A stretch of DNA of 63,718 nucleotides, counting the filler, from Choristocarpus tenellus KU-1152 (Eukaryota; Protista; Phaeophyceae): assembly GCA_964200185.2 (NCBI GenBank). It is 8 parts of 8 records of this genome, joined end to end, with 100 filler letters (N's around TTAATTAATTAA, not from the genome) between each part and the next. Parts side by side here need not be neighbours in the genome. Positions count along the whole stretch, not along the records: positions 56,646 to 60,870 come from CAXNAD020015601.1; 7 more parts are not named here. One strand, given 5' to 3'. Below are positions 1-63,718 of the stretch, piece after piece (the first letter of the stretch is position 1; each line of letters opens with the position of its first letter). Position numbers and translations under genes: made by a program. The notes beneath the pieces were generated by a model. It was not told the origin of the DNA. It searched no databases and saw only the letters and a list, made by a program, of their open reading frames with translations.

Positions 1-1171
1 GGTCTCCCCCATCAGCGTAGTCCATGACAATGCACAAAGTATCCCGCGTGGGTCCCTGAGGGAAGCTCTCCCAGTACCGTACGATGTTAGGGTGGCAAAA
101 GGTGGATAGCAGCAGGGCCTCTCGGCGGGCCTGAGCAGGTAGGTAACAAGGGCCATCGCAGTGGGACAGAAAGCATGTTTGCATAAGAAAAGCACAACGT
201 GCATCGAGGCATGGGCTTGGGGATGTCTTCGGCAGTGGAAGAGAGAAAGGCAGTCATTTGGATCTGATGTGAATTCTTGGGGAAGGAGCCAGGAACGTAG
301 AACGGAAAACGTGAGAGATTTGTCGCTTGCAATAGCTTGGGGATCAGGAAATAGGTGATGTAGACAGAGAATTTTCGTGCATGCCCATGAGATTATCCCT
401 TGCAATTAAAAAAAAAATCAAGTTTGAAACAATTCTGGAGAAAATGAGAAGAAAACATTGTAAAATGGCATCTTTGCCATCAAGGCGCCGGGAAGAGCAG
501 AAGGTTTCTCCTGTGACAATGGGTCTCATCACTCTCTGACTGGGGTAGGCATAGGCCAAGGGTAGAGAGAGGGGTTGTAACGTATCCAGACTGATGACTA
601 GATCAATACAACACATATCTATCCCCAATGTCAACCCACCTCACTTCTCTGCCGAGCACCAAGTTTGGTCATGTCGATCTGCTTTATGATGCATGCCTGT
701 TACAGACAAGTTGGTTGGGAGGAATGTTAGACAGCAAGGCATCCTTGGGGGCATCAATAAGGGATTGATCGCATTCTCAGCAACTAAAACTAGACGCAAT
801 CGTTGCCTTACGACTCTATGTAGAGCAGAGCAAGACCTTCCCATTCAGTCCTGCTAAGTTAAGGTTTACAATAGACCCTCAAACACATGTTACCCTTGCC
901 AATGAGCACACACGTACACTGTAACAGCGCTTGTAGGATACACAAGGTTCAGACGAATCTTGACAAGATACGGAAGTTATTTTGGTCACCCATACACAGA
1001 CTACTCCTATATCAGACATCAAGTCAGATATAGGAGAGAACATACAGAGGAGTGATTAGTTTTTCCTTTTTCTTGCTTCTTTCACACCTTATTGTCACTG
1101 CACCGTCTGCATAGGAGTGCCTTTCCGAAGCTTCCCTGCCCCACAATCCTTGTAATGCTGTATTGGTCCAT
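1..1171 (-). CDS. NIMA-related (NEK-type) Ser/Thr protein kinase, 5' part; exons 1171-1088, 696-640, 130-<1
   Basis: Spliced translation MDQYSITRIVGQGSFGKALLCRRCSDNK|ACIIKQIDMTKLGARQRSE|ARREALLLSTFCHPNIVRYWESFPQGPTRDTLCIVMDYADGGD. It has the Gly-rich loop, subdomain II Lys, alphaC Glu, HPNIV and the CIVMDYADGGD segment typical of NEK kinases. GT-AG introns keep the frame; the gene runs off the window start. Confidence 0.9.
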
Positions 1172-2526
1172 ATTCCTGTAGAGGTAGCAGCCTACGCAAT
1201 CGCACTTGCACAATTAACCCACCAGTAGCTACGATGGATGAGGAATTACTTGAGCTAGCTCGTTTAAATTAATCTTCTATTCAGTGGCACTGCCCCTTCC
1301 ACTTTCTCTTTTCTAGCTTCCAAAAGTATCTATTTGAGGTGGCGAAAGATCAGCAACTGAGTCAACAATGGCACACACACAACTCGTTGTTGACGTCATG
1401 CAAAATTCCAGTGCTGGTTCTACACGCCACCATGCACCTCCTTAGCACCTGTCCAAAGTAAAAATACAGGTATGCACCGCCACAGATTTGACGGATATAA
1501 AGTTAATGGAGAATTTGCCTGTCAAGACAGTCAGACCAGTTCGAACTGGGGCTCGAGGGGTCTCGTTTACGACATGGACACAGACAAAATCGCTGAATCC
1601 CTGCCAGTGAGGAGATTTGGAACGAGCGAAGAGATCTGACTTGGATTGTCCATAAGCAATGTGACACTCTGCTTCAGGGTAGAAATGAGGTCATGACCGA
1701 CAACAAGAAAGGACAAAAGACCCGCCTATTATCTCAACAAGACCGATGATAAGGAGGGGAAAGATAAAGAGCAAATACAAACGACGGCCTATTGAAAAGG
1801 GAGGGCAGACTAGTGCAGGCGAAGGAGAGCAACCAAAGGGGAGTAGGTGCGGCAACCAGCAAGTACAGAGCATCTCAAGCAATAGTCGAGGAGGTCAGAG
1901 TTCATGTCCTGGGACAGGGTGGAAAGAGGAGATGTTGATACACTGTAGAATACAAGCCTTCCCACACCTTTCGATAGCACAAACGAGCTATAGGATTCAC
2001 AATTGAGAGGGCGCACTCAATTCAACGATTCATGGCCAGCACCATTCCATCTGTTGTGGGAAGGTGGTTGATCGTTGATCCATTACACTTCTGGACTAAT
2101 TTTCTCAACCTCTCTCCACTTTTTTTGAATTTTGGTTTTTCGTATGTACTCTATTTGATATAGGATGTTTATTAGTGTTATCAAAGACATACATACAACA
2201 ACACTATTCATGTAATCCAAATCTTTTTAATAAACTTCTTTTTGAATAAACACGTAAACGACGAAGGTTTGTATAAGTTAGAAGGCCTCCTATTCCCATT
2301 TTCTTTTGCATTGTAGTTCAATACATTGTCGTATATCTCTTCTGTCACACCTTACTAAACAATTCTAGAGACGGTGTGGTTTTAGGTAACTACTCTCCTT
2401 TCGTCAGTGTCTCCGTGTCTCTCTTCGAAGTTTAGTTCACTCACAAAACTACCCCCTTTACACGCGTTGGGTACTCAGAGCTGGTTTCAAATAATCTCAA
2501 GTCCCGACCTGTGGTATCAAGGAAAC

Positions 2527-5500
2527 ATGGGATCATGTGAGGATTCTGACCAGCTTCAAGTACTTAATCATGTGAGTAATAAATTGCTCAACGAGCTGAG
2601 GGACATATTCTAGAATAGAGATGTAACAATTTCCCTACAGTGTAGCTTGAAAGGCTTATGTTTGGCATTTCATTGCGTTCGTTGCCTTAATATGCCACGA
2701 TATGCCAGGATGATGTGTTGTGTCGGTTGCGGGCTGCTCTTCCCCCGGAGAACGAGAAATGGTGGGCGTTTTACAGCTCAGTCTACAACGGCGTTGTGAC
2801 AGACCCTACCCTCATGTTGTTGCCAATAGACGACCATATGGTGCATCGAGGGCATGCAGGTGAGTTGGTTAGCAACTTCAATGCATGTGTTATGGCACCA
2901 TTGGGGTTCCTTCATGCATTTCACTTGCCGAGATGAACCTTTGCGAGGAGTTGATTCTCTTTCCAATATGTCTGCTTGCCGTTGTTATAAGTGAACATGC
3001 TATAGCCGCTCTTAGAGGAATGCTGAATGTTCAATACGTATTTTTTGTCCAGATTAATACCCACTCGCTGCATGGTGGTATATATCTTGTTGGTATATTC
3101 TTGTCCCTTACACAGAGCATTGGGATGGCTTGCAACTATACACCCTTTCTAAAACGAACCCGAAGCTCTGCAAACATGCTTCGAGAACATAGCATAGTGG
3201 CCTTGGGATATTTATGTATATATATATTATGTATCGTAGGGTCAGTGCCATGTCTTTAAGTTGACAGTGGCTAAGAAGGTGGTCAGACAGAACAACTAGG
3301 CATCACTTGTAAAAAAGAGTACAGTAAGACGGGGGTGACTTTTCATGTGAAGCAAATAATTTGCAACCCAGCAAACACCAGTGTACATTAATCTCCTACA
3401 CCCATATACTTACTACTTCATACTTTCGTGCCAACGTCAGTTTTCGACACTTGCAATGTCAAGAATGGTCGTGCCTACGGTCTTGACTTCCATCTCGATC
3501 GATTCCTCAGAAGTGCCACTGCGGCACGGATCAAACACACCTACACCAAGGAGAAGCTACGATCGATCATAATTGGAACTATTGCTGCTGGAGGGCGAAG
3601 ACTCAAGGGGCAGTCCTTTGTTCGCTACTGGCTGAGCGCTGGAAGGTCAAGAGTTTGCCTCTAACCAGTTGCTGATGTATCTTCATGCCTGTGCTAGAAC
3701 TGATTTTGATGAGTGGTTGGGGCTTTGGAGGGGAAGTGTTTCTCCAGAAGTTGGTTCTTCATGCAGGTCTGCGCTAGAGCTACTTCGAGAAAGTTTCCAC
3801 AGAAATAGTTGACCCAACTGTGTGCGCTTTTGAAAGCTTGGGAATGGACTGCCGCCATTGTATTCTCAGCACGTTTATCCAATCCAGCTGCAAATTGTCA
3901 TGCATAGTGCACTAAACAACGTGTCCTATTTTACCTAGTGCAATCGAGAGTTAGGATGAGAAACGATCGGATCGTATGGTCTCTGTGAAAAAGGTGGTTG
4001 TACATATCGAAGCAAATATTGTACCTCATATATCCAAGCCCGTGCCGGTGTGGATAAGACTGGATGCTGTGCTTGGCTGTGGCATTTCTTACTCTTACAC
4101 ACAGAATTTTCCATGCACTGGATCTTCTGGAATGATGGTGGTGGTTGTGGTGGGGGATCAATGTTCTTGCTCGCCGTATATATAGCTTGGTGATTTTCAT
4201 TTTTGCTCCCTTTTTTTTTTTTGCAATCACTATTCCCTCTCGATCGCAATCTGTCAAAGAAGATCAACCTCCGCCTTCAAGATCCAAATTACCAGATACA
4301 CTGCATATCCTTTTTTCGTGCTTCTTGTAAAAGAGGAGACTTTGGTATACTACCTTGCGAGGATGGAGGCGGAGCAAACTTGTACGTTGTGGTGCATGAC
4401 TTTGGCGTTGGCCATACCTGTGAACCTGCAAAAGAACATATTGTTGATGTCCCCATGAAGCCCAAGCTCCTGGCTTCTATGAAGTCCAACAACTACCTTC
4501 TCAATGCACTCACTGCCATGACATCACAGGTCACAGTCTGAGCTGGTGTGGGGTGAAGGTGTTGCTGTGTGTGCAGGTGTTTCTTTTTATTGAGAATGTG
4601 TGTGGAGGGTATTTAGCTTGGGCCGTCTGCCCTGTTGCTACAGCTGTAGAGGGATGGAAGGAAACACTCGTGACCTCCGTGCAATCAATTTATATTTATT
4701 TGTGTTGCATTTAAGTTTGAAGATTTTTCGCTGACACCCTCTTCTACGTTCGTGAACTTTGTTGCCTTCTCAAATGCTTGCCTCCCCTACCCCCTTTTCC
4801 TGAGTCGGAAGGAGATTGTTGTCAGACGGTTAGGTGCCACCAAATTGCTAGAGCTCCACTGACTCGTTGTTCGTTTTTGGGGTGCTGAAGTAGTAAGTGG
4901 TACAATATTGAGTCAAGGGGTTCCCTGTCAATATGTTGATCATATTTAGTGGTCCATGAATTTGACAAGGGCATACCAAGTCATTTGATGAGTAGAAGAG
5001 ATGGCGGTGCATTCTTATTAACTAGATATATCCCAAGCCTTACCATCTTGCACTACCTCACTCAGTACTTCTGTTACCCACCCCTTACCTCATCCTCCTT
5101 TGACCCCACTGATCCTTTTCAGGATAAAGGAGGGTCATATGGTATACAGGTTGACTCAGAGGGCAATGTTGGTGAGACATGCACAGGCAATGTGGTCATA
5201 GTGGACAAAGCTGGAGTGCTTCGGACTCCAACATTTGATGGGACGATCCTTCCGGGAACAACATTACAGCGGGCATTTGCCCTGGCTCCTAAGCTTGTGG
5301 AGGTGATGTTCTGGTGGTTCAAAACATTTCAAATCCTTCAAAGCATAGGATCATGTTATTTGACACCTCAAATGTGAGTGAGGCCTGACCTCCTTCTGTC
5401 ACCTTTATGAGGTACAAGTGCCATGTATATTTCACACTTTCGGCAGCATCCGTTCTTCACATGGAAAACCCAAACATGTAAGGGAGTCTAACCTACATTT

Positions 5501-6127
5501 GTGTCTTGTGGTGGCAACACTATGTATGTTCCAGGATGGTCTACTGAGTGACTTTGAGTTTTGCACTGTACCAGCTGCTACTCTCCACCTAGCAACAGAG
5601 GTGGTGATCCTAGGAGGGGGAGGAATAGTACCAGTTGTCGAGGTGGATGGAAAGCCTGTGGGAGGGGGTGAAAGTACCCCGGAACCAGGGCCTGTCTTCT
5701 TGGCACTGTTTAAGTTGCTGGATGCAGGTGAGGACTTGGTTGACAAAGGTAAACCACCCTGCCACAACCGTCTATGTCCCAATTTTCTGGCTAATTGGGG
5801 GTGAAGTAGTGGGGCTTGTTCAAGCCACGTTCTCCTCTACAGTCTTGGACATAAAGGGTGAGGAAGTATGACCTGCTGTATATTCTGTATAAGGGTTGGA
5901 TCTCTACACCATGTGTGTAGTGTGCTACTGTGGTTCCTCATAAGCCCTCTCAAAATGTCAAGTATGGAGTGTTGGTAAGGCTGAAGCATGTCCAGCACTG
6001 ACGACTCTCTTGCCTTGTTGTTCCTCCTCGTGCTCTCCATAAAATCGATGCTTTGAACTCTTTTTGCTTAGACATGGATGGAGACGAGTTCACTGATGAA
6101 GTGCCATATCATCAATATCAGAAGTGA
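2527..6127 (+). CDS. PLP-dependent aminotransferase class IV (D-amino-acid aminotransferase / 4-amino-4-deoxychorismate lyase-like); exons 2527-2571, 2709-2859, 3441-3645, 4334-4529, 5123-5302, 5535-5727, 6072-6127
   Basis: Phase-consistent GT-AG exons give AFYSSV..DPTLMLLPIDDHMVHRGHAVFDT..LDFHLDRFLRSA..RYWLSAGRGDF..MKSNNYLLN (catalytic Lys)..GETCTGN..ILPGTT..PVVEVDG..EVPY, the motif set of plant-type D-AAT/ADC lyase. Confidence 0.9.
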
Positions 6128-7273
6128 TAAATGCACATCATGGGGCCTCACAGGTTCCTGTTATGTGTCATCTTCTACCACTACACCCCAAATGTGGCAT
6201 GCAGTGTTTTTGACTGGGTGATCGTTAATTGCAATGAGTCAACACCCTGCTGAAGACACCTCCTGGCAAAATCCCTTCAACTTGAATTTTTGCCTGGGAA
6301 CTGGTTTATAACTTTAATGTTCACCCAAGAGGTAATGTACCTTGCAGCAGTATGTAACTGAATTGATTTGTGGGTTTCAGGTGAAAAACTTGATCCACTA
6401 ACCGATCATCTGTCTCTGTGCCATGTGTGTGTTACAAGTACAAACCCTCATTGCTACATGTCTGCCAATGCCGATCACTGAAAAGGAATGAGGTGTGGTT
6501 GGGGCAAGGTGGCACTTCATTGTTTCTTGCAACGTGTAAGTATTGAGCTGGTTCTAGCTCACTGTTACAAACAGTGTACCGGTGGGTCTACATATCAACC
6601 GTTTCCTCATCTCACATCTTGTGTGTTTACATTACTCATACCGGCTCTTTGTATTGCACATGTGCTCACATCAACCCCACACATGCCTATCTTAACTTTA
6701 ACTGCGGTGTTGTCGATATGTGTCCATATGCTGGCTCTAACCAGCTCCATACTTGTACATGGTCTTTGGTCTTACACCTTACATCTATCTGTGTTCTAAT
6801 AATGGAAGTTTCACAACCTTTGTAGTGTTACTCTACAACATGATAAAATGCATGCTATTTTTATACATGCTGCAGAGTCACAGAAATGCAAAGAATGGGA
6901 AAAGAAGTCTTGATCTCACTGGCCTTGAGATACTCCGTACCATTTATATTACAAAAAGAGTACAAACTCTACATCTGTTTTATGCAGAAATATTGCTAGT
7001 GGGCTGGTCGCTCCAGGAAAGGTCCACATATTAAATTTAACTTCTCAGCACAGTCACCAGAGTAAGAACAACTATTTATTGTTTGAGCACACAGATATTT
7101 AACTAGAGACAATATACAATAATCATTCGTTCCAGTATGCATGTAACAATTCGACCCTTTTTGAGTTTGATACCAATATGGATACTTCAGTCTGTCAAGG
7201 TTGAGCTTAGACTTGAAATTACAGTACTATTCTTATTAAGATGCACAAAATCAACATTGAAGTAAGTGTCGTT

Positions 7274-10200
7274 TCACCACTCAAGTCGAGGAATAGTCCA
7301 TGTTGGGGTTACACCCTCCTTTCTAAAAACCTCACAAAGGGCATGAGTTGAAATTGAAAAGGGAGATGTTCCTTTTGCAGCATCAACCCCAAGCTCCTTG
7401 CCATGGATACCACCAGCCACAAAAAGTGAGTCCACCCCTGATGTCTCTGCTCCAACAATGTCATGAGCCAAGCTGTCACCCACCTGAGAAGCAGTTGTGT
7501 AGCAAGGGGACCACACAAGCATGCGAGTATGTGGGAGGTAAAGGAAAGAGGGCAGGATGGGGAGTACACCCGAAGGTAGCTCTCAATCCATTACACCATG
7601 ATTGCACACATTAGGTATGATGTACTCCTAAACACTATGCATATCAAATGTGAAGCTTGAAGCAGGGGTCTGATGCAGGGAAAACCATGTTTCATGTATG
7701 GGCACTGTGCAAAGAGATGTGGAGGTCCCCACCTAGGTTCTTTCAAGTACAGAAATGAAAGCCCACAGATCGTTAATCCTGCGCTATCATACACATTCAT
7801 TGGTGTGTTCTATGCAGGTAGTGCATAAATACCACGAGAAATTGTGTACTAAACACGCAGTTTTCCCATCACGCTACCTCAATAACGCATCATGTCACTG
7901 AGAGAAGTAACAGGAATATGAATGTCAGTGCATGGATTGTGTGCATGATCAACCCCTTTCCCCTTACAGAATAAATGATGGTAGCATTGTTATTGGCATT
8001 CAAAATAAAGAGTGAAGGAGGGACACACTACCCACATGTACTATCCTCTCCTTGGGCAGTGCCATCTTGTCCACGGCTGCTTGATAGTGCTCCTACACAT
8101 GGAGTCACAAAGGATAGGAATTTGTACCGCAAGGCAATCCCGGTATGGGGGGCAAAACGTATTTTCAGTTTCAGGGTTAGGATTAGGTTCAGGGTGTTCT
8201 ATGTCAGTAAGGAGGAGGGGTTGAAGAACGAGGGGAGGCAAACTGACTCAGACAGAGAGGGTGAGTGAGGCCTACAACAAACAAAATATGTAGGGGAAAG
8301 AAGTAGGCTGCATACCTCTTGTACAGGACGCTAGGAAAGGGGATGAGGCACCTGGCTATTTAAGTCAGTATAATGGATCAAATAGAGTACCTCACTTGTT
8401 TTGCAAAGCAGCCCACAGCCTGGGTGTGCACAACGCAGTGACTTTCTGCTCTTGGTGTCAGCTTTGCGAGGTAAGATGGTTACACACAAACACACACAGC
8501 CTGGCATTTGCTTTCCAAAGTTCTCCAGGCCTGTAATACCATAAACAAATATTTGACCACTTGCCGGACAAAATTTAAAAGACCCACCCAATCGAACCAC
8601 ATGAATGCAGCTAATGTTGTGATAGTTCATTATCCCCTAAATTGATGTATAGCTCACCACGTAAGGTTTCCCGAAAAAGCGAACTTCGCCACCCATGGCT
8701 TTGTACCTCATTGCTAGTAACCCTGGCATGTACCAAAGACCCCCTTCTGGACTGTTCACGGTTATGTCCGGGTTGACATTGATCATCGGCAGCCCACGCT
8801 CAATACCCACCTATGTTCAGAGGCACAGAAAGGGAAAAGGGAGAAGCCCACTGCATCAAGTACCTACAAATATTGCTCAGTAGGCACTGTTGAATGTACA
8901 CAGCAATCACAGGGGTACTGCAAATAGAATGCAGAAATCTCCACTGAGTGCATGAGATTCTCATTATCAATACAAGTGAAGAGGCTGTGATTTTTAGTTA
9001 TCACTACGCACAAAATACCAAAGAGCAAGCACTCTTGTACTTTGTGGGGTAAGATCACATGATCTGACAAAGGAGATATATTCGTATCCAATATTATGCA
9101 AGGTCGACAAGAAATGAGCAACTAACATTCCTTTCTTACTCACAGCACCTTGAAAACCTCTTCATAAGTATCTACTTCTCCTGAATTCCTCATCCCAGTC
9201 TTTTTGGTACCATTGTCATCCACAATTGTGTCAGGACCATGGCAAAGTAGGAAGTCCGCCTCGCTGGGAGAACTGTAGTCAAGACCCAGGGCCTAATTTC
9301 CAAGAAATGGGCAACATTGAGACAAGGTAAGGGGCAGGTCAAACAGAGTCAGAGAAAGCAAGACATACATGAAGAGGATCTAGTTTCACACGGTCTTCTC
9401 ATAAACCGGTTGAATCCACCTCTATCCCAGGAGTTCAGAGTCAACTGGCTTGAAAAAGCAATACGATGTGAATATAGAGGATCTCCACCAATCTCTGTGG
9501 GATGCACTTTGAGGAATGGAACAGGGAAATAAAATACTAATGTAGATCCTCCAACCTACTGAAAAGTGCACAAACTCAAAGATATTAATAGAAATTATTG
9601 TCAGAATAACTAGTAATTCTGCAACAGGTATACTTCAAGAAACAGGAGGTATAAACATTGATGTAGTACGGTACCACATGAGATTGATATCAATGTTGCA
9701 ACTCACCCAAAGCACATAAAAGGCACGTGAAATTGTCCTGCAGGTACCCACCTCTAAAAATCCATCTGAGTCAGCTCCATTCCATCCCAGTAGGACTGTT
9801 TTTTTCCCAGCCAGGTCATTCTTCATCATATACTGAAAGCCCTCCTGGGTTAGGGGAAGGACACAGATGCAGAGTTGCGTGATCAGCCGATGTTAACAGC
9901 TGTAGAGTCTCAACTAGTGAACCGGCAGTCTGATCCTTTGAAAATAGAATTAAGAGATAAAGATGAATTGTGAGAGCTTAACATATTCATATAGACCAAA
10001 CCCCACATATTCATTTGAGTACTTGAGATGCATCAGTCTCCAGTGTCGAGTTTAGGTCGATGTTGCGGTTGTATGCTTACGCACCGAGGAGGATGCAGTC
10101 ACCCCAGCACAACTCCCAACACCATATATCACTCCAATAACCAACCACCCATGCCACCCCCAAGGCTGACCTCGCCAGAAGTAACACCTCCCTCGAACAT

Positions 10201-10691
10201 ATCAGGAGTGAACCCGTAATTAGGTAGACGGTTCATCGTGAACGCCTCCCTCTTTGAGGTGTTGCTCAGAATCACGAGACGCTTCCCTCGTTGTTTTAAC
10301 TCTTCCAAGCATACAACCGCCCCAGGGAGTGCATCCCGCCCGTCTGATGCAAGAGGGTGTCAAGATGTGTGCGAATTTGGTGTCATAGCGGCTGACGTCT
10401 GACTGCAGCAAGCAATATACATCATCCAGGCTAACATTCACACTTGAATCACCTACCGTGCAGCACCCCAAATTGGTCTAGGATGAAGCCATCGTATTTT
10501 TCAGCCAGTTCTCGCACCCCAGCAAGAATTTGGGAAGACTTTGTAGTCATGCTGAGGCCCCTTCCTTTCTGATAGCAGGAGATTTGCCAGCCTCCAACAG
10601 GCAAGGATCTTGCAACAGAAAACGAGAATCCTCGAGTGAGGGAAGGAAGTAAGGCTAGAGTTCCTACCAGGCAAGGGCGAAAGCTGGCCAT
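7274..10691 (-). CDS. HAD-superfamily subfamily IIA hydrolase with bipartite plastid-targeting presequence; exons 10691-10457, 10343-10171, 9844-9752, 9292-9149, 8810-8658, 8092-8036, 7483-7274
   Basis: Motif I FILDQFGVLHDG, motif II ILSNTSKR, VTSGE, NVNPD, MPGLLA, motif III FGKP and motif IV VGDSLAHDIVGA..GGIH. The N-terminus MASFRPCLVGTLALLPSLTRG-FSFS resembles a signal peptide followed by a Phe-initiated transit peptide. Confidence 0.9.
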
Positions 10692-10915
10692 TCCACTCTT
10701 GCCCTGGTTGTGCACCGTTCTGCGCGCACCTCTCCATGTTGTGTTCAATCCTATCAAGAACGAACCTATATTTTTTAGTTTTAAATATTTGTACCTCTCA
10801 ATATTGTATGATGCGACGATCACATTAACCTCATCAATATTTACAATCAACTAACTTCCCATCGACATAAGTTACTTGACAATCTACAGAGTGTACCCTA
10901 ACAGAGAAACGACGA
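10692..10915. promoter_or_regulatory. Putative bidirectional promoter between the HAD-IIA and 2OG oxygenase genes
   Basis: Divergent start codons only 224 bp apart, with an AT-rich spacer. Function is inferred from geometry only. Confidence 0.5.
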
Positions 10916-13900
10916 ATGCCAAAGAAAGGAAAGCGAGCGTCAGGTGGGGAAGGGGGTTCTGATATTGCTAGGCGACGGTCGATTCCTGAAGAACCACTCC
11001 GACGATGCAGAGTTTCAGGTCCTCTTGTCATTCCCCCAACCACTCAAGCATCCTCCAAGGGACGGGGTCAGACCACTAAAAGTCATGTGAATCTCGACCT
11101 GGAGTCGATTCGTGTGTACCAGGAAATCATATTCAGGTGACGTCCACTTTCCAGGCTGACCCTGTCTGTTCGAGGCAAGATAATCAACAAGAAGTGGTGC
11201 TATGAGAGCCTGACCTCCCAAACTTAAGCCGATCTTTCGCATGACATTGGGATTTGGGGTCCTCTGTGCTCAATATTCACGTTTTTCTAGAGACTCCAAC
11301 AATGTTCAGAGTTTTCATTAAAACCTCTACCTTATTTCAATTTCGCTATCTCGATGTACATCAGGCTGAACTGCTATTAAAAGTAAAATGTTACTGCTTG
11401 TATCTTGCCCCCATCGTGTGTTTGGTGTAGATCCAGTTGTGCTAGGGTAAAATCGATATCTACTTTAGCTGTATATAGTCTTGCCTTGTGACACCACCCC
11501 ATGCCCTGAGTTGAAACTGCACGGTCGAGTCTAGATTCACAAACTCTTCCCACTGGAAAATGATTTTTTGCGCTTTTGCAAGAGCGAAAGCAATGCATTC
11601 AGAAAGTACGTACCCCGTTCTTGTTCTTTGCAGCATCAGTGACTTGCTGGTGAAAAAAGAGTGCAGAGCGTGGATGGCATTTGGGGAGGAACATGGCTTT
11701 TCCCTAAGCTTCCACAGAGCCACGTCTGAGATGGCCCACCGTGATAATGGTCGCATCACCCTTCACAATCCCAGTGTGGCGGCGGCATTGTGGGCTAGGG
11801 TTGGCCCGTTTGTACCTGCTGTAATGGATGGAAGGTTTGTTTCTATTGTGCGCCTCGACGCCTACCTCTGCTTTCCTGTCTTGCGTTTTCCGTTGTGCAA
11901 GTTTGCACGGAGATAATTAACCAAGAAACAAACTGGGTTCATTAATGCATCTACAACCAAGTGTACTGATACTCCTCAGTGAATAGAAGCATCAGTCTTA
12001 GCGCAACGAACTCGTCCCATTGTGTCGTCTTCTTCAAGAGACCACTGCTGTGTAACACATGATCGCTCGTTCTTTCTTTTTCAAATCCAATCCCCTACCG
12101 ACAATTCTGTGAAGGACAGCAACAGGGTGTAATGCTAACATCAGACTCTACCGATACACAGTGGGGCAGCGGTTTGGCAAGCATATTGACGAGAGTGTGG
12201 AAGATGAAAATGGGCATATTAGTAAGTGGACAGTGTTAGTGTACCTCAATGGTGGAGAAGGGACGGGCGAGGAAGGGGCAGGAGCAGGTGATGGCAATGA
12301 TGGCAGAGCTGGGACAGTCCTTCAGGGAGGGGAAACAGTCTTCTACAAGGTAAAATACTGAGTGGTTTCCGGTTATTGGGGTGCCTATATAAACTTCATG
12401 TAAAGTAAAGATCTGGCGAGTAACATGGAGTTTTCATAAGGAAATGCATGGCGTGTTATGATGTTTCTGTCTTCTTTGTGTGCTCCCTTAGAGGTCTAGA
12501 GTACAAATTTATGCATAGTCCACTGGTGAAATTCTTTGTGCTGGATGTTAAAGAGATGATGATGTGACTGTCAAAAGATTAGTGGGGGAGGATTGGGCTG
12601 CAGTAAGGGTTCATTCCTATGACTCCTGATGACCACTTGTACGTGACTACTATTTCTCTCAATGGGTGAATTTTGATGCCATGCTAAAACAGATTGGAGG
12701 TTTTCATAAACAGGCCATTCACATTGGCACATTGGATAGTTACACTTGGCTAGCTGATCCGCCCAGGCTCACTCTAGATACTACTACCTAGGCTATAGAA
12801 ATACGCTGCAAGCCCACCAAGGGATATAACCCTTGCAATATTTGACTGGCTGTGGTTAAAATGGCTACAATTCAATTGAGTCCTCAAGACCTGACCATAG
12901 GATAGGGCACAGGGTGGTAGTATTTACCCAAGAGGCTGATTTTAGTTGTGAGGAGCAGCATGGTCCGCATCCAGGAGGATACTAGGTGAGCACCAAGTTG
13001 GTCATACCAGCATGCCATCAAGGAGCAAAGCTGATGAGAACATACCCAGGGGAGGCACAGACAGAGGAAGAGGTCCTGCAAGTACATATCAATTTCCTAG
13101 TGTTGAACTTTGACACCACACGAATTGCACCGAGAAGAAGAGAAGGTCCTCAGGCAAGACCAGTTACAGAGCCCAAGGGTTGCCCACACCAACTTGAGAC
13201 AAAGCACAGTGAAAAAGGACAGCATGCAGGCCCTCTCGTGCAGGGTGTGTCGAAATTCCAGTGAACAGAAGACACCAGGAGCAGATGGTGGATGCTCTAT
13301 GGAATCTGGCCAGGGTCTACATAATAGATAGATCGGACCCATTCCAGGGAGTAGGTCAAGGCCCAATCATTCAAGCTGGTCAACATGGAAAACGGTGCTG
13401 CTGCCCATGGTTGGGTGCATCTCATTAGAAAAGTCATCAAGAATCACATGGCCACCAGCCATCTAGACAGTATTTTCTGTCTCAAGGGTGAGGGAGAAGA
13501 CCGAAAGCTGGTAGCCCTGGCCAACCAAGTCGGTTATGGTCTGTGGATTTGAGGGATAAGGTGCCTGTGGAAGTGAAATGGAAACCTGACACCAAGAACC
13601 CTGGTGACATATTCGACCTCGTACTCTATCAAGCTGTTTCACACTCCAGAAGACTCGATGGAGACCTCTTAGAACACTAGTGAACCCCTGTGTCTACTGA
13701 GCAGGTAGTCAGCTGACTTTCTCCTCGGTGGACACAGGGGTTAACTAGTGTTCTAACAAGAGCTAATCCTGGGGATTGCAAACTGTTCAGCTGACTACCT
13801 GCTCTCCCTCTAATCAGTGACCAACTTCTGCAGGGCAGTTACTAATGTGAGGTTGTGTATCCTGACGGCGTGCCTAGTGTTCTAACAAGACCCAGACCAG

Positions 13901-16900
13901 AATTGGCTTCCCAAATGCAGCGTGAGGTTGAGACCCATAGAAAGCAACATATTGCAAGAAGCAAGGATGAGGTGCCAAAATTGTAGTGCTTTGAGCCGTA
14001 GGGATCCAATCCCTAAGATTTGAGAACATTTTGTGATTAATCAAAACCAAAATTCAAGGGGCTGATTATTTGTTTTTTTCTATTTTCTACTTTGGAATAT
14101 TTGGACCACGCCAGCAAGCTTAGCTACATGTAAGAGTGCTGAAGCAATTTTGACTGAGTTCAAGAACCGTTTTGGCATGGGGAGGAGTATTGCATATTGC
14201 TCCTTGGGTGAGGGTAGGAAGTCCAGCAGGTTTTAGTGGCAACAGGTTCCAGGTAAATGTCTGGTCCACAACGCGAAAATCTTGTGTGATATTCCCCATG
14301 ATGCAAGCGGAGACATTTGGAGGCAGGACAAGTTAGGACTCTTAGGCATCCTGGAGGATGAGCGCAGGGCACAGGAGGCAGGTGTTATGGTAGATCCTAG
14401 TCCACACTCATGCTCTGCCCATCCTGAGAGGAGGCAGCCCTTACTGAAGAAACATGATGGAATCACATGATACTTCCCTTGTAATGTGTGGGGGAATTGA
14501 GATGTTGATGGTGGGGTGATGCTCACAGTCAGGGAGCATATGGTGCACCTTAGTAAACCAGCAATTTTAGAGGCTTTTGTATTGTCCTGACCCTTGCAGT
14601 TCTTTGAATCGTTCCAATCCAAGCATAAGATCTTCAGAATGTCTAGTTTAGTGGGGGTAGTCAGGATGCTGAGGTTCTCCCTAGTCTGGAAGGGTTCAAA
14701 TCTGAGAGCGCCCAAATTTCATGAACAAGTTGACCGCTTCGGGATGCGATTGTATGAGTTTCAACATGTTTATTACAGTAGATTTAGGGTGGTTAGGAAC
14801 ATACTGTATGTGTTTTTGATCAAAAGTCCTGGAGCACAGTCAATTTTAGTTGGGAGTTTGAGAGGGGGATTATTGTTGCTATATTGCTACTGCCAAGGAC
14901 GAGCAATACAAAGGAACCTCGTGGGAGATGCCTGTTCATCAAGCACTCTTGGCGCCCAGGTCAATCTGGCATGCTGAAGGTGTCACCGCACATCGTGCAG
15001 TTGAAGAAGCAACGTGTGTTACCCATCAACACTCAACATCATGTACCAATGTTGCTCTAGATAGCCTAGCTTTGGAGCAACACCATGAACTGATGTGGAG
15101 GTGGATGCTGGAGACTAGGGGTCATTCCACAATGCTATAGCATTGGAAGGCTAGAATTGCACGGTGGCCCCCTAGCTGTCCATCTCATGGGATTGAGTAA
15201 GGAGGATTCTGAAATACAGAGACTACACACTAGACAGAGGATTGCTACACGATGGAGCAATGGAGGTGGATGAAGTGAGATTTCTAGAGGTTGTGCTATC
15301 GATCTGATCTTCGATGATTCTACTATCTTTTGCCGCCGTCCCACTTGCCTTGTCTTAAGTGATGTTGCTGCTAGCTCATCCTTGCACTCTACACCCAATA
15401 ATATGTGCACCAGGTTAACGCTCCCGTTGCTGATGTGTTTGCCTTTGGTGACACGACTGCCTCAAAGTATTTCCTCTCTTCACAGGTAACCTGACCTGTG
15501 GCAGAGTATGCATGTTTTGTACCTTCCTTGCTCAAGGAGGTCAAAACCGTGCATTATAGCAAGGAGATCACAGAAGTTGACACACGAGGTTGCTGCAATA
15601 TCTCTCTTCTGTGCTTGAAATATCAGAACTTGATGTTCATTTCGAGAACAGGAGGCAACTATAGCAAATCTTGCTCTGTTGTGCCTTTGATGCTGTGCCA
15701 GTCAAGGAATCCTGCCTATCTGACAAAACAGATTGCCGAGTTTTTTTTTCTGTATTGTGCCTGACAAGCAGAATACAGTTGGTGTCTGCAACTTCAACAT
15801 TGTTTTGTTTTGTTGAGGATAAGCCTTCAAAGACAATAGCCGCTGTTATTCAGGTCGCCAGACGCATTGTGATGAAACACACCAGCACGTAGCACTTACA
15901 ATATATGAGCCTCGCATAAGATGGGGGGTATTGGTATTGGTGCTGATGACATTGCAGGGAGCAATCCTAACCCATCAAGTTTCCAGCCTCAACTGCCGAA
16001 AATTGGGAAGGCGAAGGGGTCAGACAAGACTCATTGCAAAGAAGTGCACCATGTCCAATGCCGTAGACTGTCCTTCTGCTGCATTATGTACAGAAAGCTC
16101 TGGTACTCTAAATGCTATGAACACAAATCCTCCCCAACATAGGTGGGAACTCATAAAGTCAACAAGGTAGTCTAGGGCATGCACTCAGGGTGAGATTCTC
16201 GGGGAAAGATGAGGAGGGATGAAGGCCAGGAGTTGCTAAACCTTTGTGTGGAGATAAGGGACACAGCAAGAGTTGTACAGGTCATCCCTTTTGAGGAGAG
16301 GCTGCGCACACGCCTATTCCACCATCAAGGTGCTGTGATGATCACCAACACCAACCGATTTGATGTGATTGGATTCATTTTGTTCTTGAGTGCGATCAGT
16401 GTCTGGGTGTCTTGGCAGACCTTGCCAAAGTCAAAGCACAGCCTAAATTTGTCCAATACTGCAGCTGCCCAGGTGTGAGGGGAATGTCTTTTGTCTTTTT
16501 GAGCCAAGTCTGTTGTTGGTTGGTATAGCCGAATCTCGGGAAATTGAAATTTGGGGGTCTTCCAATCATATGCTCCTTGGTCGCAAGGTGACCAAGCATA
16601 ACTGCACACTTTAGTGGTCCAGTTCTGATTTTCGCACCCTGCAACTAGGTGATCCGCTCTCACTGACACTGTCCTTGAGAACAGCAAAAACTCAGATGTT
16701 GCTTAGGAGCTCGTTTGAGAGCTGAGGATTAAAACACCGATATGTACATCAAACAATATTTAACACAGTCCGATACATGCTCCGTGCAAACAAAAACGTT
16801 GGTATATGCCCTACAGAAGCAGAGAGAGTGTTCACTATGTACTATTTTTCAAGTATTTGGCCCCTGACGAATGAGTATCTTCATGTCCTCTACATGACGT

Positions 16901-18855
16901 CATCAGTGCATTGCACCATTACCAAAGGTATACTGTAACTCTAGTCTATATAATAAACATTAATTACATGGGAAAAATGTAGAAAATACATGAAACAGCA
17001 TACTGGTACATACATAAGTTGATAATATTGGGAACCAAGTCTCATGCTTCAAATTTTGAAGTACTATGTATTACATCATATTTACAAATATTCACTTTTC
17101 AGAGTAAGTGGGTCTGTGTGTGGTGTGCCATGTCATGACCAGCCTGTGTGTCAAATATGACTTAGATGCATGGCTGGCAACTACTTCAATATAGCTGAGC
17201 CAGCATACACATTGTTCAAATATAACCTAGATCATGGCCATCAACTGCTTCAACATGGAGAGGTCACAGGCCAGCCCACAACCATGACCAAGAAGGTGGA
17301 CATGCTAACTGCCTAGCCCCCTCAAAGTTGCCTGGTCACCACAAGACCTCCCATGTATCAAGTGTTGGAGATCATTTCTTGTTCAGTTCATGAGGCCTAT
17401 GTGTACAGATTTTGTTTGTATGTATTTGTAACCATAGAGTTGAAGGAATAATTCCAGTATGTGCACAACCAGAGAGTTGGAGATTGTGTATACTATATGT
17501 GCACAAATTGGGGGCTTGGATTTAAAGAGGGTATAGGTGTGAGAACTTGGGAACCTCTACCTTCCATTCTGAAGGATACTCCTGTGAACAATCACAGTGC
17601 ACCAGTGTTGTCTGAATTGAGTCCACCTGTGTTTTGCAATGCTTACAGTGTATTTGCGAAATGTTAAGACAGGTGTTTTTTTGGCAAACTTCCTCTTCGC
17701 TACTTTGGATTGGTAGCATGGTGGGCTCTGGGAGTTGTGGGCGAAGATTGTGATTATTCACTTGTATGTTGTCATTGTCATACACATCGTGGTGCTTTAC
17801 TGGGCTGTGTAACAGTTTTTTTTTTTAATTTACTGATGGGTGATAAAATATGAGGAAGAAATCAAGAGGTTTAATTGGGGGTTTTTTCCGAATAAGGGTC
17901 TGCCTTTGATCGAATATATGTCTGTGCTTTGCTCCTTCATTGGGTGCATCTTTAATCTCATTCAAGCGAGATAGCATCCAATGATATCACATAGTGCGTT
18001 TTATTTGGAGGTGTGAAGTACGATAATAATAATAAAAACTTCTTTGATGTTACACTTAACCTATCCCGCACATATATATATGTTCCTTGCCCATATGTCA
18101 CAAAAGGTAACAATACATTATGGTCAGGTTTAAGCCACCCAAATCCAATCTGGATAACTACTGTACCTAGTCAACCAACCAAACACACACTCCAAGCCCA
18201 GTGAGGAGAAGTCACTGTAGCGATTGGACCAACTCCAGTTACAGTCTCTACAGCCACACCCTCCACATCATATTCCCTGTCAAAATGGTTCTGGATCATA
18301 TCTAGTGTCATTTTTTGCATTTCGTGTAAGGCTTGACTGTTCACTCGGTGGTTCCATTTTTCCTCACCTCCCTTACAATTAGTTGGTTTTTGCTTTGCAA
18401 AATGAGAGATGTCTCTGTATGAGCAACTCGGGACCAACAGAACCCACGAGCACCTCAGCCCCAACAAGACCAGCACAACAAGTTATGTAACAATAGGAAC
18501 GTCAGCATTTGAAATTTGTTCAAGGTTGATGAACCCTAATTCCAAGTCCTAATGCACCTCCTTTGCAAGCTCAATCACCTCCTTCCAATGAAGGAGCAAC
18601 AGTATCTGGTACTTTGAAGGCAGTTCGACTTATGTATTAGTGCCATGCGCCACTGACCCACTCGACCACCCATTGTATTTGTAACATATCCACTGTATTC
18701 AGGGAAACTACGGGACTAAGGTTGCAGCATCATTCTCTCCTGTGCAAGGAGCCTGCCTGGTGCATGGGCATGGGACTCAATGCCTGCTTCACGAAGGAGC
18801 ACGTGTTGAACGAGGAGTCAAGTACCTCCTGCGAACAGATGTGATGTACGCTTAA
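10916..18855 (+). CDS. 2-oxoglutarate/Fe(II)-dependent oxygenase (prolyl-4-hydroxylase-like); exons 10916-11136, 11634-11834, 12115-12349, 18703-18855
   Basis: NIRLYRYTVGQRFGKHID (HxD), TVLVYLN, GGETVFY, LLHEG (distal His) and KYLLRTDVMY (2OG-binding K/R). Splice phases are consistent; intron 3 is about 6.35 kb. Confidence 0.9.
12860..16690. mobile_element. Degenerate non-LTR retrotransposon remnants inside intron 3 of the 2OG oxygenase
   Basis: Broken RT-like words on the minus strand (KIRSIA near 15300, NSYNRI near 14750) and patchy similarity to the LINE at 34160-36790. Many stops; boundaries approximate. Confidence 0.4.
13669..13804. repeat. Interleaved inverted repeats: 33-bp hairpin plus 18-bp loop-to-downstream pairing
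   Basis: 13669-13701 is the reverse complement of 13724-13756 with 3 mismatches. 13699-13716 GAGCAGGTAGTCAGCTGA is the exact reverse complement of 13787-13804. Confidence 0.85.
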
Positions 18856-20067
18856 CCTAGGTCTTGATGTTGGGTACTGTGGTAGAAACTATCCAGAATA
18901 CTTCCTCCAATGTTCGTCCCACATTAGGACCTCTGTGCCATGGGGAAGCAACCAGGCAATGCCCTTGACCTCGGCAGTGAATTGCCTCCGGCAGTTCTAG
19001 CTTGCCCAAAAGGCATGTCACAGTGATCTGGGACTTTAGAGTATGGTAATGCTTTCTGGTCCTTATGTGTGGAAACACTAGCCATTAGGAAGAGGTTGGA
19101 GAAGTTTGAATGGAGGCACCTTGCCACTTCTTGATTCTACAAAACACGATGACAAGTTTGTGGGTACAAACTGTCGGTAAATTACATCTTGCCTTGATAG
19201 TACTCAACAGTGGAAGCCACAGCATTGCTATACTGCAGTGTCCAGCTGTACTCCATGCATCAAACCCAACAAGTGCAACGGCTTGACTTGATCACAAGTC
19301 ATGGTAGTAGTAGTAACACAAGAACTATTGTACAGAGTACTTCAAAAACTGAACAGACGGGTTTGGAGCAGTGTGCTCTTTTGTCTTACACAAAGATTTT
19401 TGACAAAAACAACTACTGTGACTCATGTACCATATCAAGTTCAGTATCATGAGTGAGAAGGTAGGGGAGAACTGCGCAGGCTCCAGTGACTGGAAAGGTG
19501 GGACACGCATATGTTCACCATTAAACAAATATTGTGTGGAATGCTTTTTCGTAAATGTTCATTACATCTGCACATAAATTCGCAAAAAACAGCTAAAAGC
19601 AGCTAGTGGCAGTCAGTGCAAAACATAAGTCAGGTCCTTTTGAACTATCCATAAACCCACGCTTCCATGGTCTTCATGGATGTGCCCCCCTGCTTGGCCA
19701 CCTCTCTTTGCAATATCTACAATACACACTGTTCAAGGGCAGATGCAAGAGTGGAATAGGGGAATAAATAGTGATCAGGGGCCATACAGGCATGTTTTGT
19801 ATTGCACAACTTAGTAGATGCAGGGTGGTTTTTCTGTGTTGGGGAAAATGCACCTTCACCTCTCACACACCCTAGGCTTCTTGAAAACATTACATATTTT
19901 TATCTTGCCCTTCTGCCAACTGAAGAATATGGGCCTCTCTAGCCCTTTTGTCCACTGCTGTAGTGGGAACTTTTTGTGGTATACTCTGGAGCACATCTTA
20001 TGGGTGAGGTATTGGAAGGTGCAGAGGGACAGTCGAAGTTAGATATTTCAGCTCCACCTTCCCTTAC

Positions 20068-20731
20068 CTTCGGGCACTGAAAGTCCGTTCCTTTGATTGA
20101 CTCCAACTTGTTTGTTTTTGAGCCATCCTTGTTGTTGAGCTTTACGCAGTCCCTATGGAACAGTTCCCCACATCCATTGCACCCAACCACTTGTGCTGTC
20201 TACCACACACAGCACAGAAAGACAAAGTAGGCAAACAGGATATGGAGGACTATGAAATTTGGTCAGGTTGGAGGGGGACGTATGCTGTGTCTATGTTGCA
20301 GCCTGGAGAGCACAAGGCCAGCATCAGGCAAAAGGGTATTTTTTTAGTCTTCTAATCTTGCGCTTCTCTCGAAACACATAGATGTATGCTGAATCCTACC
20401 GATACTATTTGACTTCAGTGTTCATTCACAAGCAAAAATGGCAATGGTTACTGTACAAAGATGACTCTTGGAAGTCATAAGCACATAATAGCTACTACGA
20501 TACGTACTCAGTTAGCTGTACCCGTACTTCCTACATGGTTTGTGTGCCATTTGTTCAGTCCTCCTAAATAGGAAGTGTTCACTTACTTAGCTGATGCAAT
20601 GGAAGGGGTGATTTTTTTACCTGAAAAGCAAAGACTAGATCGCCCCCCAAGCATAATCCACACACCCGGGCCGATTTTGCCTCGCATAAATCACAGTTCC
20701 TCTCCACGTGTTGAGAGAGGGTTTCCACCAT
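20068..20731 (-). CDS. PHD-finger-containing protein, internal exons 20731-20621 and 20199-20068 (partial; 3' exons may extend to about 18924)
   Basis: Spliced ..VCGLCLGGDLVFAFQ|TAQVVGCNGCGELFHRDCVKL..FQCPK fits the C4-H-C3 PHD pattern except that the last Cys falls in the next, uncertain exon. Confidence 0.6.
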
Positions 20732-21304
20732 CTGGTGTGTCATCAGTCACAAGAGGGAGTAGAGCAACATATCAAATCCACCCAGAAAGAATCTTGCGGC
20801 ATGAGGATGATGGGGAAGAGGTAGACATTGTGGTAAAACGTAACAAAACTTTGCAGTCTTGATGTGCTTTTCATTGTATCCCACAGTAAGTGCTTATTTG
20901 CCTAACTCCATGCACTGCTGTGGGAACTTGAAGTGTATGTATTGACTGACTCTCTGCCCCAAACGATACATTTTAACAAATGGAATCGCTTTCAATGAGG
21001 AGTTTGGCTCTTGAGTGACACCACACTACAGGAAGAGTCATCAGATAGATGGAACAAATCTGGAATGAAATCAGCTAGATCATGAGTGCATTACCCTAGT
21101 CGCATATCACCTAACCCAGGAATGCCAATAAATTGGGTCTGAGAGCATGAGTGGACTGAGTACAATTTACGCTCCACCAGAGCAATCCCGAAAGGATTGT
21201 ACCCATAAACTTAGCTCTAGTAGTGCTTGAGCAGGGGGGGGGCGATGTCTGTTATACTGGTAGTAGTTCACCAAGCAAATGCAGCAAAACAAACAAGGTC
21301 AGCA

Positions 21305-21404
21305 NNNNNNNNNNNNNNNNNNNNNNNNNNNNNNNNNNNNNNNNNNNNTTAATTAATTAANNNNNNNNNNNNNNNNNNNNNNNNNNNNNNNNNNNNNNNN
21401 NNNN
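21305..21404. other. Artificial contig linker N44-TTAATTAATTAA-N44; also at 29303-29402, 33917-34016, 45789-45888, 48487-48586, 56546-56645, 60871-60970
   Basis: Identical 100-bp structure occurs seven times; TTAATTAATTAA gives stops in all six frames. Confidence 0.98.
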
Positions 21405-24400
21405 GGGGGGGGGGGGGTATGGTACAGCTCTTGAAGTGTGGCAGGCTTCGTATTATGTCACCAGTGCTGCAGGGGAGTGAGAGTATAGCTGATGTGTTGT
21501 TGGTCTTGGTTTGAAGTGGGCTGGGCAGTTGCAGGTACATGTGTGTGTGTGTGTGTGCAGTTAGCGATGGTAGAAGGAATGTTTCTTTTTATTTTCTTCC
21601 ATCTTGCACAGTTTGGTGTCATCAAGGATGTGTGTTGGATAGTGTGTTGCAGTTCGGTTTTGAGGGGCTGTGGGTTGCTTTTTTTCCTACTGTGATTTCA
21701 CTCTTTGCACATTGCTTTTATTTTGTTAAAACAATGTGAGAGTGCCCCGTTACATTTTTATTTTTAGGGTTCCACAATGATAGTGGCCGAGAGAGAGATA
21801 AAGAGAGGTTGTCTCTCATGATGAGTAGAAGTGGATTACTTCCCTTTCTAACCCCCCCCCCCCCCCCCCTCCCCCCGTCACCCTTATCTGGTTACTACTG
21901 TACGTAGTTTCCCATCCTTTTTACTTCTGCATTAATTTTGTAGGTATGCTGATCTGATTTTTTCTGTCCTGATTTTGGTGAGCATGTATGCATGCATGAT
22001 TGTGTGACAGGCATCATTGATTGCTGGTGTATGGCAGGACTGTTACTTATTTTTGGAAGATAAATGATTTGTTACTCCTCTGCTCTGTTTCGAGAAAACT
22101 GCTTTTTCTCTTGGTCATGGCAACAACGGCATTCAAAGAGGTCAACTGCCTGTATGAATTGTGCTTCGAAGAAGTGGCTTGTTTTGTAGTTGATACTTAA
22201 TTCTTTGCTTTGGTGCATGGTGTTGAAGCCTGATAATTTAGATGAGGCAGAGTTAGCGTGCGCCTACACAGATTAAGTTGGTAGAGTGCCCATACAGACG
22301 GAATGAAATTGGTGTCACTCATAGGACTACAGAGTTGAAGAATGATTGATCATGCTGCCAGATCTGAAAACGGCCTTCATGGTGTCAAGTTATGAAGCTT
22401 TAGTTTCTTGGAACATTAGACAGCAAGGTGAGCGTCTACTAGGAGCACTGAGAAACAGGAGGAAGGAGTAGTTAGTAGGAAGAGTGATTAAAATATGATA
22501 ATGTAGTGGTAAACCAAGTGGTTCACTGCCATACATAATTTTATTGAAAATATGGGTGAACACTCGAGATATTCAGCAAATTAGCCAGTTCTTCAAAATA
22601 CACTAGATGGATGGCGGGGTCTCATGTATACGCGCCCAATTGTGGTTTGGCTGGCTGCATACCTCCTTCTGCCAACACGACAATAATATCGTTCCACATC
22701 ATCAGGCCCATGCATACATTTCGATCCATTTCCTCACTTACTCATTGTATCTTTTTTATTAAATTGTTAATCTTGGAGAGAATTGATTTTCTTTCCGAGA
22801 TTTGGAACGAAGATTTGGAGGTAGTTACTGAGGACTACTACTTTATAGCAAGTATGTAGAGACCTGATGTAACGACATCCTTCTCATCCACGACCCCTAC
22901 ACAGAGAACATCATCACCTTTTGTCACTGGTGCTTTAGTTCCACATCCTGTCTTACAAGGTGCACTGTGCCTCCCCGATAGAAGAAAACGTGCTACGACC
23001 TATTGTGTCAATACAGAAGGACACTGTTCTATTCATATAGCATTTAAGGTATCTCAAGTGGATGCACAACTCTTCCAGACCTTTGTTCACCACCAAAGGT
23101 GAAGACATCAACAATACTACTGCTAATAACATGTTCCTCCTTGGCTTACTCAAGCAGGAACTTCACATCAGTTCATGTTTGGCGGCATTTAACACAACAT
23201 CGAACTGTTTGCAAAACGAACCACTTCAACATTTCACCTCAACAGCATCAACTGCACTCCACTCTACGCGTTTAAACATTTCACATTCCATGTGGAAATT
23301 GCTGCTAAGAAGTTTGATCATTTCTTGTGTTGTCATCCGTGCTAAAATGACTGTTTATTGGGGATGCCAAACATGTGTACTCGGTTACGATATGCAATCT
23401 CTTGTTCAGTTTTGCACAGTGCAACAAAATTAAAAAAAAATGTGAAGGAATATGTTGAATGCTGCATTCTGATGATGCCATCGCACTTGATTTTTTCAAA
23501 ACCCAACCTGCTCCGCCACATCTTCCCATGCGAACTTCCTTTCTCCAGCTGAACAGCCATTTCAATAATAGAGTTCCTGTTATTTTGTATTTGACTTAGT
23601 CCTACATTTTTATTCTTGAAAGTTGTGAGCGCCGCCTTGTGGCAATGCCCGAAGATAAGTCCTCCAGAACAAACATTCAGCATTTTAAGGAACTCCAAAA
23701 TGGAATCCTTACTACTATATACCATACTTCGAAAGTGTTACATCAAGCGACCCACCCAATCAAGGTCATCGCTAGGAAGAACCCCTAATGCGGGGGGGGC
23801 AACACGCCCCCCGCGAACAAATCAATGTCCCCTGATAAGCGGAAGCAGCCACCTGTGTGAGACAACTTGATATAATTACAGTAGTAAAAAAACATTGCAA
23901 AAATAAATAAATCTAGACTGCATGTAACACTCACTACGCAAGGAACGGGATGAATGCAGCGTAATATAGGCTATGACAGATTCTTTTTGAACAGATTAAT
24001 TGAAACGTTCTGCAAAAAGCAGAGACTCGTCGGCACTCGGTGGAGTGCTGCTGAAAAAATCCCGAACGCACTTGCAGTCTTCGCGTACGAGAGTGAAAAA
24101 AAACGACTCTGTAGTGAGGTGGTTGCCCAGTGGTGTAAGTTGGCACACCAACGGCCCAGGAAGCACGAGGTACATGTATACGTCGAAAGGGATGGTGCAG
24201 GTCCATTCTTTGGCGACAACAATGCGCTGGATGCATTTAAAACCAGGCTGTTGATAATTCAAAAGATACCTGCATGGTATCTTCTTAGTTGATGTACCCG
24301 TCCTCTCCTCCACAGCAAAGTCTTTACCGTAAATCGCAGTCAAAAATACTTCTGTGCTTGGGTGTTCCCAAAACAAAAAGTGGCGTCAATCCTGTCAAAT

Positions 24401-27400
24401 GCCAACATCATAGTCTCTACTTCAGCAGTAGAGCCACTGTTTCAGCAGATCATTGCTACTTAAACTCGATGGTCCTTCATGACAGTGTCGACCCTGTCTG
24501 ATGTGAAATTGGTGTTATTGCCTGCCCTGACCCTCTGTGCTATACGTCATCAAATACCGGCACTTTTTGTGCCACATAATCACACTACACATCAGTCCGT
24601 CTTATCGTCATCGTCAGACGAGGATTCATCATAATCAACCGTGGCAGTATCTTGTGCTCCGCCCTTGCGTGCTGCGTTCTCTCTCCTCCGGGCCTGATCC
24701 TGCCTCTCTAGTCGCAGCCTCCGAGCACCTTCCACATCCGGCACTGCAATAACCGCCTGCCAAGATTGAGAAGAAATGTTCGCGGTATGAAATGGACAAA
24801 ATTTACATCAATATCTCTAGCACCGACTTGTACAGGTTGTGAGTCGGGTCATAATCTGGCAGGCAGTCTATCTACCAATAATTATTGTACCACAGTTGTT
24901 ACTATGGCAGTTTTTTTTTTATTGTGTGAAATGTGTATACGTACTAGTACTCTATTAAACTTCCAAAGTACAGTAGTAAAAAGAAAAACAATATCTGTTG
25001 CTCCTCGAAATGGGTTTCTATCTTAGAAGCTGGCACATCAAAACACAACACAAGACTTTTGCCTTTGCTCCGGCATTGAGATTCCTTCCGCTCCTCCATC
25101 CCACCCACCCCTTGCACAAAAAAATTTAGGTCCATCCCACTTGAAAACTTACGCATATTATCTACATACCCAAATCTGTCCCCACAAACCCCATCAACCT
25201 CACACCCTAAAGGTCTGTACAAACAGCAACATATCTCAACATCACATACCCCAAGGCCCACTACAACTGCAATCATCTGGTGCTTCAAGTATGGAAGGTC
25301 AAGTTGTCTCTGGGAGATGTGAGGGTAGGCCAAGAACAGGGGTCCAGCGATGGCAGCAGGAACAGGGATTGGACCAACATACACAAGTGAGCCCCGATAG
25401 CATGCAACAAGGGCCCATGTAAACATCGCCTGAAAGAACTGGTCAGAGGGCTCCTTGAAACGGAGTTCCTGTTTATGCATTTGGAATGGGGGGAGGGGCA
25501 TTGTGTGTTAATGGTTGTCCATATATTTACTCACTGCATGGTACATTGCTACAATAAGTACGTTTCTTGAACACATACAAATTGTTACAGTGAGCAGATA
25601 AACCAATGGCAACGACCAAGTGTACTTCCTTGGAATCTATTGGCGTTTAGACACAATTTTTGACATGCAGTCTCTGCACTTCCAGCCTGTGCCCTGTACT
25701 GCAAAACGTTTTGTAGTGGAACTGCAAATGCACAAACACACATGCTCTGTTGGAGTATGTTCATGCATTTGAGGTGTGTAAAAGAACGCTTGTTAAAAAA
25801 ACTAATTATATGCAACTCTGCCGACCATTTTCTACTTGAACATACATACCAACAGATATTGCATTCAACAACAGGTAGAGAGGAATGTCATTTCACGCAC
25901 TCGAACCCAGTAGCCTGGAGCCAGGAGCACAGCACCCATAGCAACAATGGTGCTGAGAAAGGCAGAGGGGTTGCCCTTGAATAGCCTGCGCTCCAAAGAA
26001 GACATGCAGTAGTACAGAACCACCTGTTGGATATACCGCAAGAATTGTTGATGACACAACAGTCGGTTACAGGATAGAGTTAACAAAAGATTGAGAGTTG
26101 TAGGGGAAACACAGGAGGCAGTAGACTCTAGAGGAAAATGCAGGCGATAAGCGTGATGAGGAGTTGTGCTTTCCTCTGCTGTAATCTGCAGAGCTGCCTA
26201 TCAAGTCCACATTCCTTTCATGGTCGTGAAAATACCGATATGTGGTCACCCTCTAAGTAAGGGATAAACCTCTATGCAATCCTCTGTCATAGTGTGGATC
26301 ATGGCGAGGGCAGACAGTCCATCTATCCTCCCTCTAAACGTAGACCCCATTGCAAGTAGGGTCAACTGGTTCTAGGTGAGAAGGAAACACGACAAGCTTA
26401 TATCGGGTGAGACAATCAAATCCCACCATTAAGCAGTAGAGGAGATAAAAAAACATTCAAAACCTATTGTCCCTCACGCAAGATCCTTCGACATGCCCTT
26501 GGCAGTACGCAAGTGGGAACACTTTGAGCTCTTCGACCCGAGAACAAGAGGTCGACGACCTTTGGAACTAGTCTCCTCAGGAAGTAGGAGTTCAATCCCC
26601 CCGCTAGCAATTCAATCTACACCTCACCAGGGTCCAGATGTCGAAAAGGTTATCTATATCGAAAAGAAGCAGGCTTGACACAAGACGCCACCACTCGCGT
26701 CGCTTGAGGACTGCTGTGTATGACAGGGTAAGGCGTGAACGGCGCAGATCCTTGATAAGGTGGAACTCTGAGCAAACACTCAATGCTGCTGCTGTTGCGC
26801 ATATCTACGGAGGGGATTACGGACGTGTGAAGAGGAAGGGAGGTAACGGGATGTTGTAGCCATCAATGGTTATGAAATTGTTTTGCCATTTCAATCCTCA
26901 TTCTTGCACTAGATAAGTTGGAGTTGTGCATTCCCGCTCCAGGTCAAAGCAACGATGACTGTGGGCAGGGGAACGAGGTTAGGATTACAGATCCCCTCCC
27001 TTGCCTAAGTCGAGGTCTAGGGTCCAATGCCTTCCCACGAAAAAATGCGCTCAGGACACAATTTGGATGGCCAATAGTAGGGTTCATCCAAACGTGGCAG
27101 CATCTTGAGGTAAAAACTTGGGTCTAAAAAGATGGCGTTCACACTTGTGACATATTTGCATTCACTGCATTTGGCAAACGGGCAGGAAGCACTCACCAAT
27201 CCAGCCACAGGAGCTTGGAGCTTCATGCTTCAGTGCCCTAATGCAGGCACTTGGAAAGTCAAGGTAATCCTGTGAACCTTTGACATCTTCGACCTTTTCC
27301 ACGAACCTGGGAAGCATCTGAAACTGTGACCGTTTTGTCTTTTGTCAACATCCCCCACCCCACACCTCTCCACAACCTTCCTTACACGAAGCCAACTAAT

Positions 27401-27494
27401 CCCATGAATTCTATTTTAGCAAGCTGAATATCGTACGTCGAGATTTATTACGGCGATAATCGCAAGCTAGGTCTCTGAGCTCTGTCGTTTTGGT

Positions 27495-28361
27495 ATGGAT
27501 ACCAAGGAAGACGAAGATGGCTCAGAACTATCTGGCGACTTGACATCGCCGATCAACACTTTGTTTGAAGTCACGTTCCCGCCTTCAGGACCTCTTTCAA
27601 TTACCTTTGAATGGTCCGTCGACCCGATCTTTCGTTCTCCGGACCTCCACATTTCTCCACCAAACTTGGACATAGATTCCAGAATTGCGGGTAGGGTTGA
27701 TGACTGCAATGATATCACGTCGATGTCAATCATGCAGTCACCTTCAATCCGATCTACGGTGGCATCATTGTATGCTCTTCGAATCAAAAGCTTTCCTGTA
27801 GTTCCGGGTTTAGAAGGAATAACTGGACCGACCGCCGGCAAGGATGTCCTGCGCCCTGGAGATATCCTTGCTGCGGTCAACGGCGTCCCTGTGGCAGGCC
27901 CAGAAACTGAGGGTCTTGGGCTGGACACAGTGGTACAGCTGCTGTCCCAGGCTGAGGGCCAAGGGGTGAGAGTCCTCTCCTTCCGTAGGGGAAAGGAGAT
28001 TATGGCTAATAGGCCGAGTGTGCTGTCACCTCAAGAATCTGAAGAGGGTCCAACGCCAACAAGACCTTCACATACTGACTGGTTTGAGAAGGGAGGGAGT
28101 GTGGAATCCCAAACGCCACCTACTCCACACGAGATAGAGAAAGAATCGAGTGTGGATTCATGGGCCACAAGGCCTTCCAAATCAACACAGTTGAGTGAAA
28201 CCTCACAATCAATAGGACGTGGTCGTTCAGTGAGAGGGGGGCACAGGAAAAGGAGTTGCAGGTTTCAGGGGGACAAGGTGTCCCTACCAGCCTTGATAGA
28301 GACAGTCTCACTTTCACTCAACAATGGATGGTCCGCAAAACATGGACAAAGACCGAAGTAA
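27495..28361 (+). CDS. PDZ-like domain protein (first exon or ORF; 3' structure unresolved)
   Basis: 288-aa ORF with FEVTFPPSGPLSITF..LRPGDILAAVNGVPV..LDTVVQLL..VRVLSFRR, followed by a Ser/Thr/Pro-rich tail. Confidence 0.7.
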   Translation: MDTKEDEDGSELSGDLTSPINTLFEVTFPPSGPLSITFEWSVDPIFRSPDLHISPPNLDIDSRIAGRVDDCNDITSMSIMQSPSIRSTVASLYALRIKSFPVVPGLEGITGPTAGKDVLRPGDILAAVNGVPVAGPETEGLGLDTVVQLLSQAEGQGVRVLSFRRGKEIMANRPSVLSPQESEEGPTPTRPSHTDWFEKGGSVESQTPPTPHEIEKESSVDSWATRPSKSTQLSETSQSIGRGRSVRGGHRKRSCRFQGDKVSLPALIETVSLSLNNGWSAKHGQRPK

Positions 28362-29216
28362 GTTATAGCGTATCGTAGGTTTAGGGATGTGGGTGGAGTT
28401 TCAGGCGTGTGCATGTCCTTTGGGGCGGGGTGGATTACCACAGATTGACGAAGAATCTATGGCATAGTATAAGGCTCATATTGTACAAGAATATACATAT
28501 ATGTAAGCCTCACATTCCACATGAAAACTGAAAGTGAGAGCTCGTACTGGATAGATTTTTGCCGTTGATTGGTGTATAGATGCCAAAAACTCCCTCTGAG
28601 CATCTGGAAGATCGAAGCAGAGCGTCAACATGACGCATTCAAAGTAAGAACGTTGCGTAGGAGTTTTGGGGGGGGGAATGTAGGGTTACATCATTTATTA
28701 TTTTACACTAAATGCTGTATTACGATTGAAATCATATTGATAACAATGATAGAACAAAGGGTATGCACATTGCATTTCCCTGTGTGGTATGGTGGTCTCA
28801 TATTTGAAACAACGATGAGATATTTGATCCAAGATAAATTCCGCTAGACCGTTTTTTACCACTAAATGTTGTATCATTGTTTTCCAGAAGCAACCTGCTT
28901 AAGCCTTGTGGTTGGTACTTCTTCTTGACTTTGAGGCTGGTTAAGCAGTTAAGCTCCGTTGTTTCTCCAGGATCTTTGCTCGCGATGCATCGTAGATCAG
29001 TGGGAAGAAAGATTATTTGGTTGCTTCAGTTCCCATCATTTTTTGGCGCAATTACTGCCCTTGTATATATTTTCATCGAATTTTTCTCAGTTTGAGTATT
29101 CCACTTCAAAATAGTGAGCACTAGTAGTATTTATCTGAGGTACCTTAAAATAATCAGCTCCATATATAGCTGATGGAGTAAAAAATATGAGCTCTGCGCA
29201 GCTGATGGATAGATCC

Positions 29217-29302
29217 GGGTCAAAGTATCTGGGGGGGGGGGGGTGGATTCGTATGGGACGACGATATCGTTCCACCGGCCTTTTTTCCTTCCATTTTCAA
29301 TT
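29217..29302 (+). mobile_element. Terminus of a Sola-like element, truncated by linker
   Basis: GGGTCAAAGTATCTGGGGG matches the terminal consensus of the TSD-flanked MITEs in this window. Confidence 0.65.
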
Positions 29303-29402
29303 NNNNNNNNNNNNNNNNNNNNNNNNNNNNNNNNNNNNNNNNNNNNTTAATTAATTAANNNNNNNNNNNNNNNNNNNNNNNNNNNNNNNNNNNNNNNNNN
29401 NN

Positions 29403-32400
29403 AGGATTTCTGCAAAGAGGCAATACTGGTGTATCCTGACGACCCTTCCAAGCGGGTAAGCAGGGCGCACTTCCTCCGATTGCTCAGAGAGGACAGGCCC
29501 AACATCAGGGTGAGGGTAGGAGGCGAGTTCATGAAATGTGACATATGTGTCACGTTAAAAGAGAAGCGGCATGGTGCACCTGGTGTAAAACCCACGAACG
29601 ACTCCACCGTCCTCGAGTCCATCAATAAGGAGCTGTCAGACCATTGAGAGGTAGGTGTCCAGCGTTAATTTTGCGACAAGCGTACAGTGGCAACATGTCG
29701 CCGTCATTGCCCTCCATTGGGAAGAACATATGTTGCCTTTTGCGAGTGAAGACTCCCACGCAGATGCTGATGGCGGCAGCAGCAGCCTCACTCACCGCAA
29801 AAATGTTGTTATTATATGCCCAAACACCTTGTATGATAGACTGCTTCCTGGTCGTCCACAACGGGCTGTGGGAGGGACAGGTCATGTAGCGGTCTTCCGG
29901 CCCCGTACATACGTACTTCCTACCATCCCGATAATACTGTGTTTGTCTTGAATGTAGGAATAAAAAACATATCCAAAGACAAACATTTATTGTTACTACG
30001 ATCCATTTTTGTTACTACGATCCATTTTTGTTACTAACCTGATACGTGTTAACAAGTGGCCATTTTTTTACAACTCTGAGCAGATTTTTTGATTTACAGA
30101 CGTGATTTTGCTCTCCCCCATTCACCAGATTATCCAAGCGGATCGGCTGGTCATCGCCAACAACACCAGCAGCACCATGCGGGCCAAAGCCGACGGCAAA
30201 TCTCTCGGCTTCGTGTTCATGTCCGTAGATGCCGCGAACCAGACATCACACGCCCTCCCAGCACTTTACCCACATACCCACGGCAATGACAGGTAACCAC
30301 ATGCACGCATAGTCCATCTGTCAACAAGTTTGCAGCCGCAGGCGGAACAGAATAGACGACCCTGTTTTATTCTACGAATGAGTGCAAAGTCCCAAGAAAT
30401 AACCGCCAAAACAGACGCACATAATTCCACTACCTACTCCGTTCATCATGATGATGACGCACCGTAGAACCTTTCTTTACACGTTTCTTTGGTTCATGTC
30501 CTTCTTATCAGGGGTTACTCCGAGCGCTGGAAGATCATGGCCCTTCACGTCGAAGGCCAGTTCGCGGAGGTGTTCTTCATTCCTATCAATCTTGGAGGAG
30601 GTACGTATTGTGGGCCGTGGCAAACAACCACATGACTGAATAGATGCTGATTGCGCACGCACCACTTGATTTACCGTCGTGGCAAGTGGACCTGCCGTAG
30701 GTTAGATACGTGAGGACGAGTACATCCTTACACAATGTGCCTACAGATACCGCAGGCCTAGTGAACAGTCGATTAACTGAGGATGCGTTGTGCTCCCCTG
30801 CCCTCCTATTGAAGGGCGAAAGGAGCGTAAGAGCTAATCAACGAGGAGGAAAACCCACAGACATGTATATCAGCCATTCGGGTGTATGTGCTCTACATTG
30901 CAAAAACAAATTCCGTTACCCCTCTTTTTAGCTCCAATTAAACAATGCGTAAGTAAGCATGGTACTATTTGCCAACTAACGACGGACATCATCATTCGCG
31001 CTGGTTATAACCTTGTCTGCACAGCCACCCACCTTGCCCTCACAAGGCTTATCGACAAGTACCACAACAACCTCGATCACGTGGGGAGTTGCATCATCCA
31101 GCACGCGCATTGGCAGGTAAGAAAGTTTCGTCTTGACACGACCTACTCAACACATACTCGCTGAATACCAGTCACCAAGTAACTAACTGCACGGTCTTTA
31201 GTTTTGGTTTGTGTGTTGCAACCTGCACGTATGATGGCGGTGATGTAGAGCTTGCGCTCTAGCACTACTGGAAACATACCCTGTTCCTCCACCAAACTCG
31301 GCGAAATGGGTTGATATATCGGCCTCACGCCTATCCCTCCCTCGCTCCCAAATCCCCAAACTGACCAGGTCAACAACTGCATCTCAGAGAACAAGAACAA
31401 TTTATTTCTCGGATATGCGGGGCTGTTGGTCATGGCGAGTGTTATTCGTGTGGTCGAGAGGAGCCAACGTATCTTAGAGGGTAGAGCTGCGTCCATTTGG
31501 GGGTCAAAATACAATGTAGCGATTTCGATGTAATTTTGGCTATCACGTTTGTTAAGAAGTGTCAATATCCTTGTTCCGGACACACCTTTTCATAACGTGT
31601 ACATTTTACCTACTCCGATTCTTTTCGAGTAGGAAAACGTAATAAAAAACCCAAGGGAAGCCAAGCCCCAAATGGACAAACAGGGCAAAACTTGTACCCT
31701 CTAAGATACTTTCACTCAGATAAATTTTATGATGGTGGGGCACACACACATCAAAATCGATCAGATCTTCTCCAGGTAACTAGGCAAGATATACAAGTCC
31801 GATAGCCACATAGTGTTTTGATACAGACAGATACTGCCTTGAGGCTTGCAGTTCACGCTTGTTGCATCCATGGAAGGTTTATGGTCATACACTGTAATTG
31901 GTTGATTGTCTTTTGATTTTCCCACAACAAAATTGAACGATAAGAGCAGCTGCCAAAACTGTTTCGTAACCTAAACAAAACAATAAAAAAAAGTACGCAT
32001 AACCCCTTTTAATATTTATACTTCCATATACATGCATCGGAGCATGTGCCTGAATATATATTGCTTCTCCACTTCGTTTCTTTCGCCCCTGCCTCAAAAT
32101 TAACTTGCTTGCATTTCACCTTCAGGTTCTCACGTGGTATAAAAGGGAAGAACATATTCACAAGAACACAGCTGGGTGAAGAGCTGCAGGCCTCTTACAC
32201 GGAGGTTCCAGTCTACTGGAAGACCCTACGTAACGAGGGCAACTTTAAGGGACTCCTTCGCGGTCGCGTCAACCGTGTTCCCAATATCACGAGCTACAGG
32301 ACGTTTCGTGTTGAAAAAGGCGGTGATGGGCGGGTTAAGGTTAGCGTAAAGCAATACATGCATAGCACCGAATGGAGTGGGATAGGCGGAGACGTTGTTA

Positions 32401-33916
32401 TCGACCCCAGCGCCCCTCGGCACGACCTCTTCATCGGCCACTCGTCTCGTCTCCAAGATGCACCAACCTACCAGCTCAAGAGCCTTCCCGAAGACGTCAT
32501 CCTGAAGGTGGAGCAGCGGTACCAGGCGTCGCACGAGCGCCTCGCTGCCGCGTACCCACTGGGTAAGTCGATTTTTTCGTGAGGGAGTTGCTGGCCAATT
32601 TTTGTGTTCGGTGGCAGCCAAAAATATCTGGTGCAACTTCTGTACGAGGCAGCCTTTACAGCCTTTACAAAAACAATCTTGAAAAATATTTCATTCTCAT
32701 GCGTAGTGATCATCGCATGTCACAATAAAAAAAGTACTATAGATAACCCCTAATAAATGTTTTGAGGGTACCGGTCTTGTAGTCAACAGCGACGAATCCG
32801 ACGAAATCTACACCCTCCCTCTCACTGCATGCTCCCTGAGCGCATTCGTGCAACCTCACGCCTGGTTACAAAGTAACATTCATGCTTCCATACCGTTGAT
32901 GTTCTCGTGCTCATGGATTCCACCTTCGCAGACGATGAAGCCGATCAGAGAGCGAAACACGAGCAAAGCGAGTCAGTGCGGCTTCTCAAAAAGACAGGGG
33001 AACGAGAGTTCGACCTCCCAGTGCATTGGCTTCCCACCGATGACGATGGCGCTGGAACTGGTACCAGCGACGTCGAAGACACCGACGAAAGCGTTCGGGT
33101 GGAGGAGATAATCTCGTCAGCGGTGACAATGATCTCGGTGGGCTCGAGGAAACAGACTCTTCCTCATCGGACAGTGACACGGAAGTAGCTGGCTTGCGTC
33201 GACGGGGTTGGCCTCGTGCTACCTTGACATGGGTGAACAATGGAAACCTCATCTCCGTGCAGGAAGGCAGGTTTGCCTTTTTTGTGGCAACGGAGGCGCC
33301 GCTCTTGGTCAGCAAGATCCCAGCGGAGCACGTCGGCGAGGACGGCAAGCATGGGGTGGATCTTCACTGGCTTCGGTCGACCAGTGACCACACACGTGAC
33401 AATGCCACGTTTATGACCCTTGATAAGTACGGGAAAAGTAGTTTTGTCGAAGGCTACATACACGCTGGTGATAGATCCGTGCAAACTGGGAAACAGAAGC
33501 GGGTTAAAGACGTAAGCTGGGAACCCGTGGCGGGTATTGTTTGGACTTGCGAGAAACTTGTTGGGAACGGCAAAAAGATTCCTATCAAAGTCTTGACAGT
33601 TCTACGGTCTGCTATCGAGGCGAGGGAAAGGGGGGGTTTTGTGGGAGAAGGACGAAAGGCTAAATTCAAGGGATGAGGAAAGGAGAGGGGGGGAGAGAAT
33701 GGGGACAAAAATGAGGACAACACCGACGACGACAAGGAGGAGGATGAGGAGAAGATGAAGAGGAGGAGGAGGACGAGGAGCAGCAGAAGGAGGACGAGGA
33801 TGACGAGGACGATGAAGATAAGGAGAACATCGGTACGGGGGAGGGGAGGGGGGCGTCTGCCGGTGCAGGTGCATGTACGGGGGTGCCCTTGCAGACGTCC
33901 ATCCAAGGACGTATCC
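29403..33916 (+). pseudogene. Spliced Sola-like (DUF7869-type) DDD transposase pseudogene; exons about <29403-29650, 30129-30292, 30512-30600, 31004-31116, 31369-31775 (split by MITE), 32126-32562, about 32916 onward
   Basis: FMKCDIC..H zinc motif, MSVDAANQ (D1), GYNLVCT, WQ|VNNCISENKN (D2 position reads N) and FMMVGHTHIKIDQIFSRFS (D3), then a C-terminal domain and acidic tail. Disabled by an in-frame TGA at 29645, apparently mutated acceptors, a frameshift near 33190 and a MITE insertion. Confidence 0.8.
31461..31717 (+). mobile_element. MITE family A (Sola-like) inserted in the transposase exon
   Basis: TIRs GAGCCAACGTATCTTAGAGGGTA and TACCCTCTAAGATACTTTCACTC; flanks AGAG/AGAT (4-bp TSD, 1 mismatch). 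Removing it restores the frame VVE-INFMMVGHTH. Confidence 0.9.
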
Positions 33917-34016
33917 NNNNNNNNNNNNNNNNNNNNNNNNNNNNNNNNNNNNNNNNNNNNTTAATTAATTAANNNNNNNNNNNNNNNNNNNNNNNNNNNN
34001 NNNNNNNNNNNNNNNN

Positions 34017-34045
34017 CCGCCATCCCCCCCCAGGTACTTTGAGCC
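34017..34045 (+). mobile_element. Right terminus of a MITE family B-type element at a contig start
   Basis: CCGCCATCCCCCCCCAGGTACTTTGAGCC matches the right ends at 43880 and 61225. Confidence 0.7.
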
Positions 34046-34159
34046 GTACTCAAGACAGGTAGTGGCAAGGAACAAATATAAGTGGAGGGTTTAACCCAGC
34101 TCTGGGAATAGACGCATAGGTTTCAATCTCACAGAACGGAGGAGGATGGACAGAACGGA

Positions 34160-36790
34160 ATGGGCCCACATCGGGACGAGGTGGAGGTGATCGAGGATGG
34201 GAATGGTGGCCCACAAGATAGGTACGGGCAAGGGGGGAACACAAGCAGAGCACACCACTCCTCTTTGGGAGTAGGTAGGCACGTTTCATCTATGCAGGAT
34301 GGCGAAGAATGGACGGAAAACCGAGCAAGCACACAAGGGGATGGAGCCAGAGAGGTGGTAGAGGCACATGACGATGGTAGCAGGGAGGGGAACCAGCCCC
34401 TACACAGCTACGAGGAGGAGGAGGCAGGAGAGGCGGTGATAAGGGATATTACAGGGCTTCGAAGGCCAGCCTCCCCCACCAGGGACCCCAACCCACGCCC
34501 ATCCCAACAACCACGTCAGCTTACATCGGAACACTGTGCGACCTGTTTTTCCGAGATACAACAGCCAGTACTCCCTTTCTCCTGCACACACTCACTGGAT
34601 CTGGGCTGCACCTCGGCTCTATACCTCAGTTTGAATGGAAGGAATGCTTTCAATAGCGTACGTCGCTCAGCTTTCATCCAGAGACCCTACCAGGACTCCT
34701 ACCTTATGTCTCTAGGGTATAATATGGGAACACCAGAAATCTTCTTTTCCCCGTAGATAAGGGAGGGACGAAGATTCTACCATCGAGATCTGGGGCCCAA
34801 CAGGGAGACCCACTGGACTCCCTCTTATATTGCACGGCAATACACAAGACCTTGCAACAGGTCCAATCAGTCTTTGGTCCCCAAGGGATATCCTCCCAGA
34901 GCTATCTGGACGACACGTCCATATCCGCAAGGGGGATCGACCCTGCCACTATAGCTGCTTTCAAGCAGTAAAAAACTAACCTCCATGAGGTAGGCATTGA
35001 CCTAAACATGGACAAGACCTTTGCCGCACCTCCCCAGGGCCACCAACCCATGCCCTCAAAACTGGAGCTTCTCTCTACAGCGGGAATCAACCTAACCCCA
35101 AACCCCAATGCTTTTGTCACTCTAGGGGCTCTGGTGAGAACAGAGGGTTTTATTCAAGCTCACATGGCCGAGGTGATTGAGAGCTCTGAGACACGAGCTT
35201 TGGTCACACACCTCAACGAGATGGAGGACAAGCAGGCGGCCTGGCTCCTCAACTCTTGGTTCCTCTCCTCCCGGCTAGGCTACCTAGTGAGGGTCACTCC
35301 CCCCCTCCTGGCACGCTCCACCATGGAGCGAGCAGATAACACCTCCTTATGGACACTAGAGAGGGTAATGGAGGTAGCTGACTCGACAGAGGCGATGGAT
35401 TTCTTCGAGGGAGGGTGTAACATTGGGTCTCTTCACCTAGAGACCCACCAACAAGTACAGGCACGGATGCCTACAAATGCGGGGGGTCTAGGCCTCTCCT
35501 CTATGAAACACCGCCAACATGCAGCTTTCTTAGGATCACTGGTAGCTACTCTCCTTACCCTCCTCGCAAGGCAGCAAGGGCCTCATGGTCAGTCCTTCTC
35601 GCAAGCTATCTGCACGAGCCCCACCATTCAGGTCTTTGGAACATCCATTCACTCCCTCCTAGCCACAGATGTCCCCCCAGAAGACCTTGCCGATATCATT
35701 GACCAAGACTGGGTAACCTGGGGGGGAACAACATCACCTGCACTTGCCCCAGAGGTACATATCCTAGCTGCCCATTACGCCAGGATCACAAGGAGGGCTC
35801 AACACGAGATCACACGCCTCCTCAACAAGGTCCGTTTTGACTCCTTCATGACACAACTGGCCGGCCTCCCAAACGAAGCACACTAAGGGAGGGAAAGATC
35901 CTCATTGGCCCTAGCGCGCCACCGGAGCCAGTGTGGACAAGGGCCAAACGCGTGGGCCTCGACTCAACCTCCGGAACAGGCATGCCAAATCCCCCCTCTA
36001 GAATTTAAGCTCACAGTCAGCAGATCCCTAGGGGGGGAGGGGGCCCTATCCAACAGGTGTCCAGTGGCAGGGTGCAGGAGGCAAAACGTTGACACCAGAC
36101 ATGCCCGTACCTGCTCCAGGGCAGGGGAACAAGTACGATAGCACACTCCAAAGGTGAAATACCTGCACCAACTATGCAAGGGGATGGGCATCCCCCTTAC
36201 ACTACGGAGGATGGTAGCCCTTTCACAGTGGACAGGAATCTCCACATGTATCTGGTGTTGTTTCACGCAGGGGCACTAGTGTACGCCGGAACAGCTCCCT
36301 ACAGCGACAAAGGTCTGCTGCTAGACGCCACCTTCGCAGAGGTACAGGCAACCTCTCGCATAACCCACTCATCCACCAGCAATGGTGTAGCTGCTGCTGC
36401 AGCCAAGATGCAAAAGTGCACCCACTACGAGGGCTCCCCTTTAATCCCCGTAGTTATAACCTCAACACCTTCGTGGTGGAAAGTTTTGGACACCTCAACA
36501 CGCAAGCGGAATGCTTCCTGGATGAGCTGGCCACTCACATGGTGGGGGGGAGAGGAACTAGAGGATTTAGCAGAAATGGAGTAGTCAAATCCCAGCTACG
36601 CCAAATTGTTTCGGTGACTACACAAGTGGCACTGTCTAGAAGTGTCATGCGTTTTAAGCCAGAGTCACCCGGGAGATGGGCACGGAGGGGTTGATTGGAT
36701 TCTTGGGATGCCTCCCTAGCTCCTCCCCCCGAGGTCCAGGAGTAGGTAGATTCGAGGCACGGGAAGGCAGTAGTACAACATTGATAGTGG
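34160..36790 (+). mobile_element. Non-LTR retrotransposon with RT and restriction-like endonuclease (CRE-like), frameshifted
   Basis: RT motifs LSLNGRNAFNSVRR, GAQQGDPL, SYLDD and QARMPTNAGGLGL; CCHC knuckle CPVAGC..HARTC; RLE motifs LLLDATF, AAAAAKMQK..HY and FVVESFG. Several stops and frameshifts. Confidence 0.88.
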
Positions 36791-36929
36791 TGAAGAAACA
36801 AATAGATCAGTGTTTTTCACATTTATGATATTTTATTTCTTTAGGGCTTATACTGACATATGTATAGTTTTCATTTGTTTCTCCCTTGACACATCTGCAA
36901 AATGTCAGAGGGCATAATAATAAAATATA

Positions 36930-39192
36930 CACTCAATTTACCTGTATAAGAGAAGGTAAGGGCAAACCCCTCTCTTATATCCCGATCCTCTCTTATTGTA
37001 TATAAGAGCGTTTTTCTCTTAAGTCGAGGGATCTGGATGTACTATCTCATTAGTTACATCACATGGACTCAATTCAATACAACAATCTCATATACACAAA
37101 ATAAGGTACACCTCACTATTGTCCTATTTTGCACAGTTGTAAGAGAAACCAATTTTATATTGAGCAAAAGTGGTTATAGGCACTTTGTACTTTTCCCCGA
37201 ACAACAACAGAGCAACGTCCTTGCTGTGTGTGCTTCCCATATATCTTCAAGAGTAGTTACATGTGGATATATATTGAACATTGCCCTCGTGAGCCCATTT
37301 CGATGGACCTATGGTGGTGCAGCAAGCACCACATCATCTACACCACCCCTCCACAGTATACTAGTGTCATACGTATAACCGTACTCTAACTTGGGTAAAA
37401 TTGCACTCATTACGATGAATTCACTCAAATGTATAGTACACCTTCCCAAGAAAAGCATCTGCAAGCCATTGGATGGCTGGACAGACAACTGGCAGTTCAA
37501 ATCAAACCAAAGTTCAAAGCCAATCTCCTTCCAATGCCCTGCCCTATGTATTCAATTGCTCTCTGCAAGGATATTATTCAGTACAGTATCAAAAACACCA
37601 CCATGGATCAAATGTAGCTGCACGGTCATGCACCTCCCATTGCACGCACTGGGTAAAACAACTTATTCGCTGATAAAAAAATCGTGACTGCCAATAAAAT
37701 CTCGAATGTCCGCTTGTTTGATTGCCCTTGTCCTGATTGTGCTGAGTCAAGCCAGCTTTTCTTTCTGGAGATGGTATGAAACATAGTTCATGCTGCACTC
37801 TTCGACAGTTGTTTCTAAGCTTGCAAACTTGTCAGCTACTTGAGAGTACAACGGTGTAGGAATCAAGAACACCGAAGAGGCAGCTCCTTCCTCACGGCTC
37901 CCGATGCGCTACCCTCTCCCATAAACCCATCGTCATCCTCGTCACCAGAGCTTTCATTCTCTGACTGGTACAAGGATTTCTCGAGCAGCTGGTCTTTCAT
38001 ATCCTCTAGTAGCGCATTGGCCACTTCATCATTGTCTTTCACACCGATCCACACTCTTGCTGCGTTGATGGAAGCCTGAGACAGTTTTCCGCCAGGTTTG
38101 AGGTGCAGAGCGTCAAGAGCATTAGAGATCCTAATTAATATATAGGGACACCTTGTACGAGCAAAATGGCCACTCATGATACTACAGTACACAGTAAAGA
38201 TATTACAGTGCAACAGAAACGCGTGCAAAATTTCAAAAAATTCAATCATGACACTCATCAAGCAGACAGTGTAGAAAGATGATTCAATCACGATCACAAT
38301 CAACCTAATTTCAGACTTTCAATCCACGTGCCGACGCACCTCGACATGCTTCGCACCCCTCGCAGACTTGGCGTCAGGCTTCAGTGTCTGCACTTTCTCC
38401 ATGATGGTTGTTGCCTCCTTCAAATTTTAGAGGGTGCTGTGATCGATTCCAAACTTTTGAGCAATCGCAGTTCCTGTCAAGGTCTTCAGGAGTCTCAACG
38501 CTTCCACCTTCTCTGCAAAGCTCAAATATTTACGATTATCGGCACCGTAAGGCTTGTAGGGAAAGAAATTCTCCATATATATATTTGGCAGCACCGTCCC
38601 CTTGCCCTTGTTCTTATTATCATGGCGCTTCAACGCCGTGTTGTCACCAGCTGGAGGCCTCAATGCCTTGCGCTTGGTGGGGCTCACGCACAATTTCCAC
38701 ACGCGTTTCATTTCGCTGGAGCCAAATTGGATCCACGACGCCGCAAATGCCCTGAAGATAGCCGCGACAAACGCGACACTTATGTTATTTATAGTGTGGC
38801 GGACCAGGAGTATTACTCTTTATGTTGCAGCTGGATCCTACTGCGCAGGACATCGTTATATCTGTAGAATGTAGTGATCTCAACTTGATGTGACATATTG
38901 TACGTACCGTACTGTACAGTATTAAAAGACAAGAGACTGCTATGCTTTGTGCTGCTGGTCTCGAGGAGCTTTGTGCCTTTGTTGTATTTTGGCTAACTTT
39001 AGATATAGACTTTTGAGAAACCCCTTGATCAAGTAGTGCAAAAAAAGTGGGAGTTTGCTCGATGTAAGAGATAATTGGCAGGAAAATGCCGAAACCTCTT
39101 TTATAGCCTGAAAGGTCATGATAAGGCAATTCACCCTCTCTTATATCCCGTTTTCTCTTATATCGACCTCTCTTATATAGGTACACCGACTG
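36930..39192 (-). mobile_element. pogo/Tigger-like DNA transposon, internally deleted
   Basis: TA-flanked degenerate TIRs (CACTCAATTTACCTGTATAAGAGA versus CAGTCGGTGTACCTATATAAGAGA) and CTCTCTTATAT subterminal repeats at both ends. Minus strand encodes an HTH_psq-like RKYLSFAEKVEALRLL..IAQKFGIDHSTL (38711-38427) and an acidic C-terminal segment (about 38075-37863). No DDE core seen. Confidence 0.75.
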
Positions 39193-39329
39193 TAACTGTT
39201 GTCGATCCTAAGACACACATCTCTAAGTAATAGTGACTAAATTAAAAACTATAAATATAACGTCCCCTTTCAAAGGTTGTTCAGTAGTAGGTAATGTGTA
39301 CATTGGTATGTTTCGAACCTAGGTTAGCC

Positions 39330-39715
39330 CGAAGAGCTAGGTAAGCATCCCAAGAATCTGTCAGACCCCTTCTTGCCCACTTACCCGGTGTCTTTAGCTT
39401 GAAGCACATGACATATCTCGAGAGAGTCACTTGTGCAGTAACAGACACTTTCTGTTTCAAACAGGATTCAACAGCATCGTCCATACGTTAACCCCCAGCC
39501 CCTCTCCCCCCTGCCACATAAATGGCAAACTCATCCACGTAGCTCTCTTCTTCCTCGCCAAAGCACCCAAAACTTTCCACTACAAAGGTGATGAGATTAA
39601 AACTACAAGGGTAAAAAGATCCCCTGTAGTGGGTGTGTTTTCATGCCTCAGCTGCAGTAACAGTTACACCATTGTTGGTGGATGAATTGCATTAAGTGAC
39701 AGGCTGCTTGAACCT
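39330..39715 (-). mobile_element. 3' fragment of the CRE-like LINE
   Basis: Translates to VSVTAQVTLSRYVMCFKLKTPGKWARRG, homologous to VSVTTQVALSRSVMRFKPESPGRWARRG at 36600-36694. Confidence 0.8.
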
Positions 39716-39759
39716 CTTGAAAAGCAACACCCGGAAGGAGGCCTTCTTCCCACTTGGGA

Positions 39760-39813
39760 GCTCAGAAAGTTATGGCACGACAAAGTAGATGCAGGAGGCG
39801 ACTGCCAACACTA
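39760..39813 (-). mobile_element. Isolated terminus of the CAGTGTTGGCAGTCGCC element family
   Basis: Near-identical reverse complement of 62408-62460. Confidence 0.75.
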
Positions 39814-40379
39814 TAGGACATTAGGGAGTAGAATTGGGAGGGCTCGTTCATAGAAATCAAAGAGTTGATCTTCGCCTATGTATCTCCAAAAGAGAGGAGC
39901 TTCACAAATATGAGGCACCCACGAGTCCACAGTATATGCTCGATAGTCCAAAACCAGGCGATTGGCCTCAGCCTTTCATGTTTCATCTTTCTCTGTCTTC
40001 AAATGACTCATGACGGCCTTGACTACATTTTTCGACTGGCCATAAGAAAGGGTGAATTCTCTCACCAAAATACAGACCCACTCAATTGCTGTTATGTCAC
40101 CTCGAGGAACCTGTAAGAGCTGCCTTGTGGTGCTCAGGACCTTGATTATAGAAGAGTCGCTTAGAAGATCGCTGTGTGTCCTAAGAGAGTCAGACAAGAA
40201 TTGTTTTTGAGGAGCTCGATATGGAAAGATATTAGGTTATCACTGTGTGTGGAAGAGATGTAACATAGCAGTCCAAGACCACCCGTTTCTGATCATAGGT
40301 GTATGGTGTCTCCTTTGGATCCACAGAGGCCATCATGCCAGTCCTTTCCCTCAGGTCGGAAGGGGAAGAATATAAGAGC

Positions 40380-40900
40380 ACTCCAGGACCATCCAAGGAG
40401 ACGACGAAACCATAAGAAAAAACTCCAGGTCATAGTAGAGAGCTACCAAGAATCCCATGTAATGAGGTGAATACTGAGTATTCTCTCCAGTTTGAAGAGA
40501 CAAGATAGGACTTCCATGTTACAACACGCTCCAAAGCTTGACTCCACAGAATGTATACCTCCAGCTCACAAGCCTATAGATGTCGCTGATGCACGTACAG
40601 AACTCCTGAGGTACATCGATAGCCTTACGTCCAGCGAGAACGGTAGGTATCCGATCAACAGATGATGAAGGTGTTGAAACCTGGGATTGAATGTATCTTG
40701 CTCTTGTACTGTGGCAGGTTGGTTGTGACTAATGGACCTCATAGTGCAATGAAGTACCGGTGATTTCTGGCTTATGAACCTTGTGAAATGGTGTGCATAG
40801 TCAGATGTTATTTGGTAAAGGTGGATATTCCTGGAGACACTCAAAGGAAGAAGTAGTTCATGCTTTGAGTAGAAGCTTGGCACCTTGTGAAGAAGGATTT
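40380..40900 (-). mobile_element. Degenerate retroelement RT/RNase H remnant; related copy near 47640-47780
   Basis: Nucleotide similarity between 40510-40620 and 47655-47760; decayed DAS..GL RNase H-like word. Confidence 0.35.
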
Positions 40901-42035
40901 TTGTGGATGTTTTAACTCTGAATATATGACATCTACTTGTGTATCAGATACACTTATAGCAGAGTAAGCTTCATGTCTTCTTGTGGACAATGCCAGGCAG
41001 AACTAGGACAGTCAAGATATGACACACACAACTAATGGATGTAATGTGAAGATCAAAATAAAAACAAAGACATTTTTTTTAATTAATGTAGGACAACTCA
41101 TATGGCACTTACGCAAACTATCTGTATGTTTGACACATGTCCACTACTCCATACATCCTATCCACATCAATGTTCTAACACTAATTTATGGAGTGTTGAG
41201 GAAGTGCTGCTATATATGATGTAAATTTGACTGACGATCAAAACCAATGTGAAAATGAGTCAGTATGCAAGTGGTAATATTGTATGGTATTAATTACACA
41301 CGGATGTGTAGTCTATGTAGACTATTCCATCTTTATATATATGCACGATAATGTTCTAACAATATTTGATGATGCTATTATGAGGAGTTGATAATGTATA
41401 TGTAACTAACGACCAGTACGAATGTGCGAATCAACAATCTGTATGAACTGGTAATACTGTACTGTGATAACTACAGAGAAGACAAGTAGACTAGGTTGTA
41501 AGAAAAGTTCTAGCCCTTTCAAAATGAGTGTTCAATATTTGGTATAGAGTGAGAAGAAAAAATTATTTCGTGGATTGTAAGATAAGTTCCCCACCCCCAA
41601 TCCTCATCCAATCATTGGGAAGAAAATATATTCTCTTTAACTAACTGGGTTTTGAATTTGGGTAGTCCAATGAGAGAGCGCGGGCTGACAACAACCTGAT
41701 TTGTATGGAGAACCTCAACTATAACTAGCGGGAAGTTTCAGATTCTTGGGAAGAACAGAATTATGTTTTCAGAGATATTCTTTAAAAGGTTGAAAGAGGA
41801 AGTTTGGATGTAGATACTATAAGATGTCAACTTACATCCTCCAATATGTTTCTAGTCCCTCTCAAATCCACCCACTTATTTCAATTAATATATTCACACA
41901 CGATTTTTTGCTAAAGAGACTTCGACCATCATCCAATATATCTCACTTCACAGTGAATTGGCAGTATCATAACAAACACCCTGATACCTCAAGGAACGCT
42001 GTTGTCGGTGGGGAATCCCCTTAAAAAAGTTGACC

Positions 42036-45000
42036 ATGAATGGCTTGGCCATCTGCTGCTGCAAAGACTTCTTCCGTGGAGATGAAGATAGGTACTACAA
42101 TGTGATTAGAATATTGTTGCTCACACATCGCTTGCTGTCATGTGTACGTTGCAAGCACTCATCGAACACCCTGTACTATTGTCCCAACGTTTTTGCAGGG
42201 ATGGGCTCTACAATGCACTTGAGGTGGATCGCTCGGCAACGCAGGTTGAGATCAAACAGGCGTACAAGAATATGTCTCTACAGATTCACCCAGACAAGAT
42301 TACTCAACGAGGACTGGAAGTCACTACTGTGGACAAAGAAAAATACCAGCGTATGAAGGAATCGTATGATGTAAGAAAGAGGGTCGAAGAGAGGCAAACG
42401 CTGGAGTTGAGGCATGTTCGACATGTTTTTCAAGTTCTAAAATTGTTTGCACCCTACTTCGCCCCCCTGATCTGCGATCCTCGATGCATGCTTAGGTGCT
42501 GTCGAACCCACAAAAGAGGGAGCTGTACGACCAGTTGGGAGAAACGGGAATGAATATGATGGACGATCCGGTGGCGTCCGTAAATGTAAGCTCTCATACA
42601 TTCTAAGGGTTAACAATTTAAACGACAGAAAGCAATTGTGTAAGGTGCGAAGTAGTCCTTGGAGAGTGCCTCTCAGGTGTAGAATCGTCCTGAAGACTTG
42701 GTAGAAACTGCCCTTCTTGTTGCACAAACTCCCCAGTCAGCGAGTTGGCAATGGCTATCGTAAATGATATCTGTTTTCTCGGTATTTAGTGTGGACTTCT
42801 TATTTAGATTGGCTGATAGAAATTGTCAATGGCGTTTGAAAGGCGCCAATTATTTTTGACGTTGAAACTTCGTGAGAAAAGAGGTTTGTGATAAAATCAC
42901 TCTATGTATCGTTTTTGTTGCCATGTTCTACTACTTGCTTCTTAAACTATATATCTCGTATTGGAGTTCTCATTGTCCACAAATGGTTGCAAGTCTTCCT
43001 ACCTTACATGTTTCTTGCGTTAACCGTAACTTGATCTCCTTCTGCAGGACATGGGGGAAAACGTGCTTAAAATGAGGACATCAGACCGCCTCAAGCTTAT
43101 CTTTTTTGTCACGGTATTTGTTGGAGCAGTGCTTCTATTTCCCATTCTCTTTTGCTCAAAGGTGGATGGCACCACGTCAGCAAGCTGGACAGTAATATGG
43201 ACACCCCTCTGGATATACGATGCCATTGGTGAGACGGCAATGTAATGATGAATCTGGCGCTAAAGAATAGCAGAAGACAGCGATTGGACACAGTTTTGAA
43301 ACATGTTCTTGAGTATAAATGATATTTGTAGAGTGTTCAAGGTTTGCAAAAGGTTTCGATTATCTTTGACATCAACGGGAAAATATTTGTTGAAATTCCT
43401 TCGAACCCATTAAAAATATGTGTTACTATTAGAATTCGATTAGTTGCATTTACCTTGAGAACAGGTGTATAGGATTCTTTGGCCAATAGCTTGATGTGCA
43501 ACCTAGTTCAAGAGTTTGGATTGTTTTCGCAGCTCAACAATGAGGTAGGTATGTTTGAATCCTCCAGAATTCTAAGCGGTCGTTCTTACTACGCTTGTGC
43601 AAATAATGCTCTATTTCATTGGTTTAAGTGCACAACAGGGTATATACAAAATTGGTAATCTCCACTTGCAGCAACGAGGTGATACCACAATAAAGCAAAG
43701 CCTCTTTCTGGACCCAAAGTATCTAGGGGTCTACACCCGAGTGTCCATTTGGTCCAAAATAAGGAAAAGTGCATTTTCATTATCCATCCGACGTATGCAA
43801 CCAATCACACAAAAATCGCGGCATGAAAAAATTGACCCCAAATGGACAGCCGCCACCCCCCCCCCCAGATACTTCGAGTCTCTGCAATTGTACAACATTT
43901 AGTACTTTAGTATTTCGTCCATATCCTTCAAAGAAACTCTCCCAACCCCTCAATTAGTTTTGGTTTAATTTCTATTTCGTTTCATCATGATTTTCGGCTA
44001 CATTCTTCTTTCTATAAGGTCATTGGTCACTTAGACCACCTTGGTCGTAATTACATTAGAAATACTAGTAGTAATATTGATACTATTTTAATGTCTTGCA
44101 CTACCTCATGTCGCAGGATTGTGGTTCTTCCTGTACTACATCAGTCTGGGGAATGTTGAGATCCCTGAAGGATCGGAAGATTGGAAGGACTCATACCCCA
44201 TGTACATGCGCTTCTTGGGTCTGTTCAAGTGGTTGCTTCTCATCCTGTTCCAGGTGCTGTTCCTTAATATTTTTCTGTTACATATTTTTCTTATGGGTAA
44301 TTGCTCCTCTATCTACCTTCCAAGTACAGTTTCGGAACCACTCACAGACTATTGCAGTGTATAATAGTAAGGTGCTGTCAGTACCTAAAAAGACAGCAGA
44401 TACTTTCTCCTCCAATAATATTTATCAGTAAGTGGTCTTAGGTACAAGACACATGCAGCACAGTGTCCATTCTAAACATTTCTTGTTGCCATGTCTCCAA
44501 TGCTCATGCATGCAACTTGTCTGACCCTCTCTGCTATTCTGCCCTATTCTGTCACATACAGATCTTCCTGACACTGAGGCTGGATGGAAACACAAGCTGG
44601 AACTGGTTTGCTGTGTTTGTTCCCTTGTTTGTGTGGGGTGGTATCTGCTTGTTGGAGAACGTGGTCAAAGTGAGTTTAATTGTAAGGGGTATCATCACCA
44701 GAGGTGATATGTAGAGGACATCTTATGACCATATTGCTTGCCATCTCTTGGCACTTATTTTTCTTCAGTACTTGATACTATAATAGTATGGTAGTATAGA
44801 GGTTGTTTCCTTGTATGCTTAGCATAGACTGGTGGGAGACTGAACTCATGTACTGGTTTGAATTGATCATTACGCGGTAGCAATCAGTTGGGTTTTACTC
44901 TGTATTTAAATATTCATATTTTCTTTCGCCTATTGTTAGTGATATTCTATCCTTCTTACAATTCAACTAAAATTTATATTATTATGATCTCTGACATTTT

Positions 45001-45598
45001 CCAGATATGTCAGGGGGGAAACCAGTGAAAACTGTTCACACGTCAGTTTAACCCCTAAAATAAAATGTCATAAGTGTGAAAACACTAATCTATTTGTTAT
45101 TTAACTACTAAATATGTGAACCAACCTGATTTGATTTGGTTGTCCTGGAGTTGAAGTTAGGACATTGAGATGAACAGGAGTTTTTTATCTCCTATTTTAC
45201 CTTATTAATAGAGAGTGGTGGAAGGTGTCATCAGAATGTCATGGTGAAGACATTGCATGGCAGTATTTGCGGGCTGAAAATGAGTTTGAAGGTATAATAT
45301 AGTACCAGTCACAGCTGCAAGTACTTGTGGTGGCAAGACTGTGGTAGTCTGTAGTGGTTATTAGTAGTATAGTGCAATCTATCTATCTGTGCACTCTTGA
45401 TATCTCTGATGCCAGCACAGGTATCTCCTCAGCAGAAATGTTTTGTGCTTACCCTCTTTGTGACATCAGAGTCTTCAGAAAGTACCAGAGGAAGGTGAAT
45501 CAGAAGGTGACTCCATGCTGGATGAGGAGTTAGGGGAGCTCCCATTTGATGAGACAAAGAGAAATGTAGCTATGGCTGAGAGAAATTCGGCCCGAAGG
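42036..45598 (+). CDS. DnaJ (J-domain) protein with multi-pass TMEM185/Fragile-X-F-like membrane region, 3' truncated by linker; exons 42036-42091, 42199-42370, 42496-42585, 43048-43228, 44117-44253, 44562-44669, 45470-45598
   Basis: LYNALEV..EIKQAYK..IHPDK..YDVLSNPQKRELYDQLGE J-domain with HPD. Repeated KVDGTTSASWTVIWTPLW and RLDGNTSWNWFAVFVPL membrane motifs. Splice phases are consistent. Confidence 0.88.
43711..43880 (+). mobile_element. MITE family B (Sola-like), in a DnaJ intron
   Basis: TIRs GACCCAAAGTATCT and AGATACTTCGAGTC; perfect 4-bp TSD TCTG (43707-43710, 43881-43884). Confidence 0.9.
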
Positions 45599-45888
45599 GT
45601 GAGTGAGTTTGTCTTTGCTTTGCTTTACTTTGCTTTGCTTTGCTTTATTGTAGCTGCAAACGATGGTGAATGGAGAGGTGCACTGGGGTGTTTTGCAATA
45701 TTATGGTAATGTAGAGATGTTACAGGCGCCCCTCAATGCTCACCTTTCCAGGATGTACAAGTCAAATCCAATTCACAGATTAACGCACNNNNNNNNNNNN
45801 NNNNNNNNNNNNNNNNNNNNNNNNNNNNNNNNTTAATTAATTAANNNNNNNNNNNNNNNNNNNNNNNNNNNNNNNNNNNNNNNNNNNN

Positions 45889-46110
45889 GTGCGCTTTCGC
45901 GCCTCAGCTGCAGCAGCAACTACACCATTGGTGGTGGATGAATTGGTGAGGTGGGAGGTGGTCTGTACCTCTGCGAAGGTGACGTCCAGCAGAAGACCTT
46001 TGTCCCTGTAGGGGGCTGTTCCAGCATCTGCTAGTAGTGCCCTTGCATGGAATACTAGATCCATGCGAAGATTTCGGTCCAAAGTGAAAGGGCTACCATC
46101 CTCCGTAGTG
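45889..46110 (-). mobile_element. RLE-domain fragment of the CRE-like LINE
   Basis: DRNLRMDLVF..KGLLLDVTFAEVQ..AAAAEARKR, homologous to 36174-36420 and retaining PD-(D/E)xK-type residues. Confidence 0.85.
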
Positions 46111-48760
46111 CATGTTAACTATAATATTTATCCATCTACGTATTGGTTCTGTAATGTTGTCAGATTCTAAATTCAGTAGAGTGTAGTGTGACAGAAACTC
46201 ACTTCTCATCATATGAAAAGATGGTGGAGGAAATCGATACATCATGTTAAAGAAGATACATTTTTCTCCCTCCTTTGTTCGTTCGGGCTCCAACAAAAAA
46301 CCGAAAGAGCGAAGCAAAGAGGGGTTGAGGCTTCACTAACGCCAAGGATTGGTGAGTTCACAACTGTCTTGGATTGTGTCGATCACACCACAACAAGGTG
46401 TGCCATCATGCACTTCGAGGTAGAGACATCAGGCGAGTATGATTGATACTTGATGTATCGTCCAGAAAAGCACAGAGGAAAGTGAAGGAACCAGAAATCC
46501 GAGAGAGATTGAGGGGAGGTAAGGAGATAAGCCCGATCATTTCTTACCTGGTTTCATGATTGCTCATGTGGGGAATGAGAACAAAAGGAATATAGGAGAA
46601 ATCCTGTTTTGGCGGGATGGATGCTTCTGAAATCTAGCATGTTAGGATGATGAATTATCATAGTGGAGTTGAATATTGTCGAGTGACTGAAGTAGTAATT
46701 GGATTATCAATCATTCATAAGATAGCAGCTACAAGGAATTGGGTAATACACCTTCAATGAACTTATTATTTGAGGGAGTGACTCTCTCGAAGACCAGGAC
46801 ACATCGTGTGTGATGAGTGCTTGGTTTGATAGAACCTTGGAAAAGAAGAGAATGTTGAGAATGGAATATGAATGGTATATCAATGGTTGTGTGGAATGGG
46901 AATGGGCTGGCAATTTGATAGTGTGGAGTACTCCCAGTTGGGGAGAGTAATGCATTGATTGTGATTTAAGTGTGGTGAATGATCCTGAGGAAATTCTCCT
47001 CATGGAAGAGATGTCACACCATCTCAAGACTGTCCAAGAGACGATAGTACTATAATCCACAATTGACGATACAAAGGAAAAGGAGGATTATACCCACATA
47101 TATTTTTCCTATGGTATGGCTCAGGTACAATACCGAAAAGTAACGGTGTAGAAATGGAGGAACTCTATGTTGCCTCTGCACTTAATCCAATGGAGATCAA
47201 GAACCCACAGGTTCCTGGGCTTCCCATTTCTGTTACCCTTTTCGTATAAGAAAAGTCTCCTTACAACTCAGGGGTAATTAAAACAATCCCTTCCTTTATA
47301 TAGTAGTACATTGATCCAAATCCAGTCGAGTTCAGTCTTTCTTCCCAAGGAAATCTGGTTTCAATAGACTCCATGCCAAGCACAACAAGATCGTGCACGT
47401 ATACCCTCCTGTCTGTCATCAAATCACAAAGAATAAGGCAGGATAACCTGAGTTATGAGGGGAAAGATTGAATGGTCGTATTCACCAGGTGAGTACTATA
47501 CAAATATGTGATGGAGTACGCGGGGCAATGAAGTGAGATGTGGGATGGCTGAACCCAATGCATGACGAAAAACAAGACACGTATGTGGCAATGCAATTTT
47601 AGATGTAGTGTAACAACTAATTGGTAGTTAATGAGAGAAAATGTAGTGTGTAGTCCATGTGTTACAGCGTGCTCCAGAAGCTCACCTCCACAGGATGTAT
47701 AGCTCCAATCTACAGGCCTATAGATGATACTGATGCACGTATAGGACTCCTGATGCACAAGTCGTCAGGTATGTTGGATCTCTCACTTAGATTATCAACA
47801 ATATCATCGTATAAAAAGGAACTGGTCAACGATATCTTATCACAATCGGGGACCATAATGATCAAATAATAAACAAATAGTCAAGGAGTACAAATACATC
47901 AAATCTAGGACTTCAAGGTCATAATGGTGTTTATGAAACCGTCATCAAGATATATCGCCCGTAACACATCTGATTTCGGTTGGCACCAAGGTATGGGTCG
48001 AACTTGGTTTCTGAACATATATTTGACGTTAGATTGGGGACATTTTTTCTTTAATTTGCAACTCCTTCATACTACTTGGAGTGGGAGGATGTAGGTTTAC
48101 CAAAATGTTGGGTCCCAACGATTACACTTCCTACCTAAATAGGGGGGAAAACTTTTCAAAAATCGGAGAGTAAAATATGTTATGATTGATGCGAGAATAT
48201 TGATGGTTTGAATGGGAAAGTTTCTGAAGTAATCTGAGTTTTGTGGGCGGAAGAATTCTGGTTGGCTGGGGGCACAAGGCAAGGATGGGGTAAGTAAAGA
48301 AATAAAAGCATCAAGGAGGGAACGAAAAGTTAAAGATTGAGTGGTTAAGAAAATAGGTGGCAGACGGAGGCACAAGGGGAGAAGGAATGAACAGTATTGA
48401 ATCGAAGAGGAAACCTGAGGCTGGGGGACAAGACGAGGAGGGCTAGATCAAGAGGACCCCCGAGCAAGCTTTCCCGCCCACCCACCNNNNNNNNNNNNNN
48501 NNNNNNNNNNNNNNNNNNNNNNNNNNNNNNTTAATTAATTAANNNNNNNNNNNNNNNNNNNNNNNNNNNNNNNNNNNNNNNNNNNNTCCTAGTTTTGCAG
48601 ACACAGCTTCCTCATAGACATTACCACCATTCCAGGCATAGGAACATAGACATGTGGAAAAAAGATTTTATACAACCCATATAACCTAGGGTCAAAAACG
48701 GACGCCGGCACCCCCCCCAAATACTTATTAGACTCACCCATTCGATTCCTTCACACCTAC

Positions 48761-51700
48761 CTGAAAGAATCATATCGGTTGGATCCCGGACAAATTGTAC
48801 GATCTTGACTCTACCACTGTCATGTTCCATGGGGGTGCAGGTCTCTTCAGGAACATATTTTTTGCATTTTGCAAAACCAACAAAATATCCTTCGTCTTCC
48901 CGCACCCTGACAAAAAGAAGGTTGGCGTGGGTAGGGACGCTAAGAAGAGGACATTGGATGGACAACGAACACTGTGGAGAAGAGCAAGCTACTAAATCAA
49001 GCATGTGCGGTCTTTTATCAAAAATTGTTCTAACATTGATTTGTTGAACCAACAGTAGAAAGGAATTGGGAGGTTGTCCAGCAACAGTTTCGAAATACTC
49101 AGCACTTCGCGACTAGCTATGTACTACTTGCAAGCGATATATCTGAGCTGCACATGGATCTCCATTTGGGAGAAAGATGACAGTACCTTCTTGATTTTTG
49201 CATGCACAGTTTTAAATCACAATTGAAAAAACCCTCAATCGAAAACCATCTAGCTGGATAATTCAAAGTAGCTGGGTAGCCTGGGTAGCTGGATGAGTAG
49301 TGTCATTGTAACCTTCTCAATTGCACAACTGCGAGATCTCTACATTAGTCCAGAATAGAATCATTTAGACAAAAATACAACTTCCTTCTACTTCTGGGAT
49401 TCATTGTGAACCAAAATAATGACCGAAACAATATCAGGTACGAAATATTCCAGTGATTGGATTTGGTGTTGGCCCACAAGGAGAGAGTTGCCTAGGACCA
49501 CGATGGAAACGATTGAGGTGTGAGTAGTTGAAGATTTGACCTTGAACAGTGAAGATGGATGTATCCCGATTTTAGCGCAACAACATCACGAATAGAATTC
49601 TTGGAGCGGATACATAAGAAAGAAAACGAATATTCAAAACAGAAAAAGATATTACTATTTCTCACAACCTCACAGTAAGAACAACATCAAAATAATGAAG
49701 TAACTCATGTACAACAGAGTAATTACCACAACAACAAAAATTGTGATGATATAGCCGAACATGCAGAAGATGATGATCAGCAAAACTTTGCACTTGACTT
49801 AAGGTAATTCTCAGTTCACTAAATTGAGTCAATAAACTGTTGTGGTTCATAACACTTGACTTTTCTCTATCTCTTCAACTAACTAGAGAGAAGGGAAGAG
49901 CGGTTTGTATTACAGATATTAACTAGTTCATGTCCATCATTAAACAGAACTAATTTTGAGGAGAAGAGCAAATCGAAACCTTTTAAGTTGAGTACAACGA
50001 TTTTGAGGTGGGATAGAACAGTTTTCTGGCATTTGTCCCATCGTAGATACCCCCAAACGAAGAGGATTTAGGTAACTGAGTAAGTAACGTTGCTGTTGCA
50101 CTGTAAACTACACATCCTTGAGCTGATTAATCTCTTCATTGCCCTTGCGGGTGGTGTCATCCCCAGGGCAAGGAAGTATGCTTTGCAGACACTTGGCATT
50201 GCTTGAATTTATACCAGAAGTAACTGGTAGTTTAGCAGTCTCTCAATCTTTGGACCTCTGTTTATAATCATTGTCCCCAGCACAATGAGGGTCCCTCAAG
50301 GTGTGTGACAAATTGACATTTCTTTGCACCTAAACCTCCGCCTCTTGCCACTCAAAGTTGACAATGCGAGAGGGTCATTCAAGGTCTACGGGCACATGGG
50401 GGGTAGGAATTCCTCTCGTTGAATCTTTCAATGAATGCCAAACTGTTACGATGGAAGTTGTGGTGTCAATAATCCAGTAAAGGTAACAAGAGAGACCAAG
50501 GTGTGAGTGTGATCTGCCCTTCATTCTTGATGTTGCTGTGTTTGTGTCATTTCCTCTGACAACTTGTGGTGAAGGCACTTTCCCTTCTTCTCCTGTGTGT
50601 CCCTTGCAGCATCATCTTTTGCACCTATCCTCGCACCTCACGGCACAAGTTCCTCAAGCTTTGTCAACAGAATTGTGTCCATTCCCTGGATATGCATATT
50701 CAGTTCGACATGAAGTAGTAATGGTGTCAAGCGATAACCCTCTGAATTTGTTCATCTAAATGAGAGCAAGTTCCGGCCAACCTCATACAGTAAGAACTGG
50801 GTACTGCAGAGTACAATGCTTCACATGGGTGGCACAGGAGGGCTCCATTGGCAGGTGAAGAGGAGGAAGAGGGATTTTTATATGTGGTGAAGTGAAGGAC
50901 AGCATCCGATATTAAACAGTCAAGGACCTCGAGAAGCATCAGGTGAAAAGGCACATGGAGTGAATGATTGTTCTGTGCAAGGGAGGTGTGCCTCAGGAAT
51001 TCTTGTGGGCTGAGCTAGAGAATATAATGAGAACACCTGCCACTAAACAATCATGGACCTCGAGCAGCACCAGGAGTAGAGGCACATGTAGTGGCTGATT
51101 GTTCTGGGAAATGCTAGTGTATCTAGGGAAGACCTTGGGTGCTGAGCTTGAGAGAATAGACAAGAAGGAGTGCCTGGGTACCAGGGATATGTTGTACGTG
51201 GAAAAGGAGAGGTGTGTCAGGGTTTGGATGCATCCCCTCTGCCAAAAAACACAAACATGGAGGAAATTGGAGGGAGGGTCAAGATGAAAGGTAGTTTGAG
51301 ACTGTCTATGCAAAATGTAGAGATCAAGCTTATCCTGCATATGCATGTCAAGATGTGGAGCCCATGCACAACTTGACCATCAAACTCTCCATTAGAAAAT
51401 CCTAAATGAGTAATGAAATTATCAGATCAGTGTCCGGCCAGACAGCACAACAAAGATAACATTCTGGGTTAACCATCCCCTTCATTTTTCAACAAAATCG
51501 TTGTACTGCAGGTAGAAGATGTCTAACGATAGCTGACAAAATATACGATTTCACACTTTGCAATAAGCACCAATACACACCCAATATATTCATGCAAGAA
51601 CACAACATGCATAGAGCATATGATTCGAGTACTTGCAAAGTAATCATTTTCTTTCCCTTGCACATTCCTGCAAAGAAATCGGATGAGTCATAAGGGAATC

Positions 51701-54068
51701 TATACCACCTCAAATCCCAAACACAGAAATGCAGAAGTGGAAAGAATGAGAAAACCTCTTTTGCGGAAATATGGTTTTAATTATACCAATTGCATATAGC
51801 AAGCACAACGTAATATGCACCTGTACTATTATATCTCTCACTAGAGTATACCACAAAAATGACAAACCGATAAAGAGGTGGCAATGTTGAGAAGGGTCCA
51901 CCACAAGTTTCGAATAAGCAGGCAGGGCAACGAGCAGTGGGATGGCTAAACCAATGCAAAACAAATAAATCACAAACGGAGGCAGTACAAGCAATTAGTA
52001 GCCAAAGTGCAAGAGATAGTTCCAGTACTACTTGTATTGAGTATGAGAAGTGGTGCAGCGGTTAACGCCTCTGGCGATAGATCAGGATAGTCCCAACGCT
52101 TATGTGACGCAAATTAAAACAGCAATGGATTCCGAAACACTATTAGTAGATTCCGCTCTTTCCACTATTGAAACTTCCAGAATAATATGACCGCTATGAT
52201 CAGTACTTTCTCTACCGCAAATGAAATTTTAGAATGGAAGCTTTTAATTCAATTTGATTGGCCACTCCATAAATAATTGACTTAACTATTGGGCGTATTG
52301 ACTTTTGAAGGGAGGCTGAAGGATAATCGCATTGCCTGATCAGCATGTTTGCTGTCCATAAAGAAAAGATCCTTATCCAATAAAGGGTGTCAATGAGAAT
52401 GATCACCTGGATCAACTGGCATTGAATTGTTTAGCCTTCAAAAGTGTGAAGGGGAAGCAAATATGTAGACCGCCCTACTCCATGAATTGTCTGCCTCAGC
52501 TTGATATTTGTACACACTCTAATCAATTCCTGCCCTCGTTAATGACTCAGAAACAGACCAGATAGCTTACTCCTTTATTATATTTGAATCACTGAAGTCA
52601 AGATGGTGGCCAATCTCTAAAGGTTCAATCAAACTTTCCAATGGATCAGGGTTTGGGAAATTAGGAAAGTCATATGAGACGTCAAGCTGGACAGCTATAC
52701 CATATGGAAATGAACTTCTGAGAATCCATTCCAGTGTGTTGCCAAAACTCTGGGATACACGGAAACAAGAAAGAGCAACCTGTACCAACACTACAACACC
52801 TCTGAAGCATTGTCGGATCAGGTCAGGCACTGGAAAACAATGCATACCTGGAGCGTAAATGGAGTATTGACCACCATTTGGAACAAATTGATCCTCCAGC
52901 TCTGGAGCGATTCGATAATAAAATATATCAAAATAGACTATCCTCTGAAGTATGAATTCATCCTCTTAGAAAGGCATCGCAAACAAGTAGGGTCTGTCTC
53001 AGCAGAGGCAGGATCCCCAGCATGGGACATACCCGCTGCAAAGTGAAGGAATATGCACTGCAGAGGAATCTCTAGACAACACACCTTCATCTTTAAACTG
53101 TTTCGTAATTGATCTGAGGTACTGGTCAAGGTACTTGAAGTGTCATTTGTATAATTCCAAACACGTGTGCAATACAGAGCTCAACAACATCAAGCATTTG
53201 AATATTTTCCCTCTAAGCAGCAATCACAAATCCATGAGGACGTCAATAGTAGTCCCTGAGGATGTAGCATCACACAATACACAGACAGCATACCTCAAGT
53301 GGTCCATCCCTGTGCCACATCCCCAGTCCTGGGGCACATGCTCTGGCTCTCCAGCTGCTTTCGCAACCTCCCCACAGTATTGCAATAGTGATTTACGGAC
53401 TTCTGAGGCAAACACCGTACCAGATTTATGTGCTGTTGCAAACTGTCAAGAAGGGGAAGGAAAGAGAGATGTTTTCCAGGGGTGAAAACTAAATTTTCAA
53501 ATACACCACCAAAAGCGTGAGACAATACTATGGGAAGCCCAAGTATCTCTGAGAGCATTATATATTTCAAGGGTGAACATTTGATCCTAAGTTTAGCCGC
53601 AACTCCACAATTTATGAGATATATAAAGGAACTCAACACACATCCACATAGCTTGCAAAAAACGTCTAAACGGAGCTTCTCTTTTCTCTACCAGATTTCC
53701 AGTGATCTCAGGTTGTACATTGAGCACTTACATGACTTAAGCTGCGTGAACCCAGGTACAAGAAAATAATATTCCACTTCCAAAGACAATGCAAAAGACG
53801 AGTCTTCAAATGGCTCTTCTTACGGCAGCTCCTCACAGATTACAGAGGAGGGACTTAAACAGGTACATAATCCATTCTTAGACTCGCTTGTTTCTATCTT
53901 TTGTTCTTCTACGATTATCAAACACTGACCAATTGGTGCAACAAACCATATAGTCTGAATGCGGTAAGATGGCAAAAGAGAATCCCATTTCGGTTGTCAT
54001 TGCCAAATCGTATTGACACCCCCTTTTGTAAAGAGATCCGTATCTAGTGTGGCAGTGTGCTACATATT
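48761..54068 (-). CDS. Sulfotransferase-family gene (partial, possibly pseudogene); supported exons 54068-53947, 53442-53294, 48844-48761
   Basis: 5'-PSB-like loop DYM|FATAHKSGTVF and 3'-PB-like motif VKIVQFVRDPTDMILSG occur in the correct order, each in an AG/GT-bounded exon. Intervening exons (about 52570-53040) could not be joined without a stop. Confidence 0.6.
50905..51120. repeat. Diverged tandem duplication (period about 130 bp) in an intronic repeat remnant
   Basis: AAACAGTCAAGGACCTCGAGAAGCATCAGG..GATTGTTCTG recurs as AAACAATCATGGACCTCGAGCAGCACCAGG..GATTGTTCTG. Confidence 0.6.
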
Positions 54069-56527
54069 CTAACAAAACTAACAAAGCAGGGCGGACTTGA
54101 GCAGTAGACACATCAAATGTTGTTGCTTGTCTCTCCATTCATTCTATCAAAACTTAACGAGGAAGACGCTATCCATGTCTCATACATATATTTGGGAAAA
54201 TCTCAAGAAAAATGCGATCTTGACCGGGCCTAGGTACCCCTCAACAAACAGCAACAACAAAATGAAGATCCACAGTAAGTAACACAACACGGGACACTTC
54301 CTACTCCAGTGAAACAAGCTGATGGTTCAGAGTTGTCACACAGGAGCATACTCCAGTGTATATGAAAAGCTTGCTTAAATATATATGGTACACAGACCTC
54401 TTACGATGTTGTGCTAAACCAATTTCATCAAACCCTGCTAACAGTGATGATATCAAAGTCGCAAGGAGGAAGGGACAAGGAAAAAAAGTAGGAAATACAT
54501 AACCATCTCATCTATGCAAAGGTTCCAAGTCAAGAGACATGATAAGAGAAAAATAAGCAAGAGCAGTCACAATTGAGTTGTTTATGACCTTCCATTTCTC
54601 CCAAGAAAGCCTAAAATTCCTGCATTTACACAACTGTAAGCTTGGGATGAGGGGCAACAGATGAGCCTCACCATCGAACCTAGCAAAGGCTTTCCCTACA
54701 GAATATGAACGTGGGGGGCAGTCTGATATGCAAACACTGATACAAAATTGTTGTCTTCTCACCTCCGCCAAAAGTGGCTCCCCTCCAAAGCATGTAGTTG
54801 AGCTACCCTCTGTAAATTCGAGTGGGTTTCTGGCATAGACCTGGCAGTGATTGAGGTTGTGGCGAGGAGACTTTCATAGAGTCCAGTGAAGGTTAATAAA
54901 CCAAGCAGGAGAAGGTGAATACACGCATCAATGTACGGTAGGTTTCCTGTCAATACCAATTTGACTGGGAAACCGCTCACCAACCAATTCCACAATATGC
55001 TTGAATAAGCAGCAACAAGGTCTGTGCAAGATCACGTAGAAAGAGTAAAAATGCACCACTGGTTACCCCCGGCTAACTACTGTGGGTCCGTGTGACTCTA
55101 TAGTTGTTAGAGATAAATTATACACAGCAGTACCACTGTAATCGTCTCATCGTTCTGCTCACCAAATCTATTCACTCCAATGGACATAACTCCGCTATCC
55201 CCCTTGTTTGTCACTGGCCCTCTCTCTCTCCCTTGAATATGTCCCTCTATCACAATATTTCTCATCTCTGGAGGAACCTTTTTGATTGACCGAAGGCCAC
55301 CACAATTGTGTATTGTACCTACCTATTGAACAACCTGATCATTGCAAGTATAGACATTGATATCTCACACCACTAAGCATACCACAGGAAGGTGTATATT
55401 TCTTGAGTACATAATAACCACTTCCCTACACTACTATGGGCATCAACGACATGGATCCCAGCATTCCCCCCCCCCCAAATTATCTTATGCTTCTACTCTA
55501 TTCACGTAAATAAAATTACAAGGGTGCAGATGTCTATCGAGAAGACACGTTTGATACTAGTCACAACTGTAAAAAAAAAGAAGAGATACACAGAAAAATA
55601 TGCCAGCATACACACATGTGCACTAACAGTCAACTAACTAAAAGGTAGAATTTGTATATATATTTGTATATCAATTTACATACATCAGAGCCAAAACAAC
55701 CAATATGACTTTTCCACAGGAATACAGTGAAAAAAATTTGATGCTCAGGCTGTAACACGAGTTCTTCCAGATCTCAATCATTGCTTGCATTATCGTCATT
55801 GATAAACTATTTTAAATAGTTAATGGACGGAATTGTACATGAACAAAAGGGGGATTGAAGTAGACATTACAGTGGAACACAATGGATCTTCATGCATCTG
55901 AACTGGGCTGTGCATGCAGGTAGTATAAATTTTAGTACCCGTGTTCCCAGGTGATGAAAAGATGAAAATATCATCTAGAAATAACCTGTACACATACATA
56001 GACAAATATAACGCTTCTCCTGAGAAATTCTCAATTTCATTCCACATCATCTCATACCTCTCTGCAATATCCTTCCGCGATAGCTCCTGTAAAGTCTGGT
56101 TCTCCAGCTTTGATTGTCTTCGTTGTTAACAGAAGTCCACCTAGTACTATTTTCGGAAAGGAATCTGAAAACTGGGTGAGGTGTCGCATCCTTGTCTGGA
56201 ATGATGAGTGTGGCTTCAACCAAGCTTGGTCTAGGATTGGAAAGGTCCTTATTTTCTGCCATGGCAATAAACAACAGGAAGGGTTGGATAACGTTGTGCT
56301 TTAAGGATAGGGAATGTTAAATGTGGGATAAACGGCAAAGTATGTGATACCTAATTCTCCACGAAACAAGAGCAAGGGTGCCTCTCTTTATGGAATGGAC
56401 ACACCACAAGGTTTGTAGCAGCAGTTCCTGAGGACCTGCACATCACACTGCTCTTCCAAGTACAACAAAGTTCCCCTTCACCAAGAAAAACGTGGTCATT
56501 TGTGAAAGGACATAAAAAATGACAGAA

Positions 56528-56545
56528 GGGTCAAAGTATCTTAGG
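56528..56545 (+). mobile_element. Sola-like terminus at contig end
   Basis: GGGTCAAAGTATCTTAGG immediately before the linker. Confidence 0.55.
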
Positions 56546-56645
56546 NNNNNNNNNNNNNNNNNNNNNNNNNNNNNNNNNNNNNNNNNNNNTTAATTAATTA
56601 ANNNNNNNNNNNNNNNNNNNNNNNNNNNNNNNNNNNNNNNNNNNN

Positions 56646-57551
56646 GTCTCGCTTCGGAGCCATGTCCTTATCTTTGTTCGTGCCGTTCCTGTTGTAGTAG
56701 CGCACGTATGTATATAAATGGATGGGAGTTGTGTTGGAGGTGGATACAAGGGACGGGGGATGGAATCCTAGAGGAATCGTATGCCAGCGGCGGATCTCTA
56801 ATTATGTAGGTATTTACGCGTGGTAAATGCTGCAGCAGCGCAGGGATGGCCGGATGAGATGATATTGTTGAAGCATAAATAAACATACCACACGTGTATA
56901 TACACATATATGTAACACATAACTCCACACTGGAGGGATCTCTAACTTCTTACATCACACATCTAGGCGTGGTAACTGCAAAGTGAATGTGGCGAGTACG
57001 GTCGGATTACATTGTTCTGAGATAGGACTACTGTTCAATCATCAAGCAGGGGAAAAAATATACCGGGTACAAATAACACTGTGTACATATATCAAACCCA
57101 CCTCTCCACGCCGGAGGATGCTCTTGCATTAGGTGTACCTTTGCAAGCGTCGATGACATGATTGGATATTCCGAACGATGCCTTGAAAAACTGCGTACAA
57201 ACNNNNNNNNNNTCTCAACTTAATGACAGGTACACGGTCACCAATGAAGTGCTTGCGATCGCGGCGGTTCTCACATGCCCGGATGATGTCCTACTCTTTG
57301 GCCAACGTGAGTGCAAGGAAGGACTCGCTATCTGCGGCGAACTTCTTCACACGGGCTAAGCGCTTGCAGCAGTCACCCTGTTTGTTGACCGGAATGGGTT
57401 GAGCCCATCCTTGGCGAAGCTTGGCGCCGGTCGCTGAAGCGTCATTGGTAGAAAGCTCCAGCGCATCATTGTTGACGGGCTGGTGAGGGGGCAACACAGG
57501 GGGCGACGCAGGCGACAAAAGCCACCCACTTGCTGTGGAAGCAACTGTCAT
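56646..57551 (-). pseudogene. 5' part of a putative Sola-like transposase; exons 57551-57102, 56688-<56646
   Basis: MTVAST..GDCCKRL..KE*DII..VCTQFFKASFGISN..VER|NGTNKDK. The CC and VCxxFFxxxFGIS motifs resemble the N-terminal region of Sola-type transposases. One in-frame TAG; the catalytic part would lie beyond the linker. Confidence 0.6.
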
Positions 57552-57633
57552 GGTGTTTTCGGGCAACAGATGGTCTTGGGCAGTGAGAAGGTGTAGGAGT
57601 GATGAGATTCAAAGCCGAGCATATGAACGATGT

Positions 57634-58450
57634 TTGAGCTCCAGGCGAACTGTCGGACCACCCTGAGATCCATGATCCGGAAAAAACGTGTATTAGGGTT
57701 TTCGGAAGTTGTAAACCCGATTAAATCCGTACTTACAATATTCTAAAATACAAAGCACATACTAAATTGATCTTGTACGTTTCCAATGTTCCGAAACCAA
57801 AAGGTAAAAAAAAAACTGACACCCTCTAATTGTTTACAGTACAAAATCTTAAATTGTTGGACATTTGTATTCATAAAAATACTAGAGACGACAAAAAGCG
57901 GCTCTTGAGTTTCGGGTGATCCGACGGATCACCCGAAACCATTGAAGACCCAAAACAGGTGCATTAGGACTTTTAGAAATAGTAAATCCTATTATAACCG
58001 TTCTTACAATTTTAGAAAATACAAAGCACGTACTTCATAGGTCTCACACGTTTCCAATGTTAAGAAACTAAAAGGTCACTTTCAACTGGACCCTACAATT
58101 TATTTAAATACTATAACCGCTTTTTGTCGACTTTAGGATTCATAAAGTACTAGAGTCGACAAAAAGCGGCTCTTGAGTGTCGGGTGATCCATCGGATCAC
58201 CCTAAACCATTGAAGATCCCAAACACGTGCGTTAGGGTTTTTACGAAATAATAATAATATTCTAATCTTTATATCAACAAATAAAAATACAAACCACATA
58301 CTTCATTGATCTAATACGCTTGAAACGTACGAAACCAAAAGGTCACAAAAAACTGATACTCTCTATCGCTTTTCAATATGAAAGCGTGTGCTGTTCGATA
58401 TTCGTATTTTTTATAAAACAATTATCAACGGAAAGAGAAATCTGAGTTAT
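57634..58450. repeat. Tandem array of three ~270-bp AT-rich units with internal palindromes
   Basis: Anchor (T/C)TGAG at 57634, 57905, 58173 and 58442 (periods 271, 268, 269). Shared blocks AAAATACAAA(G/C)CAC, GAAAC(C/T)AAAAGGT and CGACAAAAAGCGGCTCTTGAG. Confidence 0.92.
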
Positions 58451-58622
58451 GAGGACCGACCGACCAGATGAAATAAAGCAGCACCTCCCAGCCCTCAGTC
58501 CTCATTTCAATTCCTTCCCTTCCGTACATACCACCAGCACCTCTTACTTATCTATCCCCGTCACACCCTCCTAATCTTCGCCGTGTCCAACATTCACTCA
58601 ACAACAACCCACCGGCCCGCCG

Positions 58623-60870
58623 ATGGCGCTGCCCACGGATCAAGAGCGTAGTACAGCAATCTGAAGGGCATGTCCTCGCTCCTAGAACATCACTACCTCG
58701 GTACGTACCAGATGAATCTCGGCAACATCACATGCACGGAGATGGTGCGTCCCCTGAGCGAGCGTGGTGTTGTGCGCATCAGCAAGTCCATCTGTGAAAA
58801 GGGCTGGCTGGAGCAGTTTGCTCCGTCTGTCGTCATCCAACGAGATTGCTTAGGCAACGGGGACCAGCTCACCGCCAAAACTGCGCTTGACATTCAAGGA
58901 AGAACACTGGACGGAAACCATAGAATAACGGTGCTGAAGAGAGTGTTTGATCCCGAACGCACTTTCATGATGCAGGTCTACATGGAGTTCAACCAAGCAG
59001 AAGAGAGGCTAATTGCCAACGGTGGGTGATGGAGTGTTGTCGTTGTTCCATGATCGCCTGATGATTCTTCTGAACTACCAAGTTGTTACCGAGTTTCCTT
59101 TGTTTGGTTCATCGTCAGTCAGCCTATTGTTGATCTTTTTTATCCCTCGTGATCTTTCTGTCAACAGCAACATGTTGCTCACTACTGCCTGCCGCATGTG
59201 TCCCTCGACCACTTCCCACCTACCAATTGCCCCGTTCGCCCACTGCACCGCCACGCTTATAGCATTCAACGATGCAACCGAGAGTGTGGTTGAGTGCACG
59301 CTGTACGATAAGGTATAAGAGCTCGAAGAAGCTATCAAGTGACAGACGAAGAAAAAAGAAGTGTCACTAGCAGAGATCCGCAAAATGTACAAAAAGGTGA
59401 GGGAGTTGTCAACGTTGGTGGGATGGTGGCGCTCTACTCCTCCTCTTGTTGGGTTACAGCTGTTGTGAAATCTCTCTGTGTCCTCCTATTCAACCTAAGT
59501 TGAGATAGTTATCCCGCGTTTAGCAACCCTGTCAACCACTTTCTTGATTCTCGGGTGACCATGTAGTATGTGTGTGTGGTTAACCACAGACGAAGTGAAC
59601 AGTTCATTCTTTCAGCAGTAGGTAGGCCAGGCCGCTGAGTATCATACCGCCTCCCCTATCCCTCCCCCGGGTAAGGTCCACTCCTTGCCTGGACCGTTGC
59701 GGTGTTGCCTGAATTAATAAACACACGATGTGTCATTTTGCGAACCAAACCCTCTCCTTCATGGGCAACCACATCCTGTGTCTGTGTTGTATACACACGA
59801 ACAATAAAAAGCATTCTTGTTTTTTCTATCGACGGTGTAGCATGAAAAACACCCCCCCCCACACACTCATACATACCCCGTTGGTGTGGTATTAACGATG
59901 CCTCATCCTGGTTGGCTGGGTGCATAATATTTTTCGTTTTCTGCCCATCGCGAAGGTGGGCGTTCCTCCCCCGCCGAAAACAACTCTACGAAACTAGCAA
60001 CAAGGCGTAAAGTCCCTTTGACCAGAGTCCTTCGAGGTATCAAAGGAAGTGTGTGAGAACTTGCCACCACAGGTCGACCGCAGCGTGGTCATACTGAGCT
60101 ATCTGAGTCGCGAGGAGTTTGCCGGCTTCACTTCTCTCAATCAGGGGCTATGCATCCGTCTGCTTGTGAGGCAAGTCAAACCGCCACCGTGTTATATCGT
60201 GTAGACAGCAGTAAGCGCAATGTGTGCCGGTCGCAGCACATTGCACAGGAACGTTCAATAAGTGTCTCCTACGATGAATAATGTAGTCGGTCATTGTTGT
60301 ATCGAACGATGAACCGTTCGTAGTGCTGTGGAAATACTACCTGCAGTGTGTGTTTCCTGTGTATGTGTGCTCTTGTCTTTTCTGAACTACGACAATCGTT
60401 CCATTAATATTTTCTGCAGTGGCGACCCTTTACTCATCATTACCTGCGCATCGTTCTCATTGATGTCCTTCATGGCAGGTACAAGTCGTTCAACGGGAAG
60501 GCTCCTACGGCGAGGGACTACAAGGAGATCGAATCGGACGCGCAAATGTCTGAGATACTTGTCTCGGGCACCAGGCAGATTGTATCCAAGGAGAAGTGGA
60601 CACCAGAGCTCCAAAGGTTGGCAAATGGTGCAGTTGCAGCGATTATCGTTTTTGCCTTTTCGTATCTCCAGTGCACCCACAAGTCGCCATGCACCCCTCA
60701 ATTGTAAAATATGCGGTCAGTGTCTTTTTCAGCACCGCACTGATTGATTGTTGCAAAACTGCTCTGCATTTGGGACGTTATGTGAATGATGCGCGGGCTG
60801 CCAGGGAAATGGACAGGCTCGTATTTGAGAAGTGCAATATGCACGAGATCTGGGTCAAGTCCCACCACGA
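58623..60870 (+). pseudogene. Spliced ParB/Sulfiredoxin-like domain plus putative HTH protein; exons 58623(58670)-59021, 59263-59396, 59956-60170, 60479-60616, 60733->60870
   Basis: VRPLSERGVVRISKSICEKGW..RTLDGNHRITVL (ParB/Srx GxHR motif)..EERLIANAFN, then VSLAEIRKMYKK|VGVPPPPKTTLRN. All five exons are phase-consistent (one GC donor at 60171). Four in-frame stops in exons 2-3 and a probable 5' frameshift. Confidence 0.75.
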
Positions 60871-61048
60871 NNNNNNNNNNNNNNNNNNNNNNNNNNNNNN
60901 NNNNNNNNNNNNNNTTAATTAATTAANNNNNNNNNNNNNNNNNNNNNNNNNNNNNNNNNNNNNNNNNNNNGTAGCGTCGTTTTGAGGTCGTTGGATTTGA
61001 GTTGTACATCCTGGAAGGTGAGCATTGAGGGGCGCCTGTAACAGCCCT

Positions 61049-61225
61049 GACCCAAAGTATCTGGGGGGGAGAACGGTCTATACCAGGGTGTCCATTTGGG
61101 CAAAATCAGGAAAAGTGCATTTACATTATCCATTGGACATATGCAACCAAATCATCCAAAAATCGCGGCATGAAAAAATTGACCCCAAATAGACAGCTGT
61201 CACACATCCCCAGATATTTTGAGCC
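61049..61225 (+). mobile_element. MITE family B (Sola-like)
   Basis: TIRs GACCCAAAGTATCTGGGG and CCCCAGATATTTTGAGCC; perfect TSD CCCT; homologous to 43711-43880. Confidence 0.9.
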
Positions 61226-61325
61226 CCCTCACGAAACACCTGCCTCACCAGGGTGCCTTCCCTGCGAGAGTCATCATCAAGGTCTGACATTGTGGCATTG
61301 TAGCTTGTGTCGGACCTTGTGATCA

Positions 61326-61577
61326 GAGTGAAAGTATCTTAAAGGGTACGAGTTTTGCCCTGTTTGTCCGTTTGGGACTTGTTTTCCCACGATTTTTTTT
61401 TTACATTTTCCAACTCCGAAATGTTTCGGAGTAGGTAAAATGTATATGAAAAAGGTGTGTTCGGAACAAGAATATTGACCCTTCCTAACAAACACGAGCC
61501 AAAATTACATCAAAATCGCAACATTGGATTTTGACCCCCAAACGGACGCGGCTCTACCCTCTAAGATACTATAACTC
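61326..61577 (-). mobile_element. MITE family A (Sola-like)
   Basis: GAG...CTC termini and perfect TSD ATCA (61322-61325, 61578-61581); reverse-complement homolog of 31461-31717. Confidence 0.92.
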
Positions 61578-61581
61578 ATCA

Positions 61582-61800
61582 GCTGTGCGAAAATGTTTGG
61601 TATGGCATCCTTGATGCCTAATTGCCCGCTTCAGCTCCTCGTATTTTGTTAATGCCCTTTCAAGTTGCACTACGAAATCTGTACTGTTCGTAGCTGAGAA
61701 GAAGCACTGTAACTCTCTGACACGTGCTTCCAAGGTGATGATTTGCATGGGGACCTCGTCCTCTGCGCGACCTCCATTGACTCTTTCTAATTCCACCCAT
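61582..61800 (-). mobile_element. Possible degenerate Copia gag fragment, interrupted by MITE A
   Basis: PMQIITLEARVREL..FVVQLERALTKYEELKRAI loosely resembles Copia gag; weak evidence. Confidence 0.3.
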
Positions 61801-62407
61801 ACTCCTCTGCTGTCTGGATTCCCGTTGTTTCAAATATCCCCACGACAGCTGCCGCAGACCCCCTTGTCGCTTGGATAAGCAGAAACCACAGAGGTCTGTT
61901 GTTCTTCTCGTAATTCTAATGTGCTATTCTCTGGTATTTCATTGGTGAGTCCGCAAGTTCAGGGACCTCGTATTTTCAACGCAGAATATCATACAGACCC
62001 TTTCCACCGGTGTACTCCACCGAAGATAGTCTCTGTGTTGTTCAGGTCGCAACTGACAGTCCCAGTGCTCCAGTCTAGATCGCCAACTTCTTCATGTCGT
62101 TTCTCCGTACTGTTGAGGCTCATAACCTGTGCAGGTTTTGACTGTTATTCGTGTGAGTATGGAAGAAGAGAGAAAAGGTGGGGACCTCACACGATTCCTC
62201 TTGGCTGAATGCAATGATATGGTTGAGAAGAGAGAGAAGAGTGATATTATTGTGCATGGCAGGGCTTGTTTTAACACCTGTTGTTTCCAGAAAGAATCAC
62301 TAAAAAGAAGCACTGAGAAGTTTCTAGAAAATTTCATCGCGATATAGAAAAATGCCTCGAACATGTGGACTTCAACCTGGAATGAATTCTCTATTAATAT
62401 CCTGCTA

Positions 62408-63512
62408 CAGTGTTGGCAGTCGCCTCCTGCATCAACTTTGTCGCGCCATAACTTTTGATCAACAACGAATTTTTTCATGAAGAATTAGCTTGTTGCGATC
62501 GCATCAGCATGGTTGACCTTATTTCATGAGTCTCGGTTGGTCAACTTGCAGTAATCGTGAGAAATACAGGGCCATGCACTTAAATCAAGTAGTCCATGCG
62601 CGAACCTCGCATTAAAGGATGATTTTGACGCCATAAGAGGTCATCTTCACCAGGAGAAGTTGGGCGTTGTTGTCTCTCCATTCTCTTTCCATTATTTTCT
62701 CTTTATGCGATGTTGTCACCTGCTGGCTAAGGGTCAATTATGCGGGCCCAGGCCTCTGAACCAGACAATCCATGCCAAGTCGTATGAGGTATTCTGAAGG
62801 TGCAGGCCTCCTGTGAGACTTAAATGTCTTGTACACCCTGTCCAATTTGGTGCACTTCATGCCTCTCTCAGTGGAATATATGAGGTGGTAAGCAATACTC
62901 ATCCTGAAGAACATCTCCACAATTACTCTGGACAACCCCCCTTCATCCTTGAGACTGACAGGAATGTTGGCTCTCATTCCAGGCAACGTGTAGTCACAGT
63001 GGCCTCATAAAATGTGCTTCGCCCGCTCCCATACCATCTTTATCGGGTTCAATTCTCAGTACTACTTTGGAAGCATCGAGCAGTGTCCTCCAAGACACTC
63101 AACCAGAATCGCGTCCTGTGAGTGGCTGATACAGTATTAAGCCGAGGTTCGCCCACGTACCGTTTTGGCGGTTACCAATCTTGATTTTTTGAAAAGGTTA
63201 GACAACGAGTTAATCCACGATCAGCATATCAAATGAAAGCTCTGGATCTAAGCTGTTCCTGCTTTAAAGAAATTGTATCGGAAAAATAGGTTTGGTCGTG
63301 ATAATTCATTCCGGAACATTTTCAAGGTTGTGCCGAAACCATTCGGCTAAAATTTAACCTCACCAAAAAATTTCAAACAAAAAATCATTTTCACCAATGA
63401 TAGCTTAGATCCAGAGCTTTCATTTGATATGTTCATCGCTGTTTAACTCGTTGGTCAACCCTTTAAAAAAGAAAAAAGACTGGTCTCATCCTAGAGGCGA
63501 CTGCCAACACTG
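62408..63512. mobile_element. Non-autonomous Tc1/mariner-pogo-type element with internal foldback
   Basis: Perfect 19-bp TIR CAGTGTTGGCAGTCGCCTC flanked by TA on both sides; internal perfect 30-bp inverted repeat at 63225-63254 and 63402-63431. Confidence 0.85.
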
Positions 63513-63541
63513 TAACAAATAAACTGTCATCTCGAACACTT

Positions 63542-63718
63542 GGCTCAAAGTATCTGGGAGGGGGTGGCAGCTGTCCATTTGGGGGCAATTTTTAATGTCG
63601 CGATTTTTGGGTGATTTGGTTGCATGCGTCGGATGGATACTGTAAATACACTTTTCCTGATTTTGGCCTAAATGGACACCCTGGTGTAGACCCCCCCCCC
63701 CCCCCCACCCCTTCGGTC
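63542..63718 (-). mobile_element. MITE family B, far end degraded or truncated at window edge
   Basis: Starts GGCTCAAAGTATCTGGG; reverse-complement homolog of 61049-61225. Confidence 0.85.

Follow-up and report, generated by a model that had tools for sequence, protein, structure and literature searches.

Two genes that start close together and run in opposite directions in the genome of the brown alga Choristocarpus tenellus KU-1152 raise the question of what kind of element they form, and of what a ParB-like protein would do in it. They lie at positions 56646-60870 of the window, a stretch of 63,718 nucleotides joined from eight parts of the assembly, and a sequence-only reading had taken them for a dead Sola-like transposon. 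We put a probability of roughly 0.8 on the interpretation that this piece comes from the middle of a decayed cut-and-paste DNA transposon of the brown-algal Sola1 type, in which a transposase gene and an accessory gene with a ParB/Srx-fold domain diverge. The piece is internal, so that this copy's TIRs, TSDs and catalytic core fall beyond its two edges, and family and domain searches were run exon by exon for both genes.

Throughout its length the piece is repeated at high copy number in the source organism. It is matched at 85-100% likeness by 6004 contigs of run X1 and 4536 contigs of run X2, which span genes, introns and intergenic array alike, and contigs matching in that range number in the thousands across four runs of one study; a cluster of accessory-gene exons (P0122) holds 131 member sequences within one assembly. 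This copy itself is dead, carrying at least five in-frame stops and one 9-bp deletion. One stop lies in the minus-strand gene and four in the plus-strand gene, at sites where relatives are intact, and the high copy number together with these stops bears out the earlier view of a decayed element with premature stops in both genes.

The minus-strand gene begins with an ATG at 57551, and its first exon (57102-57551) encodes an N-terminal Cys-rich region with the motifs CC..C..F, DRK.F, GSM.A.G.PVC, F..SFGIS and CKGT. The paired cysteines sit within GDCCKRL, and past an assembly gap inside the exon the reading frame continues as VCTQFFKASFGIS. The gap is written as 10 N (57203-57212), and both of its flanks are parts of one exon. 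Relatives L006 and L004 run through the gap site without a break and in a single frame, where they have 12-13 codons (..GGGSMLAAGIP), and siblings of this copy in the reads extend past 57202 with bases encoding GSMLAAGIP; about 36 real bases (12 codons) are absent. Because the gap length was guessed (10 N for ~36 bases), the change of frame across it is an artefact and not a frameshift. The premature TAG of this exon (57291-57293) is a Gln codon in L004 and L006. Exon 1 is an open ORF of 166 amino acids in L004, to which the copy in the window shows 45-84% amino acid identity, and its identity to L006 is 81-88%. A homologue search with the window's own broken minus-strand ORF as query gave no match, and five more exon 1 relatives were found with the intact L004 ORF as query. 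Of exon 2, only the start (56646-56688, ..NGTNKDKDMAPKRD) falls within the piece, whose left edge cuts the exon. Intron 1 (56689-57101), GT..AG on the minus strand, is bridged by spliced contigs that link 57102 to 56688; its joint, 56687>57101, is present in four contigs of run X3 and reads CT..AC on the plus strand (cut +1).

Compared by eye with the printed sequence in supplement file 2 of PMC12477816, the motifs of exon 1 follow the same order as the transposase N-terminus of Sola1-1_Ec32, an Ectocarpus Sola-1 transposon 21.5 kb long (Genome Biol 2025, PMC12477816). The shared order is CC..C..F, EQ.I, DRK.FV, GSM.AAG.PVC, F..VS and CKGT..A.AS, then PKRD, the last of which lies in exon 2 and resembles, again by eye, SPKRDRAIGFL of the Ectocarpus protein. 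The diverged relative L007, which lies on a long contig, has a homologous exon 1, and exons further down the gene linked to it match Pfam DUF7869 (E 5e-7 and 1e-3) and resemble, by eye, the QVDN..ENKN, GYGER..PQ.LG.G and FTREE..DAF..MHHE segments of Sola1-1_Ec32. The motif match and the reach of the L007 gene into the Sola1 catalytic core (DUF7869) support the assignment of the minus-strand gene, made on sequence likeness, as the N-terminal exon of a Sola1-type transposase, as the earlier reading had suggested.

The plus-strand gene starts at 58670. Its first exon (58670-59021) is open in this copy, its intron 1 joint is seen in contigs, and it encodes what is predicted to be a complete ParB/Srx-fold domain. 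Exon 2 (59263-59396, AFNDATESVVE..VSLAEIRKMYKK) was compared with P0002, P0007, L004, L006, L001 and L008. It contains a TAA (59316-59318) created by the 9-bp deletion and a TGA (59343-59345) that is Arg in relatives; loose contig ends at 59317 carry the undeleted form. Exon 3 (59956-60170, VGVPPPPKTTLRN..GLCIRLLV) is open in L004 and interrupted here by a TAG (59995-59997), which is Trp in L004, and a TGA (60022-60024). It ends in a GC donor, and the GC..AG joint that follows, 60168>60477, is movable by up to 3. Exon 4 (60479-60616, YKSFNGKAPTARDYKEIE..WTPELQ) is defined by spliced contigs and kept in L004, L001 and L002; a GT..AG joint (60614>60803, cut +2) leads to the start of exon 5 (60805-60870, EMDRLVFEKCNMHEIW..), truncated by the right edge. 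Within the piece, the count of five plus-strand exons given earlier is retained, with two boundaries shifted: a GC-AG intron puts the start of exon 4 at 60479, and exon 5 begins at 60805. Across the two genes, run X3 contigs give exact exon joints at four introns, each GT..AG or GC..AG; we infer that these spliced contigs derive from RNA, as the library type is not on record. The accessory gene of relatives has several further exons (L004 3893-4818, L001 6451-8089, L007 to about 15263).

The close head-to-head arrangement is as first described, although the distance between the starts is 1119 bp (57551 to 58670) rather than about 1.07 kb. The same pair is found in seven family members (the copy in the window, L006, L004, L008/L009, L014/L015, L007 and L002), of which L006 and L004 are contigs of 3-5 kb. 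The starts lie 0.7-1.1 kb apart across members, and identity to the ParB domain of the window copy falls from 83% to 30% among linked pairs. In L003 and L017, where the sequence ahead of the ParB-like copy is long enough to judge, the transposase exon is absent. As judged from these sequences, the gene pair is real and conserved across very diverged family members. With ParB domains diverged down to 30% identity, the pairing of Sola1 transposase and ParB-like gene appears to be old and conserved over several brown-algal lineages.

The tract between the genes (57552-58669; GC 0.40) contains three tandem AT-rich units of about 270 bp (57605-58420), delineated by repeat finding, alignment and self-BLAST. 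They start at 57605, 57876 and 58144, a spacing of 271 and 268 (self-BLAST offsets 271 and 539); the outer units are 64% and 77% identical to the middle one, and the mean column identity of the alignment is 80%. Three repeats with perfect palindromes had been described. The three units stand, but only unit 2 has a perfect palindrome, a 15+15 inverted repeat GTTTCGGGTGATCCG-A-CGGATCACCCGAAAC at 57909-57939 (DNA fold -16.1 kcal/mol, z -6.4); unit 3 has an imperfect copy at 58177-58207 with a perfect 9+9 core, GGGTGATCC/GGATCACCC, and unit 1, the most decayed, lacks one. The junction of units 2 and 3 is spanned by a second palindrome (58117-58169; DNA fold -20.1 kcal/mol, z -7.9), whose 20-nt arms (95%) enclose a 13-nt spacer. 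As single strands, both fold far better than shuffles, as these z values indicate.

An array of the same kind is present in the close relative L006 (period 269; the two copies 84-87% identical) and was not found in the intergenic regions of L004, L007, L002 and L014/L015, though the gene pair is kept there. Among the relatives fetched, only L006 shares it with the copy in the window, so the array cannot be counted with the conserved parts of the two-gene unit. This restricted distribution and the palindrome-free unit 1 are consistent with a reading in which the gene pair is the transposon unit and the array an unrelated insertion or local satellite of one subfamily, for example a duplicated small non-autonomous element, and no cis site for the ParB-like protein. 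We regard that reading as conceivable but doubtful. The array lies exactly between the two starts and belongs to the repeated unit in the reads; L008 carries at the same position a different, GC-rich palindrome of 34 nt, with short matches spaced 268-272 bp; and in Plavaka elements of a red alga, too, ParB-like genes stand beside tandem arrays of inverted repeats (bioRxiv 10.1101/2025.02.11.637652). The perfect 31-bp palindrome of the ~270-bp array is a clear candidate binding site, placed between the two promoters, in at least one subfamily.

The case for a ParB-like accessory protein comes from its predicted structure. Exon 1, for which 98 homologues were found, has a box-I-like segment (S..C..GW....APSVV) followed by LDGNHR; in 50 homologues D81 and G82 of the DGNHR motif are invariant and H84 and R85 are kept in at least 90%. 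The AF2 model of the domain has a pLDDT of 88.7, and its top Foldseek matches are all ParB N-domains, PadC, Noc, KorB or sulfiredoxin (Srx) at a probability of 1.0, with TM scores of 0.5-0.6 to 6sdk, 6ryk, 7bnk and Srx. A VIA-align superposition of the Sphacelaria homologue P0034 on bacterial ParB gave a Z score of 10.7 with an rmsd of 2.6 A over 95 residues. Searches of every exon piece of both genes against Pfam, NCBIfam and PHROGs returned no significant family, Pfam ParB_N (PF02195) included, and P0002 had only a faint match to GmrSD_N (E 0.069). Against PDB sequences, phmmer and a profile of the 50 homologues gave chance matches only (phycocyanin, EF-Ts; E >= 0.09); in Atlas look-alike clusters, ParB_N or DUF6551 occurs in a minority of members. 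Since the exon has no Pfam, NCBIfam or PHROGs match, the ParB assignment rests on predicted fold and motifs; these support exon 1 as a ParB/Srx-fold domain, in agreement with the sequence-only reading.

A domain of this fold could also be an enzyme of nuclease, kinase or nucleotidyl-transfer type that aids transposition or counters host defence, and no DNA clamp; other DGxHR proteins of the superfamily, such as SerK/SbnI or ParB-like nucleases, are of this type. DGNHR comes closer to the motif of Srx, SerK and the nuclease-type proteins than to GERR, the form in chromosomal ParB, and the fold matches also include SbnI, free serine kinase and sulfiredoxin. The rigid-body VIA-align alignments end at model residue ~146-172 and confirm no HTH; those from Foldseek extend across ~260 columns of two-domain ParB structures, at an rmsd of 16 A. 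We nevertheless think an enzyme unlikely, as the best-ranked structures are CTP-binding N-domains of ParB, Noc and KorB, and the domain is followed by a helical region (helices at 151-219 of the P0034 model, at low pLDDT), and exons 2-3 show an HTH-like pattern, ..VS.A.I.KMY..VG....K.TLRNW.., as a pattern only. It is highly improbable that the pair are ordinary host genes sharing a bidirectional promoter, or part of a brown-algal virus integrated in the genome, for although the piece contains no TIR or TSD (the element ends lie outside it) and large DNA viruses carry ParB-like genes, the locus has thousands of diverged copies in the same organism, introns and intergenic array included, with spliceosomal introns, multiple stops in this copy, a partner gene homologous to a curated Sola1 transposase and the 131 members of P0122 in one assembly.

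The part of the accessory protein beyond the ParB-like domain was sought in relatives. Pfam searches of downstream ORFs of L007, L001, L004 and L003, and searches of PHROGs, NCBIfam and PDB, found no effector domain in these exon-sized fragments, for which sensitivity is limited. Neither a methyltransferase domain (L001, L004 and L007) nor a 2OG-dependent oxygenase domain was detected in relatives' exon-sized downstream fragments. A homologue search with a downstream exon returned only brown-algal proteins without a name, one of them from Scytosiphon promiscuus, and an Atlas search gave no usable match. The strings 'ADPPM' and 'VVADVFGHSTG' in L001 and L007 are faintly like methyltransferase motifs IV and I, a likeness that no search backs.

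For the Sola1-type element, these features suggest the following model. The two genes diverge from an AT-rich control region of about 1.1 kb: leftward an intron-containing transposase gene, represented in the piece by its Cys-rich N-terminal exon and the opening codons of exon 2, and rightward an accessory gene predicted to encode a ParB/Srx-fold nucleotide-binding domain and then a helical region, the remainder lying beyond the piece. The accessory protein would bind the DNA of its own element, and the parS sites of ParB and the operators of KorB suggest the palindromes of the ~270-bp repeats as its candidate targets; binding would be governed by the bound nucleotide, and the outcome would be regulation of the divergent promoters or recruitment of a putative C-terminal activity to the transposon. 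In its most specific form, the protein would be a nucleotide-gated DNA clamp that loads at subfamily-specific palindromes (GGGTGATCC..GGATCACCC here, GC-rich in L008) of the divergent promoter region and controls transposon expression, silencing or the handling of excised DNA by way of a C-terminal portion distinct from both the Sola1-1_Ec32 methyltransferase and the PAG3 oxygenase. We hold this version to be a long shot; if true, a eukaryote would have a module resembling ParB-parS and equipped with a new effector. The copy in the window is a pseudogene; copies of the L004 type look intact and lend themselves to expression for nucleotide- and DNA-binding work.

The bacterial proteins that the domain recalls are the CTP-dependent DNA clamps ParB, Noc and KorB, which act at parS, NBS and OB palindromes. 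The likeness lies in the N-domain fold (Z about 10, rmsd 2.5 A), the box-I-like segment, the G..R motif and palindromic repeats adjoining the gene, and KorB has a similar role at divergent promoters. In contrast, sequence identity is only 10-16%, DGNHR replaces GERR, the algal gene is eukaryotic, spliced and transposon-borne without a ParA-like partner, and CTP use, the HTH and the dimerisation domain are features of the bacterial proteins.

Closer parallels come from algae, where ParB-fold accessory genes on DNA transposons are a very recent observation. Sola1-1_Ec32, listed with a 4-bp TSD, has a ParB-like gene opposite its transposase, and its accessory protein is 1104 amino acids long with a DNA methyltransferase domain (PMC12477816). 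It is likewise brown-algal, multi-copy and intron-containing. It differs in that methyltransferase domain, since the gene here is cut and none was detected in the relatives' exons, and PMC12477816 mentions no intergenic repeat array for it; the two ParB-like genes are likened here by description. PAG3 is an accessory gene carried by giant transposons of the Plavaka (KDZ) type in Bostrychia moritziana; it encodes an N-terminal ParB-like domain and a 2OG-dependent oxygenase domain and is proposed to bind its own transposon (bioRxiv 10.1101/2025.02.11.637652). Like the gene described here, it is borne by a transposon, codes for a protein with a ParB-like domain at the N-terminus and adjoins tandem arrays of inverted repeats, but its transposase superfamily is Plavaka/KDZ and not Sola1, its host is a red and not a brown alga, and its oxygenase domain was not detected here.

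Two earlier claims, that Sola elements are transposase-only and that the architecture was undescribed, therefore fall: the former to the ParB-like gene of Ectocarpus Sola1-1_Ec32, the latter to that Sola1 pair (PMC12477816) and to the ParB-like genes with arrays in the red alga (bioRxiv 10.1101/2025.02.11.637652). The arrangement was already reported for algal transposons in 2025 and is not new. As in the ParB-like accessory proteins of algal giant transposons, the accessory gene lies on the strand opposite the transposase, in all seven family members, and as for PAG3, a tandem inverted-repeat array stands next to it, here as three ~270-bp units directly upstream.

The piece at 56646-60870 most plausibly represents the middle of a dead Sola1 transposon that carries an accessory gene with a ParB fold; the TIRs and TSDs of the element lie outside it. 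The layout described in the sequence-only reading, a minus-strand ORF facing a spliced plus-strand gene across a palindrome array, is correct, and the premature stops that it reported in both genes are borne out in transposase exon 1 and accessory exons 2 and 3. Contigs from four runs of one study were compared with the piece, and the exon boundaries of both gene models could be refined because contigs of run X3 join exactly at the introns. This run, whose library type is not on record, is the source of all spliced joints, which are most simply read as transcription and splicing of family members.

The minus-strand ORF begins with an ATG at 57551 (MTVAST..GDCCKRLARVKKF..), is broken by a premature TAG at 57291-57293 in place of a Gln in intact relatives, and is interrupted by a 10-N assembly gap at 57203-57212, beyond which it resumes in another frame as VCTQFFKASFGISNHVIDACKGT... 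The related locus L004 (SRR25569785) and L006, whose sequence in assembly GCA_964200185.2 is 84-87% identical to the window copy, are both unbroken across the gap site and keep a single frame, with 12-13 codons (..GGGSMLAAGIP) between the residues that flank the gap in the window copy. Loose ends behind 57202 in sibling copies from the sequencing runs encode GSMLAAGIP on the minus strand. The two sides of the gap are thus parts of one exon from which about 36 bases, not 10, are missing, and the apparent frameshift arises only from the length assumed for the gap. The spliced joints place transposase exon 1 at 57551-57102 and the start of exon 2 at 56688, from where it runs off the left edge of the piece; the GT..AG intron between them (56689-57101) is joined by four X3 contigs. 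A different joint, linking 57184 and 57404 through a single added A, occurs in contigs of both X1 and X3; the 219 bp that it skips (57185-57403) take in the gap and a large part of exon 1. It is a family deletion variant, present as DNA or RNA, and not a GT..AG intron.

Protein searches were run exon by exon for both genes. Transposase exon 1 is intact in L004 (166 aa, P0116), and its homologues are exon-sized fragments only. The curated Sola1-1_Ec32 transposase sequence is given in the supplement of PMC12477816. Its N-terminus has in common with L004, L006 and the window copy, by eye, the motif order CC..C..F, E.EQ.I, DRK.FV, VP, GSM.AAG.PVC, F...F.VS and CKGT..A.AS, with an estimated ∼40% identity over ∼70 residues, likewise by eye. 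Sola1-1_Ec32 continues with SPKRDRAIGFL, which fits the start of exon 2 in the window copy (..DMAPKRD). In L007, a long contig from assembly ERZ26962164, a homologue of exon 1 (E = 8e-9) is followed by further exons on the same strand that match Pfam DUF7869 (E = 5e-7, which passes the curated cut-off, and 1e-3) and, by eye, the Sola1-1_Ec32 segments QVDN..ENKN, GYGER..PQ.LG.G, F..C..C and FTREE..DAF..NFK..MHHE; parts of these exons are also kept in the Sphacelaria locus L002. Together, the motif order and the DUF7869 matches uphold the proposal that the minus-strand gene encodes a transposase N-terminus, which we assign to Sola1 from these sequence comparisons; the by-eye match to Sola1-1_Ec32 is the main formal weakness.

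The plus-strand accessory gene starts at 58670 with an open exon 1 of 117 codons (58670-59021) that contains LDGNHR, followed by exon 2 (59263-59396), exon 3 (59956-60170), exon 4 (60479-60616) and exon 5, which extends from 60805 onward and is cut by the right edge. Contig joints in X3 define its introns at 59022-59262 (GT..AG), 60171-60478 (GC..AG) and 60617-60804 (GT..AG). Exon 1 has no sequence match in Pfam, NCBIfam, PHROG or PDB; an exhaustive phmmer search returned 98 homologues, of which those with a name belong to Sphacelaria rigidula, a brown alga. Across 50 aligned homologues, D81 and G82 are invariant, and conservation of L5, R27, G33, S40, G45, P52, H84, R85 and Y104 is 90% or higher. 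The AlphaFold model (pLDDT 88.7) has its best Foldseek matches, at probability 1.0, in ParB N-domains (6sdk, 7bnk, 7bm8), PadC, Noc, KorB, pNOB8 ParB, sulfiredoxin, SbnI and a serine kinase. VIA-align superposes P0034, a 301-aa Sphacelaria homologue, on ParB with Z 10.7 and an rmsd of 2.6 Å over 95 residues, and the language-model Atlas likewise indicated clusters with ParB_N or DUF6551. The agreement of model, structural matches, conservation and Atlas supports a predicted ParB/Srx fold, as the sequence-only reading had proposed. Beyond the ParB domain, P0034 is modelled as helical, at low confidence; its Foldseek alignments span two-domain ParB structures, but with an rmsd of ∼16 Å, and rigid alignments end at residue 146-172. 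A putative HTH-like pattern lies at the exon 2-3 junction.

In seven loci, the window copy included, exon 1 of the transposase gene faces the first exon of the ParB-like gene head-to-head, their starts separated by 0.7-1.1 kb. The ParB-domain amino acid identity to the window copy in the others is 83% (L006), 68% (L004), 44% (L008/L009), 43% (L014/L015), 33% (L007) and 30% (L002). Two ParB-like copies whose upstream sequence is long enough, L003 (10 kb) and L017 (2.9 kb), lack a transposase partner, and several other contigs are too short for such a judgement. The sequence-only reading would have been refuted by single-copy host homologues unlinked to the transposase, which is not what these seven loci show, and the pair is a conserved unit. 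Short stretches in L003 (8648-9877) and L007 (4455-4581 and 9134-9204), both from ERZ26962164, are common to introns and flanks of the two loci at 60-80% amino acid identity and are probably another small repeat nested in the elements.

Contigs matching the piece at 85-100% likeness number 6004 in X1 and 4536 in X2 and cover genes, introns and array, a pattern that marks a dispersed repeat of high copy number. The sole coverage dip (59607-59888, inside intron 2), where contig depth falls 10- to 50-fold against a very deep remainder, is probably private to few copies, as an insertion or a poorly conserved part of the intron. Judged against the intact relatives P0002, P0007, L004 and L006, accessory exon 2 of the window copy has a 9-bp deletion creating a TAA, plus an Arg-to-TGA change, and exon 3 has a Trp-to-TAG change and another TGA; loose ends of run contigs at 59317 show exon 2 without the deletion. 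The window copy is dead. The exon 3 Trp codon at 59995-59997 (TGG in L004) has become TAG in the window copy and likewise in L001 of S. rigidula (∼5006-5008), where the annotated protein P0007 ends; these look like two independent events in different species.

The AT-rich tract between the genes contains three tandem units of ∼270 bp, starting at 57605, where the palindrome is lost, at 57876, with a perfect 15+15 palindrome (57909-57939), and at 58144, with an imperfect copy (58177-58207). A further palindrome, at 58117-58169, has 20-nt arms, and single-strand folding of the palindromes against shuffles gives z of -6.4 and -7.9. Among the relatives compared, a clear ∼270-bp periodic array is present only in the window copy and L006, with none seen in the intergenic regions of L004, L007, L002 and L014/L015; conservation of the two-gene unit does not extend to the array. 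This distribution is what an unrelated insertion specific to one subfamily would give, an explanation that we consider doubtful. Given the distribution, the idea that the palindromes are candidate binding sites of the accessory protein is attractive but unproven. At the equivalent position, L008 has a different, 34-nt palindrome (2823-2856, core GCACACGCGTGTGC) and a pair of short matches at spacings of 268 and 272 bp, the period of the array in the window copy.

In relatives the accessory gene extends well past the part in the window copy, through an acidic, Gly-rich region and then several conserved exons, to the contig end in L004, ∼8089 in L001 and ∼15263 in L007. These downstream exons gave no family match and no named relative with exon-sized queries, a weak test, so a methyltransferase like that reported for the Ectocarpus gene was not recovered in them. 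Strings such as ADPPM..HPKGTMVFF and VVADVFGHSTG (L001 ∼7900-8089, L007 12173-13315) faintly resemble methyltransferase motifs IV and I, without support from profile or structure searches. The L007 exon at 12698-13315 has a relative in Scytosiphon promiscuus and belongs to a 90% cluster (P0122) of 131 sequences from one assembly, which indicates that the entire accessory gene occurs in multiple copies in other brown algae.

The sequence-only reading took the architecture to be undescribed, whereas both it and the proposed logic are already in the literature (PMC12477816; bioRxiv 10.1101/2025.02.11.637652). PAG3 of red-algal Plavaka elements joins a ParB-like N-terminus to a 2OG oxygenase (bioRxiv 10.1101/2025.02.11.637652), and an Ectocarpus accessory gene is reported with a methyltransferase (PMC12477816). 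In contrast to that gene, which belongs to Sola1-1_Ec32, the accessory exons of the relatives yielded no methyltransferase to exon-sized queries, and an accessory gene so far without an effector domain recognisable by such queries is new. Also new are a Sola1-associated array that holds a perfect palindrome, one more member, decayed and from another brown alga, and evidence for an ancient pairing of the two genes in brown-algal Sola1 elements.
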